In this document: in pieces, positions 1 through 64,000 of the stretch
Position numbering within the stretch: position 1 is the first letter of the stretch
Layout of the letters: every line of letters starts with the position of its first letter
DNA from: Alphaproteobacteria bacterium GM202ARS2
Lineage (GTDB): Bacteria > Pseudomonadota > Alphaproteobacteria > GM7ARS4
DNA: 64,000 nt
Direction of reading: 5' to 3'
Assembly (NCBI GenBank): GCA_014323835.1
Contig: JACONH010000001.1
Span: 27,009-91,008, forward strand
Position numbers and translations under genes: made by a program
The notes under the pieces: model-generated
The model's input: the letters and a program-made list of their open reading frames with translations, nothing else
Told to the model about the DNA's origin: nothing
The model's database searches: none

Positions 1-389
1 TTAACGTTTGCTCCTGCTTGAAGCAATAGCTCAATAATTATAGCATTTTTACACCACATTGCCGCCACGTGGAGAGGTAACAAGCCAACTTCACCTTGTG
101 CGTTAACATCTGCCCCTGCTCGAATCAATGCTTTAACCACCGCAATATTTTTATTGCGAGCAACCGCTCCATGCAAAGGTGACCAGCCGTTCTCATCCCG
201 TGCGTTTATAATCGCCCCCGCCTGAATCAACTCTTTTATTGTCGCAGGATTTTCACTGTAAATCGCTGCCAAATGAAGAGGTGAATTTCCATCCTCATCT
301 CGTGCGTTCACGTCCGCTCCTTTAGTAATCTGCTCTTGTATATCCTCAGATGTTGCCCGTCTATAGAATCTTTTATTTAACAGTTCCAT
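1..389 (-). CDS. Ankyrin-repeat protein, partial. N-terminus and ATG at 389 are inside the window; the C-terminus runs off the window start.
   Basis: The reverse translation gives MELLNKRFYRRATSEDIQEQITKGADVNARDEDGNSPLHLAA followed by 33-aa ANK repeats (GxSPLHxA...GADVNA). An AGGAG ribosome-binding site sits 8 nt upstream. No stop codon occurs before position 1. Confidence 0.8.
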   Translation of the reverse strand, partial: MELLNKRFYRRATSEDIQEQITKGADVNARDEDGNSPLHLAAIYSENPATIKELIQAGAIINARDENGWSPLHGAVARNKNIAVVKALIRAGADVNAQGEVGLLPLHVAAMWCKNAIIIELLLQAGANV

Positions 390-519
390 TGGTGCGTTCT
401 CCTATTTTCAAAATCCACCCTCACCCTCGATATAGGTCATCAAAAAACCAAAACAAGACCATGAAAGCAAAAAATTATGGATTACCACACGTCATTTGTT
501 TAGGCATGGGTGCCTCAAT

Positions 520-535
520 TGTTTCACGTGAAACA
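520..535. promoter_or_regulatory. parS: Perfect consensus parS palindrome TGTTTCACGTGAAACA. It lies within AATTGTTTCACGTGAAACAATTCCTATTCGAGCA, about 130 bp upstream of the ankyrin gene.
   Basis: The 16-mer was read directly from the sequence. It is identical to the canonical ParB/Spo0J-binding parS consensus. Confidence 0.7.
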
Positions 536-564
536 ATTCCTATTCGAGCATAACCCAAAGCGTG

Positions 565-885
565 CTATCTCCCCCACACGCTCCACCAGAGGGCTACCCC
601 GCCGACAATGCCCCCCACGATACTGAGCTCTATCCCCGTCACCAGCATAACCCCCAAACAAAACGCCGGCAGCTGCTCCATGATTTTACGCCCCGACCAA
701 CCCCCCAAGCCCGCCACCATGCCATACGCAACCGATAAAAACCCCGCCACCATCGACACCGTCAACACATTGACAATCGACAACGCCACAGACGACCGCA
801 CCACCACAAAAACAACCCCCAAGACAACCGCAACCATCATGCCATAAAAAGCCCCAAAAAACGCGTTCTTTAATCCCTCAGACAT
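565..885 (-). CDS. Small hydrophobic membrane protein of 3-4 predicted TM helices. Function unknown.
   Basis: The minus-strand ORF translates to MSEGLKNAFFGAFYGMMVAVVLGVVFVVV..., which is Gly/Val/Ala-rich. The first ATG is at 885. The ORF track's start at 897 is a TTG. The gene is flanked by near-identical ~38-bp parS-containing direct repeats. Confidence 0.5.
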   Translation of the reverse strand: MSEGLKNAFFGAFYGMMVAVVLGVVFVVVRSSVALSIVNVLTVSMVAGFLSVAYGMVAGLGGWSGRKIMEQLPAFCLGVMLVTGIELSIVGGIVGGVALWWSVWGR

Positions 886-907
886 AACACCATCCAAAAA
901 AAAACAA

Positions 908-923
908 TTGTTTCTCGTGAAAC
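908..923. promoter_or_regulatory. parS: parS-like palindrome TGTTTCTCGTGAAACA with one mismatch. On the minus strand the hairpin AATTGTTTCACGAGAAACAATT is followed by a U9 run, so it may also be the intrinsic terminator of hisI.
   Basis: Read from the sequence. An A-run at 896-903 on the plus strand immediately precedes the palindrome, giving stem-loop plus U-tract on the hisI transcript strand. Confidence 0.55.
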
Positions 924-945
924 AATTCCTATTCGAGCAAACCCC

Positions 946-1347
946 TCACTTCTTACCATACAGCGTATCTGGTGCCACTTCGACCTCGTGCGTGATAACC
1001 AGCTTCCCCTCCCGCCACTCTCGATAAAAGCACGTCCGTCTGCCGGTATGACAGGCAACCCCTTTTTGCTCGACCCGCACCAGCAACGTATCGCCATCAC
1101 AATCGATAGCCATGCTCTTAAGGGTCTGCGTCTGTCCCGATGTCTCGCCCTTACGCCACAACGTCCCCCGCGAGCGCGACCAATAATGCACATCGCCACT
1201 CTGTAACGTCCGCCTAACCGCTTCCTCATTCATCCACGCCATCATCAGCACGTCCCCCCGCTTATCATCCACCGCCACCACCGCCACAAGCCCGTCGCCA
1301 TTAAAACGCACCTCCCGCACAAACACGTCTATATCCGCACCCGCCAT
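946..1347 (-). CDS. hisI: Phosphoribosyl-AMP cyclohydrolase
   Basis: The 133-aa product carries the PRA-CH family signature ...DVHYWSRSRGTLWRKGETSGQTQ...CDGDTLL... Confidence 0.85.
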   Translation of the reverse strand: MAGADIDVFVREVRFNGDGLVAVVAVDDKRGDVLMMAWMNEEAVRRTLQSGDVHYWSRSRGTLWRKGETSGQTQTLKSMAIDCDGDTLLVRVEQKGVACHTGRRTCFYREWREGKLVITHEVEVAPDTLYGKK

Positions 1348-1351
1348 AATC

Positions 1352-2434
1352 TCACCCCTTCTTATTCAACTGATAGCGCGCCCGATGCAACAACAGATGA
1401 TCACACAGCACAAGTGCCATCATCGCCTCCATCACCGGCACCGAGCGAATCCCCACACAAGGATCATGCCGTCCCGTCGTGGACACGCTCGTGTTCTCGC
1501 CCTGTTTCGTAATCGTTGGCGTCGGCGTGCGGATAGAACTCGTCGGCTTAATCGCACAGCGCATCGTTATCGGCTGACCGCTACTAATCCCCCCCAAAAT
1601 CCCCCCGGCATTATTAGACGTAAACGATACCTTCCCCTTATCGCTCCGCATCCCATCGTTATGCTCTTCGCCCTGCATCGCAACCGCACGGAACCCCGCC
1701 CCCACTTCGACTCCCTTCACCGCTGGAATACTCATCATCGCCGCCGCTAAATCCGCATCCAAACGATGATAAATCGGCTCGCCCAAACCCACAGGCACGT
1801 TATCCGCCTCCACATAAGCAAGCGCGCCCGTAGACGACCCCGCCCGCCGCAACGCATCCACCGCCTCCTCCCAACGTGGCACGCTCGCTACATCCGGACA
1901 ATGAAACGGGTTTTTGGTAACCTCATCCCAATCCCATTTGTTCTCATCGATAGCATGCCCGCCCAACTGCACCAATGCCCCCCGCACGGTTATCGGCAGA
2001 ATAATCTGGCGCGCCAAAGCCCCCGCAGCCACCCGCACTGCCGTCTCCCGAGCCGATGCCCGCCCACCGCCGCGATGATCCCGCAAGCCATACTTTGCCT
2101 GATACGTGTAATCGGCATGACCGGGACGAAAACGCTCGGTCAAGTTGCTGTAATCCTTCGACCGCACGTCCACGTTATCAATCACCAGAGACACCGGCGC
2201 GCCGGTGGTCATGCCATCAAAAACACCCGACACAATCCGCACCGCATCAGGCTCACGGCGCTGAGACGTAAACCGAGACCGCCCCGGCTTGCGTTGGTCA
2301 AGGTCACGCTGAAGCAAAGCCTCATCGACAGCAATGCCAGCAGGCACACCATCAATGACACAGCCAATGGCTTGCCCATGACTCTCGCCCCAACTCGTGA
2401 TACGAAAAAACGTCCCGAAAGTGTTCGCTGGCAT
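1352..2434 (-). CDS. aroC: Chorismate synthase
   Basis: The 360-aa product begins [29 protein letters not shown], a typical AroC N-terminus. Confidence 0.92.
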
Positions 2435-2451
2435 CGCTAGAGTTAAACAGG

Positions 2452-3264
2452 CTAAACGAGGGCAATATCCGGGGCATCAACGGCTTTCATGCCGACAACA
2501 TGATAGCCGCAATCGATGTGGTGGACTTCGCCGGTAACGCCCTTCGACAAATCACTCAGCAGATAATAACCACCCCCCGCGACATCATCGAGGGACACGT
2601 TGCGTTTCAGCGGTGCGTTGTGCTGGTTCCACTTGAGAATCAGATTCAGCCCACCAATGCCCGATGCCGCAAGCGTCTTCAAAGGCCCCGCCGACAAAGC
2701 ATTCACCCGTATGTTTTTGCCCCCCAAGTCCACCGCCAGATAGCGCACGCTCATTTCCAGAGCAGCCTTAGCAACACCCATGACGTTATAATGCGGGATG
2801 ACTTTCTCAGCCCCGTAATAGCTCAACGTCAACAACGACCCGCCTTCAGCCATCAACGGCACACAGCGGCGCGCCACCGCCGTAAACGAGTAGCAGGAAA
2901 TCAGCAAACTACGGGTGAAGTTCTCTTGCGTTGTGTCGATATAGGGCCCCCGCAGCTGGTCTTTATCCGACCAAGCCAACGAGTGCAACGCAAAATCCAG
3001 CTGCCCCCATTGCTTTTTGAGCTGGGTAAACAGCCCGTCCATCTGTGCCTCGTCTTCGACATCGCAGGGCAGAACAAGAGACGACCCGAGCTCTTGTGCG
3101 AGGGGCGCAACGCGCTTTTCTAGAGGCTCGCCCTGATACGTAAAAGCAAGCTCCGCACCCGCATGACGCAGCTTCTCGGCAATCGCCCACGCAATAGAAC
3201 GCTTGTTAACCACCCCCATGATAAGACCCTTCTTGCCCTCCATAGATAACGGATAACCAACCAT
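2452..3264 (-). CDS. fabI: Enoyl-[acyl-carrier-protein] reductase (NADH)
   Basis: [22 protein letters not shown] aligns to E. coli FabI [21 protein letters not shown]. The [24 protein letters not shown] motif is present. The start is chosen at the Met with a GGGAG ribosome-binding site. Alternative in-frame Mets lie at 3243 and 3303. Confidence 0.88.
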
Positions 3265-3360
3265 AGAACCGTTGAACTCCCGATAAAAAATAAAATAGAA
3301 CAAGCCCCATACAAAGCAATTACGAAGGCTTTGTCAAATTATGCGTCAATGACACGCTAC

Positions 3361-3549
3361 AATGTTTCGCGCGAAACATTTTGAGGAATTGTTTCCCGTG
3401 AAACATTATTTTTTTTGCTGAAATTGTTTCCCGTGAAACATTATTTTTTTTGCTGAAATTGTTTCTCGTGAAACATTATTTTTTTTTGCTGAAATTGTTT
3501 CCCGTGAAACATTATTTTTTTTTGCTGAAATTGTTTCTCGTGAAACAAT
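3361..3549. repeat. parS: Tandem array of parS-like palindromes. One degenerate copy TGTTTCGCGCGAAACA lies at ~3363. Five copies follow at cores ~3390, 3425, 3460, 3496 and 3532, phased every 35-36 bp, each followed by ATTATTTTTTTTTGCTGAA.
   Basis: The units AATTGTTTC(C/T)CGTGAAACATTATTTTTTTTTGCTGA were read directly. Each core has one mismatch to the consensus TGTTTCACGTGAAACA. The array lies 100-285 bp upstream of the fabI start. Confidence 0.75.
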
Positions 3550-3561
3550 TCCTATTTTTAC

Positions 3562-4158
3562 TTATAAGCGTCCTCGCACGCTGACTTCGTACCAAATAGG
3601 GCTGTGGCGGTGGCGACAAGCCGACACAAGGCGTTTTTTGCCCCCGTGACGTTTTTTGAATCGGATGATCTCGCGGAATTGGCGACAGCGATAGCCGTGT
3701 TTCACCCGTAGACGTTTGATGGGGATGATGACGCCATAGTAACCGCTGTGGCGGTTGTGCCACCGCACGTGGTGGTGCAGCGATGCCGATAAGGCTTGGT
3801 GGCGAGCGGTGGTGATAAACGAGTGGTCTTGTGGGCTGAGGGTGTTGGCTTCGGCACCGAGCCACGCACCCGCGGTTGCTCCCGCTACTATGGCGGCGGT
3901 ATTGCCTGAACCGCTGCCGATGGTGCTTCCCAGCAACGCCCCGAAGGTCGCCCCGGTCAACGCGCCAAAAAAACGACCGCTATCGAAGTAGATACGTTGA
4001 TCTTCCCGAGTCGCCAGTTCTGTTTGCGTCAAGTCTGCCCCGAGATACAGTTGTCCCTCATCGATGGTGTAAGGCACGGGCGCGGGCGCGGCTTGATAAT
4101 AGACGCACCCGCTCATAACGGCAATGACGCACGCCAAAAGAGTCACACGTAAACCCAT
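3562..4158 (-). CDS. Outer-membrane lipoprotein with a glycine zipper (17-kDa surface antigen / SlyB-like family)
   Basis: Lipoprotein signal MGLRVTLLACVIAVMSGC with lipobox. Glycine-zipper GALTGATFGALLGSTIGSGSGNTAAIVAGATAGAWLG. Basic C-terminal tail. The start is chosen from the ORF track frame; longer N-terminal Mets at 4188-4203 are possible. Confidence 0.65.
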   Translation of the reverse strand: MGLRVTLLACVIAVMSGCVYYQAAPAPVPYTIDEGQLYLGADLTQTELATREDQRIYFDSGRFFGALTGATFGALLGSTIGSGSGNTAAIVAGATAGAWLGAEANTLSPQDHSFITTARHQALSASLHHHVRWHNRHSGYYGVIIPIKRLRVKHGYRCRQFREIIRFKKRHGGKKRLVSACRHRHSPIWYEVSVRGRL

Positions 4159-4244
4159 ATTTCCCACCACATTTCTATGAACAATCATCATCCCGCACGA
4201 CACTCAAAGAGACACATGTTAACCCTTACTATATAGAAGCGATT

Positions 4245-6056
4245 ATGCCCATTTCTAGTAATATGAGCACAGTGTTGCTGGCTCTGCGCATATCCCATAA
4301 AGAGAGGGATGTGCGTTTTCAACAAACCCAACTGGTGCGCAACACGGGCAATACGTCTGCTTCAGCGCATGTGTCTCGGGGTAACTGGCAGACAGTGCCC
4401 GAGAGTCGCAAGACCTTGCATGATCACTTTATGGCGCATGTGACCCATCAAGCCACCCATGCGATAGAACACAATAACGGGCATATACCGAGGAAAGTTG
4501 TTAAACGCTATCGCACGTTGCTCCGTGATATCGAGGCGGTCAATCATCCCCGTTTACGCAACAAGCCCCTGAAAGGGCGCGCCATACGTAAGCTGGCGAC
4601 TCGCTTGGTGGATGTGACCTCACAGGTGACATACTTTAACGGTAAAGGCAGGGATGCAGCAGGCGCGACAGGTGCGGGCTTGGATCGTGGCTCTGTTTTG
4701 TATGATGCGGTTGTCCACGATAGCAAGGGGCAGCTGACTCCTGTGCGCACGCCTTTGTTGCATCGGGCTTTCAAGCGTATTGCCTTGCGGTTTCAGTCGG
4801 GACGAGAGCATTATGCTAGGCGTGCCGCCGCGCAGTTTGCTCGTTCTCTTATCAACAGATACGGGCAGAGTGCCGCCTTGAGTGCCTTCGAGAAACAGGG
4901 GCTTGCCATACAGACGTATCTTGCTGAACTGGGCACCCGCAACCCATCGGTGCGTCTCTTATCAACGGACGATGTCCAAGCCATCGAGTCGCATATTGCC
5001 AAACCCTATCAAGACTCGAAGCGTTTGAGTCAACAAACCGACCAGCTGGCAAAAGAGTATGCTCTGGACGGAGACAAAGGCAAAATGATCTTTTCGCAGC
5101 TGGCATCAGTGGAGCAAGGAGCCTTATACAATCGTAATCGTAGGCAGTTGTTTTCTATTCGTTTTCGCACGATGCTCGAGGTTGCCATCGGCGACAAGGC
5201 TGAGCCCATCAGCAAACAAGAGGTAGAAAAAATCGCCCTCGAGACATGGCAGGCTCTTGCGGCAACGACCGATGAGGATGCCGCACGCCTCGCCAAAAAT
5301 GACGAAGACAGAAACAATGCTCTGTGGCAGCATCAGCAACTGCTCGCCTATGGACAAATTAACGAAAGCTTAGCCCACTTGGCTACGTTCAATACCTTGG
5401 TTAGCCAGCTGCTGAAAGAAGACCCGATTGTTGGCATAAAAAACGTAAGAAACGTGAGTGCATCACACGTATCTGTTCTTGCTGATGTTGCCCGCCGTCC
5501 TCTCAGGAGTCTCGATGCGACACAAGCAGAAAAGACTGCTCTCGAGCTGGCGGGCAACGCCATGAAAGGGTGGGGGATTGCTGTTGGTATTCTTTATGCC
5601 GATGCGGGCAATGCGCTTGTCCCGCACTCGAGTCGTCCTTCTTCTCTGTTTTTTCCCTATCCCGCCGAGCACAGCTACGATGACCTTCATAACGAGCATG
5701 ATAAACAGCAGTTCTTGCAGGCACAGGATGACTACTGGGAGCCAAAAAGTAGACTCGTCATGCAAAACGAGTTGTCCTTTTATCGTCTGACCGATGATAT
5801 GCGTGTCGCGGGCTCGGATACGGCGCGGCGCAACGGCGAAAGCATGAACACCGCCTTCAGAAACGCTATGGAAGCAGGAAGACGCCTACGAGAAAACATC
5901 GCAGGTGACATACAACAGAGTGACTCGCCCCATAATGCTATCACGGAACTTGCCCGCCAAGCCTCACACTACAGTGGCTTGTCAGCGACACAACAACGGG
6001 AAATCATGGATACCATCGCACGGGGCGTCGATGCTGCCGATGAAAAGACGTCTTGA
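4245..6056 (+). CDS. Large hypothetical protein of 603 aa with no recognisable domain. Orphan or possible secreted effector.
   Basis: Long uninterrupted ORF with coding-like composition. No signal peptide or TM helix. No motif I can assign from memory. Confidence 0.55.
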
Positions 6057-6120
6057 CCGTGCGCGCTTTTTTGCGTTTATAGAAAGGAGGGGGCACATAA
6101 ACATAACGGAGCATGAACCG

Positions 6121-6285
6121 ATGAAAAAATATATCTGTAAAGTTTGCGGACATATCTATGACCCCGAAGAAGGCGACCCTGACGGGGGAATACCGCCGGG
6201 CACTGCCTTCGAGGATATCCCCGACGACTGGGAGTGTCCCGAATGTGGAGTCACGAAAGACGACTTCGAGCCCTTAGAGGAGTAA
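6121..6285 (+). CDS. rub: Rubredoxin
   Basis: [54 protein letters not shown]. Two CxxCG motifs. Matches the canonical 54-aa rubredoxin. GGAG sits upstream. Confidence 0.9.
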
Positions 6286-6420
6286 GGAGGAGTAAGGAGG
6301 AATAACCCCGCACAACAGCTTGTCAAAGAGTCCGAAACAGGCTACAGGTAGAGCGGGCAGGGACAAACAGGGAGACAACACGTTTATGCACGATGAGGCA
6401 TACATGAGGCACACAACTAT

Positions 6421-7296
6421 ATGAGCGGCACCCCCCAATTCACGATGCGGCAGCTGCTGGAAGCGGGCGTTCATTTTGGTCATCGCGTTCGGCGTTGGAA
6501 TCCGCGTATGGAGCCGTATATTTACGGCAAGCGGCAGAAGACCCATATTATTGATTTGCAGAAAACTGTTACGCTGTTGCGGGACGGCTTGGAGGCTCTT
6601 CGCCAAGCAGCTGCTCGAGGACAGCGTATACTCTTTGTCGGCACAAAGCGGCGCGCCTCTGCCGTTATTACCGCAGAAGCACAGCGGTGCCGCCAGTATT
6701 ACGTCAATTATCGCTGGTTGGGCGGCATGCTAACCAACTGGGGCACGGTGTCGGCATCGATTGACCGACTGCGTGCTCTCGAAAAAGCCTTAAAAGACGA
6801 CAACGACGGCCACACCAAAAAGGAACGCTTGCGTATCGAGCGAGAACACCAAAAACTCGAGCGCGCCATCGGCGGCATCAAAGATATGGGCAATCTGCCC
6901 GCTATTCTCTTCGTCATCGATACCGTCAAAGAAAACATTGCCGTGCAAGAAGCCTATAAACTCGGTATCCCCGTTGTGGCTGTCCTCGATTCCAACGCTG
7001 ACCCCACGTGCGTTACCTATCCTATCCCGGGCAACGATGATTCCCTCAAAGCCATTCGCTTGTATGCACGCCTCGCTGCCGATGCCGTCCTACAAGGCTT
7101 AGCAGAAACAGAAGCCCAACGCAGTAAAGACGAGTCGCGCTACAAAAAGAATGGCGCGGGCGATAGCACGCCCGCCGATAGCAAGAAAGCCGACAGCAAG
7201 AAGACTGATAGCAAGAAAGCGGATAGCAAGAAAACGGATAGCAAGAAAGCCGACAGCAAGTCTGCTGACGGCAAGAAGGCAAAGGGGGACTCATGA
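6421..7296 (+). CDS. rpsB: 30S ribosomal protein S2 with a ~45-aa Lys/Asp/Ser-rich C-terminal repeat extension
   Basis: [38 protein letters not shown]... is a canonical S2. The tail is [40 protein letters not shown]. Confidence 0.95.
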
Positions 7297-8171
7297 CGTC
7301 TCCTTCGATAGAGCAGATTAAGGCTTTGCGGGACAAGACGGGTGCGGGCATGATGGATTGCAAGGCAGCCTTGCAGGAGAGCGGCGGCGATAGGGGCAAG
7401 GCCGAGGATTGGTTGCGTAAGAAGGGCATTGCTAAAGCATCGCAAAAGTCCGAGCGTGCCACCGGCGAGGGCATCATTGCTGTTGCCCTCGAGCCGTCTC
7501 AGGCGGGCGTCATGATTGAAATTAATACCGAGACCGATTTTGTTGCTCGTAATGAATTGTTGCAGGAATTTGCTCGTTCCTGTGCGTCTCTTGCTTTGCG
7601 TGAGCGATGCGGCGACAAGGAGGCTCTGTTGGCTTTGCCCTATGGCACGGGTGATAGCAAAAAGTCGGTGCAGGTGGCTTTGACCGATTTGATTGCATCG
7701 GTGGGTGAAAACTTGGTGTTACAGCGGGTCGTCTTGCTGGAGGCAGGCGAGGGGACGTTGGTGTCTTATGTCCATAATGCTTACCAAGACAATATTGGGC
7801 GTATTGGGGTGATGTTGACGTTACGGGGGGAGGGGCAGAGCAATGGTGATTTGGGTAAGCAGTTGGCGATGCACGTAGCAGCCATGGCACCGTTGGCTTT
7901 GTCGGCGGAAGCGGTGCCGAAGGCGTGGGAGCAACGAGAACGAGACATTATTCTGGCTCAGGAGGACTTAAAGGATAAGCCTGCTGACATTGCCGAAAAA
8001 ATGGCGGAGGGGCGTTTGCGTAAACGTTATCAGGAGGTGGTTCTTCTCGACCAGCTGTGGGTGTTGGACGGCAAGACCCGTATGCGTGATGTGCTGGCTC
8101 AGCATGGCGCGGAGATTGTGTCTTATGTGCGTTTTGCCCTCGGAGAGAGCACAGGCGACACTGATGGCTAA
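7293..8171 (+). CDS. tsf: Elongation factor Ts
   Basis: [25 protein letters not shown]...[20 protein letters not shown] is a canonical EF-Ts N-terminus. The gene overlaps the rpsB stop (ATGA). Confidence 0.95.
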
Positions 8172-8925
8172 GCCTGTCGCAGAGTCGGCTCAAAAGAACG
8201 CCCCGTCTTTTCTGGGGCATCGCCGTATTTTGTTAAAGGTTTCTGGTGAGGTTCTCGGTGGCGGCGATGGACAGGGCTTCGACCCCGAGCAATTCGATAG
8301 GTTGGCGGGCACATTGGCGAGGGTGCAAAAACAAGGCATACAGCTGGCGGTGGTTGTCGGTGGCGGCAACATCTTTCGAGGACGGGAACGCAGCCGCTTG
8401 GGGCTACAGAGCCAGCAAATCAGCGATGATATTGGTATGCTGGCAACAGTGATGAATGGCTTGGTGTTATGGGAGATGCTTAAGGGCAAAGGGTGCCCGG
8501 CGTGTGTGATGTCCGCTCTGGAAATGCAGGGCTTGTGCGAGGTTTATCATCGCCGTCATGCCGATTCGTGCTTGCAGCAGGGCATGATTGTTATTCTGGT
8601 GGGGGGCAGTGGTCATGCTTTCTTTACTACAGATACGGCGGCGGCTTTGCGGACGTTGGAACTGGATTGCACCTTGCTCTTGAAGGGCACAAAAGTCGAT
8701 GGAGTCTATGACAAAGACCCGATGCTTCACAAGGATGCCAAACGCTACGAGCAGCTGAGTTATAATCAAATCATCGACAAGGAGTTGCATGTTATGGATG
8801 CAACGGCGATGACGTTGATGCGGGGACATAAAAAATCTGTTATGGTCTTTTCGATACAGGAGGAGCAGGCATTAGACAAAATCATGCAGGGGCGAGGCAG
8901 ATACACGTTAATTAAGGATAACTGA
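8164..8925 (+). CDS. pyrH: UMP kinase
   Basis: The Met at MAKPVAES.. gives RRILLKVSGEVLGG...VVVGGGNIFRG. The track ORF starts further upstream inside tsf. The chosen start overlaps tsf by 8 nt. Confidence 0.9.
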   Translation: MAKPVAESAQKNAPSFLGHRRILLKVSGEVLGGGDGQGFDPEQFDRLAGTLARVQKQGIQLAVVVGGGNIFRGRERSRLGLQSQQISDDIGMLATVMNGLVLWEMLKGKGCPACVMSALEMQGLCEVYHRRHADSCLQQGMIVILVGGSGHAFFTTDTAAALRTLELDCTLLLKGTKVDGVYDKDPMLHKDAKRYEQLSYNQIIDKELHVMDATAMTLMRGHKKSVMVFSIQEEQALDKIMQGRGRYTLIKDN

Positions 8926-8935
8926 GGAGAGAACG

Positions 8936-9490
8936 ATGATGGACTTTTCTGATGCTGAGAGTCGTATGAAAAAGACGCTGGAGGTGATGCACGGGGCTTT
9001 TGCGGGTATTCGAACCGGCAGGGCAACACCCAGCCTGTTGGAGCCGGTCAAGGTGGATGCTTACGAGCAAAAAATGCCCCTCAATCAGTTAGCGAGCATA
9101 TCGGTGGCAGAAGCCCGCACCCTGACGGTGCAAGTGTGGGACGCAGCGATGGTAGCGAGTGTCGAAAAGGCACTACGAGAGTCCGAGTTGGGCTTGAATC
9201 CGATGACGGACGGGCAGATGATACGCCTGACGTTGCCGGAGTTATCGCAGGAGAGGCGGGTTGAGCTCAGTCGTCTCGCGGCGAAATATGCCGAGCAAGC
9301 ACGGGTGTCGATACGCAATGTGCGGAGGGATGCTCTCGATAAGCTGAAAAAGCAGGAAAAGGACGGCGACATATCAAAAGACGATGCCCACCAAGGTTCC
9401 GAGCAGATGCAAAAGATGACGGATACGTATATTCAGCAAATCAACGAGTCTTTGACGCGCAAGGAACAAGACATTACGAATCCGCAGTAG
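8936..9490 (+). CDS. frr: Ribosome recycling factor
   Basis: The 184-aa product has the RRF family pattern: ...MKKTLEVMHGAFAGIRTGRATPSLLEPVKVDAYEQKMPLNQLASI... Confidence 0.93.
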   Translation: MMDFSDAESRMKKTLEVMHGAFAGIRTGRATPSLLEPVKVDAYEQKMPLNQLASISVAEARTLTVQVWDAAMVASVEKALRESELGLNPMTDGQMIRLTLPELSQERRVELSRLAAKYAEQARVSIRNVRRDALDKLKKQEKDGDISKDDAHQGSEQMQKMTDTYIQQINESLTRKEQDITNPQ

Positions 9491-9500
9491 GGGTGCGAAG

Positions 9501-10196
9501 ATGGCAATTCCTCGCCCGTTACCTGTTGCGGTTCCGCGTCATGTTGCTATTATCATGGATGGTAATGGGCGGTGGGCAAAAGCGAGAGGCTTGCCGATTA
9601 TCGAGGGACACAAACAAGGAATCACCGCACTGCGACGCTGTATCGATGTGTGTTGCCGATATGGGATTGATTATCTCACGGTGTTTGGATTCAGCGATGA
9701 TAACTGGCGGCGACAGCAAAAGGATGTGGACAATTTGATGGACTTGTTGCGGTCTTACTTGATAGACGACAAGGATTGGAAAAAGGAGGGGGTGCGGTTA
9801 CGGGTCATTGGCGAGCGTAAACGCTTAGGCGAGGATATTGCTCGCCTGATTGGCATGAAAGAGCAAGAAACCGCCGAGCAAACCCGCCTGAATTTGACCA
9901 TTGCTTTGAGCTATAGCGGACGCAAAGACATTATGCAGGCGATGGAGCACTTGATACGGCAGAAAAAGACAATCTCGGAGGACAACGTGCGGGGCGTTTT
10001 GTGGACGTCTTTCATGCCGGATCCGGACTTGCTGATTCGCACCTCAGGCGAGATGCGGTTGTCGAACTTTATGCTGTGGCAGACGGCATACAGCGAGTTT
10101 TACTTTACGGATACGCTTTGGCCCGACTTTGACGAGCAAGCGATGGAACAAGCCCTCAGCAGTTATGCGGCGCGCCACCGTCGGTATGGGGCATAA
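9501..10196 (+). CDS. uppS: Undecaprenyl (isoprenyl) diphosphate synthase
   Basis: PRHVAIIMDGNGRWA and IDYLTVFGFSDDNWRR are UPPS motifs. Confidence 0.93.
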   Translation: MAIPRPLPVAVPRHVAIIMDGNGRWAKARGLPIIEGHKQGITALRRCIDVCCRYGIDYLTVFGFSDDNWRRQQKDVDNLMDLLRSYLIDDKDWKKEGVRLRVIGERKRLGEDIARLIGMKEQETAEQTRLNLTIALSYSGRKDIMQAMEHLIRQKKTISEDNVRGVLWTSFMPDPDLLIRTSGEMRLSNFMLWQTAYSEFYFTDTLWPDFDEQAMEQALSSYAARHRRYGA

Positions 10197-10202
10197 GCGG
10201 TT

Positions 10203-10862
10203 ATGCCGTCCCTCAGCCCCTTAGGTTTACGTCTGGTAACAGCGCTGTGGGGCGTGCCGTTGATTTTAGGGGTCGTCTGGTTGGGGGGCTGGCTCTATGG
10301 CGTGCTTGTCGCGGCGTTGGGGCTTGCGTCCCTTTATGAGCTGGTGCAGCTAACACAAAAAAAAGGCGTGTGGTTTTGGCTCGCTGGTGTTTACGTAACC
10401 GCTGCTTGTGCCTGTTTGCTGGCGTTGCCCTCGATGGCATTGCCACAAGTATTCGGTGCGGATTTTCCGTTGGTGATTGCCTTAATAACGTTGGTGTGGG
10501 TCAATGATACCGTAGCGTATGTTGGCGGCAAAGCCATTGGCGGTGCACGCTTGATGCCGGCTATCAGCCCCAACAAAACATGGGCGGGGCTGATGGTGTC
10601 GCTGGTTGTGACAACTGCTTATGGCGCGGCTTTTATTGTTTGGTGGACGCAGGAGGTCTCGTGGGCAGTCGCCCTTATGGTTGCTTTTGGTGCTTCTGTG
10701 GTTGCCCACGTGGGCGATGCCGGCGAATCCCTCTATAAGCGGTGGGCGGGCGTCAAAGATAGCGGCGCGTGGCTGCCCGGGCATGGTGGCATTCTCGACC
10801 GATTCGATTCGTTGTATGCGGTTGCTCTTGTCAGTTTTGTCGTATTAACGTCTTTGCGTTAA
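10203..10862 (+). CDS. cdsA: Phosphatidate cytidylyltransferase
   Basis: Polytopic membrane protein carrying the C-terminal CdsA signature SLYKRWAGVKDSGAWLPGHGGILDRFDS. Confidence 0.88.
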   Translation: MPSLSPLGLRLVTALWGVPLILGVVWLGGWLYGVLVAALGLASLYELVQLTQKKGVWFWLAGVYVTAACACLLALPSMALPQVFGADFPLVIALITLVWVNDTVAYVGGKAIGGARLMPAISPNKTWAGLMVSLVVTTAYGAAFIVWWTQEVSWAVALMVAFGASVVAHVGDAGESLYKRWAGVKDSGAWLPGHGGILDRFDSLYAVALVSFVVLTSLR

Positions 10863-10921
10863 CGGCTTGGACGATTTATAGTAGCGACACTATTCACTCA
10901 ACGGGAGGGATGATAGAACGT

Positions 10922-12142
10922 ATGACACGAGTTACGAACAATCAAAAGGCACAGGGACGTAGAACGGTTACGGTGTTGGGCTCGACGGGCTCTATTGGTT
11001 TGAGCACTGTTGATGTTTTGCTTCGTGAGCGTGATGCTTATGACATTATGGCGTTGACGGCCCATAGCCGTGTTGATGCGTTGATTGAGCAAGCGTTGCA
11101 TGTGCGTCCGCGCCGTGCGGTTATTGGCGATGAGCGTCACTATGGGCGTCTGCGGGAGGGCTTGGCGGGCAGTGGCATCGAAGCGGCGGCAGGGAGCGAT
11201 GCCGTCGTCGAGGCTGCTTGTATGGATGCCGAGTGGGTCATGGCGGCGATTGTTGGGGCGACGGCGTTACGGCCCGTGATGGCGGCGGTGCAACGAGGCT
11301 GCACGCTGGCTTTGGCAAACAAAGAGACGCTGGTATGTGCGGGTCATCTTATTCTCGAGGCTGCTCGCCGTCATGGCACCACCATTATTCCTGTGGACTC
11401 GGAGCATTCGGCTATTTTCCAAGTCTTCGAACAAGAGCACATCGACAGCATCGATAAAATCATTTTGACCGCATCGGGAGGCCCCTTTTGGAACTGTCGC
11501 CAAGCTGAGCTTGTGCGTGTAACGCCGCGCCAAGCTCTTGCTCATCCGAATTGGGATATGGGGGCAAAGATTTCTATTGATTCGGCAACCATGATGAATA
11601 AGGGGCTCGAGTTTATTGAAGCCTGCCAGCTGTTTCCTGTTGCGCAGTCACAGATAGAGGTTGTGATTCATCCGCAATCGATTGTTCATTCGGGGGTGTG
11701 CTACAAGGATGGCTCGTTTTTGGCGCAGATGGGTGTGCCGGACATGCGCACGCCTATCAGCTACGCTTTGGGCTGGCCTAGACGTATGGACTCGCCGGTG
11801 AAAACCCTTGATTTGACGGATATTACCACGTTGACGTTTCACAAGACGGACGATAGCAAATTTCCGTCGTTGGCTTTGGCACGGCAGTGTCAACAGCAGG
11901 GCGGCAGTGCGCCGATTATTTTGAATGCGGCAAATGAAGTAGCGGTAGAAGCCTTTTTGCAAGAGCGCATTGGCTTCTGTGACATCTTTGCGGTTGTGGA
12001 AGAGACGCTGGCAGACAGCACCAGCAACAAGCCGACAACTCTAGAGGACGTCTTTGCCTGTGATGAAAAAGCCCGCCAAGACGCTCGGGCGTGGGTCACG
12101 CACAAAAACACCCACATGCGTGCTTCGGTGGTGGGGGGATAG
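10922..12142 (+). CDS. dxr: 1-deoxy-D-xylulose 5-phosphate reductoisomerase
   Basis: The Met MTRVTNNQ... leads to VTVLGSTGSIGLSTVDVL and LANKETLVCAG. GGGAGGG lies 12 nt upstream. The track ORF start at 10769 is upstream, inside cdsA. Confidence 0.9.
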   Translation: MTRVTNNQKAQGRRTVTVLGSTGSIGLSTVDVLLRERDAYDIMALTAHSRVDALIEQALHVRPRRAVIGDERHYGRLREGLAGSGIEAAAGSDAVVEAACMDAEWVMAAIVGATALRPVMAAVQRGCTLALANKETLVCAGHLILEAARRHGTTIIPVDSEHSAIFQVFEQEHIDSIDKIILTASGGPFWNCRQAELVRVTPRQALAHPNWDMGAKISIDSATMMNKGLEFIEACQLFPVAQSQIEVVIHPQSIVHSGVCYKDGSFLAQMGVPDMRTPISYALGWPRRMDSPVKTLDLTDITTLTFHKTDDSKFPSLALARQCQQQGGSAPIILNAANEVAVEAFLQERIGFCDIFAVVEETLADSTSNKPTTLEDVFACDEKARQDARAWVTHKNTHMRASVVGG

Positions 12143-13249
12143 ATGGATATTCTCGCAACGCTGTCCTCAGGGATTGGGGGCATTGTGCCGGTGATTCTGG
12201 TTATTAGCGTCTTGGTTTTCGTTCACGAGTGGGGACACTATGCGGTTGCCCGCTGGTATGGCGTGCATGTGGATGTCTTTTCTATTGGCTTTGGGCCCGA
12301 GCTGGGGCATGTCATGGATAAAGCAGGGACACGCTGGCGGTTTGCCCTTATTCCTTTAGGGGGTTACGTCAAGTTTCGTGGGGACGAGGATGCCACCTCG
12401 ATGAAGGCGGCACAGCCGACTGAAGCGGGCGACATCCAGAGCGGACACTTTCACGCGCAGCCGTTGCTGCCGAAAATCTGGATTTTGCTAGCGGGGCCCG
12501 CTGCCAACATTGTTTTTGCTCTTCTTGTGTTATGGGCGTTTTATTTCAGCCATGGCATTGCGGTCATCGAGCCCATCGTTGGCAAAGTCGTCCCTGATAG
12601 CCTTGCCGAGCGTTATGGCATACAGGAAAACGACCATATTCTTGCTATCGATGAACAGGATGTTGATGACTTTCTTGCGATGCGGGCGTTGATTCAGAGT
12701 CACGAGGCGGGCACGGACATGACGATTGTGCTGTTACGTGAAGGTCAGCAGCTGAGGCTGGTTATTCCTGAAATGGCGAGTTCGACGTTGGGTTTTTATG
12801 CGACGGGTTCTGTGCGCGAAAAGGATGGGCAGACTCAGCTGCAGGAGACGGGGCTAGGCGATAGTCTTGTTTTGGCGTGGAATGAGACGTGGTTTATCAG
12901 CGGGGCGATTATCCGCTTTATTGGCAAAATTGTGCGCGGCGATGGCTCGATGGACGATGTCGGCGGGCCCGTGCGCATCGCCGAAGGCACTTCGATGGCG
13001 TGGGAACAAGGATGGGCATCCCTCGTGCGGTTGGTCGCTCTTATATCGATTAATCTCGGCATTTTTAACTTGCTCCCCATACCGCCCCTTGACGGCGGAC
13101 AAATTTTCCTGTATGTGGCAGAGAAGGTCGGCAAAAGAAACAGCGAAGCCCTACGAATCTGGGGCTATCAACTCGGGTTTTTCTTCCTTATCACAGTGCT
13201 TGTTTTTGTTACATGGCATGATATCGTGCGTCTCATCGGTAACGGCTAA
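12143..13249 (+). CDS. rseP: RIP zinc metalloprotease (site-2 protease)
   Basis: HEWGHYAVARWYGV (HExxH) lies in the first TM helix. A PDZ-like middle segment and a C-terminal LDGG motif (NLLPIPPLDGGQIF) are present. Confidence 0.9.
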   Translation: MDILATLSSGIGGIVPVILVISVLVFVHEWGHYAVARWYGVHVDVFSIGFGPELGHVMDKAGTRWRFALIPLGGYVKFRGDEDATSMKAAQPTEAGDIQSGHFHAQPLLPKIWILLAGPAANIVFALLVLWAFYFSHGIAVIEPIVGKVVPDSLAERYGIQENDHILAIDEQDVDDFLAMRALIQSHEAGTDMTIVLLREGQQLRLVIPEMASSTLGFYATGSVREKDGQTQLQETGLGDSLVLAWNETWFISGAIIRFIGKIVRGDGSMDDVGGPVRIAEGTSMAWEQGWASLVRLVALISINLGIFNLLPIPPLDGGQIFLYVAEKVGKRNSEALRIWGYQLGFFFLITVLVFVTWHDIVRLIGNG

Positions 13250-13270
13250 ACAGGGGCGAAAGGCGACAAA

Positions 13271-15658
13271 ATGACACCATACGTTCAAACCTTACGTGGC
13301 TACAAATACGCCGTTGCTACGCTCGTGTTGGCAACAGCCGTGGCGGGCGTCTTGGCGACTCCTCTTCCGGCAGAAGCTGGGGGGACAGGCGGGGCTGGCG
13401 GGGCAGGGAGGGCAGGGGGGGGTGGCACGCAAATCCCAGAAGGCTCACGGGTCATCAAAGACATTATCGTTAATGGCAATCAGCGTATCGCTTCCGAGAC
13501 GGTGATTTCCTATGCGGGCATCGAAGTGGGGGGGCCCTATAATGACGAGATTTTTTCTGCTGTGGTTAAAAATCTCTTCAAAACGGGCTTTTTCGGTGAT
13601 GTTGCCATTACCGCTAATCCTGATACGGATGTGGTGGTTATTTCTCTGCAAGAGAATCCGATTATCAACCGTATCGTTTTTGAGGGCAACAACGACATTA
13701 GCACCGAGAACCTTATGAACGAGGTTAATTTGCGTCCGCGTGTGGTTTATACCCGCACGAAAGTGCAACAGGCAACGGAGCGTCTCTTGGAGATTTATCG
13801 CCGCAGTGGACGCTTTTCAGCGAGGGTGGTGCCCAAGATTATCGAGCGTGCCGATAATCGGGTGGACTTGATCTTCGAAGTCGATGAAGGGCAGGTGACT
13901 CGTGTGTCTCGTATCATTTTTGTGGGTAATCGTGCTTTTGCCGACTCGACGTTGAAGGGCGAGATTCTGACGGAAGAGTCACGCTGGTATCGTTTTTTCA
14001 GTAGCGATGATACGTATGACCCCGACAGAGTGGCGTATGACCGCGAGCTGTTGCGGCGTTTTTATCTGCGTAATGGTTATGTTGATTTTTCGGTTGTGTC
14101 GGATTTGGGGGAGCTGACTCCGGATAGGCAGAGTTTTATCATCACGTATACGTTGCGGGAGGGTAAGCGTTATCGAGTGGGTAAGCGTTCGGTTATTAGT
14201 CAAGTGGATGACCTTAAGACGGTGGATTTTTCCGATGATATCGAACAAGATGAAGGCGATTGGTATTCGTCCGATGATGTCGATGTGACGGTGCAGAACA
14301 TTACGGATAGGGTGGGGGCGCGGGGCTATGCTTTTGTGTCGGTGCAGCCCCGTATCGAGCGCAATGTCGAGAAGGGGATTGTCAACGTCAATTATCACTT
14401 ACAGGAAGGGGAAAAGATTTTCATCGAGCGTATCAACATTGTTGGTAATAAGCGCACGTTGGACGAAGTGGTGCGCAGAGAATTGTTGGTGCAGGAGGGC
14501 GATGCGTTTAATACGGAGCTGATACGGCGGTCGAGGGAAGAACTGAATCGTTTGGGTCTGTTTTCTTCTGTGGACGTGCGTAATCGTCCGGGCGGTGTGC
14601 CGGACAGCACTGTTATTGATACGGACGTGCGGGAAACAGCCACTGGCGAGTTGTCGGTGGGCGCGGGCTTCTCAACGACGGATGGCGCGATTGGCAACCT
14701 GCGTATCCGTGAGCGTAATTTTCTTGGCAAGAATCAGGACTTGCTCTTTTCCTTTAACTTGTCGTCAAGGCGACAGGACTTCGATGTGTCGTTTACGGAG
14801 CCGTATCTTTTTGACCGCAAGGTTTCAGGGGGTATTGACTTATACCGCTTGCGGCGTGACTACGAGGACGAGGCTGGTTACATCAGCACCACTGTTGGTA
14901 CGGGGTTACGTTTTGGCTATCGGATTTTTCCTCGTTTGACGCAGAATTGGCGCTATAGCATCGATTCATCGAGCATCGATGAAACCAATCGTGAGAATTC
15001 GTTGTTGCGCAGTGATGATGGCTCGACGTCGGCTTTGACGCAGTCGTTGATTTATGACGATAGGAATTCGACGTTTAATCCGACGGAAGGGTTTTACTCG
15101 AATGCGAGTGTTACGTATGCGGGCTTGGGTGGCTCTTTTGCTTATTGGCAGTTTACGGCTCGTTTGGCGTATTATTATCCGTTCGCGCCGGATTGGATTG
15201 GTCGCCTGCAAGCCCACGGCGGCCACATTCAAAAAGCACGAGGAAAAGTCATTCGAACAACCGACCGATTCTTTGTTGGCGGCGATGACTTCCGTGGCTT
15301 TGAGTTTTACGGCATAGGGCCTCGAGATAGAAACAATGACGACTCCCTTGGCGGCGAGACGTATTATGTTGTCCAGTATGAGCAAGGTTTTCCGATTGGT
15401 TTGCCGCAAGAGTTGGGCATAGAAGGACGTGCTTTTATTGATTTTGGTTCGCTGTTTGATGTAGAATATAGTGACCTCAGCGATGATGACTTGCAAGAGA
15501 GGGCATACCTTGATAAAACGCCAAGGATATCTATAGGAGCTGGTTTTGCGTGGTCTTCGCCTTTTGGGCCTGTGCGCATATACTTTGGCTTTCCTATTAA
15601 GAAACAGCCTTATGACCGCCGCGAGACGTTGCGTTTTACGTTTGGCACTCGGTTTTAA
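13271..15658 (+). CDS. bamA: Outer membrane protein assembly factor BamA (Omp85)
   Basis: 795 aa. Signal peptide, POTRA-like repeats, and a C-terminal beta-barrel ending ...LRFTFGTRF. A Gly-rich insert GGTGGAGGAGRAGGGGT follows the signal peptide. Confidence 0.93.
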   Translation: MTPYVQTLRGYKYAVATLVLATAVAGVLATPLPAEAGGTGGAGGAGRAGGGGTQIPEGSRVIKDIIVNGNQRIASETVISYAGIEVGGPYNDEIFSAVVKNLFKTGFFGDVAITANPDTDVVVISLQENPIINRIVFEGNNDISTENLMNEVNLRPRVVYTRTKVQQATERLLEIYRRSGRFSARVVPKIIERADNRVDLIFEVDEGQVTRVSRIIFVGNRAFADSTLKGEILTEESRWYRFFSSDDTYDPDRVAYDRELLRRFYLRNGYVDFSVVSDLGELTPDRQSFIITYTLREGKRYRVGKRSVISQVDDLKTVDFSDDIEQDEGDWYSSDDVDVTVQNITDRVGARGYAFVSVQPRIERNVEKGIVNVNYHLQEGEKIFIERINIVGNKRTLDEVVRRELLVQEGDAFNTELIRRSREELNRLGLFSSVDVRNRPGGVPDSTVIDTDVRETATGELSVGAGFSTTDGAIGNLRIRERNFLGKNQDLLFSFNLSSRRQDFDVSFTEPYLFDRKVSGGIDLYRLRRDYEDEAGYISTTVGTGLRFGYRIFPRLTQNWRYSIDSSSIDETNRENSLLRSDDGSTSALTQSLIYDDRNSTFNPTEGFYSNASVTYAGLGGSFAYWQFTARLAYYYPFAPDWIGRLQAHGGHIQKARGKVIRTTDRFFVGGDDFRGFEFYGIGPRDRNNDDSLGGETYYVVQYEQGFPIGLPQELGIEGRAFIDFGSLFDVEYSDLSDDDLQERAYLDKTPRISIGAGFAWSSPFGPVRIYFGFPIKKQPYDRRETLRFTFGTRF

Positions 15659-15691
15659 GGGGGTGGGAGGGGTAACCGTAACAACAAGGAG

Positions 15692-16330
15692 ATGATGATG
15701 ATGCGGAACTATACGATGGTCGTGCTGGCGATGCTGGCACTGGTGGCTCTGCCGAGCGAGTCTGTCGCGGGCGGAAGCAGTAAAGGCAAGAAAGCCGAGA
15801 TTACTGTCCCGGGGACGCGGGTGGGCGTGATCGACATTCAGGCGATTTTGCGTGACTCGAAAGCCGCTCAAAGCTTGCGAGAGCAGGTGGACAAAGAGAC
15901 CAGAAAATACCGTGACCAGTGGGTCAAACGGCGCGACAAGATCAAAGACATGCAGCAAGACCTCGAGCGTCAGCGCGGTCTTTTGTCGCAGGATGCCTTC
16001 GACAAGAAGTATCGTGAGTGGGAAAAAGAAGCGACCGCCTTTAACCGCGAGGTGAAAGGACGGGAAGACGAGCTCACGCTTGCGTCTAACGAGGCACTGG
16101 CTTTGCTGAACGAAGACCTGTTGAAGATTATTCAGCAGCTGAAGCTGAAGAGTAATGTCAATCTTGTTGTGGGACGTAGTCAGGTTCTGATTATGGACGA
16201 CCAGATGGATTTGACTCCGCATGCGTTGAAGGCTCTGGATAAGGCTCGTCCCAAGATTAACTTGGATATCGCTAAGGCGTCAGAGAAGCTGAAAGAAGTC
16301 CGCGAGAAGCAACAGCAGCAAAACAACTAG
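15692..16330 (+). CDS. skp: OmpH/Skp-family periplasmic chaperone
   Basis: Signal peptide, Lys/Glu/Gln-rich coiled-coil protein of 212 aa, conserved position between bamA and lpxD. Confidence 0.8.
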   Translation: MMMMRNYTMVVLAMLALVALPSESVAGGSSKGKKAEITVPGTRVGVIDIQAILRDSKAAQSLREQVDKETRKYRDQWVKRRDKIKDMQQDLERQRGLLSQDAFDKKYREWEKEATAFNREVKGREDELTLASNEALALLNEDLLKIIQQLKLKSNVNLVVGRSQVLIMDDQMDLTPHALKALDKARPKINLDIAKASEKLKEVREKQQQQNN

Positions 16331-16405
16331 TTGGCTGTTGGGCATCCTATCACACGCATGTAGAGTGTAAGGTGCCCCTATCACACGTGGTGTGGATGGA
16401 ATCTG

Positions 16406-17476
16406 TTGATGGCGGATGAGCGTTTGTTTCACAATCATGGTCCCCTCCCCTTAGGCGAGATAGCCGAGCGGGTGGGTGCTCGCTTGGCGGAGTCGTCGCA
16501 TGGGGCGCGGGTCATTTCTTCGTTGTCGTCTTTGGAGTCGGCAACGGAGGATGACATCAGCTTTTTCGATAACAAGAAGTATTTGTCGGCTTTTCAGGCG
16601 AGTCGTGCGGGTGCGTGCATCGTGCAGGAGTCGGTTGTGTCTTCTGCTCCGGCGGGCATGGCTTTGTTGTTGAGCGCGATGCCTTACTTGACGTATGCTC
16701 GTGTGGGGCGGTTGTTTTACAGCGAGGTAACGGCAGGAGGGCAAGGGGGAAAGAACGTGCATGAGTCGGCGGTGGTTGCCCCGGGCGCGCAGCTGGGTAA
16801 GGGGTGTTCTCTTGCTGCGGGCGTGGTTATCGAGAATGGCGCGCAGATAGGTGAGGGCTGTGTCATTGGCGCACATAGCGTTATTGGCGCGCACTGCACT
16901 CTTGGGCGTGATTGTATCTTGGGGAGTCATGTGTCGTTGTCTCATGCGGTGGTGGGCGAGCGAGTCCATATTCATGCGGGGGCGCGTATCGGGCAGGAGG
17001 GATTCGGCTTTGCACCGGATGGGCAGGGCGGATTCGAAACTGTTCTGCAGTTGGGGCGTGTGGTTGTGGGCAACGATGTTGTTATTGGCGCGAATACAAC
17101 GATAGATAGGGGCAGCTTGCAGGATACGGTGATTGGCGCGCATTGTCGCATTGATAATTTGGTGCATATTGCTCATAATGTGGTGTTGGGCAGGGGCTGT
17201 ATATTGGCAGGGCAGGTCGGCATTTCTGGTAGCACGCGCTTTGGTGATTATTGTATGATTGGCGGGCAGGTCGGATTCAGCGGTCATTCGAAGGTGGGCT
17301 CAAAGGTCTCTATCGCAGCAAAAAGTGGAGTCATGCGAGATATTGCCGATGGAGAAAAGGTCGCGGGCATACCGGCGGTGCCGGTACGGCAGTGGCACAA
17401 ACAGACGTTGGTGTTGGGGAAACTGGCGGGGCGTCATTCGGGACATAAGCTGGCACAGGTAAAAAAAGAGACGTAA
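16406..17476 (+). CDS. lpxD: UDP-3-O-(3-hydroxyacyl)glucosamine N-acyltransferase
   Basis: The N-terminal domain is followed by hexapeptide left-handed beta-helix repeats (IGxxxxIGAHxxIG...). Synteny skp-lpxD-fabZ-lpxA. Confidence 0.92.
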
Positions 17477-17478
17477 AA

Positions 17479-17967
17479 ATGGCGGACGACAAAGCTGCGA
17501 TGATGAAACGAACGACGCTGTCCTGTGAGGATTTACAGCGTTTGCTTCCGCATCGGTATCCTTTTATGATGTTGGATAGACTGACGGATATTGTGCCGCG
17601 TGAGCGTGCATTGGGTATTAAGAACGTATCGATTAACGAGCCTTTTTTTCAGGGTCATTTTCCTCGTAAGCCGATTATGCCGGGGGTGTTGATTCTCGAG
17701 GCGTTGGCTCAGAGTGCGGGTGCTTTGGTGATGCACTCGTTGGGTTATTATGATGAGGATAGGATTGTTTACTTCATGTCGGTAGAGAAGTTACGTTTCC
17801 GCAACCCGGTGTATCCGGGGGATGTGCTTTTGTTGCAGGTAGAGAAAGTGTTTCAGCGGGGTGCGGTGTGGCGTTTCAAGGGTGATGCGATTATAGACAA
17901 CGAGGACACGAGCAAACGAAAAATCGCAACAGAGGCTGTTTACACGGCAATTATATCGGACGACTAG
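17479..17967 (+). CDS. fabZ: 3-hydroxyacyl-ACP dehydratase
   Basis: LPHRYPFMMLDRLTD...FFQGHFPRKPIMPGVLILEALAQ is a canonical FabZ. Confidence 0.95.
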   Translation: MADDKAAMMKRTTLSCEDLQRLLPHRYPFMMLDRLTDIVPRERALGIKNVSINEPFFQGHFPRKPIMPGVLILEALAQSAGALVMHSLGYYDEDRIVYFMSVEKLRFRNPVYPGDVLLLQVEKVFQRGAVWRFKGDAIIDNEDTSKRKIATEAVYTAIISDD

Positions 17968-18786
17968 ATGACGAAGATAGCAAAAACCGCGGTTATAGAG
18001 CGAGGGGCTCATCTGGATGACGATGTTCGGGTTGGTGATTATAGTATCATTGGTAGCCGTGTGCGTCTGGGTAAGGGCGTGTGCGTTCACTCTCATGTGG
18101 TTATTACGGGCAACACGCAGATAGGCGAGGGCAGTGCGGTTTATCCTTTTGCGTCTTTGGGCGGTAAACCGCAGGACTTGAAGTATCGAGGCGAAGACTC
18201 GACGTTGGTGATTGGTCGCAACGTGACCATACGTGAGCACGTAACCGCGCATCCGGGGACGAAGGGCGGCGGCATGGAGACACGCATAGGGGATAATTGT
18301 TTGGTGATGATTGGCTGTCATATTGCCCATGATTGTGTGTTAGGCAAGCATGTGATTATGGCGAATGGTGCGGCTTTGGCGGGGCATGTGGTGGTGGGCG
18401 ATTACGCGGTGCTGGGCGGCATGAGCGCGGTGCATCAGTATGTCCGTATTGGCAAGTATTCGATGATTGCTGGCTTAAGTGGGGTTGGCAAGGATGTTGT
18501 GCCGTATGGCTTTGTTATGGGCTATCCGGCGGGCTTATGTGCCTTGAATTTGGTGGGGTTGCGCCGTCATGGCTTTAAGCAGGATGCCATTTTTGCGTTA
18601 CGTAAGGCGTTTGGTGCGTTGTTCAAAGGGGGGGTGCCGCCTAAGCAAGCGAGTGCTGAGGTGGCAAAGCAGTATGCTGATAATCCTTTGGTGATGGACG
18701 TGATTGCTTTTATGCAGGACACCAAGCGGGGGGTTTGTGACTATACGACGCAGCGTTATGGTGTGCGTGATGATGACGGGGCGTAA
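17968..18786 (+). CDS. lpxA: Acyl-ACP--UDP-N-acetylglucosamine O-acyltransferase
   Basis: Hexapeptide-repeat protein of 272 aa with an LpxA-type C-terminal domain. Its start codon abuts the fabZ stop. Confidence 0.93.
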   Translation: MTKIAKTAVIERGAHLDDDVRVGDYSIIGSRVRLGKGVCVHSHVVITGNTQIGEGSAVYPFASLGGKPQDLKYRGEDSTLVIGRNVTIREHVTAHPGTKGGGMETRIGDNCLVMIGCHIAHDCVLGKHVIMANGAALAGHVVVGDYAVLGGMSAVHQYVRIGKYSMIAGLSGVGKDVVPYGFVMGYPAGLCALNLVGLRRHGFKQDAIFALRKAFGALFKGGVPPKQASAEVAKQYADNPLVMDVIAFMQDTKRGVCDYTTQRYGVRDDDGA

Positions 18787-19660
18787 GGAGGGGGATAAGG
18801 GAGGGGGAGGGGGGGTTTGTATTATTGCTGGCTCTGGTGCGTTGCCGCGGCGGGTCTATGAGTCGTGTCGTCAGAGCGAGCATTACCGTAACGTGCGTGT
18901 TCTGGCGTTACGGGGCATAGCGGATAAGGATTGGTTGGGGGCGGATGTTGTCCATGAGTGGACGGCGTTGGGGCGTATTGTCAGTGCTTTGGAGCGTCTG
19001 CGGGACGAACACCACGTTGATAGGATTGTGATGGCGGGAGCGGTTACGCGTCCGTCTTTGTCGGCGTTGATGTTGGGAGCGGATAGGCGCACGTTGATTT
19101 TTATCAAGCGTTTTCTGCAGCGTCGGGGCGATGATGACTTGTTGCGGGGCATTGTTGTTGCTTTGGAGGCGGATTTGGGCTTTCGTGTTTTGGGTATCGA
19201 GGATGTGTTGCAGACGTGTTTTGCGCCGGTGGGCTTTTGGGGTCGCCATCGTGCGGATAAGGAGGCGTTGCAGGATATAAGCCGTGCGGTCAAGGTCGCT
19301 TATGTGTTGGGCTCGCAGGATGTGGGACAAGCGGTTGTGGCACAGCAAAACATGGTGTTGGGCGTCGAGGGCATTGAGGGCACACAGAATCTGATAGAGC
19401 GGTGCGGGGCGTTGCAGCGCGAGGGCGCGGGGGGTGTGCTGGTGAAAATCAAGAAACCACAGCAGGAACGCCGTGCTGACTTGCCGGTTGTGGGCGTAGA
19501 GACAGTGCGGGCGTGTGGACAGCAGGGCTTTCAGGGTATTGCCGTTGAGGCGGAGCACGTCATTGTGATGAATCAGGAGGAGATGGTGGCGATGGCGGAT
19601 AAGAGCGGGCTGTTTGTGCTGGGCTTGCGGGTGGCTGATTATGTCGAAAAAAAGCCTTGA
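18770..19660 (+). CDS. lpxI: UDP-2,3-diacylglucosamine hydrolase LpxI (DUF1009)
   Basis: GVCIIAGSGALPRRVYESCRQ... resembles the Caulobacter LpxI N-terminus (LGIIAGGGALP). It sits between lpxA and lpxB as in other alphaproteobacteria. The start is chosen at an ATG overlapping the lpxA end. The track ORF begins earlier, at 18704. Confidence 0.75.
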   Translation: MMTGRKEGDKGGGGGVCIIAGSGALPRRVYESCRQSEHYRNVRVLALRGIADKDWLGADVVHEWTALGRIVSALERLRDEHHVDRIVMAGAVTRPSLSALMLGADRRTLIFIKRFLQRRGDDDLLRGIVVALEADLGFRVLGIEDVLQTCFAPVGFWGRHRADKEALQDISRAVKVAYVLGSQDVGQAVVAQQNMVLGVEGIEGTQNLIERCGALQREGAGGVLVKIKKPQQERRADLPVVGVETVRACGQQGFQGIAVEAEHVIVMNQEEMVAMADKSGLFVLGLRVADYVEKKP

Positions 19661-28247: not shown

Positions 28248-28262
28248 ATTTTGGCATTTGCT

Positions 28263-29285
28263 TTACGTTTTCTGGTTGTGTCCTTGTGCGAGGGCGTGGT
28301 GGATATGGAAGAAAACCGAGATGACTGTTTGTCCTCGTGCTAAATATAGGCGTTCACTGCGTTGATAGAGAGCGAGCAGTCGACTCCATGTGGCAAAAAT
28401 CGGGTGGTGAAAGTGTATTGGCGTTGTGGTGATGTGTTGGTGGAGCCAGTGAAAGATTCTGTCCCAGAACAACAGCCATAAGTTTTGGCTGGTGTCAGCA
28501 CGGGCATCTTTGTCGATGATGGTTGCCAGACGTAGCAGGGGGTCGTGGGGAATAGGCATTGAATTTGTTAGGTTCTTAAGGATATTCTGTAGAGGCACAA
28601 CAAACGTCTCTTCTTGTTGATTGAGCCATAGCAGGGCTCGTCCGGGCACGCCGCCGCTGAGCTGATAGAGTTCCTGTTCGTTGATGGTTGTGGGTAGGTC
28701 TTGAGTCTTAAGGAACGTGCTGAAATCGTCAAAGCTGAGGGGAACGAGGCGTTGCAAGCGACAACGAGAGCGAATGGTTGGCGGCACTGTGTTGATGCTG
28801 TGTGCCGTTAGAATAAACAGGGAATGGGGCGGTGGCTCTTCGATAATCTTAAGCAGAGCATGCCCACCAGCAGGCACAACCGCATCGAAGGGGTCAATCA
28901 CAACGACTTTGGTGTGACCCTGTAGCGCGGTGAGGTTAAGAAAATCGTGAATCTGGCGGATAGACTCGATGGAAATGGATGCGGTTTTTGCTCCTTTGCC
29001 GACGGTTGGGGTTACCGCAAGGAAGTGGTGGTGGCTCCCTGCCAAGATACGTTTGATGGTGGGTTGCGTTGGGTCGAGTTCAGGCAAAGTGTCTGGTGGG
29101 GCGGGGCTGGCGGGCGACGTTTGTAAGACGAAGGCAGCCATTTTGTAAGCCAGGGCGGTTTTGCCCAGTCCACGGGGCCCATAGAGCAACCAACTATGGT
29201 GTCGTTGCTGGCTATCGCAGGCGCGGCGAAAGTCCGTTTCACAGGAACGCTGACCATAAACAACGGGGGGTGTAAAAGTCGTCAT
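28263..29285 (-). CDS. holB: DNA polymerase III subunit delta'
   Basis: SWLLYGPRGLGKTALAYKMAAFVL is the AAA+ clamp-loader Walker A. 340 aa. Co-oriented with tmk downstream, as in many bacteria. Confidence 0.88.
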   Translation of the reverse strand: MTTFTPPVVYGQRSCETDFRRACDSQQRHHSWLLYGPRGLGKTALAYKMAAFVLQTSPASPAPPDTLPELDPTQPTIKRILAGSHHHFLAVTPTVGKGAKTASISIESIRQIHDFLNLTALQGHTKVVVIDPFDAVVPAGGHALLKIIEEPPPHSLFILTAHSINTVPPTIRSRCRLQRLVPLSFDDFSTFLKTQDLPTTINEQELYQLSGGVPGRALLWLNQQEETFVVPLQNILKNLTNSMPIPHDPLLRLATIIDKDARADTSQNLWLLFWDRIFHWLHQHITTTPIHFHHPIFATWSRLLALYQRSERLYLARGQTVISVFFHIHHALAQGHNQKT

Positions 29286-29914
29286 GACAGATAATCTTTA
29301 AGGGAGGTTTGGATGTCTTGGGTGATGGTATCGATGGGCTGGGTTGCGTCGATGATGACGCAACGTTGTTTGTCTTGGGCGGCGCGGGCAAGAAGCCCTT
29401 CTCGCACCCGTTGGAAAAAGGACAGGTCTTTTGCTGTTTCGTAGCGGGCTTCCGCCTTTTCTTGTGGACGAGAAAAGACGTGTTCGGCAGGCATATCGAA
29501 AATAAACGTGCGGGTCGGCATCATGGTGCCGACAACCGCTTGCGAGACAGCATCGATGGGGGCTTTTGCGATGCCCTCGCCCGCGCCTTGATAGGCATAG
29601 GTCGAGTCGATGAAGCGGTCGCATAGCACCCACGCCCCTTTCTCAAGGGCGGGCTTGATGACGGCATGCAGGTGCTCGTTGCGCGCCGCACTAAACAAAA
29701 GCAACGCACTCAAAGGATGCCAGCCCTGCGACGGCGATACCAGCAAATGACGCAGCTGTTCCGCCTGTGGACTGCCCCCCGGCTCACGGGTCGCCACCAC
29801 ATCGGTGCCCCGCTCACGTAGCCACGCAACGATACGACTCATCTGTGTGGTCTTGCCACTATTATCCAAGCCTTCGAAAGTAATGAACGGGGGAGACGGC
29901 ATAGAGAACAACAC
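29282..29914 (-). CDS. tmk: Thymidylate kinase
   Basis: FITFEGLDNSGKTTQ P-loop and ...DRFIDSTYAYQG. Confidence 0.93.
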   Translation of the reverse strand: MLFSMPSPPFITFEGLDNSGKTTQMSRIVAWLRERGTDVVATREPGGSPQAEQLRHLLVSPSQGWHPLSALLLFSAARNEHLHAVIKPALEKGAWVLCDRFIDSTYAYQGAGEGIAKAPIDAVSQAVVGTMMPTRTFIFDMPAEHVFSRPQEKAEARYETAKDLSFFQRVREGLLARAAQDKQRCVIIDATQPIDTITQDIQTSLKDYLS

Positions 29915-29927
29915 ACTTTAAGTATTA

Positions 29928-30716
29928 TTATTTCGAATCAACAATAAAGGCATCGTTGAAGCCTTGTCGGTTGGCTTGATTCAGGATGGTTTGTGCCTGT
30001 TCGCGAGTCGTAAAGGGGCCTAGACGCACCCGATAGAAACGTGTGCCGTGCGTGTTTTCGGTTTCTTCGATGATGACGTCGGGCGTGCTGATACGGGTAT
30101 CAATCAGGTGTTCGGCTTGCCTACGGCTACGATAGGCAGCAATTTGGACGTAGTGACGACCCGCAACGGATGGCTCGTCTGGGTTGGGTTCATAAGGGCT
30201 TGGCTCTACGTTCAGCATTTTTTCTGCTAATTTATTGCCAGCGCGGGCGGCGGCTTCTAGGCTTTTGCGTCTGAGGATTTGCACCCGCACGAGGGTTTTG
30301 CCTTGTTCGAGAAAGCCCAGTTCTCGTGCCGCCCGCCGCGACAGGTCGATGATACGCTCGCCGATAAAGGGGCCTCTGTCGTTGACCCGCAACACAATGG
30401 TGCGTTTGTTGCTCAGATTGGTCACACGCACGTAACTGGGCATCGGCAGAGTCTTGTGGGCGGCGGTCAGCTGTTCGGGGTCGAAAATCTCGCCATTTGC
30501 CGTTGGCTTGTCGGCAAACTCATCGCCATACCACGAGGCAATACCGGTTTCATCGTATTGGTAATCGATTTTTGGCACATAGCGTTTGCCGTCAATGACG
30601 TAGGGGTTGCCGACCTTATAGATGGGGCGCGGTTGAAATGGCGGTGGTGACTCGCCGGATGGCACCAGCGCACAGCCACTGCTTACAACGATGATGATTG
30701 CAAGAAGAACGCGCAT
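29928..30716 (-). CDS. rlpA: Septal ring lytic transglycosylase RlpA-family lipoprotein with a C-terminal SPOR domain
   Basis: The Met MRVLLAIIIVVSSGC is a lipobox signal. DPBB domain ...ASWYGDEFADKPTANGEIFD...VTNLSNKRTIVLRVNDRGPF. SPOR domain ...RHYVQIAAYRSRRQAEHLID...RVRLGPFTTREQA. The track ORF extends 141 codons further upstream with low-complexity translation that I consider non-coding. Confidence 0.85.
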   Translation of the reverse strand: MRVLLAIIIVVSSGCALVPSGESPPPFQPRPIYKVGNPYVIDGKRYVPKIDYQYDETGIASWYGDEFADKPTANGEIFDPEQLTAAHKTLPMPSYVRVTNLSNKRTIVLRVNDRGPFIGERIIDLSRRAARELGFLEQGKTLVRVQILRRKSLEAAARAGNKLAEKMLNVEPSPYEPNPDEPSVAGRHYVQIAAYRSRRQAEHLIDTRISTPDVIIEETENTHGTRFYRVRLGPFTTREQAQTILNQANRQGFNDAFIVDSK

Positions 30717-30717
30717 A

Positions 30718-31791
30718 TCAGGGCTGGAAACTGTCCGAGAGCATACCGATAGCGATACCGAAGTAATCGGAGCGGTTCCACAACAGAATCGTGTTGAAGT
30801 TGGCGTACACCATGAAGGCACGGCGACTTTTGCGCTCCGGTAGGATAATCGCGGCTTTTTGTTGGCTAGCAGGGAGCGTATCGGTGGTCGTGTCTTGTGT
30901 TTGTCCGTTGGGCTGTTTGGGGCGGACACCCAATTTGTGCCATTGCTCGATGGTGCGCCACTTGTCGGGCTGTCGCCCTGCCCATGCTTTCTTGAACTTA
31001 TCGGGTAGGATGACTTCCTTTCCCCACGATTCGTTGTCGCGCCAGCCGAGTTGCCGTAGCAAGTTGGCGGCGGATGCCAGGGCGTCGCCGATGTCTTGCC
31101 AGATATCTTTGTCGCCGTCTTGGTCGTAGTCGATGGCATAGGCGTTATAGGTGGAGGGAATGAATTGCACCTGTCCCATGGCGCCTGCCCACGAGCCTTT
31201 CATGCCCTCCATAGAGGCATGGCCGGCATCGATGATTTTCAGGGACTCGATGAGTTGCTTGCGGTAAAATTGTTGGCGGCGGCTACCATAAGCGAGGCTG
31301 ATAAGGGCGGGAACGATGGCGTGTCGTCCTTGATAGCTGCCGAAGTCGCTTTCCGCGCCCCAAAAAGCAAGCAAAACGTGGCGCGGCACGGAAAAACGCT
31401 CTTCGAGGGCTTGCAGCAGTGGCGCATGCTTCTTGGCAAGACGCTTACCCTCGGCAATACGCTGGGGGTCAACCACACGCTTAAGATAGGTTGCCAGCGT
31501 CAACGTATATTCGGGCTGATTGTTATAGGCTTTGAGAATCGCAGCATTGGGCGCGTGAATGTCGGCTAAGGCTTGCGTCAGGGTTGCCTCACGGATGCCG
31601 TGCGTGCGTGCGTCCGCCCGCACCTCGTCAAGCCAACGCATAAAAGGCGGCACAGGTGGCGGGGCAAATGAGTCAGACGAGTCGTCAGCGGGGGAAAAAA
31701 AGAAAAAGACCAACGTGGCGGTGACAACGCCAAGGGTCATGCCAACCGCACTGCCGAAGAGAAAAGTCGTAAGGGAGGATAAGGGAGGCAT
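30718..31791 (-). CDS. mltB: Lytic murein transglycosylase (MltB/Slt35 family)
   Basis: ...ISLAYGSRRQQFYRKQLIESLKII...GSWAGAMGQVQFIPSTYNAYAIDYDQDGDKDIW is a family 3 lytic-transglycosylase core. N-terminal TM/signal. Confidence 0.85.
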   Translation of the reverse strand: MPPLSSLTTFLFGSAVGMTLGVVTATLVFFFFSPADDSSDSFAPPPVPPFMRWLDEVRADARTHGIREATLTQALADIHAPNAAILKAYNNQPEYTLTLATYLKRVVDPQRIAEGKRLAKKHAPLLQALEERFSVPRHVLLAFWGAESDFGSYQGRHAIVPALISLAYGSRRQQFYRKQLIESLKIIDAGHASMEGMKGSWAGAMGQVQFIPSTYNAYAIDYDQDGDKDIWQDIGDALASAANLLRQLGWRDNESWGKEVILPDKFKKAWAGRQPDKWRTIEQWHKLGVRPKQPNGQTQDTTTDTLPASQQKAAIILPERKSRRAFMVYANFNTILLWNRSDYFGIAIGMLSDSFQP

Positions 31792-31825
31792 AATAATTTG
31801 TGGCGGGCGGGGGGGGCGGGGGGGG

Positions 31826-32686
31826 TTACGTTGTTGTCAAACGGGCGCTGATATCGGCGGCGGGGGCTGATAGCGTTAGGGCTCCGACAGAGACATAATC
31901 GACACCGCAACGGGCGACGTCTTCGATGGTATCGAGGGTGATGTTGCCGGACGCCTCGATGGTGGCGCGGTTATCGATGAGTTGGACGGCTTGGCGCATA
32001 TCAGCAAGGGACATATTATCGAGCAAAATATGAGGTACGTTGTGGTCTAGGGCGGTTTGCACCCGTGTTAGACTATCACATTCGACAATCAAGGTCGACA
32101 AGAGCGCGGGGTCAAGGTTTTTGCGCATGGCGGATAGGATAGTAGCGAGATTGCCCGCACAAGCCGTCCAGTGATTGTCTTTGATAAAAAGGGTGTTGTG
32201 GAGGCTGGTGCGGTGATTCTGCGCACCGCCCAGTCGGGTGGCGTATTTACTGAGGTGACGCAGGGCGGGGATGGTTTTGCGGGTATCGAGTATACGTGTT
32301 TTGTGGTTGCGTAGTTTGTCGCTGTAGGTGCGGGTGAGGGTTGCGATACCGCTGAGGATTTGTAAGCTATTGAGGCAGCTGCGTTCTCGTGCCAGTAGCG
32401 TCTGCGTTGTGCCGTTGATGGTCGCGAGGGTTGTGCCGGTGGCGATGAGTGTGCCGTCTTGTTGCTGTAACGTGGGTTGACATGGGGGGGGAAACACGAG
32501 GGGGACGAGGGGCAAGCCCGCCACCACCATGTTTTGTTTGGCGACGAGGGTTAACGTGCCTTGTTGCTGGGGGTCGGGGGTAAGAGCGTGTTGGCTGGTG
32601 GTATCGTTGTTGGCATTGTCTTCTGAGAGGGCGCGGGCGATGAGCTGGGTGGCTTCGGTGCGTTCAAGGGGAGTTAGGGATGGCAT
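31826..32686 (-). CDS. nadC: Nicotinate-nucleotide diphosphorylase (carboxylating)
   Basis: 286-aa QPRTase pattern ...TRKTIPALRHLSKYATRLGGAQNHRTSLHNTLFIKDNH..., adjacent to nadA. Confidence 0.9.
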   Translation of the reverse strand: MPSLTPLERTEATQLIARALSEDNANNDTTSQHALTPDPQQQGTLTLVAKQNMVVAGLPLVPLVFPPPCQPTLQQQDGTLIATGTTLATINGTTQTLLARERSCLNSLQILSGIATLTRTYSDKLRNHKTRILDTRKTIPALRHLSKYATRLGGAQNHRTSLHNTLFIKDNHWTACAGNLATILSAMRKNLDPALLSTLIVECDSLTRVQTALDHNVPHILLDNMSLADMRQAVQLIDNRATIEASGNITLDTIEDVARCGVDYVSVGALTLSAPAADISARLTTT

Positions 32687-32698
32687 ACAGCACTCGCC

Positions 32699-33709
32699 CT
32701 AGCTGGCGGGCGGCGACATATCGAGCATGCGCATCAGGGGTTTGTGTGCGGCGCGGCGCAATTCGGCATCGAGGGTAATCGCGGGCTGCATGGTGGCAAG
32801 GGCGCGATACAGCTTCTCCATGCTGTTAAGAGCCATATAGGGGCAACGAGCACAATTACACGAGCCATCAACGCCGGGGGCGGTATAAAACGTCTTATGG
32901 GGGGCGGCTTTTTTCATCTGGTGGATGATATGGGTTTCCGTGGCAATGATGAATTCATCGGCATGGGAGGTGCGGACAAAATTCAGCATCGCTGAAGTGG
33001 AGCCAATATGATCGGCGTGCCGCAACAGATGCTCGGGACATTCGGGGTGGGCGGAAATGAGGGCTTTCGGGTGGCGGTGCTTTATTTTAATCATCTCGCG
33101 CTCTGAGAATTGCTCGTGGACGACGCAGGTGCCGGGCCACAGAATCATGTTGTCTCGACCGCTTTGGCGTTTGAGATAGGCACCCAGGTGGCGGTCGGGC
33201 GCAAACAGAATCGGCTTGTCCGCAGGGATTTGCTCGATGATACGCAACGCATTGCTCGACGTGACGATAATGTCCGACAGGGCTTTGACATCGGCAGAGC
33301 AGTTAATATACGTGATAGCCACGTGGTCGGGGTGTTGCTGTCGAAAGGCTTTGAACTTGGCGGGCGGACAGGAGTCTTCCAGCGAGCAGCCGGCTTTGGC
33401 GTCGGGAATAATCACGTTCTTGTCGGGCGACAGAATCTTGGCGACTTCCGCCATAAAACGCACACCACAAAAAACAATGGTCTCGGCATCGGTTGATGCT
33501 GCCTTACGGGACAGGTCAAGAGAATCACCGACAAAATCGGCAATATCTTGGATGTCTTCGTCTTGATAGTAATGTGCGAGAATGACGGCTTTGCGTTGTG
33601 TGCGCAGGTCGTGTATCGCGTCTTCTAAATCCGCAGGGGGCGGACTCGCAGGAGCAAGGGACTCAGAAGCGAGCGGCGGGGATAGCGGGGGCGAGTACGT
33701 ATCGGGCAT
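32699..33709 (-). CDS. nadA: Quinolinate synthase A
   Basis: ...VILAHYYQDEDIQDIADFVGDSL...TETHIIHQM...CNCARCPYM is the NadA family. Confidence 0.92.
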   Translation of the reverse strand: MPDTYSPPLSPPLASESLAPASPPPADLEDAIHDLRTQRKAVILAHYYQDEDIQDIADFVGDSLDLSRKAASTDAETIVFCGVRFMAEVAKILSPDKNVIIPDAKAGCSLEDSCPPAKFKAFRQQHPDHVAITYINCSADVKALSDIIVTSSNALRIIEQIPADKPILFAPDRHLGAYLKRQSGRDNMILWPGTCVVHEQFSEREMIKIKHRHPKALISAHPECPEHLLRHADHIGSTSAMLNFVRTSHADEFIIATETHIIHQMKKAAPHKTFYTAPGVDGSCNCARCPYMALNSMEKLYRALATMQPAITLDAELRRAAHKPLMRMLDMSPPAS

Positions 33710-33753
33710 GCGTATCCTACCAAAACAAGAACCGGTATACGGATATAAGGACG

Positions 33754-35055
33754 TTACGACGGTTTTGCAAGGGGTTGTGTGGTGTGGGGAAAGGCTTTTT
33801 TGCCGTCATACAGCGCGCTTGCTCCCAGTTGCTCTTCGATACGGAGCAGCTGATTATACTTAGCGAGACGCTCTGAGCGGGCGGTCGAGCCAATTTTGAT
33901 TTGCGGGCAGTTAAAGCCAACCGCGAGGTCGGCGATGCTGGTGTCTTCGGTTTCTCCTGAGCGATGTGACATGATACGTCCCATTTGGGCATCTTGCGCG
34001 AGGCGTATGGCTTCTGCCGTTTGTGTCAACGTGCCAATCTGGTTAATTTTAACCAGCAGAGCATTCGCCCAGCCCTCAGCGATGCCTTGGCGCAGACGCT
34101 GCGGGTTGGTGACGAACAGGTCATCGCCGACCAGTTGGACGTGGCTACCGAGGATGCGTTGGGCGTTCTGCCAGCCTGAGAGGTCATCTTCTTGTAAGCC
34201 GTCTTCGATAGAGACGATGGGGTATTTTTTGCGTAGCTGCTGATACCAATCGATGAGGGCATCGCTGGTGTAGGTTTGTTGGTCGATGGTGTAGGTTTTG
34301 TTGTGATAGAGTTCGTTGGCGGCGACATCGAGGGCAAAGGCGATATCTGTGCCGACTTTTCGGCTTGTTTTTTCGATGGCTTGGCAGAGCATATCGAGGG
34401 CTTGCGTGGTGTCTTTGAGGGGGGGTGCGAATCCGCCTTCGTCGCCGACAGCGGTAGAGAATCCTTTGTCTTGTAGGAGGCTCTTGAGGGCGTGAAAGCA
34501 CTCTGCTGACCAGCGTAGGGCTTCGCTGAAGGTGTCTGCTCCCCATGGCACGAGCATGAATTCTTGTATATCGAGGGCATTATTGGCGTGTGCGCCGCCG
34601 TTCATCACATTGACGAGGGGAACAGGCAGTCGATGTGCGGTGTTGCCCCCGATGTGGCGATAGAGGGGCACACCGCTGTTGGTTGCGGCGGCTTTCAGGC
34701 AGGCGAGCGACACCGCGAGTAACGCGTTGGCACCGAGGCTCTTTTTTTCGGGGGTGCCATCCAGCTGGCACATAATGGTATCGATGTTTTGTTGCTCGTA
34801 GACGTTGTGTCCTTCGAGGGCATCGGCAAGGGTGGTGTGAACGGCATCGATGGCTTTGAGAACGCCCTTGCCGAAATAGCGTTTGACGTTGCCGTCGCGC
34901 TTTTCGTGGGCTTCATAGCGTCCTGTGGATGCGCCCGAAGGCACGGCAGCACGTCCGATGACGCCGTTGTCGAGGGTTACATCGACTTCGATGGTGGGCG
35001 TGCCGCGGCTATCGAGAATTTCACGGGCACGCAGGTGGGTAATTACTTGATACAT
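33754..35055 (-). CDS. eno: Enolase
   Basis: MYQVITHLRAREILDSRGTPTIEVDV...SHRSGETEDTSIADLAVG is a canonical enolase. Confidence 0.96.
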   Translation of the reverse strand: MYQVITHLRAREILDSRGTPTIEVDVTLDNGVIGRAAVPSGASTGRYEAHEKRDGNVKRYFGKGVLKAIDAVHTTLADALEGHNVYEQQNIDTIMCQLDGTPEKKSLGANALLAVSLACLKAAATNSGVPLYRHIGGNTAHRLPVPLVNVMNGGAHANNALDIQEFMLVPWGADTFSEALRWSAECFHALKSLLQDKGFSTAVGDEGGFAPPLKDTTQALDMLCQAIEKTSRKVGTDIAFALDVAANELYHNKTYTIDQQTYTSDALIDWYQQLRKKYPIVSIEDGLQEDDLSGWQNAQRILGSHVQLVGDDLFVTNPQRLRQGIAEGWANALLVKINQIGTLTQTAEAIRLAQDAQMGRIMSHRSGETEDTSIADLAVGFNCPQIKIGSTARSERLAKYNQLLRIEEQLGASALYDGKKAFPHTTQPLAKPS

Positions 35056-35927
35056 GACAAATCCTTTTTAACAAGAGAATCAATGGCGGTTACGTGGGCT
35101 AAGAGGGTATCGATTGTTTTGAGGTTAAGCATATTGGCGCCGTCGGAGGGTGCGTTGTCTGGGTCTTGGTGGACTTCGGCAAACAGGCAGGCAACGCCGA
35201 CGGCAACGGCGGCTCGAGCCAAAGGTTCGATGGCGTCTCTTTCGCCGCCGCTTTGTCCTTCGCCTTGTCTTCCGCCTGGGCTCTGAACCGAATGTGTCGC
35301 ATCAAAGACGACAGGATAGCCCATCCGCACCATAAAAGGCAATGCGCGCATATCATTCACCAACGTATTATAGCCGAAACTACTGCCTCGCTCGGTGATA
35401 AGAATGGTGCTGTTACCTTGTTGAGCGACTTTGTCGATGACGTGGGCGATATCCCAAGGTGCCATGAACTGCCCTTTTTTGATGTTAATTGCTTTTTTTG
35501 TGGCGGCGGCAGCGTGAAGAAGGTCGGTTTGACGACAAAGAAAGGCTGGAATTTGCAGAATATCGACGGCTTGTGCCACAGGAACACACTGCGCGGCTTC
35601 GTGAACATCAGTGAGGACGGGACAGCCGTATTCTTGTCGAATGGCAGCGAGAATCTTTAAGCCCTCGTCTATGCCGATGCCGCGTGGGGACGTGCTTTTT
35701 GAGCGATTGGCTTTATCGAAAGAGCCTTTGAAGATAAAGCCTACGTTGTGTTTATCCGTCAGCCGACAGAGTTCGTCTGCGAGCATACGGGCGTGGTCGA
35801 GGCTTTCCAGCGCGCAGGGGCCACCAATAAAAGCCAACGGCTCTTGATTGTTCAGACGCACCTTTTTGTTCAGGGTGACGGTGCGTTGCTTGTGCGCGGG
35901 GATATGCCAAGGAGAACGAGCAGTCAT
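35043..35927 (-). CDS. kdsA: 2-dehydro-3-deoxyphosphooctonate aldolase (KDO8P synthase)
   Basis: ...FIGGPCALES...GFIFKGSFDKANRSS...DVHE... with C-terminal ATHSVQ is the KdsA family. Confidence 0.92.
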   Translation of the reverse strand: MTARSPWHIPAHKQRTVTLNKKVRLNNQEPLAFIGGPCALESLDHARMLADELCRLTDKHNVGFIFKGSFDKANRSKSTSPRGIGIDEGLKILAAIRQEYGCPVLTDVHEAAQCVPVAQAVDILQIPAFLCRQTDLLHAAAATKKAINIKKGQFMAPWDIAHVIDKVAQQGNSTILITERGSSFGYNTLVNDMRALPFMVRMGYPVVFDATHSVQSPGGRQGEGQSGGERDAIEPLARAAVAVGVACLFAEVHQDPDNAPSDGANMLNLKTIDTLLAHVTAIDSLVKKDLSCIK

Positions 35928-35928
35928 C

Positions 35929-37551
35929 TCAAAGTAACAGGCTATGGTCTAAACAGGCACGGATATAGTCAACGAAGAGCGGATGCGGGTCAAGCGGACG
36001 AGATTTAATCTCGGGATGAAACTGCACGCCAATGAACCACGGATGAGATGGCACCTCAACAATTTCGGGCAACTGCCCGTCTGGCGACAAGCCCGACATA
36101 ATCATGCCTGCTCCTTGTAACTGCTGTTGATAGCGGATGTTGACTTCATAGCGGTGACGGTGGCGTTCACTGATAGCCTCTTGTCCGTAGATTCGATAAG
36201 CTTGGCTGTCTTTGCTGAGGCGGCAGGGATACGCGCCCAGACGCATAGTGCCGCCCATCTGCCCATTTTTGTGGGCTTTGATGGCTTTGCCTTGGCTATC
36301 TGTCCACTCGTTAAGCAAGCCAATGACGGGATTTGTGCATGTTTCCAATTCGCTCGAGCCAGCATTGGGGATTTTTGCTACGTTCTGGGCGAATTCCACC
36401 ACCGCCATTTGCATGCCGAAGCAGATACCGAGATAGGGAATAGCGTGCTCACGGGCATAACGTGCGGCAATCATTTTTCCTTGTGTGCCGCGTTCGCCAA
36501 AACCGCCGGGGACGAGGATGCCACTGATACCATCGAAGAAGGACGCATGTTCCGTGCTGGTTTCGATGTTTTCGGCATCAACCCATTTAATGTCCACCGC
36601 ACTGTTCATCGCACAAGCACCATGGGTCAAGGCTTCCGCCAGCGACTTATACGAGTCTACGAGGTGCGTGTACTTACCAATAACCGCAATAGAGACGTTT
36701 TTTTCGGGATAATGCAACCGACGGTGTAAGGCTTGCCAAGGCTTCAAGTCTATGGCTTTTTTTGTCTGCCAGCCGAGACGCTTGCCGATGACCGTGTTGA
36801 GCCCTTGCTCGTTATAGCTGAGGGGCACATCGTAGATGCTCTTCATGTCTTGGGCAGCGATGACGTGGTGGGCGGGAATGTTACAAAACAAGGCTATCTT
36901 TTGGCGGGCTTCATCGCTGAGTTGTTGCTCTTTATCGATACGGCAGAGAAGAATATCGGGCTGAATACCGACACTCTGTAGGTCTTTGACGGAATGTTGT
37001 GTCGGCTTGGTCTTGAGTTCACCCGCCGCATCGAGCCAAGGCAACAGCGTCAAGTGAATAAAAAGGGTCGCGTCATGCCCCTTCTCGTTGCGTAACTGAC
37101 GGATGGCTTCGAGAAAGGGCAAACTTTCGATGTCGCCGACGGTGCCGCCAATCTCACAGATAATAAAGTCGTAGGTTTCGTGGTCTCGTGTGATGAATTC
37201 TTTGATTCTGTCGGTGACGTGGGGGATGACTTGCACGGTGGCACCGAGATAGTCGCCTCGCCGCTCTTTTTCGAGCAGCTGGGCGTAAACTTGCCCTGCG
37301 GTGATGTTGTCTTTTTTGCTGAAGGATATGCCGGTGAATCGCTCGTAATGGCCGAGGTCGAGGTCTGTTTCTGCGCCATCATCGGTAATAAAGACTTCGC
37401 CATGCTGTATCGGGCTCATGGTGCCGGGGTCGATGTTCAAATAGGGGTCGAGCTTACGGAGGGTAATTTTGGCGCCGCCTGCCTGCAGGAGAGCCCCAAT
37501 CGCCGCGGCACACACACCCTTGCCGAGAGATGAAACAACGCCCCCGGTCAC
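35929..37551 (-). CDS. pyrG: CTP synthase
   Basis: [15 protein letters not shown]-terminus and a GATase domain ...[14 protein letters not shown]. Confidence 0.96.
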
Positions 37552-37592
37552 AAAAATATAGCGCGTAGACTCAACGGGTCGAGACGGATGAT

Positions 37593-37925
37593 TCAGGGGT
37601 CACCTATAGGTGGAAGGGGGGGCAACGAATCGCCCTCAAGAGGAATAAGAGGCAGACCATCGAAGCCATCATCATCCTCGACATCGATAATCGAAGGCGT
37701 ATCGATGCGCGATTGCGACGTCAACGTCAAAATCATGCTGAGGCCCATAAATATGGCTGCCAGAACGGCTGTTGTGCGGGTCAAAAAGTTGCCGCTGCCG
37801 CGCCGAGACATAAAATCGCCGCCGCCGCCAATGCCAAGACCGCCGCCCTCGGAACGCTGAAGCAAAATAATGCCAACCAAAGCCGAGGCAACAATCAGAT
37901 GAATGATAAGAAGGGTCGTAGACAT
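37593..37925 (-). CDS. secG: Preprotein translocase subunit SecG
   Basis: [31 protein letters not shown]... is a typical SecG. The track ORF starts 12 codons upstream. Confidence 0.85.
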
Positions 37926-38071
37926 GATGGCATAATAACAAGATTTCTCGTCAAGGGTCAATTGTTTGTCGCAACGCGGCGGTGAGCTTGCCCCGCTACA
38001 TTACGCTTTATAGGATAAATCGTTCAGTGTCCAGCGAACGTGTGTGTCTTCTAGGGCTTCGTTTTTTACAA

Positions 38072-38359
38072 TCAAGTCGAGAGCTGTTTGCCCGTCATTT
38101 GTTTTTTCTGGAATGAACGTATTTCCTCCAGCTTGTCGGATACGCCATCTTTGATATCAACACTGCACGTTGCGTTGACGTCTGCCCCCGCTTGAACCAA
38201 TACATCAATCACGGAAAGATTTTTGTTGAATAACACAGCATAATGCAAGGGTGTCGCATCGTACTCATCGCGTGCATTGACATCTTCTCCAGCATCGAGA
38301 CGCTTTTTGACATCCTCAGGGGTTGCCCGTTTCATGAACTCTTTATCTAATAACTGCAT
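38072..38359 (-). CDS. Small ankyrin-repeat protein, a paralogue
   Basis: MQLLDKEFMKRATPEDVKKRLDAGEDVNARDEYDATPLHYAVLFNKNLSVIDVLVQAGADVNA shares its N-terminal 17 aa almost exactly with the 27655-27933 gene. Confidence 0.8.
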   Translation of the reverse strand: MQLLDKEFMKRATPEDVKKRLDAGEDVNARDEYDATPLHYAVLFNKNLSVIDVLVQAGADVNATCSVDIKDGVSDKLEEIRSFQKKQMTGKQLST

Positions 38360-38444
38360 GGCGTCCGCTCTCTTTTAAGCCTCATACCCCCGCACCTACG
38401 GTATAAATAAGCCAATAAAAAAAGCAAAGCAAGGCAATAAATGA

Positions 38445-38460
38445 AAAGAGCAATTGTTTC
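38445..38460. promoter_or_regulatory. parS: parS-like palindrome TGTTTCCCGTGAAACA with one mismatch, within CAATTGTTTCCCGTGAAACAATTG. It lies ~86 bp upstream of the ankyrin start.
   Basis: Read directly from the sequence. Confidence 0.65.
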
Positions 38461-38516
38461 CCGTGAAACAATTGCGCGCACACACAAAAAAGCGCGCCCA
38501 TCAAGCCAGCATACAA

Positions 38517-39572
38517 TCAGTTATTTTTGCCTTTATTCGTGGGTGGCTTGAACCTCTCACCAATACGTGGGCTTCCAACAAGGGGAGGAGCATCAGGCGG
38601 TCCACCACCAGGCAGGCTATCAGCAAGTAAGCCACGAACAGGTTGGGTCGAGCCACCTCTCAGTTGGGTAGCAATAAGGTCACCAGCAAGTGGGCTACCC
38701 GCAGCCGCAGGAAGGCTATCAGCAAGTAAACCACGAACAAGTTGGGTCGAGCCACCACTCAGTTGGGTATCAATGGTTGGGTCATCAAGAGGGCTATCAT
38801 AAACAGGTGTTTTGTTATCGGCACTCATGATTAAGTCAAGTGTAAGCAAGCAGTTTCTCTTGCTGGCATAGCCCTCGCTATGGACGATGACGGTGTTGCT
38901 CTTTTCATCTATTAAATCCCAACACCACTTACCCGAAATTTTAGGATAAACATCAAAAAACGTTCCAGGAGCAGATGCTTTTTTATCGCCGCTTATCAAC
39001 GATTGAAGACCCCGTGCGTGGCTTTCATCCTCATGAACAGGCGCACTTTGATTGGCATCGGTCACTAAGTCAAGAATTTGCAAGCAGTGCTCCTTATCTT
39101 TATACCCCCATTTGCTATTGGCAATGGCTTTACCTTGATCCGACATAAGTTTCCAGCGCCACTTTTTATCTGAATCTTGATACAGGTCAAAATACAAGCC
39201 CGCTCCCTCTGTCCCCGTCTTTTTTTTGCCACTTTCACGAAGAGGTGTTTTGTAACTGGTGTACTTCACGAATTTAATAGCATCAAAGCAGTCTTGCTTA
39301 TCCGTATACCCCTCGCCACGGGCAACAATAGCGCGATTAGCGTTTTTCAAGTCCCACTGCCACTTCCCTGCCTCTTCATAAACGAAAAAATAGACGCTCG
39401 TTTCTCTCGCACGAATAATTGTGCCGTCATGGGTATCCTGCACCAGTTGAACAGCACCCCGACACGCTTGCTCGCTTGTATAGCCCTCCTTATGGGCAAT
39501 CATTTCGCGGTCTTTATCGTGCAAGTCCCAACGCCACGCACCAAAAGAAGTAGAATAAACAGTAAAAAACAT
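38517..39572 (-). CDS. Protein with four tandem YegP/DUF1508 (UPF0339) domains and a C-terminal tandem 24-aa repeat
   Basis: Four copies of the G.W.W.L........A.SEGY.SK..C pattern (AWRWDLHDKDREMIAHKEGYTSEQACRGAV; KWQWDLKNANRAIVARGEGYTDKQDCFDAI; KWRWKLMSDQGKAIANSKWGYKDKEHCLQI; KWCWDLIDEKSNTVIVHSEGYASKRNCLLT). The C-terminus has QLSGGSTQLVRGLLADSLPAAAGSPLAGDLIAT / QLRGGSTQPVRGLLADSLPGG. Start chosen at the Met with an AGGAG ribosome-binding site (MFFTVYSTSFGAWRW...). The track ORF begins 70 codons upstream. Confidence 0.7.
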   Translation of the reverse strand: MFFTVYSTSFGAWRWDLHDKDREMIAHKEGYTSEQACRGAVQLVQDTHDGTIIRARETSVYFFVYEEAGKWQWDLKNANRAIVARGEGYTDKQDCFDAIKFVKYTSYKTPLRESGKKKTGTEGAGLYFDLYQDSDKKWRWKLMSDQGKAIANSKWGYKDKEHCLQILDLVTDANQSAPVHEDESHARGLQSLISGDKKASAPGTFFDVYPKISGKWCWDLIDEKSNTVIVHSEGYASKRNCLLTLDLIMSADNKTPVYDSPLDDPTIDTQLSGGSTQLVRGLLADSLPAAAGSPLAGDLIATQLRGGSTQPVRGLLADSLPGGGPPDAPPLVGSPRIGERFKPPTNKGKNN

Positions 39573-39648
39573 GATGACTCCTGTCTGTAAAAGATAAAGT
39601 TTAATACTTAAAGTATTACAACCTAAATAAAGCGGAGTCAAGAAAAAT

Positions 39649-40374
39649 TTATGGGTTACAGCAGGCTTGGGCAATGGCGTAAAAACGCTGTGCATCGAGG
39701 GATTGTCCGCCCACCAGCAAGCCGCGATAGATGCCGGAGGCGACAAAATCACGAGCATTTTTGTCTGTGACCGACCCGCCATACAAAAAAGTCGCTGGTT
39801 GATGGTTCAGGTGTGCGTTGACGGCTTGTGCTACGTCATCGATGTCTTGTGGTTGTGGCGTTGTGCCACTGCCGATAGCCCAAATGGGCTCGTAAGCCAT
39901 GACGTAGTTACCAGAGATGCCGTGAGTCGATTCCTGTGCTTGTTGTTTGAGGGCATCGAGGGCATGTCCGCTGTCTCTTTGTTTGCGTGTTTCGCCGATA
40001 CAGATAATCGGGCATAAGCCCTGTTTTTGTGCTTGCTGTGCTTTGCGAGCCACCTGTTCGTTGTTTTCGTGGTGAGCGGCGCGCCGTTCGCTATGTCCCA
40101 GCACGACAAAGCGACAATCCAAGTCCGCCAGTAACATCGCACTGGTATCGCCGGTATAAGCCCCCTCTTCCTCTGGGTGACAATCCTGTCCGCCCAGGGC
40201 GATGGTCTCATCGCAAAACGGACGCAAAATCTCGAGCAACGCAAAAGGCGGGCATAACACCATACGAGCAGCGGTCGGTTGTTGCTTGTGTAAATGCGTG
40301 AGCTGGCACACCCACTCGATGGCTTGGGCGCGGTTTTTGTGCATCTTCCAGTTGGCAACAATAAGCGGGCGCAT
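39649..40374 (-). CDS. tpiA: Triosephosphate isomerase
   Basis: MRPLIVANWKMHKN...QDCHPEEEGAYTGDTSA...GHSERR...IICIGE is a canonical TIM. Confidence 0.95.
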   Translation of the reverse strand: MRPLIVANWKMHKNRAQAIEWVCQLTHLHKQQPTAARMVLCPPFALLEILRPFCDETIALGGQDCHPEEEGAYTGDTSAMLLADLDCRFVVLGHSERRAAHHENNEQVARKAQQAQKQGLCPIICIGETRKQRDSGHALDALKQQAQESTHGISGNYVMAYEPIWAIGSGTTPQPQDIDDVAQAVNAHLNHQPATFLYGGSVTDKNARDFVASGIYRGLLVGGQSLDAQRFYAIAQACCNP

Positions 40375-40378
40375 AGTC

Positions 40379-41680
40379 TTATGGTGTAAGGGTTGGTGTA
40401 AGTGTCTTCTTGCCGTTCATGTAGGGCTGGAGCACCGAGGGTATCTCGATACTGCCGTCTTTGCGCTGATAGTTTTCCATGACGGCAATCAAGGCTCGTC
40501 CCACCGCGACCCCTGAACCATTGAGCGTATGGACGTAGAGATTTTTTGTCGATGCCGTATCCTTAAAGCGTGTTTTCATGCGCCGCGCCTGAAAGTCGAG
40601 GCACAAGGAACAGCTAGAGATTTCTCGATAGCACTGCTGGGCGGGTAGCCACACTTCGATATCGTAGGTTTTGGTCGCGGCGAATCCTGTGTCTCCTGCA
40701 CACAACAGGACGACTCGCCATGCCAGTCCGAGTTGTCGGAGCACTTCTTCGGCACAAGCGGTCATGCGTTGCCATTCGTCTTGGCTGTTTTGGGGATGGA
40801 CGATAGACACGAGTTCTACCTTGTCGAATTGGTGTTGCCGTAGCATGCCGCGGGTGTCTCGCCCCGCCGCACCCGCCTCAGAGCGAAAACACGGAGTCAA
40901 GGAGGTTAGACGCAACGGCAGAATCTTGTCCGTAACAACAGCGTTGTGGGCATAGTTGGTCAGTGGCACCTCTGCCGTTGGAATAAGCCACTGACCATTG
41001 TCTAAGCGATAGAGCTCCTCTCTGAATTTAGGCAGTTGCCCCGTGCCCTGCATCACCGCGTCATTGACGATAAAGGGCGGGATGACTTCTTGATAGCCGT
41101 GCTGTTGCGTATGCAGGTCAAGCATGAATTGTCCCAGAGCCCGATGTAGGTGCGCGACAGAGCCTTGTAGCCACGTAAAACGGCTCCCTGCCAGCTGCGC
41201 GCCTTTTTGGCTATCGATGCCACGGGCAAGGGCTTCACCAAGCTCAGCATGATCAATCGGCGTAAAATCAAAGGAAGGCAACGTGCCCTCCTCTCGTATG
41301 ACGACATTGTCATGCTCATCACGTCCTGTTGGCACATCATCCGCAAGAACATTGGGTATCGTCAACATCAACTGGTGCAGCTGGTCTTGCAGCTGTTGTG
41401 CTTGTTTTTCGCTTTCGGCAAGCAACGTTTTAATTGCATCGATGCGAGCAAGCAGTTCCGCTGGCGGCGTTTTGCCCGCTTGTTTGGCGACACCAATCTG
41501 GCTCGACAGGGTCTTGCGTTCATTTTGGGCTCCCTGCTGTTTATGCAACAAGGCACGATGCTCTTTGTCGAGGGGAAGGAGAACGTGCGAGCCCACCTGC
41601 TGGCACAAAGACGGGTCACGGCGAGCAAGAGCCTTGTCGTAGTCTTGCGGGTGATCGCGAATCCACTGGAGGTCGAGCAT
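40379..41680 (-). CDS. serS: Serine--tRNA ligase
   Basis: MLDLQWIRDHPQDYDKALARRD coiled-coil N-terminus and class II core ...FRSEAGAAGRDTRGMLRQHQFDKVE... Confidence 0.95.
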   Translation of the reverse strand: MLDLQWIRDHPQDYDKALARRDPSLCQQVGSHVLLPLDKEHRALLHKQQGAQNERKTLSSQIGVAKQAGKTPPAELLARIDAIKTLLAESEKQAQQLQDQLHQLMLTIPNVLADDVPTGRDEHDNVVIREEGTLPSFDFTPIDHAELGEALARGIDSQKGAQLAGSRFTWLQGSVAHLHRALGQFMLDLHTQQHGYQEVIPPFIVNDAVMQGTGQLPKFREELYRLDNGQWLIPTAEVPLTNYAHNAVVTDKILPLRLTSLTPCFRSEAGAAGRDTRGMLRQHQFDKVELVSIVHPQNSQDEWQRMTACAEEVLRQLGLAWRVVLLCAGDTGFAATKTYDIEVWLPAQQCYREISSCSLCLDFQARRMKTRFKDTASTKNLYVHTLNGSGVAVGRALIAVMENYQRKDGSIEIPSVLQPYMNGKKTLTPTLTP

Positions 41681-41696
41681 CGTTGTCGTCTGCTGG

Positions 41697-42470
41697 CTAT
41701 CCTCGACGAGACCGCCAAGGGCTAATAATCAGGATAGATATTTCGTAAAGAACCAGCAGAGGGATGGCAAGAAGTATTTGACTGATAATATCGGGCGGCG
41801 TCAGCACCGCCGCAGCGATAAAGGCAACGATGATGGCGTAGCGTCTTTTTTGTCGTAGCCACGCAGCATCGATGAAGCCTGCGCGCGCACACAACGCCAG
41901 CAACACGGGCAACAAGAAGGCACAGCCAAAAGCAAAGAGCAACGTCATCGTCAGACTGAGGTACTCGTTGACTTTGGCTTCCAGCCGTATGGGCAGCGTT
42001 CCATCGCTTACGGGACTCTGGAAGTCGATGAAGAACGCCCATGCTAGGGGCAACACGACTGTATAGGCAAACATGACACCGCCGAGAAACAGAAACGGCG
42101 TCAGCCACAAGAACGGCAGAAAGGCTTTTCTTTCTCGTTGATAGAGCCCCGGGGCAATGAAAAGCCACAGCTGGTTCATCCATACCGGGAAAGATAGAAT
42201 CAGCGCGGCAAAAAACGCGCTTTTGACGTGAGTCAAAAACACTTCGGGCAGTGCCGTAAAAATCATGCCGGGTTTGATGTCAGCACGACTCAAAGCATCA
42301 TCGAGGGGGGCAGCGAGAAACTGATAAAGGGCGTCAGCATAGACAAAACAAACGGCAAAGCACGCCACAAAAACAACCAGCCCCCGCACAAGACGCACTT
42401 TTAATTCGCGCACATGGCCCGTAAGGGGCTGATGAATCTGGCGTGCCTCATGGTCGTGCTTTTTTGTCAT
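41697..42470 (-). CDS. tatC: Twin-arginine translocase subunit TatC
   Basis: Six-TM protein. ...LTGHVRELKVRL... and FIAPGLY motifs. Confidence 0.9.
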   Translation of the reverse strand: MTKKHDHEARQIHQPLTGHVRELKVRLVRGLVVFVACFAVCFVYADALYQFLAAPLDDALSRADIKPGMIFTALPEVFLTHVKSAFFAALILSFPVWMNQLWLFIAPGLYQRERKAFLPFLWLTPFLFLGGVMFAYTVVLPLAWAFFIDFQSPVSDGTLPIRLEAKVNEYLSLTMTLLFAFGCAFLLPVLLALCARAGFIDAAWLRQKRRYAIIVAFIAAAVLTPPDIISQILLAIPLLVLYEISILIISPWRSRRG

Positions 42471-42711
42471 TGTTTCGAGGCTTATACGGGGTTTTCGGCT
42501 GGGTTTTCGCCTGTTTCTTGGTTTCGGCTTGGACGTGCTCTTCGTTTTCTATGGCAAAATTGATTTGTTGCTGCCAGTTATCGATGGTGTAACGCAGACG
42601 ACCAAAGGCACGCGCCGTCGAGGCGACCAGCGAAGGAAAATCCTTAGCAGGAACGCTGATAAGAGCAATAATAGCAATCAGCAACAGCTCCCATCCGCCA
42701 ATATCGAACAT
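42448..42711 (-). CDS. tatB: Twin-arginine translocase subunit TatB
   Basis: MFDIGGWELLLIAIIALISVPAKDFPSL, a TatA/B-family N-terminus with a longer charged tail. Confidence 0.8.
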   Translation of the reverse strand: MFDIGGWELLLIAIIALISVPAKDFPSLVASTARAFGRLRYTIDNWQQQINFAIENEEHVQAETKKQAKTQPKTPYKPRNNDKKARP

Positions 42712-42720
42712 GGTGCCCTC

Positions 42721-42906
42721 TTACTTCTTTTTGGTGACTTTGCGTGGCGGCTTTTTTTCTTCTGAGTCGCCACTGTCGTTCAATCCTTCTCGGAAGCTAC
42801 GGATGCCTGTTGCCAGGTCACGCATAATCTGGGGCAGACGGCGCGCACCAAAAAGTAAAAAAATCAAGCCAAGAATAAGAATAATCTGCCAGGGTCCAAT
42901 GCTCAT
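42721..42906 (-). CDS. tatA: Twin-arginine translocase subunit TatA
   Basis: MSIGPWQIILILGLIFLLFGARRLPQIMRDLATGIRSFREGL. The start overlaps the scpB stop. Confidence 0.85.
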   Translation of the reverse strand: MSIGPWQIILILGLIFLLFGARRLPQIMRDLATGIRSFREGLNDSGDSEEKKPPRKVTKKK

Positions 42907-43538
42907 GACGGGGTCTCCTTTGAGGGGGGGGAGGGGGGCGAGGAGGGGGGGGGAGTCGGGTCGGCGACGGGAGCTTGGGCCTCAAACGGAAGCTCGTTGT
43001 CATCAGCAGGTTGATGCGATAGGGACATCAACGTTGCTAACTCATCGAAGCCGGGTAAATCTCTTGGTGAGCCCAGACCAAAGTGGTCGAGAAAGGACGT
43101 TGTGGTGACGAACATCAGAGGACGACCGGGGGTATTGCGTCGTCCTTTTGCGGTCATCCAGCCGAGCTTCATCAGCAGCTCTAAGGTATGGGGTGCGACG
43201 CGGGTGCCGCGGATGGCTTCGATATCGTGCCGAGTCACCGGTTGGTGATAGGCACAGATAGCCAGAGTCTCAAGGGCTGCCTTTGATAGTCCACGTTTGG
43301 GCTTGCGTAGAGCCGTCAAGGAACAAGACAGTTCTGTTGGCGTGCGCATCGCCCACTTATTGCCTTCGACGCACACCAGACGGATACCGCGGTCTTTGTA
43401 GTGTTCTTCTAGGGTTGCGAGGAGTTTGCGGACATCCGCGCTGCCGAGCCATTGTTGCAACGTGGATTCGGCAATCGGCGTGTCGTTGGCAAAAAGAATC
43501 GCTTCTAACTTCTGTAGGGGAGAAAACTGGGTCGTCAT
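42903..43538 (-). CDS. scpB: Segregation and condensation protein B, with a Pro/Ser-rich C-terminal tail
   Basis: ScpB winged-helix pattern ...LEAILFANDTPIAESTLQQ...LVCVEGNKWAMRT... The tail is ...VADPTPPPSSPPSPPSKETPS and is encoded across poly-G/C tracts. Confidence 0.88.
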   Translation of the reverse strand: MTTQFSPLQKLEAILFANDTPIAESTLQQWLGSADVRKLLATLEEHYKDRGIRLVCVEGNKWAMRTPTELSCSLTALRKPKRGLSKAALETLAICAYHQPVTRHDIEAIRGTRVAPHTLELLMKLGWMTAKGRRNTPGRPLMFVTTTSFLDHFGLGSPRDLPGFDELATLMSLSHQPADDNELPFEAQAPVADPTPPPSSPPSPPSKETPS

Positions 43539-43541
43539 GGC

Positions 43542-44342
43542 TCAAGCGTGTTTAATCGTGATGTCGTTTAAGTCATCTGTTTGCTGAATCGATAGAACGC
43601 CCTGCCTGCTGAGTTCGAGACAGGCATTAAACAGGATGATGATACGCATTTTCACAGAGACACTATCATCGATAGCCAGTTGGGGCAAAAGCGCGCTCAT
43701 TTTTTTTTCTCCTCGTTGCCGCGTCATATAGGTGCGGATGTCCTTGCAGGCATCATGGACGGTATAGCGGGGCATGGTTATGGTCAAGGGTTGTCCTTTG
43801 TCGGCTTGTGTTATATTGCGGCGGTAGGCTGCTAACAGGTCATAGAGGCTTATATCGATGAGCGATGCGGTTAAGCCGCTGGTGTCGTCCGTTGTCTCAT
43901 CCACGAGACCATAGGTGCCGCGAGCAAAGAAGTCGTGTCCTTTTTGTGGTAAATGGGCAATAAGACGCGCCCGCTCTTGAATCACGGCATAATGGTGTAG
44001 GCGCTGGCGTAAAATCTCTTCTTGTTGATAGGCAGGTAGCGGGTCTTTTTCTTGTTCTTCTTTCGGCAGAAGCAAACGAGATTTCAGCCACGTAAGCCAT
44101 GCTGCCATCAAAAGATAATCGCTGGCAATGGTCAAATTAAGGCGTTTGCGTTCTCGAATGAACGATAAATACTGGTCTGCCAGCACAGTCATGGGAACGT
44201 GCAGGACATCGAGCTTTTTTTCTCGAGCAAGATTCAGCAAAGCCTCTATGGGCCCTGTGTAAACATCGAGGTCAACGACAAAAGGCTGTCCTTCGTAGCC
44301 TTCGTTGACGATGGGTGGCGGCTCGTCTGGTAGCAAGGTCAT
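43542..44342 (-). CDS. scpA: Segregation and condensation protein A
   Basis: ...FVVDLDVYTGPIEALLNLAREKKLDVLHVPMTVLADQYLSFI is the ScpA family. It lies upstream of scpB-tatABC-serS, as conserved in alphaproteobacteria. Confidence 0.88.
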   Translation of the reverse strand: MTLLPDEPPPIVNEGYEGQPFVVDLDVYTGPIEALLNLAREKKLDVLHVPMTVLADQYLSFIRERKRLNLTIASDYLLMAAWLTWLKSRLLLPKEEQEKDPLPAYQQEEILRQRLHHYAVIQERARLIAHLPQKGHDFFARGTYGLVDETTDDTSGLTASLIDISLYDLLAAYRRNITQADKGQPLTITMPRYTVHDACKDIRTYMTRQRGEKKMSALLPQLAIDDSVSVKMRIIILFNACLELSRQGVLSIQQTDDLNDITIKHA

Positions 44343-44430
44343 CGTGTTGCAGTTGTTGCGTCCCCTATTTCAGTGTAACGTGGTTGGCGTATCAGTGCAA
44401 ATTCTGTTGTAACCTGACGGAGACACAATC

Positions 44431-45318
44431 ATGTCGTTACGTATTGCTTTTATGGGGTTGGGGCGTATGGGTTTTCCTATGGCGGGTCATCTGGCGGCAA
44501 AAGGCTATCCGGTTGTTGTCTATAACCGCACCGCTGACAGAGCAGAAGCGTGGCTGGAAAGCTATCGCACGCATAACGTTGAAAGAGCCGAAACACCGCA
44601 AGCATGCGTGCAAGACTGTGCCGCGGTGTTCTGTTGTCTCGGTAACGATGACGATGTTGCCGACGTGCTGTTGGGCGAGCACGGGGTGCTTGCTTCTATG
44701 GAAAAAGGAGGTCTACTTATCGACCACACCACAACCTCAGCTCAGTTGGCGCGCCGTGTCTACGAGCAAGCTCACCAACGTGGCGTTGCTTTTTTGGATG
44801 CACCGCTTTCTGGCGGCGAAAAAGGGGCTATCGATGGCAAACTCGCTATTATGGTGGGGGGCGAGGAACAGGCTTATGCCCGGGCGGTGCCTATCATGCA
44901 GGCGTATGCGAGTCGTATCAGTCATATTGGCGCGAGTGGTAGCGGGCAGTTGGCTAAAATGGTCAATCAAATCTGTGTGGCGGGTGTCTTACAAGGTTTA
45001 AGTGAAGGTATCGCCTTCGCTGAAGCTGCTGGAGTCGACCACAAACGAGTCTTCGATGTTGTCGCACAGGGCGCGGCGGCATCGTGGCAGATGAGCAACC
45101 GCCACGAGACAATGGCACAACGCTCCTTCGATTTCGGATTCAAGGTAGACTGGATGGTGAAAGACTTGCAGTATTGCCTTGACGAATCGCAACGCTGTGG
45201 GTGTCCCCTTCCCTTGACTCGCTTTTTGCATGCCTGTTACCAAGAGCTGCAACAGAACGGACACAGTGCCAGCGATACGTCTAGTCTCATTACGTTGCTA
45301 CGTCGCGACTCATCCTGA
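44431..45318 (+). CDS. NAD(P)-dependent oxidoreductase of the 3-hydroxyisobutyrate / 2-hydroxy-3-oxopropionate reductase family
   Basis: MSLRIAFMGLGRMGFPMAGHLAAKGYPVVVYNRT Rossmann N-terminus. ...GASGSGQLAKMVNQ... Confidence 0.85.
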   Translation: MSLRIAFMGLGRMGFPMAGHLAAKGYPVVVYNRTADRAEAWLESYRTHNVERAETPQACVQDCAAVFCCLGNDDDVADVLLGEHGVLASMEKGGLLIDHTTTSAQLARRVYEQAHQRGVAFLDAPLSGGEKGAIDGKLAIMVGGEEQAYARAVPIMQAYASRISHIGASGSGQLAKMVNQICVAGVLQGLSEGIAFAEAAGVDHKRVFDVVAQGAAASWQMSNRHETMAQRSFDFGFKVDWMVKDLQYCLDESQRCGCPLPLTRFLHACYQELQQNGHSASDTSSLITLLRRDSS

Positions 45319-46606
45319 GGTCGGGAAAAAGCTTACAGAAACGCTGTTTGTCGGCAGGGCTCAGATGCAAGGTAAAAGATGCACCCTCGCCTTCTTGCTG
45401 GTGCGTCACGTGGTGGGCGTGCTTATAAAGCCATGATGCAGCGGGGGCGTGATAGGACTTCATCGTTACTCGGTAACGTCGGTGGCGTGTCGCCAGCATG
45501 GCTGACAAGTGACGATAGAGCTTTTGGCAGGCGTCAGGGTCTAAAGCCGATAGGCTGAGGACGGGGCGTCTATGGGCGTAGCCGTTACATTCTTGTTCGA
45601 TGGTGCGTGCCAGAGACGCAGGCACAAGGTCGATTTTATTGAGCACCTCGATATAGCGTAACGGGTTGCTCATGGTTTCTTCCAATCCCATAGAGGTAAG
45701 CACCTGTTCCACAGCAATACGCTGATGGGCACCAGCGGTGCAGTCACGCACATGCACGATAATGTCGGCACGTTTGACATCTTCTAAGGTTGCTTCGAAG
45801 GCAGCAATCAGGTGGGTTGGCAGGTGCGAGATAAATCCGACTGTGTCGGTTAAGATAATTTTTTGTGTCGGGTGGCTATCATGGATCGCGCGCATGGTGG
45901 GGTCGAGAGTCGCGAACATTTGGTCTTTGACGAGGACGTGGGCTTTCGTTAAAGCACGAAAAAGAGTCGATTTACCGGCATTGGTATATCCGACGAGGAC
46001 GACGTGGGGCAGATTGGCACGTCCTTTGCGTTGCACGCGACGTGTGCGTTGAATGGCTTTGAGACGAGTCTTGACTCGTGTTAGTTCCTGTTGAATTTGT
46101 CGTTTGTCGCTTTCTCTTTGGTGCTCGCCGGGGCCCGCAAGGGCACGTGTGCCGCCAGTGCCGCCGCGTTGGCGTTCCAGATGTGTCCATGTCCGCACCA
46201 AACGGCTTTTTTGATAGGTCAGTTCCGCCATACGCACCTGCAAACGCCCCTCAAAACTGCGGGCATGGTCGGCAAAAATATGCAGAATAAGGGCTGTGCG
46301 TTCCAAAACTTTACAATGCCACAAACGCTCGAGATTGCGGTGCTGTATCGGCGAAAGAGACTCATTGACGCAAACAATATCGATGTGCTTGGCACGCACC
46401 AGACTGCCTAAGGTGCGACACCATCCTGAAGTAAAAAATGTAGACGGACGCACGTTTCTGATAGGAACAAGGGCTTTGTGGCTTATGTGACAATCAAAAG
46501 CTTGTGCAAGAGAAACCGCTTCTTGTAGAAGACAGGCGGACGAGGCTTGCAATGGGTCATGCCCGTTAAGACTATGGGGCTGTTTGATGACGGGATGAAT
46601 TACCAT
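45290..46606 (-). CDS. hflX: GTPase HflX
   Basis: G-domain VVLVGYTNAGKSTLFRALT...DTVGFI... with an HflX N-terminal domain. Start chosen at the Met that avoids overlap with the upstream aminotransferase gene. The track ORF extends to 46729. Confidence 0.85.
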   Translation of the reverse strand: MVIHPVIKQPHSLNGHDPLQASSACLLQEAVSLAQAFDCHISHKALVPIRNVRPSTFFTSGWCRTLGSLVRAKHIDIVCVNESLSPIQHRNLERLWHCKVLERTALILHIFADHARSFEGRLQVRMAELTYQKSRLVRTWTHLERQRGGTGGTRALAGPGEHQRESDKRQIQQELTRVKTRLKAIQRTRRVQRKGRANLPHVVLVGYTNAGKSTLFRALTKAHVLVKDQMFATLDPTMRAIHDSHPTQKIILTDTVGFISHLPTHLIAAFEATLEDVKRADIIVHVRDCTAGAHQRIAVEQVLTSMGLEETMSNPLRYIEVLNKIDLVPASLARTIEQECNGYAHRRPVLSLSALDPDACQKLYRHLSAMLATRHRRYRVTMKSYHAPAASWLYKHAHHVTHQQEGEGASFTLHLSPADKQRFCKLFPDLRMSRDVAT

Positions 46607-46649
46607 CGCACTAAGAGGGGCCTTGGGAGGGGCTTTCAGGCGGGAATTG

Positions 46650-47528
46650 TCAGGCATGAGAGTCAGGCGAGGAGGAGGAAGGATAACAGTGGTGCAAGTA
46701 GGCATCAAAAAGACGTTGAGTCGTCTCACCGACTTTGCCGTTGCCGACGGCTACGTCATCGATGTGGCTGACTGGCGAGACAAACAGCGTGGTGCTGGTG
46801 AGAAAGACTTCTCGGGCGTTGCGTAGGGCATCGAGGGTAAAGGCTTGTTCTTGCACGGGCAGTTTGTGGCGTTGACACAGCTTCAGCAAGGTCTGGCGGG
46901 CGACTCCGTGGAGGATGCGATTGTCGGCGGGGTGTGTGCAGAGTGTGCCGTTGTGTGTAACCATCCATGCGTTGCAGGATGCGCCTTCGGTGATGGCTTG
47001 TGTGTCTTTATCGAAGAACCATGCTTCGTGCGCGCCTTGTTGTTGGGCTTGTTGTTTGCTGAGGACGGCTTTAATCAGTGCCGTTGATTTAATGTCGCAA
47101 TGCCGCCAGCGTTCATCGGGCAAGGTTATGACCTTGAGAGGTTGGCATTGTGGTGGTGGTGCGTGGTGGGCACTAATCATCAGCGCGGGACGACCACCCT
47201 TCTCTGTAGTCGTGATACGGTGGTCACGGGTATACGAGTGTTTGCGGTTGATTTGCAGATAAACGAAGCCGTTGTTGAGGTTATTTTTGCGGATGACCTC
47301 AAAAATAAGGGTGCGTAAAACAGCAGGAGACCAGGGTATCGACAGGGATACAGCAGCAAGAGAGCTGAGCAAGCGGGTATGATGGTCTTGCCAGTCCACG
47401 AGGGCGCGGTTGGCGACCCAGATAACTTCATAGATGCCATCGGCAAAAAGATGGGCTCTATCGAAGACGGACGTCTGTGCCTGATGACGAGGCAGATAGC
47501 GTCCGTTGCTATAGACGATGCTTGCCAT
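46650..47528 (-). CDS. Class IV aminotransferase (D-amino-acid / branched-chain aminotransferase-like)
   Basis: MASIVYSNGRYLPRHQAQTSVFDRAHLFADGIYEVIWV...EAWFFD... is a fold-type IV PLP enzyme. Confidence 0.82.
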   Translation of the reverse strand: MASIVYSNGRYLPRHQAQTSVFDRAHLFADGIYEVIWVANRALVDWQDHHTRLLSSLAAVSLSIPWSPAVLRTLIFEVIRKNNLNNGFVYLQINRKHSYTRDHRITTTEKGGRPALMISAHHAPPPQCQPLKVITLPDERWRHCDIKSTALIKAVLSKQQAQQQGAHEAWFFDKDTQAITEGASCNAWMVTHNGTLCTHPADNRILHGVARQTLLKLCQRHKLPVQEQAFTLDALRNAREVFLTSTTLFVSPVSHIDDVAVGNGKVGETTQRLFDAYLHHCYPSSSSPDSHA

Positions 47529-47529
47529 A

Positions 47530-48909
47530 TCAAAACAATTCGAATCGTGCGGAAAAAGACCGCTCGATATCTTTAATCCAGCGCGACGGCGAAAACAACG
47601 TGATGCGGTCTTTCGGCTGAATGATGCTATCGCTGTCCGGCATAATCAGCTCGCCGTCTCGTAGCAGGACGCCAACACGCACATCCGCGGGCAGATTAAG
47701 ATTCTGCAGGCTTTTGCCAACGATAGAGGATTTGGCTAAAGCTTCAAATTCGATGATTTCTCCTTCGGGGTCATTGATGGCGTAAACAGAAAGGATACGT
47801 CCGCGGCGAATGTGCTGAAGCACTTTCGATATGGTAATATCGCGAGGATCAACAAAGGTATCGATGCCGATGCGTGTGACCATGCCGCTGTAGACTCGGT
47901 TGCTGATAAGGGCACTGACATGCTCGCAGCCGTAGTGTTTGGCGAGGAGCGCTGCTAGAATGTTGTTTTCGTCTTCTTGTGTGACGGCGACCATGGCTTG
48001 ACAGCCTTTGATGTTGGCTTCTTGTAGGACTTGTGGGTCGAGGGCGTTACCGTGAATGATGATGGCATCCTCGAGTTTCTCGGAAAGCTTTTTGGCGCGT
48101 TCGGGGTTTTGCTCGATGATGCGGAGATTGACGTCATGGATGCTGTCTTTGATGAATCGTGCGAGAGCCAGCCCGATGTTGCCGCCGCCGACAATGACGA
48201 TTTGCCGTGTTTGGCTGGGATTGTAGTTCATCGCGAGCATCAGACGCTCGACCATTTGGCTCGGCAGAGCCAGATAGATTTCATCGTGCTCTTGCAGACG
48301 CAAAGATGGCTTGATAGACAACAGCTGTCCGTTGCGACTGGCACGGATAATTTCGAAGCGGACATCCTCGAAGATAGCCCGCCACATATCAGACGCATTG
48401 TTGACGAGGGGATTATCGCCATTCAAACGCAAACCAAGAATGGTCGCTTGACCGTCGGCGGTATTGAGCGAATCAAAAGCGTCAGGAGTCTTAAGACGGC
48501 GGAAAATGGCTCCTGCGACTTCGCGCTCAGGCGATATGACAACATCGATGGCTTGTTTGTTATGTTCGCTCATGACGTGGGTATAATCTTTGTCGATATA
48601 GTGTTGGTCGCTGATGCGGGCAATTTTCATCGGCACTTTGAAAAGGCTTTCCGCCATTTGGCAGGCGACAATATTGACTTCGTCATAGGGTGTCACAGCA
48701 ATGAGCATATCGGCGTCGTCGGCGTTGGCTTGCTCGAGAACATCGGGACGCGAGGAGGGCCCGCAGATGGCTTGTAGGTCGAGGGTTTTACTGAGTCGCT
48801 CGACTTTTTCGGGCGATTTATCGATGAGCACCACATCGTTGCCGTGGTGCGAAAGGTAATAGGCAATATTTTCTCCGACACTACCGCCGCCGCAAATGAT
48901 GACTTTCAT
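47530..48909 (-). CDS. trkA: Trk potassium uptake system NAD-binding protein TrkA
   Basis: [19 protein letters not shown] and a second Rossmann fold [16 protein letters not shown] give tandem RCK domains. Confidence 0.9.
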
Positions 48910-49895
48910 GGCATTTGCCCTTCCATAAAGAATTGCCGTATCATGGCTTGGACGGTGGGGGCATCCCACGTCTGATTGATTTTGGTGCGGAAAGCGGCAC
49001 TGTTGTCCATGCCGTGGCTATACCAAGCAAGGTGCTTGCGGGCAATAGCGACACCTGTGCGTGTGCCGTAATGACTCAACATAGACTCGAAGTGCTCTTG
49101 TGCCAGTTTGCCGATGTGCTGACGAGAAGGCTCCGCTTGTTTTTTGCCTTCGTGTAGATAGCGGTGCATGGCATCGATGAACCAAGGTCTGCCGTAGCAT
49201 CCTCGCCCAATCATAATGCCGTCAGCCTGTGAATGACGCAGGATTCTATCGCCATCTTCGAGAGTCTGGACATCGCCGTTGGCGATAAGAGGAATAGATA
49301 TGGCGTTTTTGACGTTGGCAATGAAAGCCCAGTCGGCTTTGCCTCGATACATTTGACAGCGGGTGCGGCCATGCACGGTAATCATTTGCACGCCGCAGTC
49401 TTGGGCAATGCGAGCAAGCCTCGGTGCGTTGCGACAGCTGTCGTCCCAGCCCGTACGCATTTTTAGGGTGACTGGCACATCGACGGCTTTGACGGTGGCT
49501 TCGATAATGCGTGCTGCTTTTTTTTCGTCTCGCATGAGGTGTGAGCCGGCGTAGCCGTTGGTGACTTTTTTGACGGGGCAGCCCATATTGATATCGATGA
49601 GTTTTGCGCCTCGTTCACAGACGATTTTTGCTGCTTGTGCCATTGTAGTGCTGTCGCATCCTGCCAGTTGCACGGCAAGGGGTGCTTCTTCTTGGCTGTG
49701 GTCGCTGCGCAAGAAGGACTTGCGCACCTGTCGGACGGTGGCTTCGCTGGCAATCATCTCTGTGAAGACGAGTCCTGCGCCGAAACGCCGCACCAGTCGG
49801 CGAAAAGGTCTATCGCTGACGCCCGACATTGGCGCCAGCAGAACATTCGATGCAACAGACAAAGAGCCAATGGTAAGGGGTGCCGTCATCGTCAT
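48906..49895 (-). CDS. dusB: tRNA-dihydrouridine synthase B
   Basis: ...[32 protein letters not shown]...[12 protein letters not shown] is the Dus family. Confidence 0.92.
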
Positions 49896-51118
49896 CGTTG
49901 CCCCCTTTTGCGTGCCAGCATGCGCAGACGTAGGGCTTGTAGGCGGATGAATCCTTGTGCGTCTCGTTGGTCGTAAATATTATCGGCTTCAAAGGTCGCT
50001 AAATCGGGGTCATAGAGACTGTCGGGCGATGCCCGCCCTTCTAGGGTGACGTTGCCCTTGTAAAGAGAAAGACGCACTTTGCCGTTGACGTGGTGTTGGC
50101 TGGCATCGATGGCTGCTTGGAGCATGGTGCGCTCAGGAGAAAACCACAAGCCGTTATAGATAAGTTCGGCGTAGCGGGGCATCAGTTCATCTTTGAGGTG
50201 AGCAGCCCCTTTATCGAGGGTCAGGCTTTCTAGACCTCTTCGGGCAGCAAGAAGCAACGTGCCGCCTGGCGTTTCATAAACGCCGCGGGATTTCATGCCG
50301 ACAAAGCGGTTTTCCACCATATCGACTCGTCCAATGCCGTGCTTGCCCGCACGTTCGTTCAGAGTCGTAAGCAACGTTGCCGGCGTCATCGTTGTGCCAT
50401 CGATAGCCACAGGATCCCCTCGTTCAAAGGTGATTTCTAGGGTGTCAGGTTTGTCCGGGGCTTCTTGCGGGCTTTGAGTCATACGGAAGATGGAATTATC
50501 GGCATGCTGCCAAGGGTCTTCAAGAATTTTACCTTCGTAGGAAATATGCAGTAAATTGGCGTCCATAGAGTATGGCGGCGTGTCATCGCTTTCTTTGTCG
50601 ACGCTGATTTGGTGCTCTTGAGCATAACGCAGGAGGCTTTCTCGGCTGTTGAGCTGCCATTCTCGCCACGGCGCAATGACTCGTATGTCGGGGTTCAGGG
50701 CATAGTAGCCGAGTTCGAAGCGCACCTGGTCGTTGCCTTTGCCTGTCGCCCCATGCGAGACCGCATCCGCACCCGTTTCAGACGCAATTTCAATTTGACG
50801 TTTGGCTATAAGCGGACGAGCTATCGATGTGCCAAGCAAATAGACGCCCTCATAAAGCGCATTGGCACGAAACATAGGAAAAACATAGTCACGAACAAAC
50901 TCTTCGCGTAAATCTTCGATGAAAAGAGACGTGACACCCATCGCTTGAGCACGACTGCGAGCACGCTCGGTTTCTGCTCCTTGACCAATATCTGCCGTAA
51001 AGGTTACCACTTCGCAGTTATACGTGTGCTGTAACCAGTGCAGGATAATCGATGTATCCAAGCCGCCCGAATAGGCGAGAACCACCTTCTTTACGTCTTG
51101 CGTCTCAGGCATGGTCAT
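49892..51118 (-). CDS. argG: Argininosuccinate synthase
   Basis: [22 protein letters not shown]-loop; 408 aa. Confidence 0.95.
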
Positions 51119-51121
51119 GAC

Positions 51122-51649
51122 TCAGAAGGGGCATGCCTCGAGAGCACTGCGCCACGCCGATGAAAATCCTTTGAGGGAAAACTCATCGATGGTGGTGGTG
51201 TCTCGCCAGGACAGAGCTTCGACGGTGGCTTTGAGACCCGAGCGAAAGCCTTGAATGATGCGTCTATCCTGCTTTCTATCGAGGGACCAGGCGACTTCGC
51301 CTTGCGTGAAGCCCAGCTCATATGTTGCTTCATCGATGGTGAGGCTTGCACCTGTGGCTTTTTTATAGCGGTAGCCCGCTGTGTAGCTGACTTCGCCGTT
51401 AGGGGCAGCCCTCGACGCACTGACAATCAAAAATACCGCACCGCGGCGCGTGTAGTTGCCTTCTGACGTCAGAGGCTGAGAGGACACAAAACAGACTTGC
51501 TTGCGTCCTTCTCCGTCCGTCCAAGCGTTCCAATCATCGTAAGTGCCAATGTGACGAGTCGCCGCCTGAGCGGACGCACACGGCAAAAACAAAACGAACA
51601 ACAGAACAAGCGCGCCCCAACAAAAAAATCGTACCCGTAAACACGTCAT
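51122..51649 (-). CDS. ialB: Invasion-associated locus B (IalB) family periplasmic protein
   Basis: Signal peptide MTCLRVRFFCWGALVLLFVLFLPCASAQA. ...DDWNAWTDGEGRKQVCFVSSQP...RGAVFLIVSASR...EFSLKGFSSAWRSALEAC matches the IalB pattern (DW.A.C..., RGAVF..V, ...SL.GF..A..A....C). Confidence 0.7.
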   Translation of the reverse strand: MTCLRVRFFCWGALVLLFVLFLPCASAQAATRHIGTYDDWNAWTDGEGRKQVCFVSSQPLTSEGNYTRRGAVFLIVSASRAAPNGEVSYTAGYRYKKATGASLTIDEATYELGFTQGEVAWSLDRKQDRRIIQGFRSGLKATVEALSWRDTTTIDEFSLKGFSSAWRSALEACPF

Positions 51650-51782
51650 CTTTGCGAAACCCATAACAACATAATAGGGTCTGTTTACCACAGCCTGTCA
51701 TAAAAAAAAAGCCCGCAGAAAAGATAGCGACTCGTCTGTCGGACGGTTTTTTCTATTTCAAGCATGTTATTCTCTTTTATCT

Positions 51783-52286
51783 ATGCTACACAAAGGTATG
51801 ACTCCGTTTCGTCTTGTTTTTATCTGCACGGGCAATATATGTCGTTCGCCGACGGCTGAAGCCGTCATGCGTGCTCTTGTCCACAAAGATGGCTTGTCTG
51901 ACCGCTATCCCGTGGACTCTGCTGGCACCAGTGACTTTCATGATGGCGAAGGCATCGACCCACGTGCTGCTCAAATTGCCCAAGCCCATGGTTATGACAC
52001 AACGGGTATCCGCGCCCGTGCCGTGCGGGCAGACGACTTTCTCGCAACAGGCATCATGTTCGCCATGACTCGAGAGCACTTACGCTTCCTAGAAGCGATG
52101 GCACAAACCATCGACGCACAAAAAAGACGCTGTCGTCTTGCTTTGTTTGCCGAAGGTTTGCCAGAACCCTACCCTTTAGATGTCCCTGACCCTTACTATG
52201 GTGGGCAAAAAGGATTCGAAGACGTCCTAACCATGATTGAAGCAGGCTGCCAGCACCATTGGCAGACCATAAAAGACCATGCGTAA
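51783..52286 (+). CDS. Low-molecular-weight protein-tyrosine phosphatase
   Basis: FRLVFICTGNICRSPTAEAVMR carries the CX5R(S/T) P-loop. ...DPYYGG... Confidence 0.9.
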   Translation: MLHKGMTPFRLVFICTGNICRSPTAEAVMRALVHKDGLSDRYPVDSAGTSDFHDGEGIDPRAAQIAQAHGYDTTGIRARAVRADDFLATGIMFAMTREHLRFLEAMAQTIDAQKRRCRLALFAEGLPEPYPLDVPDPYYGGQKGFEDVLTMIEAGCQHHWQTIKDHA

Positions 52287-53052
52287 TCGCCGCAGCTTTT
52301 ATACGTTATGTACGAAAGAGGTGTTTCGTTTTTTGAATGTGCCCTTGCAGACGGTGTGGGCGCCGCTTATGACATCGGTTTTGTTTTTGTCGGTGTTTAC
52401 GTTGGCTTTACGGCGGGCGGATTTAACTATAGAGACCATTCCCTTTGCTGCGTTCCTCGCTTGTGGCTTGTTGTCCATGAGTATCATGCAGAACGCCTTT
52501 GCTAATAGCTCTTCATCTATCATGCACAGCAAAGTCTTAGGCGGACTCAGCGATGTTCTTATGGCGCCCCTGAGCCCCTATGAAATCGCTACCGCATGGA
52601 TTTTCGGCGGAGTCGCACGAGGACTCTTTGTCGGTATCATCAATTCTGTGGTGCTCGTGCCCGTCATTGCTTTTTATTATGATCTGACCGTCAACGTGTG
52701 GGTGTTGGCCTATTATGCCGTCATGGCCAGTATCATGATGGCTAATTTTGGACTCATTGCTGGCTTGTATGCACAAAAATTCGATCAAATGGCGTCCATA
52801 AGCACTTTTGTTATCATGCCGGCAACGTTTCTTTCTGGGACATTCTATTCGGTGCGTGATTTACCTGCGTCCTTCCGTTTGTTCGTAGACGCCAACCCCC
52901 TGCACTATGCTATCGATGGCATCCGTTATGGCTTGATAGGCTACCATGACAGCAATCTTGTTATTGGTGCGTCGGTCATTGGCATCAGCGCACTGAGTGC
53001 GACTGTTCTTGCTTTTATTCTTGTGGTGCGGGGCTGGCGCATTATCCCGTAA
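52279..53052 (+). CDS. ABC-2 family transporter permease with six TM helices. No ATPase partner is adjacent.
   Basis: 257 aa with an ABC-2/NodJ-KpsM-like hydropathy pattern. It overlaps the phosphatase gene by 8 nt. Confidence 0.7.
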   Translation: MRNRRSFYTLCTKEVFRFLNVPLQTVWAPLMTSVLFLSVFTLALRRADLTIETIPFAAFLACGLLSMSIMQNAFANSSSSIMHSKVLGGLSDVLMAPLSPYEIATAWIFGGVARGLFVGIINSVVLVPVIAFYYDLTVNVWVLAYYAVMASIMMANFGLIAGLYAQKFDQMASISTFVIMPATFLSGTFYSVRDLPASFRLFVDANPLHYAIDGIRYGLIGYHDSNLVIGASVIGISALSATVLAFILVVRGWRIIP

Positions 53053-53054
53053 AA

Positions 53055-53324
53055 TTACAGTGTGGGCTTTTGCTGGAACGGCGTGTGGGCATCACTGTCG
53101 TCATAAGAGTCTTGTTCTATATCTGTGACCCGTGCGAGAGGCGGCCCCTTGCGTGCCCATTGGCACATTTTTTCGATAGTCGCGGTATCGCCGCCGAAGA
53201 CAGCTTCTAGAGAGCCATCGGAGCGATTACGCACCCAGCCTGTTGCATTTTCTTGTTGGGCTTTGCGCGTCAGCCAATCTCGAAACCAGACTCCTTGTAC
53301 TTTGCCGCGCACAATGACCCGCAT
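53055..53324 (-). CDS. acyP: Acylphosphatase
   Basis: MRVIVRGKVQGVWFRDWLTRKAQQENATGWVRNRSDGSLEAVFGG is the acylphosphatase signature. 90 aa from the chosen start. Confidence 0.85.
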   Translation of the reverse strand: MRVIVRGKVQGVWFRDWLTRKAQQENATGWVRNRSDGSLEAVFGGDTATIEKMCQWARKGPPLARVTDIEQDSYDDSDAHTPFQQKPTL

Positions 53325-53334
53325 AGCGGTTGTT

Positions 53335-55356
53335 TTACTTTTTGCTGTCATCTTTGAAACGCAGAATCGACTGATCCACGTCAAGCGAGTCGCCTACTTT
53401 GGCTTCAATCACATCGATGATGGCGTCCTTTGAGGCATGCAGGACATTCTCCATTTTCATGGCTTCAATCACCGCCAGAGCCTGTCCGGCGTGCACCTTG
53501 TCGCCTTCTTTGACTGACAAAGATACGAGTAAACCGGGCATCGGCGCCAACAGGAAGTTCGACAAGTCCTCCTGTTGCTTTATGGGCATGTAATCATACA
53601 GCTCCGCCGTGTCCGGTGACACAACATGGGCATACAAAGCAAAGCCAGAAGCATGCACCACAAACTGATTGTCGTTCAAACGGACAACATGAAAGGCGTG
53701 CTCTTGGTCATTCACCACACAACGGAGCCTATGGTCTATCGGCGACCATGTTCCGCTTAAGCGATACGTCTGCTTGTTGTCGTGGCGATAAATCGCTAGC
53801 GTATCGTTGTCCTCTTTGATTGTGACCTTTGTTTTCTTTTTTTCGGACAGGACAATCCAGTTTTTTGGCGTGTTGCGGTGGTGTCCGGGCATTTGCCCTT
53901 CGATGCTGGTTTCGAGGCGGGCGACCTGATAGCGTAAAAAGGCGACAGCAGCGATGAAAGCACCTTCGTGGGCTTTATCGGGCGGCGGCGGGCTATAGCC
54001 TTCGGCAAAGTTATCATCGATATAGTGCGTCGTCGCTTGCCCTTGCGTAAATATGGGGTCACGCAGAATACGAGACAAAAAATCAATGTTATGGGCGACT
54101 CCCTCAATGGTATATTGATTGAGGGCTAGACGCATTTTGTCAATAGCTTCCCCGCGGTTGGGTGCATAACTACATAGTTTGGCAATCATCGGGTCATAGA
54201 ACATGCTAATGGTGCTTCCGGCTTCGATTCCGCTATCGATGCGCACAGCATGGTCATCCGTTGCGTAGACATCGGGTTGTTGGTAACGACTCAAGCGACC
54301 AATAGAGGGCAAAAAGCCCCGTTTTGAGTCTTCGGCATAAATACGACACTCGATGGCAGACCCTTTTATGGTGATGGCGTTCTGTTGGATACGCAGTTTT
54401 TCCCCTGAGGCGATACGCAGCATCTCTTCGACGAGATCAATGCCGGTCGTTAGTTCGCTCACTGGGTGTTCTACTTGTAGGCGCGTATTCATCTCTAGGA
54501 AGTAGAATTTTTTGTCATCGCCCACGACAAATTCGACGGTGCCTGCGGAGGCATAATTGACGGCACGAGCGAGGGCGACGGCTTGTTCGCCCATATTTTT
54601 ACGCATGGCGGCATCAACAAAGGGACTGGGTGCTTCTTCTATGACTTTTTGGTGTCGTCTTTGTATCGAGCACTCTCTTTCGCCAACATAGATGGCGTTG
54701 CCGTGTTGGTCGGCAAGCAACTGAATTTCGATGTGGCGTGGGTTGGTGATAAATTTCTCGATGAAGATGCGGTCGTCGCCGAAGCTGTTGCGTGCTTCAT
54801 TTTTTGCTCGTGTCATGCTGTCTTTGAGGTCTTCTTGTTTATGGACGAGTCGCATGCCTTTTCCGCCGCCGCCAGCGGAGGCTTTAACCATGACGGGATA
54901 GCCGATATCTTTTGCGATACTCAGGGCATGATTATAGTCTTTGACGACTCCGTCATAGCCGGGAATGGTATTGACTCCAGCCTTTTTGGCGAGCTGTTTC
55001 GAGCGTATTTTATCGCCCATAGCAGCAATGGCTTCGGGGGGAGGCCCAATAAAAACCAGCCCGGCTTTGTGGACCGCTCGAGCAAAGTCGGCATTCTCCG
55101 ACAGAAAGCCATAGCCGGGATGGACACCTTGCGCGCCGCTACGCTTCATAACATCGATAATCACGTCACCTCGTAAATAGCTGTCTTTCGGTAACGAGCC
55201 ACCAATAGCAAAAGCCTCGTCAGCCATCCGCACGTGCGGGGCATCGGCGTCCACATCGCTGTGGACGGCAACCGTCTTAATGCCCATTCTTTTGGCGGTG
55301 CGCATCACGCGACAGGCGATTTCTCCTCGGTGGGCAATCAAAATTTTCTTAAACAT
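53335..55356 (-). CDS. pccA: Acetyl/propionyl-CoA carboxylase alpha subunit (biotin carboxylase plus biotin carboxyl carrier)
   Basis: MFKKILIAHRGEIACRV... ATP-grasp biotin carboxylase domain with a C-terminal biotinyl motif EAMKMEN. The gene is upstream of the carboxyltransferase. Confidence 0.92.
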   Translation of the reverse strand: MFKKILIAHRGEIACRVMRTAKRMGIKTVAVHSDVDADAPHVRMADEAFAIGGSLPKDSYLRGDVIIDVMKRSGAQGVHPGYGFLSENADFARAVHKAGLVFIGPPPEAIAAMGDKIRSKQLAKKAGVNTIPGYDGVVKDYNHALSIAKDIGYPVMVKASAGGGGKGMRLVHKQEDLKDSMTRAKNEARNSFGDDRIFIEKFITNPRHIEIQLLADQHGNAIYVGERECSIQRRHQKVIEEAPSPFVDAAMRKNMGEQAVALARAVNYASAGTVEFVVGDDKKFYFLEMNTRLQVEHPVSELTTGIDLVEEMLRIASGEKLRIQQNAITIKGSAIECRIYAEDSKRGFLPSIGRLSRYQQPDVYATDDHAVRIDSGIEAGSTISMFYDPMIAKLCSYAPNRGEAIDKMRLALNQYTIEGVAHNIDFLSRILRDPIFTQGQATTHYIDDNFAEGYSPPPPDKAHEGAFIAAVAFLRYQVARLETSIEGQMPGHHRNTPKNWIVLSEKKKTKVTIKEDNDTLAIYRHDNKQTYRLSGTWSPIDHRLRCVVNDQEHAFHVVRLNDNQFVVHASGFALYAHVVSPDTAELYDYMPIKQQEDLSNFLLAPMPGLLVSLSVKEGDKVHAGQALAVIEAMKMENVLHASKDAIIDVIEAKVGDSLDVDQSILRFKDDSKK

Positions 55357-55370
55357 CAACTTAGGGCGAT

Positions 55371-56903
55371 TTAGAGCGGAATGTTGTCGTGCTTTTTCCA
55401 CGGGTTGGTCAGTTTTTTATCCCGTAGCATGACCAATGAGCGACATAAACGCTTGCGGGTTGCGTGCGGCATAATGACATCATCGATAAAGCCGCGGTGT
55501 CCAGCGATGAACGGATTAGCGAATCGCTGGCGATACTCTTCGGTGCGTTGTTCCAGCAGTTGCGGGTCGTGAGCATCTTTGCGGAAAATGATTTCGACCG
55601 CCCCTTTGGGGCCCATGACGGCAATCTCGGCGCTGGGCCAGGCAAAGTTGACATCGCCCCGCAAGTGCTTTGAACTCATGACGTCATAGGCACCCCCATA
55701 GGCTTTGCGGGTAATGACGGTGACTTTCGGCACTGTGGCTTCGCAGTAAGCAAAAAGCAGCTTGGCACCGTGTTTAATAATACCACCATACTCCTGTTGC
55801 GTGCCGGGTAGAAAACCCGGCACATCGACAAACGTCAAAATGGGAATGTTGAAGCAATCACAGAAACGCACGAAACGAGACGCTTTGCGAGACGAATCGA
55901 TATCCAAGCACCCCGCTAAAACCATGGGTTGATTGGCGACAATGCCGACAGGCATACCCTCCATGCGCGCAAAGCCAATGATAATGTTGCGAGCAAAACT
56001 CGGCTGAATCTCGAAGAAGTCATCGTCATCGATGACTTTGTGAATCAGTTCGTTCATATCATAGGGTTTTTGAGGATCATCAGGAATGAGATTGTCTAAG
56101 GACATATCTGCCCTATCGGGGTCGTCGTGGCTGGCCCGCCTCGGCGGTGCGTGGCGGTTGCTCGTGGGCAGAAAATCCATCAACCTGCGTGTATGTAACA
56201 AGGCATCGATATCATTATCAAAGGCAAGATCGGCAACGCTAGAACGGCTGGTATGAGTCTTTGCACCGCCCAATTCTTCGTGAGTCACCTTTTCATGGGT
56301 CACTGTACGCACCACATCAGGGCCGGTTACAAACATATAAGAAGTATCTTTGACCATCAGGATAAAGTCGGTCATGGCTGGTGAATAGACTGCCCCGCCG
56401 GCACAGGGCCCCATAATCAGGGATATTTGTGGCACGACCCCTGAGGCAAGCACATTGCGTTGAAAGACTTCGGCATAACCCGCGAGAGAAGCAATCCCCT
56501 CCTGAATACGTGCGCCGCCCGAGTCGTTGATGCCAATGACCGGTGCACCAACCGAAATGGCTTTGTCCATAATCTTACTGATTTTTTCCGCATGCGACTC
56601 CGAGAGCGATCCACCAAATACCGTGAAATCTTGGCTGAACACGAACACGAGTCGCCCGTTAATCGTGCCATAGCCCGTAACAACCCCATCGCCAGGCACT
56701 TTTTGTTTGTCCATGCCGAAGTCTCGACAACGATGCTCAACGTACGTGTCCCATTCCTCAAAAGAACCCTCATCGAGAAGAACTGCTAGACGCTCTCTTG
56801 CCGTCAGCTTGCCCTTTTGGTGTTGCGTATCGATGCGTTGTTTGCCGCCGCCCATGTGGGCACGCTCACGCATCTTTTTCAGTTGTTCCAAAATCTCTTG
56901 CAT
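55371..56903 (-). CDS. pccB: Propionyl-CoA carboxylase beta subunit (carboxyltransferase)
   Basis: [39 protein letters not shown] is a canonical PccB / methylmalonyl-CoA carboxyltransferase 12S N-terminus. The start is chosen by homology. The track ORF starts 16 codons upstream. Confidence 0.92.
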
Positions 56904-56925
56904 AATCGTTATCTCACTCGTTGTT

Positions 56926-57591
56926 TTACTGGGGGCGACACAAACGGACAAAATCGAAGAGAATCCGCCATTGCTGTTTTAATGCGCTCAGGCGTGCCTC
57001 GAGCTCGGCATCAGCCCCCCACGTCTCCAGCTGGTGGCATTCTTCCAAAGTGGCTGCGTCATAAAAGCTATCTAGGGTCATGGTCGTCTCCATAAGGCAC
57101 AAAGGTAAAACAAGAGAGCCGCTACTTGTTGTCATATCATATAAAGCGGTTAAGAGATAATTATCATAACGGTCGATGAAAGTGTGCATGCTTATGACAT
57201 CCCGTTGTGAAGCAACGACTCCCATCATAGAGGAAGAACCATTTATATTCAATTGTAGATTGATTGTATATTGCTTACCAAACCAGAGGAAAGGCTTGTG
57301 CCATGCTTTTTGTTGTTTCTGCCCTAAGGGTGTGTCGAGCGAGTCGCGGTAGCAGATTCGCTCAAAGGAGAGGTGCCCGCTGATTGTTGTGATGATGTCG
57401 GTGCGTTGCTGGGTGCTTGTGTTGTGGGCTCGATGGGCTAACAGGAACAAAGGCATTTTCGAAAGGCGGTCTTTTGGCGGCAGAGTAGCCAGCTTTTGTT
57501 CCTCTTGCTGGAGGGCATCGGCAAGAGCCTGAGTTGCCACAGGCATCGGCCCATGATTGCCAACATGAACAACAATATTCATCGAGAACAA
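56926..57591 (-). CDS. Hypothetical protein, possibly the remnant or C-terminal half of a metallophosphoesterase
   Basis: It begins [15 protein letters not shown] (GNH motif III-like) and later has LSGHLSFER (GHxH-like). Motifs I/II have no room upstream because the rluC coding sequence abuts. Confidence 0.35.
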
Positions 57592-58556
57592 AGAGCAAGG
57601 TTGGCAAAATGACCTTCAGCCTGCTCGTCAAGGGCCACGTATGCCTCAGGTTGACACCAACCCATCATATGAGCAGGAGGCTCAGCCCGCAACGTCATGA
57701 TATCACCTGACACGGGGTGGTGCAGAGTCATGCTACGGGCATGCAGATGTAGGTGTTTGTGGGGCGTGTGCCATAGGCGGCGATGCTTCGAGCGGGATAC
57801 GCCTTCAAACAGGCGCGTCTCGCCTAAAATAGGATGACCAAGAACCGCACAATGACGGCGCAACTGATGCTTACGGCCCGATACAGGACGCAAAGCCATC
57901 AGTGATACGTCATCACATACCTTGAGCGTCACGTAAGACGTTGTGGCTTGCTTGACTTTGTTTTTGTCATCAAGAGGCTTATCGATGATTCCTTGTGGCG
58001 GCATGAACGCACCATGGCAGAGTGCCCAATACGTTTTGATAATGTTGCGGTTACGCAACTGCTGTGCCAAATGCGCGGCGACAGATGCGTTGCGAGCAAG
58101 CAGTAACACACCAGACGTTCCTTGATCGAGACGATGAACAAGGCGCGGCACCTCGCCGCCGTCGGCAAAAATCCACGCGTAGGCATCCAAGTGACGGGTA
58201 ACTTTGCTCCCGCCTTGTGTTGCTAAGCCACAAGGCTTGTTTAAGGCGATTATCGCCTCGTCTTGGTGAATCACCGCATCGTGCAGCTGTTTTTTGAGTC
58301 CTGAGGACATAGAGAGCCGAGAACGTGGCTTGGCAGAAACATCAGGAGAAAAGACAGGCATACTGATACGCTGTCCGCTTTTCAGACGTATACTCCCTTG
58401 GGTTTTCGTCCCATCGAGACGCACAAGGGCACGGCGACATAAATTGGCAAAATGGCTGTAGGGCACATCACGGAAATGACGGCGGAACCAGCGGTCGAGA
58501 CGTAAGCCCTCTTCGCTGGTTGTCACCAGATGGTGCTGCATGGTGTCAGTTTTCAT
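57579..58556 (-). CDS. rluC: 23S rRNA pseudouridine synthase (RluA family, RluC/RluD-like) with an S4 domain
   Basis: S4: RLDRWFRRHFRDVPYSHFANLCRRALVRLDG. Catalytic HRLDQGTSGVLLLARN. Confidence 0.88.
   Translation of the reverse strand: MKTDTMQHHLVTTSEEGLRLDRWFRRHFRDVPYSHFANLCRRALVRLDGTKTQGSIRLKSGQRISMPVFSPDVSAKPRSRLSMSSGLKKQLHDAVIHQDEAIIALNKPCGLATQGGSKVTRHLDAYAWIFADGGEVPRLVHRLDQGTSGVLLLARNASVAAHLAQQLRNRNIIKTYWALCHGAFMPPQGIIDKPLDDKNKVKQATTSYVTLKVCDDVSLMALRPVSGRKHQLRRHCAVLGHPILGETRLFEGVSRSKHRRLWHTPHKHLHLHARSMTLHHPVSGDIMTLRAEPPAHMMGWCQPEAYVALDEQAEGHFANLALCSR

Positions 58557-64000: not shown

Follow-up and report, generated by a model that had tools for sequence, protein, structure and literature searches.

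The 64-kb stretch of DNA analysed here (the window), from a contig of GM202ARS2, a 1.83-Mb sponge-symbiont MAG (“Ca. Methylospongiales”), carries exactly 15 parS-type sites between positions 520 and 38470, where 0.02 would be expected from shuffled sequence. The sites form two tandem arrays and three single copies, most single copies belong to a conserved unit that leads into an ankyrin-repeat gene, and the same element is conserved in a second, related species. On balance, these are probably genuine ParB-loading parS sites that were tandemly amplified and copied together with ankyrin-gene units, a few of them (e.g. 909) acting also as terminators. From these observations we infer ParB binding, centromere function and terminator activity at the sites.

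A parS match was defined as the 16-bp palindrome tGTTNCACGTGAAACa (canonical form TGTTTCACGTGAAACA) and counted at up to two mismatches, with the chance level taken from shuffles. Six of the window’s sites are perfect, eight have one mismatch and one has two, while decayed copies with three or four mismatches are absent from the window. Single sites start at 520, 909 and 38455, and the six-site arrays occupy 3363–3547 and 28022–28247. The original prediction, confirmed in part as an observation and supported in part as an interpretation, had counted at least 15 sites in 38 kb, a density that does lie far above chance. Its first site, at 520–535, matches TGTTTCACGTGAAACA exactly, and its second has the single mismatch described but lies at 909–924 rather than 908–923; likewise, the last single site is at 38455–38470, not 38445–38460. 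Five further sites, two of them perfect, fall within 4.6 kb on a second contig of the same MAG. The portion of the GM202ARS2 genome covered amounts to about 87 kb with 10 site loci.

The comparison species is a related symbiont whose orthologous proteins are 70–87% identical. Across 28 sites from the two species, core positions 1–6 and 11–16 are invariant, not merely complementary, and all core variation is confined to the central four bases (positions 7–10). The base A6 is changed in one half-site at 10 of the 20 GM202ARS2 sites, and nearly all sites of the relative have an off-consensus CATGTG centre. The bases flanking the core are T...A in GM202ARS2 and A...T in the relative, a change that keeps the symmetry, and a one-sided flank of ATT/TTT plus CCTA (WTTCCTA) is conserved. 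All sites are intergenic and most begin 1–46 nt after a stop codon; the element is present in only five of the window’s roughly 40 or more intergenic gaps. Because just one in 65,536 possible 16-bp palindromes is parS, the identity of the core is no coincidence. The invariant core positions and the lack of decayed copies fit sequence-specific protein recognition better than a hairpin requirement alone.

Array 1 (3363–3547; repeat structure 36 bp × 4.5 copies) contains six parS-type cores, five of them in 36-bp units AATTGTTTC[C/T]CGTGAAACATTATTTTTTTTTGCTGA that are 96% alike; the outermost core, at 3363–3378, is the symmetric variant TGTTTCGCGCGAAACA. Its neighbours are fabI and the stop codon (3562) of a gene for a 17-kDa-antigen-like lipoprotein. 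Array 2 (28022–28247; 39 bp × 5.5 copies) also has six cores, five of them perfect, at a period of 38–47 bp in units that are 74% alike and contain indels. It is inserted between holB (stop codon 28263) and the ankyrin gene ANK2, inside an otherwise conserved tmk-holB-metG run. Every unit of both arrays shares the spacer TTA-T8-9-GCTG..., which the original prediction had not noted, and the T-runs lie on the strand carrying no flanking gene. Both arrays have the layout of an iterated centromere, with at least four direct units, one ParB-type palindrome in each and a regular period. Their setting is one of core chromosomal genes (fabI, aroC, holB, metG, pyrG, rpoA, rpsB-tsf, lpx and eno) rather than an extrachromosomal or mobile replicon beside parAB, and no parAB lies within the window. 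An iteron- or oriC-type origin was considered for the arrays and rejected, given that their units are palindromic, DnaA boxes are absent and no rep gene was noted nearby. Tandem arrays of canonical parS are frequent on phage- and plasmid-like IMG/VR contigs (114 stretches, period 26–55 bp with a mode of 34, up to eight copies). In addition, the Clostridium perfringens plasmid pJFP838A has four parS-like sites ~35 bp apart, among them the CACATG variant, which likewise occurs among the sites described here.

Most single sites share a common unit, in which the core is followed by WTTCCTA, a promoter-like CTTG-N16-17-TATA motif and an ankyrin gene. A site lies upstream of all three ankyrin genes in the window, and three of the five window loci are closely followed by an ankyrin gene, an association missed by the original prediction; the two remaining loci precede fabI and an ORFan gene. 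ANK1, encoding a 239-aa ankyrin-repeat protein, is represented by its 5′ part (1–389, minus strand) and runs past the window edge; its promoter-like elements are CTTGTT (452–457) and CTATAT (430–435), with a 16-nt spacer. ANK2 (92 aa; 27655–27933, minus strand) lies downstream of array 2, with CTTGAT (27992–27997), 24 nt downstream of the array’s last core, a 17-nt spacer and TTATAT (27969–27974). ANK3 (95 aa; 38072–38359, minus strand) lies downstream of the 38455 core, with CTTGCT (38428–38433) at a distance of 21 nt, a 17-nt spacer and TTATTT (38405–38410). A consensus scan with E. coli-type hexamers called no ankyrin promoter. In an alignment of eight ankyrin upstream regions from both species, the core, WTTCCTA, the −35-like and −10-like elements, the ribosome-binding site and the ATG are all conserved. 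The core upstream of ANK3, TGTTTCCCGTGAAACA at 38455–38470, sits inside a 24-bp palindrome (GCAATTG...CAATTGC) between a DUF1508-repeat gene and ANK3, and has an orthologous site in the related species, which carries one copy of the element at the orthologous tpiA-ankyrin-secG position.

The relative also has a block of site-plus-ankyrin units between LMWPc and IalB, which is missing at the orthologous spot of the window, near 51.7 kb (at 12–28 kb and 48–64 kb the gene map was derived from ORFs, Pfam matches and orthology to the relative). Co-occurring strains of the relative differ in block content (L212 vs L213; L210 vs L211), and L213 2570–3157 matches L212 8785–9370 at 74% identity, site included. 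The repeats do stand at the borders of lineage-specific genes, and in the relative they are gained and lost along with ankyrin genes. At least three ankyrin genes have no upstream site (L001 20016, L209 13459 and L209 7057); the promoter region of two is similar, and the upstream gap of L209 7057 is just 34 bp.

Two of the single sites lie in a direct repeat of 41 nt (516–556 and 905–945; 93% identical), CAATTGTTTC[A/T]CGTGAAACAATTCCTATTCGAGCA[T/A]A[A/C]CCC, whose copies bracket the ORF at 565–885 on the minus strand, as had been described. Copy A (516–556) contains a 22-bp palindrome at 517–538 (AATTGTTTCACGTGAAACAATT) with the perfect core at 520–535 and a one-sided arm, CCTATTCGAGCATAACCC; on the minus strand it is placed 29 nt downstream of the ORFan stop and ~65 nt upstream of the ANK1 −35-like element. 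Copy B (905–945) has the core TGTTTCTCGTGAAACA at 909–924, and its arm abuts the hisI stop codon (946–948). The bracketed ORFan gene (NCBI GDA50_00180) encodes a 106-aa hydrophobic membrane protein that belongs to no Pfam family and whose sole match among 5.8 billion proteins is itself; its in-frame codon score is 0.25, where bona fide genes score 0.14–0.37. The arm does recur at the array edges as predicted (CAATTCCTATT / AATAGGAATTG), with 3532–3559 and 28010–28037 being 96% complementary. The extended perfect 34-bp palindrome deduced from it, on the other hand, occurs in no copy: the AATAGG/CCTATT arm is always one-sided, and the best match (900–933) has three mismatches, all in one arm. 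The 34-bp palindrome is thus a composite that no copy shows. Nor is the suggestion that the repeats delimit a MITE-like cassette supported. The copies are direct rather than inverted, the ORF is single-copy with gene-like codon usage, and the flanks diverge immediately outside the 41-nt repeats, where no target-site duplication is visible. The many copies expected of a MITE are also lacking, as the 389-bp unit holds an ORF and its internal sequence is not repeated in the window. What recurs is the combination of site, promoter and ankyrin gene rather than a short non-coding element. The pair itself probably arose when a 41-nt sub-type of the repeat was duplicated locally, on either side of the ORFan.

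We propose that chromosomal parS has given rise, in this symbiont lineage, to a small family of intergenic repeats. Each 16-bp core would be a loading point for the host’s CTP-dependent DNA clamp ParB, and the two six-unit arrays would serve as high-density ParB loading platforms. Single copies would follow a fixed order of upstream stop codon, A/T-flanked core, WTTCCTA, alphaproteobacterial CTTG-N16-17-TATA promoter and ankyrin gene, and would have spread to new places as ankyrin-gene units duplicated or moved. Because the core with its AAT/ATT flanks forms a 22-bp palindrome just after stops, some copies, those followed by a U-run, may also end transcription; the one at 906–927 behind hisI would belong to these.

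Several observations count against ParB loading. No ParB of this organism is seen within the roughly 87 kb covered, and the sites occur on at least two contigs. A6 is one of the two bases that set ParB-versus-Noc specificity (PMC7383237), and its change in half of the GM202ARS2 sites, together with the CATGTG centre in the relative, would on sequence grounds argue against recognition by ParB. The specificity residues of Caulobacter ParB are R173, T179, A184 and G201 (PMC7383237), and an altered residue in this lineage could account for the variation tolerated at A6 and at C8. Furthermore, a stem-loop under selection would likewise vary only in its four central bases, and a symmetric ParB dimer does not explain the one-sided flank. 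As regards origin proximity, the window contains no ParA, ParB or DnaA motifs and no DnaA box, and origin-marker genes such as hemE or mnmG/rsmG are not among the gene calls and Pfam matches examined there. GC skew in the window region has no clean polarity switch; it was rejected as an origin locator, since a negative island at about −0.6 to 3.3 kb is positive on both sides and so gives no origin signature. The supplement of the MAG paper contains no information on parB or dnaA. The site cluster on the second contig comes after rpsT, a gene that in Caulobacter lies next to dnaA on its upstream side, and this analogy may offer the only hint of origin proximity.

The close association with ankyrin promoters points towards regulation rather than segregation. 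The sites could be cis-regulatory, each an operator or loading site for a ParB-family or other dimeric regulator that controls the ankyrin (host-interaction) genes. The protein could then be the chromosomal ParB or a KorB/VirB-like paralogue, with single-copy centromere function secondary or absent. Such control has a precedent in KorB of plasmid RK2, a ParB-family regulator acting at the operator OB. Two further reports describe VirB binding to virS upstream of virulence promoters in Shigella (PMC10770331) and modulation of the com genes of S. pneumoniae by ParB spreading from parS (PMC4488948). The placement of the core 21–32 nt upstream of the −35-like element in all eight aligned promoters of the two species speaks for this role, as do the presence of a site before each ankyrin gene of the window, the conserved one-sided flank and the relative’s site at L212 8786, which lies in a divergent promoter region with no upstream gene to terminate. 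Nevertheless, the individual distances (21, 21, 23, 24, 26, 30, 31 and 32 nt) are unphased, unlike those of classical activator sites, the arrays of six sites go far beyond the needs of an operator, and no regulator gene is seen beside the sites. The fabI and ORFan loci and the ankyrin genes that have no site, two of them despite a similar promoter region, also fit poorly. We regard a primarily regulatory function as possible, though unlikely, and retain ParB loading at sites multiplied with ankyrin units.

Alternatively, the sites could be REP-like transcribed intergenic hairpins, acting genome-wide as 3′-UTR stabilisers or terminators, with a parS-derived core but no present role for ParB. 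The copy at 909 had been put forward as a terminator, and its geometry agrees. Read on the minus strand, the palindrome at 906–927 lies 21 nt after the hisI stop (946–948) and is followed by G plus T9 (896–904), giving a candidate intrinsic terminator at 896–927 with the hairpin AAUUGUUUC-ACGA-GAAACAAUU and then G + U9. The 9-bp stem is nonetheless weak, being A/U-rich with two G-C pairs (−11.6 kcal/mol for the 66-nt context, z = −0.8). A consensus terminator scan, which requires at least three G-C pairs, called none of the sites, and the hisI hairpin was passed over because it has fewer. On the second contig, hairpins followed by UUUUUAUUUUUG stand after two ankyrin genes, and a hairpin with a U-run also comes directly after rpsT. 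A REP-like origin would account for imperfect intergenic palindromes at gene 3′ ends, a feature of REP/BIME elements, and is consistent with the position of every site, mostly shortly past a stop codon, with variation in loop positions 7–10 only, with the symmetry-preserving flank change, with the U-rich tails of some copies and with the presence of sites on two contigs. In contrast, the stem sequence is invariant, and none of the 28 copies has a compensatory substitution within the core. Most of the relative’s copies and all internal array units have no U-tract on the transcribed strand, and occupation of so few of the window’s intergenic gaps argues against a general terminator role. Rfam at gathering thresholds and a tRNA search returned nothing within the window, and no Rfam family matches the element. 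No RAYT/TnpA-like gene is found among the genes whose family matches were examined. We consider this explanation doubtful, although a terminator role for individual copies is compatible with ParB loading.

A more elaborate and rather improbable idea joins centromere function and ankyrin-gene control. In the sponge-symbiont order Ca. Methylospongiales, ParB-parS may have been co-opted into ankyrin control regions, each unit having its own ParB loading site, with ParB-CTP clamps gating or insulating expression as KorB and VirB do on plasmids, and with ankyrin duplication enlarging the centromere. If true, the segregation machinery would be coupled to symbiosis-gene regulation on a bacterial chromosome. 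Lastly, it is very improbable that the palindromes are recombination sites (integron attC-like or MITE ends) bounding mobile cassettes that move the ankyrin and ORFan genes. The genes between sites are lineage-specific (ankyrin genes, the ORFan, small hypothetical genes and a Fic gene), conserved gene runs are interrupted (tmk-holB | metG and tpiA | secG) and block content varies among the relative’s strains (L212 vs L213; L210 vs L211), but terminal inverted repeats other than the palindrome are lacking, as are target-site duplications, neither an integrase nor a transposase is seen across about 87 kb, the 5.8 billion proteins contain the ORFan cassette a single time, and tandem duplication of site-promoter-ankyrin units (L213 2570–3157 vs L212 8785–9370) explains the strain differences.

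In an AroC scan of a genome collection, the best relatives were 63–65% identical, and exact parS was present in none of 80 loci. A 25-mer of core plus arm gave six matches in a metagenome collection excluding the window’s contig, all on unrelated contigs and at about the number expected by chance; these differ in G+C, and two pairs come from the same or a near-identical source. An 18-mer query of AATT plus core was discarded as too unspecific, even in the viral collection. A search with the 505-aa ankyrin protein yielded no paralogue from the MAG among the matches listed, which are dominated by generic long ankyrin proteins.

parS is usually pictured as a few sites at fixed positions near the origin. 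On this chromosome the 16-mer behaves as a repeat family, tandemly amplified as it is on plasmids and phages, and built into the promoter unit of ankyrin genes, with which copies are gained and lost between species and strains. A centromere site thus seems to have multiplied together with host-interaction genes. If ParB loads at all copies, the centromere would grow by hitch-hiking on gene duplication, and the system might reveal how host-interaction genes came under the influence of ParB clamps. Should ParB not load there, the sites would be a rare REP-like element derived from a centromere sequence.

Among known systems, the likeness to Rho-independent terminators is confined to hairpins with a U-run after the stops of hisI, rpsT and two second-contig ankyrin genes; the stems are A/U-rich with two G-C pairs and do not pass the consensus scan, and most copies have no U-tract on the transcribed strand. 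REP/BIME elements and MITEs are likewise short intergenic palindromic repeats, often just after stops and occasionally clustered, and within one genome their copies are more alike than orthologous copies are. Unlike these, the stem here is invariant and equals a known protein-binding site, the arrays are strictly head-to-tail, and no terminal inverted repeats, target-site duplications, RAYT or transposase are seen. KorB/OB, VirB/virS and ParB-com likewise involve a ParB-type palindrome at variable distance upstream of accessory or host-interaction promoters; the core here is chromosomal parS itself rather than a diverged operator.

Chromosomal parS clusters bound by ParB/Spo0J are known from B. 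subtilis, C. crescentus, C. glutamicum and M. xanthus. P. aeruginosa has 10 parS sites, four of them next to oriC (PMC4368675). The sites described here share with such clusters the TGTTTCACGTGAAACA palindrome, the occurrence of several sites within a few tens of kilobases and a tolerance of one or two mismatches. They differ in that 12 of the 15 form two head-to-tail arrays that share a spacer, all are intergenic, variation falls in the central four bases instead of being scattered, and single sites are part of an ankyrin promoter unit. The F plasmid centromere sopC consists of 12 units of 43 bp, each with a 16-bp SopB palindrome. The present arrays lie in a chromosomal housekeeping region with no adjacent parAB, and their spacers contain T8-9 runs, unlike plasmid and phage centromeres. 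They nevertheless resemble these iterated centromeres in their direct arrangement of 4–8 units at a period of 26–55 bp with one 16-bp ParB-type palindrome per unit, and the CACATG core variant is common to the present sites and plasmid/phage-type arrays.

We searched the window for the 16-bp parS core TGTTTCACGTGAAACA, allowing up to two mismatches, and obtained 15 matches against 0.02 from shuffled sequences. The parS-type sites of the original prediction are thus a real and highly non-random feature, although only one of its single-site coordinates stands unchanged: the perfect site at 520-535 is confirmed, while those given as 908 and 38445 lie at 909-924 and 38455-38470, each with one mismatch. 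The remaining sites fall into two arrays of six, array 1 (3363-3547) and array 2 (28022-28247, five sites perfect). In Tandem Repeats Finder output the first has a 36-bp unit repeated 4.5 times, with 96% similarity between copies, and the second a 39-bp unit repeated 5.5 times, with 74% similarity and indels; the unit common to both reads AATTGTTTCNCGTGAAACA-TTA-T8-9-GCTG. The spacers of array 2 hold G7 runs (28116-28122 and 28164-28170) as well as T8-9 runs, homopolymer tracts through which unit length could vary by slippage. No site with three or four mismatches occurs in the window and isolated half-sites are not enriched, so the family is sharply bounded and free of decayed relics.

All five site loci lie between minus-strand genes, in the orders hisI, 909 site, an ORFan (565-885), 520 site, ANK1; 17-kDa-antigen-like lipoprotein gene, array 1, fabI; tmk-holB, array 2, ANK2, metG; and tpiA, a DUF1508-repeat gene, 38455 site, ANK3, secG-pyrG. 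ANK1 to ANK3 are the window's three ankyrin-repeat genes, and each has an upstream site. At least three other ankyrin genes have none, two of which have a similar promoter region: one lies left of the window, the other at the end of L209, a second contig of this genome. The DUF1508-repeat gene (38517-39572, minus strand) encodes 351 residues of repeated YegP-like domains, contains internal 67-nt repeats that are 93% identical, and is missing from the orthologous place in the related species described below. Beside array 1, divergent from the lipoprotein gene, lies a plus-strand ORF of 603 codons (4245-6056) with gene-like codon usage and no Pfam family; it is a possible gene for a secreted effector in a genome with a type III secretion system.

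The window lies on JGI contig Ga0189853_1000006. GM202ARS2 is a metagenome-assembled genome of 1.83 Mb (53.3% G+C, 49 contigs) from the sponge Lamellodysidea herbacea; it is placed in the proposed order “Ca. Methylospongiales” and encodes a type III secretion system (PMC7313196). Its AroC is only 63-65% identical to that of the nearest genomes in the species collection searched. Homologues of ANK3 led to L209 and to four contigs of a related species (ENA ERZ25068803). L209 holds five further sites in 4.6 kb, all intergenic. They are found downstream of rpsT, downstream and upstream of ankyrin genes, ahead of a small hypothetical gene that precedes a Fic gene, and in the gap where an ankyrin gene and dksA converge. 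The small gene (72 codons) and the Fic-domain gene, together at 12543-13367, sit between two ankyrin genes, behind a perfect parS site with a promoter-like unit like that of the ankyrin genes, and are a possible toxin-antitoxin pair or effector.

The relative shares with the window the gene order scpAB-tatABC-serS-tpiA-ankyrin-secG-pyrG...tmk-holB (TpiA 70% and PyrG 87% identical), and carries a site at the orthologous position of 38455, two bases past the tpiA stop codon and directly upstream of an ankyrin gene. Its LMWPc and IalB-argG genes are separated by a block of site-plus-ankyrin units. Near 51.7 kb in the window the corresponding ORFs (51122-51691 and 51783-52286, assigned from gene order with L212, a contig of the relative) are adjacent, with neither site nor ankyrin gene. 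Moreover, two co-occurring strains of the relative differ in their number of units, and by BLAST the extra unit in one is a diverged tandem copy, its own site included. Sites and ankyrin genes are therefore gained and lost together. The strains differ between L212 8786-9700 and L213 750-4150 (ankyrin proteins of 197 aa versus 565 and 418 aa), and L210 and L211 have two versus three ankyrin genes after tpiA; at both loci every additional gene comes with a parS-like site of its own.

The 28 sites tabulated from both species (20 from GM202ARS2, eight from the relative) were oriented by the direction of flanking genes. Core positions 1-6 and 11-16 are invariant in all 28, and variation is confined to positions 7-10. 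Position 10 in GM202ARS2 is T in ten sites, A in five, G in four and C in one; seven of the relative's eight sites read CATGTG, and the site at 3363 has a symmetric double change to GCGC. The downstream flank is nearly fixed (ATT in 19/20 sites or TTT in 8/8, then CCT) and the upstream flank is looser. Aligning eight ankyrin upstream regions from both species revealed a stereotyped unit: the core is followed by WTTCCTA and then by CTTGNT, whose start is 21-32 nt past the core; beyond a spacer of 16-17 nt comes a TATA-type hexamer, and after it a ribosome-binding site and ATG-CAG, the proteins beginning MQLL.KEFM..AT.ED. The alphaproteobacterial sigma-70 consensus is CTTGAC-N17-CTATAT.

From sequence, we prefer to read the family as ParB-loading sites, because chance would make a palindromic repeat identical to parS in one of 65,536 cases and because the outer core positions do not vary. 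Twelve invariant positions with no compensatory substitution point to recognition by a sequence-specific protein. Three points count against this reading. Core position 7/10, changed in one half-site in half of the GM202ARS2 sites, is the equivalent of “A6”, which is among the two bases separating parS from the Noc site (PMC7383237); the one-sided WTTCCTA flank is not explained by a symmetric ParB dimer; and no ParB was seen in the about 87 kb covered.

Transcription termination, proposed originally for the copy after hisI, survives in part. Core and AAT/ATT flanks together make up a 22-bp palindrome. Read on the minus strand, the copy at 906-927 gives a 9-bp stem with G and U9 behind it, 21 nt past the hisI stop codon, and a terminator is plausible there. 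Two L209 copies are followed by UUUUUAUUUUUG and the 38455 copy has a U-rich tail. Against this, the stems contain only two G-C pairs, fold z-scores are modest, and a consensus terminator scan called no site, the 909 copy included. The U-tract on the transcribed strand is missing from most copies of the relative and from all internal array units, array T-runs lie on the plus strand, where there is no flanking gene, and one site of the relative sits between divergent genes, with nothing to terminate. Termination is thus a plausible side function of some copies and is not the unifying feature of the family.

Site density had also been taken to place the window near the origin. ParA, ParB and DnaA motifs and DnaA boxes were absent from the 64 kb, and a Pfam search of part of its genes returned nothing origin-related. 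Sites are absent from the 8.6 kb left of the window and the 25.5 kb right of 38470, a bounding that, with five loci only, is not statistically significant. GC skew mostly reflects local effects. An island of strongly negative skew (-0.23 to -0.37; about -650 to 3350), covering ANK1, the ORFan, hisI, aroC and fabI, has positive flanks, and coding strands are C-rich at 27-50 kb, the opposite of 7-21 kb; a recent inversion or a different history may lie behind this pattern. The second cluster follows rpsT, the gene directly ahead of dnaA in Caulobacter (PMC4489657), which is only a hint of the origin. The 64 kb also contain no tRNA gene or Rfam family at gathering threshold. Ribosomal protein S2 has a repetitive C-terminal tail of ~45 residues, encoded by a 15-bp tandem repeat (7147-7295) within the 3' end of rpsB, and at 22562-24303 (minus strand) a gene-transfer-agent-type holin (GTA_holin_3TM) adjoins a DUF4268 protein where G+C is low (0.47) and GC skew reversed.

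The pair at 516-556 and 905-945, a 41-nt direct repeat (93% identical) with a third copy of its sub-type on L209, its arm abutting the dksA stop codon, is most readily explained by local duplication of a repeat that sits close to stop codons. A transposable, MITE-like cassette is rejected, as the copies are direct repeats with no target-site duplication around unique, probably coding sequence. The hydrophobic product of the enclosed ORF (106 aa) falls into no Pfam family, and a search of 5.8 billion proteins returned no homologue but the protein itself; the in-frame codon score of the ORF is 0.25, within the 0.14-0.37 of the window's certain genes and far above its other frames, and it is probably a real ORFan gene. 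The proposed 34-bp perfect palindrome proved composite: the AATAGG/CCTATT arm is one-sided in every copy, and the best match has three mismatches.

The original prediction missed the more interesting part: the parS-type unit recurs on another contig and in another species, is tied to ankyrin genes, and has been amplified on a chromosome into arrays of plasmid style. Our literature search returned no paper linking parS to ankyrin genes or to REP-like behaviour. ParB loading is further preferred because centromeres often take the form of head-to-tail arrays of the canonical site. By pattern scan, 114 phage or plasmid-like contigs carry perfect parS sites 14-40 bp apart, in runs of up to eight with a modal spacing of 34 bp. 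Two viral contigs carry canonical host-type sites, one with four at a 26-bp period (L249 5981-6075, a phi29-like podovirus with a Gp16 packaging ATPase) and one with eight at a 38-bp period (L305 6136-6460); phi29-like podoviruses carry host Spo0J sites. In Clostridium perfringens, the 404-kb plasmid pJFP838A carries a tandem set of four parS-like sites, unannotated and ~35 bp apart, two with a CACATG centre, in the intergenic region adjoining tmk (L214 3975-4105, NZ_CP013615.1 about 7534-7660). The window's arrays resemble such phage and plasmid arrays in repeating parS-type sites head to tail, but they are chromosomal.

Follow-up and report, generated by a model that had tools for sequence, protein, structure and literature searches.

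A tandem array of near-consensus parS sites upstream of fabI within a parS-rich zone of an uncultured alphaproteobacterial chromosome

Chromosomal parS sites, which have the consensus tGTTtCAcGTGAAAca in B. subtilis, Caulobacter, Pseudomonas and other bacteria, are 16-bp palindromes, several of which are found in one zone. The centromere of the F plasmid, sopC, consists of a 43-bp unit repeated 12 times in tandem, and each unit contains a 16-bp inverted repeat to which SopB, a protein of the ParB family, binds. The element described here, which we call array 1, is made of the same 16-bp palindrome as the chromosomal sites and also lies with several others in one zone, but its copies are placed head-to-tail, are separated by a T-run spacer and carry, in five cases, a mismatch at the same position. 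With sopC it shares the architecture of tandem direct repeats with one dimer-binding palindrome each in a centromere (a predicted one for array 1), whereas sopC, which is plasmid-borne and immediately follows sopAB, differs in sequence and repeats every 43 bp. Zones with many parS sites have been described in Caulobacter (7 sites in about 10 kb), Myxococcus xanthus (22 sites) and Corynebacterium glutamicum (about 10) (PMC5815017, PMC7022226, PMC7083940). In such zones sites of graded quality extend over tens of kb, as they do here (15 in 38 kb), but mostly as dispersed single sites, whereas 12 of the 15 sites found here fall in two tandem arrays.

Tandem parS arrays are widespread in genomes; a literature search for natural arrays of this kind found no discussion of them. 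One genome per species (185,579 species) was scanned for three TGTTTCNCGNGAAACA cores at gaps of 10–40 bp, and tandem parS triplets were recognized in at least 120 species genomes from many phyla. The bulk of the matches listed belongs to Coriobacteriia (Collinsella, 3 × 39 bp), and the list also includes Clostridia, Bacilli, Streptomyces, Patescibacteria, Bacteroidota, delta- and gammaproteobacterial MAGs and several Alphaproteobacteria. The longest arrays among the matches listed are those of the complete chromosome of a Hyphomicrobiales MAG (OZ245032.1; 9 × 50 bp), a Bacilli MAG (9 × 55 bp) and a Rhodospirillales MAG (5 × 37–45 bp). Among these matches, the units are nearly identical within an array and the spacers are unrelated between lineages, with periods of 30–55 bp that have no common helical phase and with some spacers that are G+C-rich. 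A ParA-type Walker A motif (KGGxGK[ST]T) was found within the same 8 kb in 96 of the 120 loci listed, often only a few hundred bp away, and in 21 of the 120 the GERRxRA box of ParB was also visible at the motif level. This wide recurrence, usually beside parA, indicates that tandem parS is a normal format of the ParABS centromere. Array 1 is similar to these arrays in its direct repeats of core plus spacer, in the number of copies (three or more) and in the high similarity of its units. However, 399 of 411 cores (97%) among the matches listed are perfect and most of the arrays lie beside a ParA-type gene; all-variant arrays in that list were limited to two Patescibacteria genomes (G at position 7). 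Array 1, on the other hand, is all-variant and has an unrelated spacer, and no parAB was found within about 80 kb around it and its sibling array, unlike the usual tandem arrays among the matches listed. A plasmid BLAST search with array 1 gave marginal matches only, and scans of metagenomes with the array unit, or with a single unit plus flank, gave no match; these scans missed the source contig too and so are weakly informative.

In the 64-kb stretch of DNA that was analysed (the window), array 1 consists of five head-to-tail units of 35–36 bp (3387–3555) and one degenerate copy (3361–3380). Each unit has the core TGTTTC(C/T)CGTGAAACA, which agrees with the universal chromosomal parS at 15 of 16 positions. 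Unit 1 (3387–3421, 35 bp; core 3390–3405) reads AATTGTTTCCCGTGAAACATT followed by A, T8 and GCTGA and has C at position 7 of the core, and unit 2 (3422–3456, 35 bp; core 3425–3440) is exactly the same, again with C at position 7 and a T8 tract. Units 3 (3457–3492, 36 bp; core 3460–3475) and 4 (3493–3528, 36 bp; core 3496–3511) both have a T9 spacer, and carry T and C, respectively, at position 7. The terminal unit, AATTGTTTCTCGTGAAACAATTCCTAT (3529–3555; core 3532–3547), has T at position 7 and no T-run, in place of which its right flank is ATTCCTAT(T), a sequence common to the single sites at 520 and 909 discussed below. The degenerate palindrome on the fabI side, AATGTTTCGCGCGAAACATT (3361–3380; core 3363–3378), agrees with parS at 14 of 16 positions, its changes being symmetric (A7G/T10C). 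Compared with TGTTTCACGTGAAACA, position 7 is the sole deviation in the five cores, and positions 7 and 10 deviate in the degenerate copy, so that all six copies are within one or two mismatches of parS (15/16 in five, 14/16 in one). One half-site of each unit is perfect (GTGAAACA); in the other, the A of half-site position 6 is replaced by C or T. Tandem Repeats Finder reported 3387–3547 with a period of 36, 4.5 copies and 96% matches, and, as an alternative, a 71-bp period that corresponds to two units. Because array 1 was obtained from a short-read metagenome contig assembly, the copy number of its 35-bp repeat could be mis-assembled. The original prediction had described five copies plus one in 35–36 bp phase, parS-like in sequence and all with a mismatch in the centre (CCCGTG or CTCGTG in place of CACGTG). 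Direct reading and Tandem Repeats Finder agree on the copies and their phase, every core indeed deviates at position 7, and the likeness to parS is confirmed by the cores, at 15/16 against a cross-phylum consensus, and by six perfect sites nearby.

When the window was searched for TGTTTCACGTGAAACA with up to 3 mismatches, 15 parS-like sites were found, all of them with 2 mismatches or fewer, against 0.30 expected by chance; none of 100 shuffles reached 15. All 15 sites are intergenic and lie within 520–38470, where they occupy five spots in 38 kb: 520, 909, array 1, a second array (array 2) and 38455. Six of them are perfect (16/16), namely the site at 520 and five in array 2. Core positions 1–6 and 11–16 are invariant in all 15, and the deviations occur at plus-strand position 7, or at 7 and 10. 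Outside this range no parS-like site was found, neither over 8.6 kb on the left nor over 25.5 kb on the right within the window and a further 7.5 kb beyond it, which means that the sites are confined to 38 kb of about 80 kb read, the other approximately 42 kb having none. Three of the spots are single sites. The perfect one (520–535) has the flanks CAAT...ATTCCTATTCGAGCA; the T variant (909–924) lies 21 bp beyond the stop codon of hisI and has the same flank as the site at 520; and the C variant (38455–38470) lies 95 nt upstream of a small ankyrin gene on the minus strand (38072–38359). Array 1 is genuine: a tandem run of near-consensus parS sites that is not a product of chance and that lies within this 38-kb parS-rich zone.

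Array 2 (28019–28250, with its cores within 28022–28247) has five perfect TGTTTCACGTGAAACA cores and a terminal T-variant core. Its periods are irregular (38–47 bp) and it contains two G7 runs, but the spacer has a T-run and (G/A)CTG as in array 1. A pattern that spans the spacer, GTGAAACAT-NN-T8-..CTG..-AATTGTTTC (written out, GTGAAACATNNT8..CTG..AATTGTTTC), has four matches in array 1, three in array 2 and none elsewhere. The unit at 28057–28095 differs from that at 3493–3528 only at core position 7 and in a CGGT tail, and both arrays close with the same T-variant terminal unit, AATTGTTTCTCGTGAAACAATT. The common spacer pattern and the common terminal unit show that the arrays are paralogues and did not arise by convergence, and the view that array 1 is a slightly diverged sibling of the 28-kb array is thereby upheld. 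The irregular spacers of array 2 would have been acquired after the common origin of the two, as judged from the sequences. The relationship extends to other sites: the flank ATTCCTATT(CGAGCA) is common to the sites at 520, 909 and 3532, and a mirror copy of it exists at the left edge of array 2. Moreover, the first core of array 2 and the site at 38455 each precede a small ankyrin gene by 88–95 nt; the two genes are paralogous, and the homology at these loci continues from the gene through to the palindrome, so that some sites, at least, were multiplied by segmental duplication.

Array 1 is located between the minus-strand fabI gene (2452–3264; enoyl-ACP reductase, 270 aa, Pfam PF13561, E = 2e-86), which lies downstream of it, and a gene for a glycine-zipper (17-kDa-antigen-like) lipoprotein (3562–4191, minus strand), the stop codon of which is about 7–10 bp from the end of the array. 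The intergenic region between them (3265–3561) is 297 bp long with 32% G+C. Array 1 had been said to fill this whole region, in the promoter region of fabI. The location upstream of fabI stands, and is kept in one close relative, but the array accounts for 192 bp, or about 65%, of the region, and the 96 bp next to fabI form a separate conserved stretch. This stretch, which runs from array 1 to the fabI ATG (3265–3360, minus strand) and is conserved in the relative, is promoter-like, and a putative promoter element in it, TTGACA (the reverse complement of 3332–3337), begins 25 nt past the proximal palindrome. A consensus promoter scan of both arrays gave no match at threshold. The window, which corresponds to positions 9435–73434 of a 139-kb contig of JGI metagenome 3300017829, contains housekeeping genes in an alphaproteobacterial arrangement, with hisI, aroC and fabI on the minus strand and rpsB-tsf-pyrH-frr-uppS-cdsA-dxr-rseP on the plus strand, and also metG, holB, tmk, nadA/C, eno, pyrG, secG and a ribosomal-protein operon. 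Apart from one relative at 91%, the nearest FabI proteins are about 73% identical and belong to Rhodospirillaceae, Telmatospirillum and alphaproteobacterial MAGs. A motif scan of the window for parA and parB found none, and an HMM built from ten ParBs of tandem-array loci in other genomes gave a best E-value of 0.019 over all ORFs of about 80 kb of the contig and of the relative's contig. The GC skew, though strong, changes sign once near 3–7 kb and fluctuates too much locally to place an origin. DnaA boxes in the window are at chance level without enrichment, and dnaA, gidAB and parAB were not seen in the DNA examined.

The comparison covered about 80 kb of this genome and a 9-kb contig of a close relative (L122, from ENA), the only close relative found, in which fabI is 91% identical. 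The L122 contig has four palindromes, all of them TGTTTCACATGAAACA and all with the same G9A change: two, 67 bp from each other, upstream of fabI (4413 and 4480), one close behind the stop codon of hisI (6914) and one between ankyrin genes (3697). In a pairwise alignment the fabI-proximal palindrome is collinear (3363 in the window and 4480 in L122), as are the approximately 96–99 nt from it to the ATG, TTGACA included, and the site at 909 is orthologous to that at 6914. Sites are thus kept at orthologous positions, in this one relative, although there are two palindromes upstream of fabI in L122 and six here, and the central base differs too. In the more distant relatives L123–L125 (about 73% identical), no parS was found within 10 kb of fabI. 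Since the positions are conserved but the copy number is two versus six, and the units are 96% alike, the expansion to five units seems to be recent. As far as the sequences allow us to judge, the palindromes have kept their location, whereas their copy number is labile.

Adenine 6 of the half-site GTTTCAC is one of the two positions that distinguish parS from NBS, the site of Noc (PMC7383237). In the co-crystal of Caulobacter ParB and parS, G201 lacks a side chain and does not touch T-6 in a base-specific way (PMC7383237), and the lack of a specific contact of G201 with this thymine suggests tolerance at the position that is changed in array 1. Natural parS variants with one intact half-site do bind ParB (PMC5815017, PMC4368675). 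The Caulobacter set keeps the GTGAAA half while the other half varies, and five of its seven putative sites have a Kd in the low-nM range (PMC5815017). The one-mismatch sites of P. aeruginosa are high-affinity sites that suffice for segregation, and its parS7–9, which have CACGAG (the T variant on the opposite strand) together with one more mismatch, are of intermediate affinity; the same authors concluded that an intact CACGTG core favours binding (PMC4368675), and the weight given to this core means that array 1 could be poorly bound. Position-6 variant sites were assayed by Jalal et al. 2020, with the values given in a heat-map figure, and ParB-dependent condensation in vitro becomes greater as the number of parS copies increases (PMC8299390). 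Extra near-consensus sites in the other genomes scanned here have nearly all of their variation at the outermost position and the two central positions of the half-site, in a sample that is dominated by Collinsella and that includes the same C7 and A9 variants. Because one half-site is altered at position 6 in each unit, array 1 is expected to be weaker than array 2; the central mismatch probably lowers the affinity of each site, and array 1 probably represents weaker but functional loading sites. The C-variant half-site GTTTCCC has the base of NBS (tATTTCCCGGGAAATa, Firmicutes) at the second distinguishing position (PMC7383237). An assignment of array 1 to NBS was rejected, because every copy has G at half-site position 1, only one half is altered at position 6, with T in two of the five units, and the gene content and nearest FabI are alphaproteobacterial, while Noc is confined to Firmicutes.

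The reading that we favour, and consider probable, is that array 1 serves ParB nucleation as part of a chromosomal centromere zone and represents a recently expanded parS cluster. After binding to the 16-bp palindrome, ParB dimers would form closed, CTP-bound clamps that slide onto the flanking DNA, and the five intergenic spots together would form a centromere, or ParB-loading zone, in an uncultured Rhodospirillales-like alphaproteobacterial chromosome. The sites of array 1 would be weaker than the perfect cores of array 2, and their multiplicity may compensate for this in part. Array 1, presumed to share its ancestry with the 28-kb array, would have arisen by duplication of a unit of palindrome plus T-run, through slippage or unequal exchange. 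Several features count against parS in this sense. All of the variation observed (at 7, 9, and 7 plus 10) lies within what would be a 4-nt hairpin loop, so that a constraint on hairpins would explain the pattern as well as a ParB site does. Flanks are shared between sites, and the sites move together with duplicated modules, which points to spread by duplication and not necessarily to selection. Finally, no parA or parB was found in about 80 kb and in the L122 contig, though arrays elsewhere usually adjoin parA.

Array 1 might instead be a neutral or decaying palindromic repeat that was once parS, that spread like REP or MITE elements by duplication, slippage and gene conversion, and that is no longer effective as a ParB site. 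We regard this as unlikely, although several features would suit it: flanks are shared beyond the 16-bp core (ATTCCTATT(CGAGCA) at 520, 909 and 3532), the palindrome and a small ankyrin gene belong to one duplicated module, each of the five cores of array 1 departs from the consensus at a core position, the copy number differs between relatives, the same G9A in all four L122 sites looks like concerted copying, and variation is limited to the would-be hairpin loop. However, positions 1–6 of both half-sites, which are those read by ParB, are invariant in 15 of 15 sites; the sites are restricted to 38 kb of about 80 kb; orthologous positions are kept in a relative with 9% divergence of the FabI protein; and the unit was absent from the scan of the JGI metagenome collection, a scan that missed the source contig as well. 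Another alternative, which appears distinctly unlikely, is that the palindromes are promoter-proximal operators for ParB or another helix-turn-helix dimer, tuning fabI and the ankyrin genes instead of, or besides, acting in segregation. The proximal palindrome ends 25 nt before TTGACA at fabI (27 nt in L122), 25 nt before TTGATT at ankA and 22 nt before TTGCTT at ankB, the stretch from palindrome to start codon is conserved, and in P. aeruginosa ParB influences how genes close to parS are expressed (review PMC7022226). Such similar spacings, between ankA and ankB and for fabI in two genomes, are accounted for by common descent, and the −35-like hexamers are weak and hand-picked, with no promoter in the consensus scan; moreover, the sites at 520 and 909 are outside the pattern, an operator does not need five to six copies, and the sequence is exactly that of the parS used in segregation. 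The idea that array 1 belongs to a functionally distinct class of sites, read by a second, diverged ParB-like protein or used by ParB as a promoter-proximal operator, is quite improbable in our opinion. It would draw on the alteration of all five cores at one of the two base pairs on which the choice between ParB and Noc depends, and on the position of the proximal palindrome 22–27 nt upstream of a −35-like hexamer in all three of the approximately 90-nt upstream regions (fabI, ankA and ankB). If it were true, the segregation machinery would be coupled to an essential gene of fatty-acid synthesis and to ankyrin genes in a possibly host-associated alphaproteobacterium.

Two further explanations rest on physical properties of the repeats. 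The T8–9 tract in every unit had led to the prediction of strongly phased intrinsic curvature, and modelling does give a local bend of about 8–10 degrees per turn; the trajectories, however, do not bear out a curved array. They were calculated from dinucleotide wedges with two parameter sets (Bolshoy-Trifonov and De Santis), and the modelled end-to-end/contour ratio of array 1 was 0.96–0.98, at or straighter than the background median, with 62–68% of all 216-bp windows of this sequence at least as curved. For comparison, the ratio was 0.34–0.38 for a phased A6 control and 0.74–0.89 when the array 1 unit was re-spaced to 31, 32 or 42 bp. A period of 35–36 bp corresponds to 3.3–3.4 turns, so that successive T-tract bends are about 120–155 degrees apart and cancel. 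As the period is out of phase and the modelled array nearly straight, the periods of array 2 are irregular (38–47 bp), and tandem parS elsewhere, among the matches listed, has periods of 30–55 bp and some G+C-rich spacers, a curved element whose phased T-tracts shape the region upstream of fabI is very improbable. The same low probability is given to array 1 working as RNA, be it a series of intrinsic terminators, a structured RNA or an sRNA. On the plus strand every unit does have a hairpin with a T-run behind it, and the folding of either strand is much stronger than that of shuffled sequences (z = −6.7 and −6.8), but strong folding of both strands is a consequence of tandem palindromes and hence uninformative. 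The T-runs follow the hairpins on the plus strand only, which is antisense to both flanking genes, and the A+T-rich stems have low stability (−4.0 to −5.9 kcal/mol). A terminator scan of both arrays gave no match and Rfam gave none at gathering thresholds over the whole window. A Rho-independent terminator was rejected, given the weak stems, the empty terminator scan and the T-runs antisense to both neighbours.

Weighed against these alternatives, ParB nucleation within a centromere zone is the preferred reading of array 1. Tandem parS is already a known kind of element, which our survey found to be common (at least 120 species) and usually placed beside parA; what is unusual here is that all of the cores are variant, that no parAB was found in the surrounding 80 kb or so and that sites have been co-duplicated with ankyrin genes. 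The current understanding is not overturned by array 1, and the element fits the known ParABS picture. If ParB binds it, the chromosome contains a natural experiment, with two sibling arrays 25 kb apart. A comparison of the perfect array 2 with the all-variant array 1, which is changed at one specificity-determining base pair, could then show how site quality and multiplicity are traded off in the loading of ParB-CTP clamps.

Two small ankyrin-repeat genes in the window, both on the minus strand, each carry a parS palindrome 88-95 nt upstream: ankA (27655-27933; 92 aa), which lies by the sibling array (array 2; 28019-28250), and ankB (38072-38359; 95 aa), which lies by the single parS site at 38455. 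The two genes are paralogues (compared over 27655-28037 and 38072-38470), and at the DNA level they are homologous over the gene, the region upstream of it and on into the palindrome. Because the homology spans all three parts, the parS site, promoter region and ankyrin gene together are a module that was duplicated.

The distance from the end of the promoter-proximal palindrome to a -35-like hexamer downstream of it is 25 nt for fabI (TTGACA, 3332-3337), 25 nt for ankA (TTGATT, about 27992-27997) and 22 nt for ankB (TTGCTT, about 38428-38433), and 27 nt for fabI on L122, the contig of a close relative with a 91% identical fabI (TTGACA, about 4523-4528). All four hexamers were picked by hand reading, and a consensus promoter scan of the fabI and ankA regions reported no promoter. 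Within array 2, two neighbouring spacers contain G7 runs (28132-28138 and 28164-28170), and these insertions stretch their units to 46-47 bp. Another G-rich run, separate from this array, is located at 42922-42953.

The single palindrome at 909-924, read on the minus strand, begins 21 nt after the hisI stop codon and is followed by ATTG and nine T residues (909-940), and by virtue of this position and T-run it could also act as a weak, terminator-like hairpin at the end of aroC-hisI. The T-run of this site is on the minus strand, whereas those of the array units are on the opposite strand.

In positions 1-8000 and the 8.6 kb to the left of the window, the GC skew is patchy and very strong (-0.43 to +0.45 per kb), with one sign change around 3.3-7.3 kb, near the fabI-upstream array (array 1; 3361-3555), and DnaA boxes are not enriched. 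These signals are not enough for calling an origin. Between 28 and 37 kb, positive skew coincides with genes on the minus strand, contrary to their orientation. The strongest predicted DNA curvature in the window starts at about 21301, inside a low-G+C stretch within 21300-24300 (0.415 at 21.35-22.35 kb) that adjoins a minus-strand gene for a GTA-type holin with three TMs (22562-23038). A DUF4268 gene also adjoins this stretch.

The parS-rich zone also contains the CTP synthase gene pyrG (35929-37551), at a distance of about 0.9 kb from site 38455. Although ParB hydrolyses CTP, the proximity is probably a coincidence. The gene at 38517-39782 encodes a protein of 421 aa that has three DUF1508 repeats, and its C-terminal coding part contains a 51-bp tandem repeat (38618-38772). 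A 15-bp coding repeat in rpsB (7174-7260) suggests a repetitive C-terminal extension of the product. The 603-aa ORF directly adjoining the lipoprotein gene in divergent orientation (4245-6056) gave no Pfam match.

Genomes of at least 120 species, from many phyla, contain tandem arrays of three or more consensus parS sites. Among the matches listed, a ParA-type gene is usually present within a few hundred bp, and an array of three 39-bp units is common to nearly all Collinsella genomes. An array of nine 50-bp units is present on the Hyphomicrobiales chromosome OZ245032.1 (about 408 kb), and the surrounding 8 kb examined contained neither a ParA nor a ParB motif. In the JGI metagenome collection, a pattern present seven times in the window gave no matches, so the source contig is apparently missing from what can be searched there. 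The absence of matches in both scans of that collection therefore carries little weight.

Ankyrin genes are flanked by parS-like sites in the relative L122, too. All four of its parS-like sites (3697, 4413, 4480 and 6914) have an identical central change, G9A (TGTTTCACATGAAACA); three of the four have (A)TAGGAAA as a common left flank and a right side starting with TTTTTG, and sites 3697 and 4413 share the full right flank of about 30 nt. Because the change occurs in every site and the flanks are shared, this suggests either concerted copying of the units or a core preferred specifically in this lineage.
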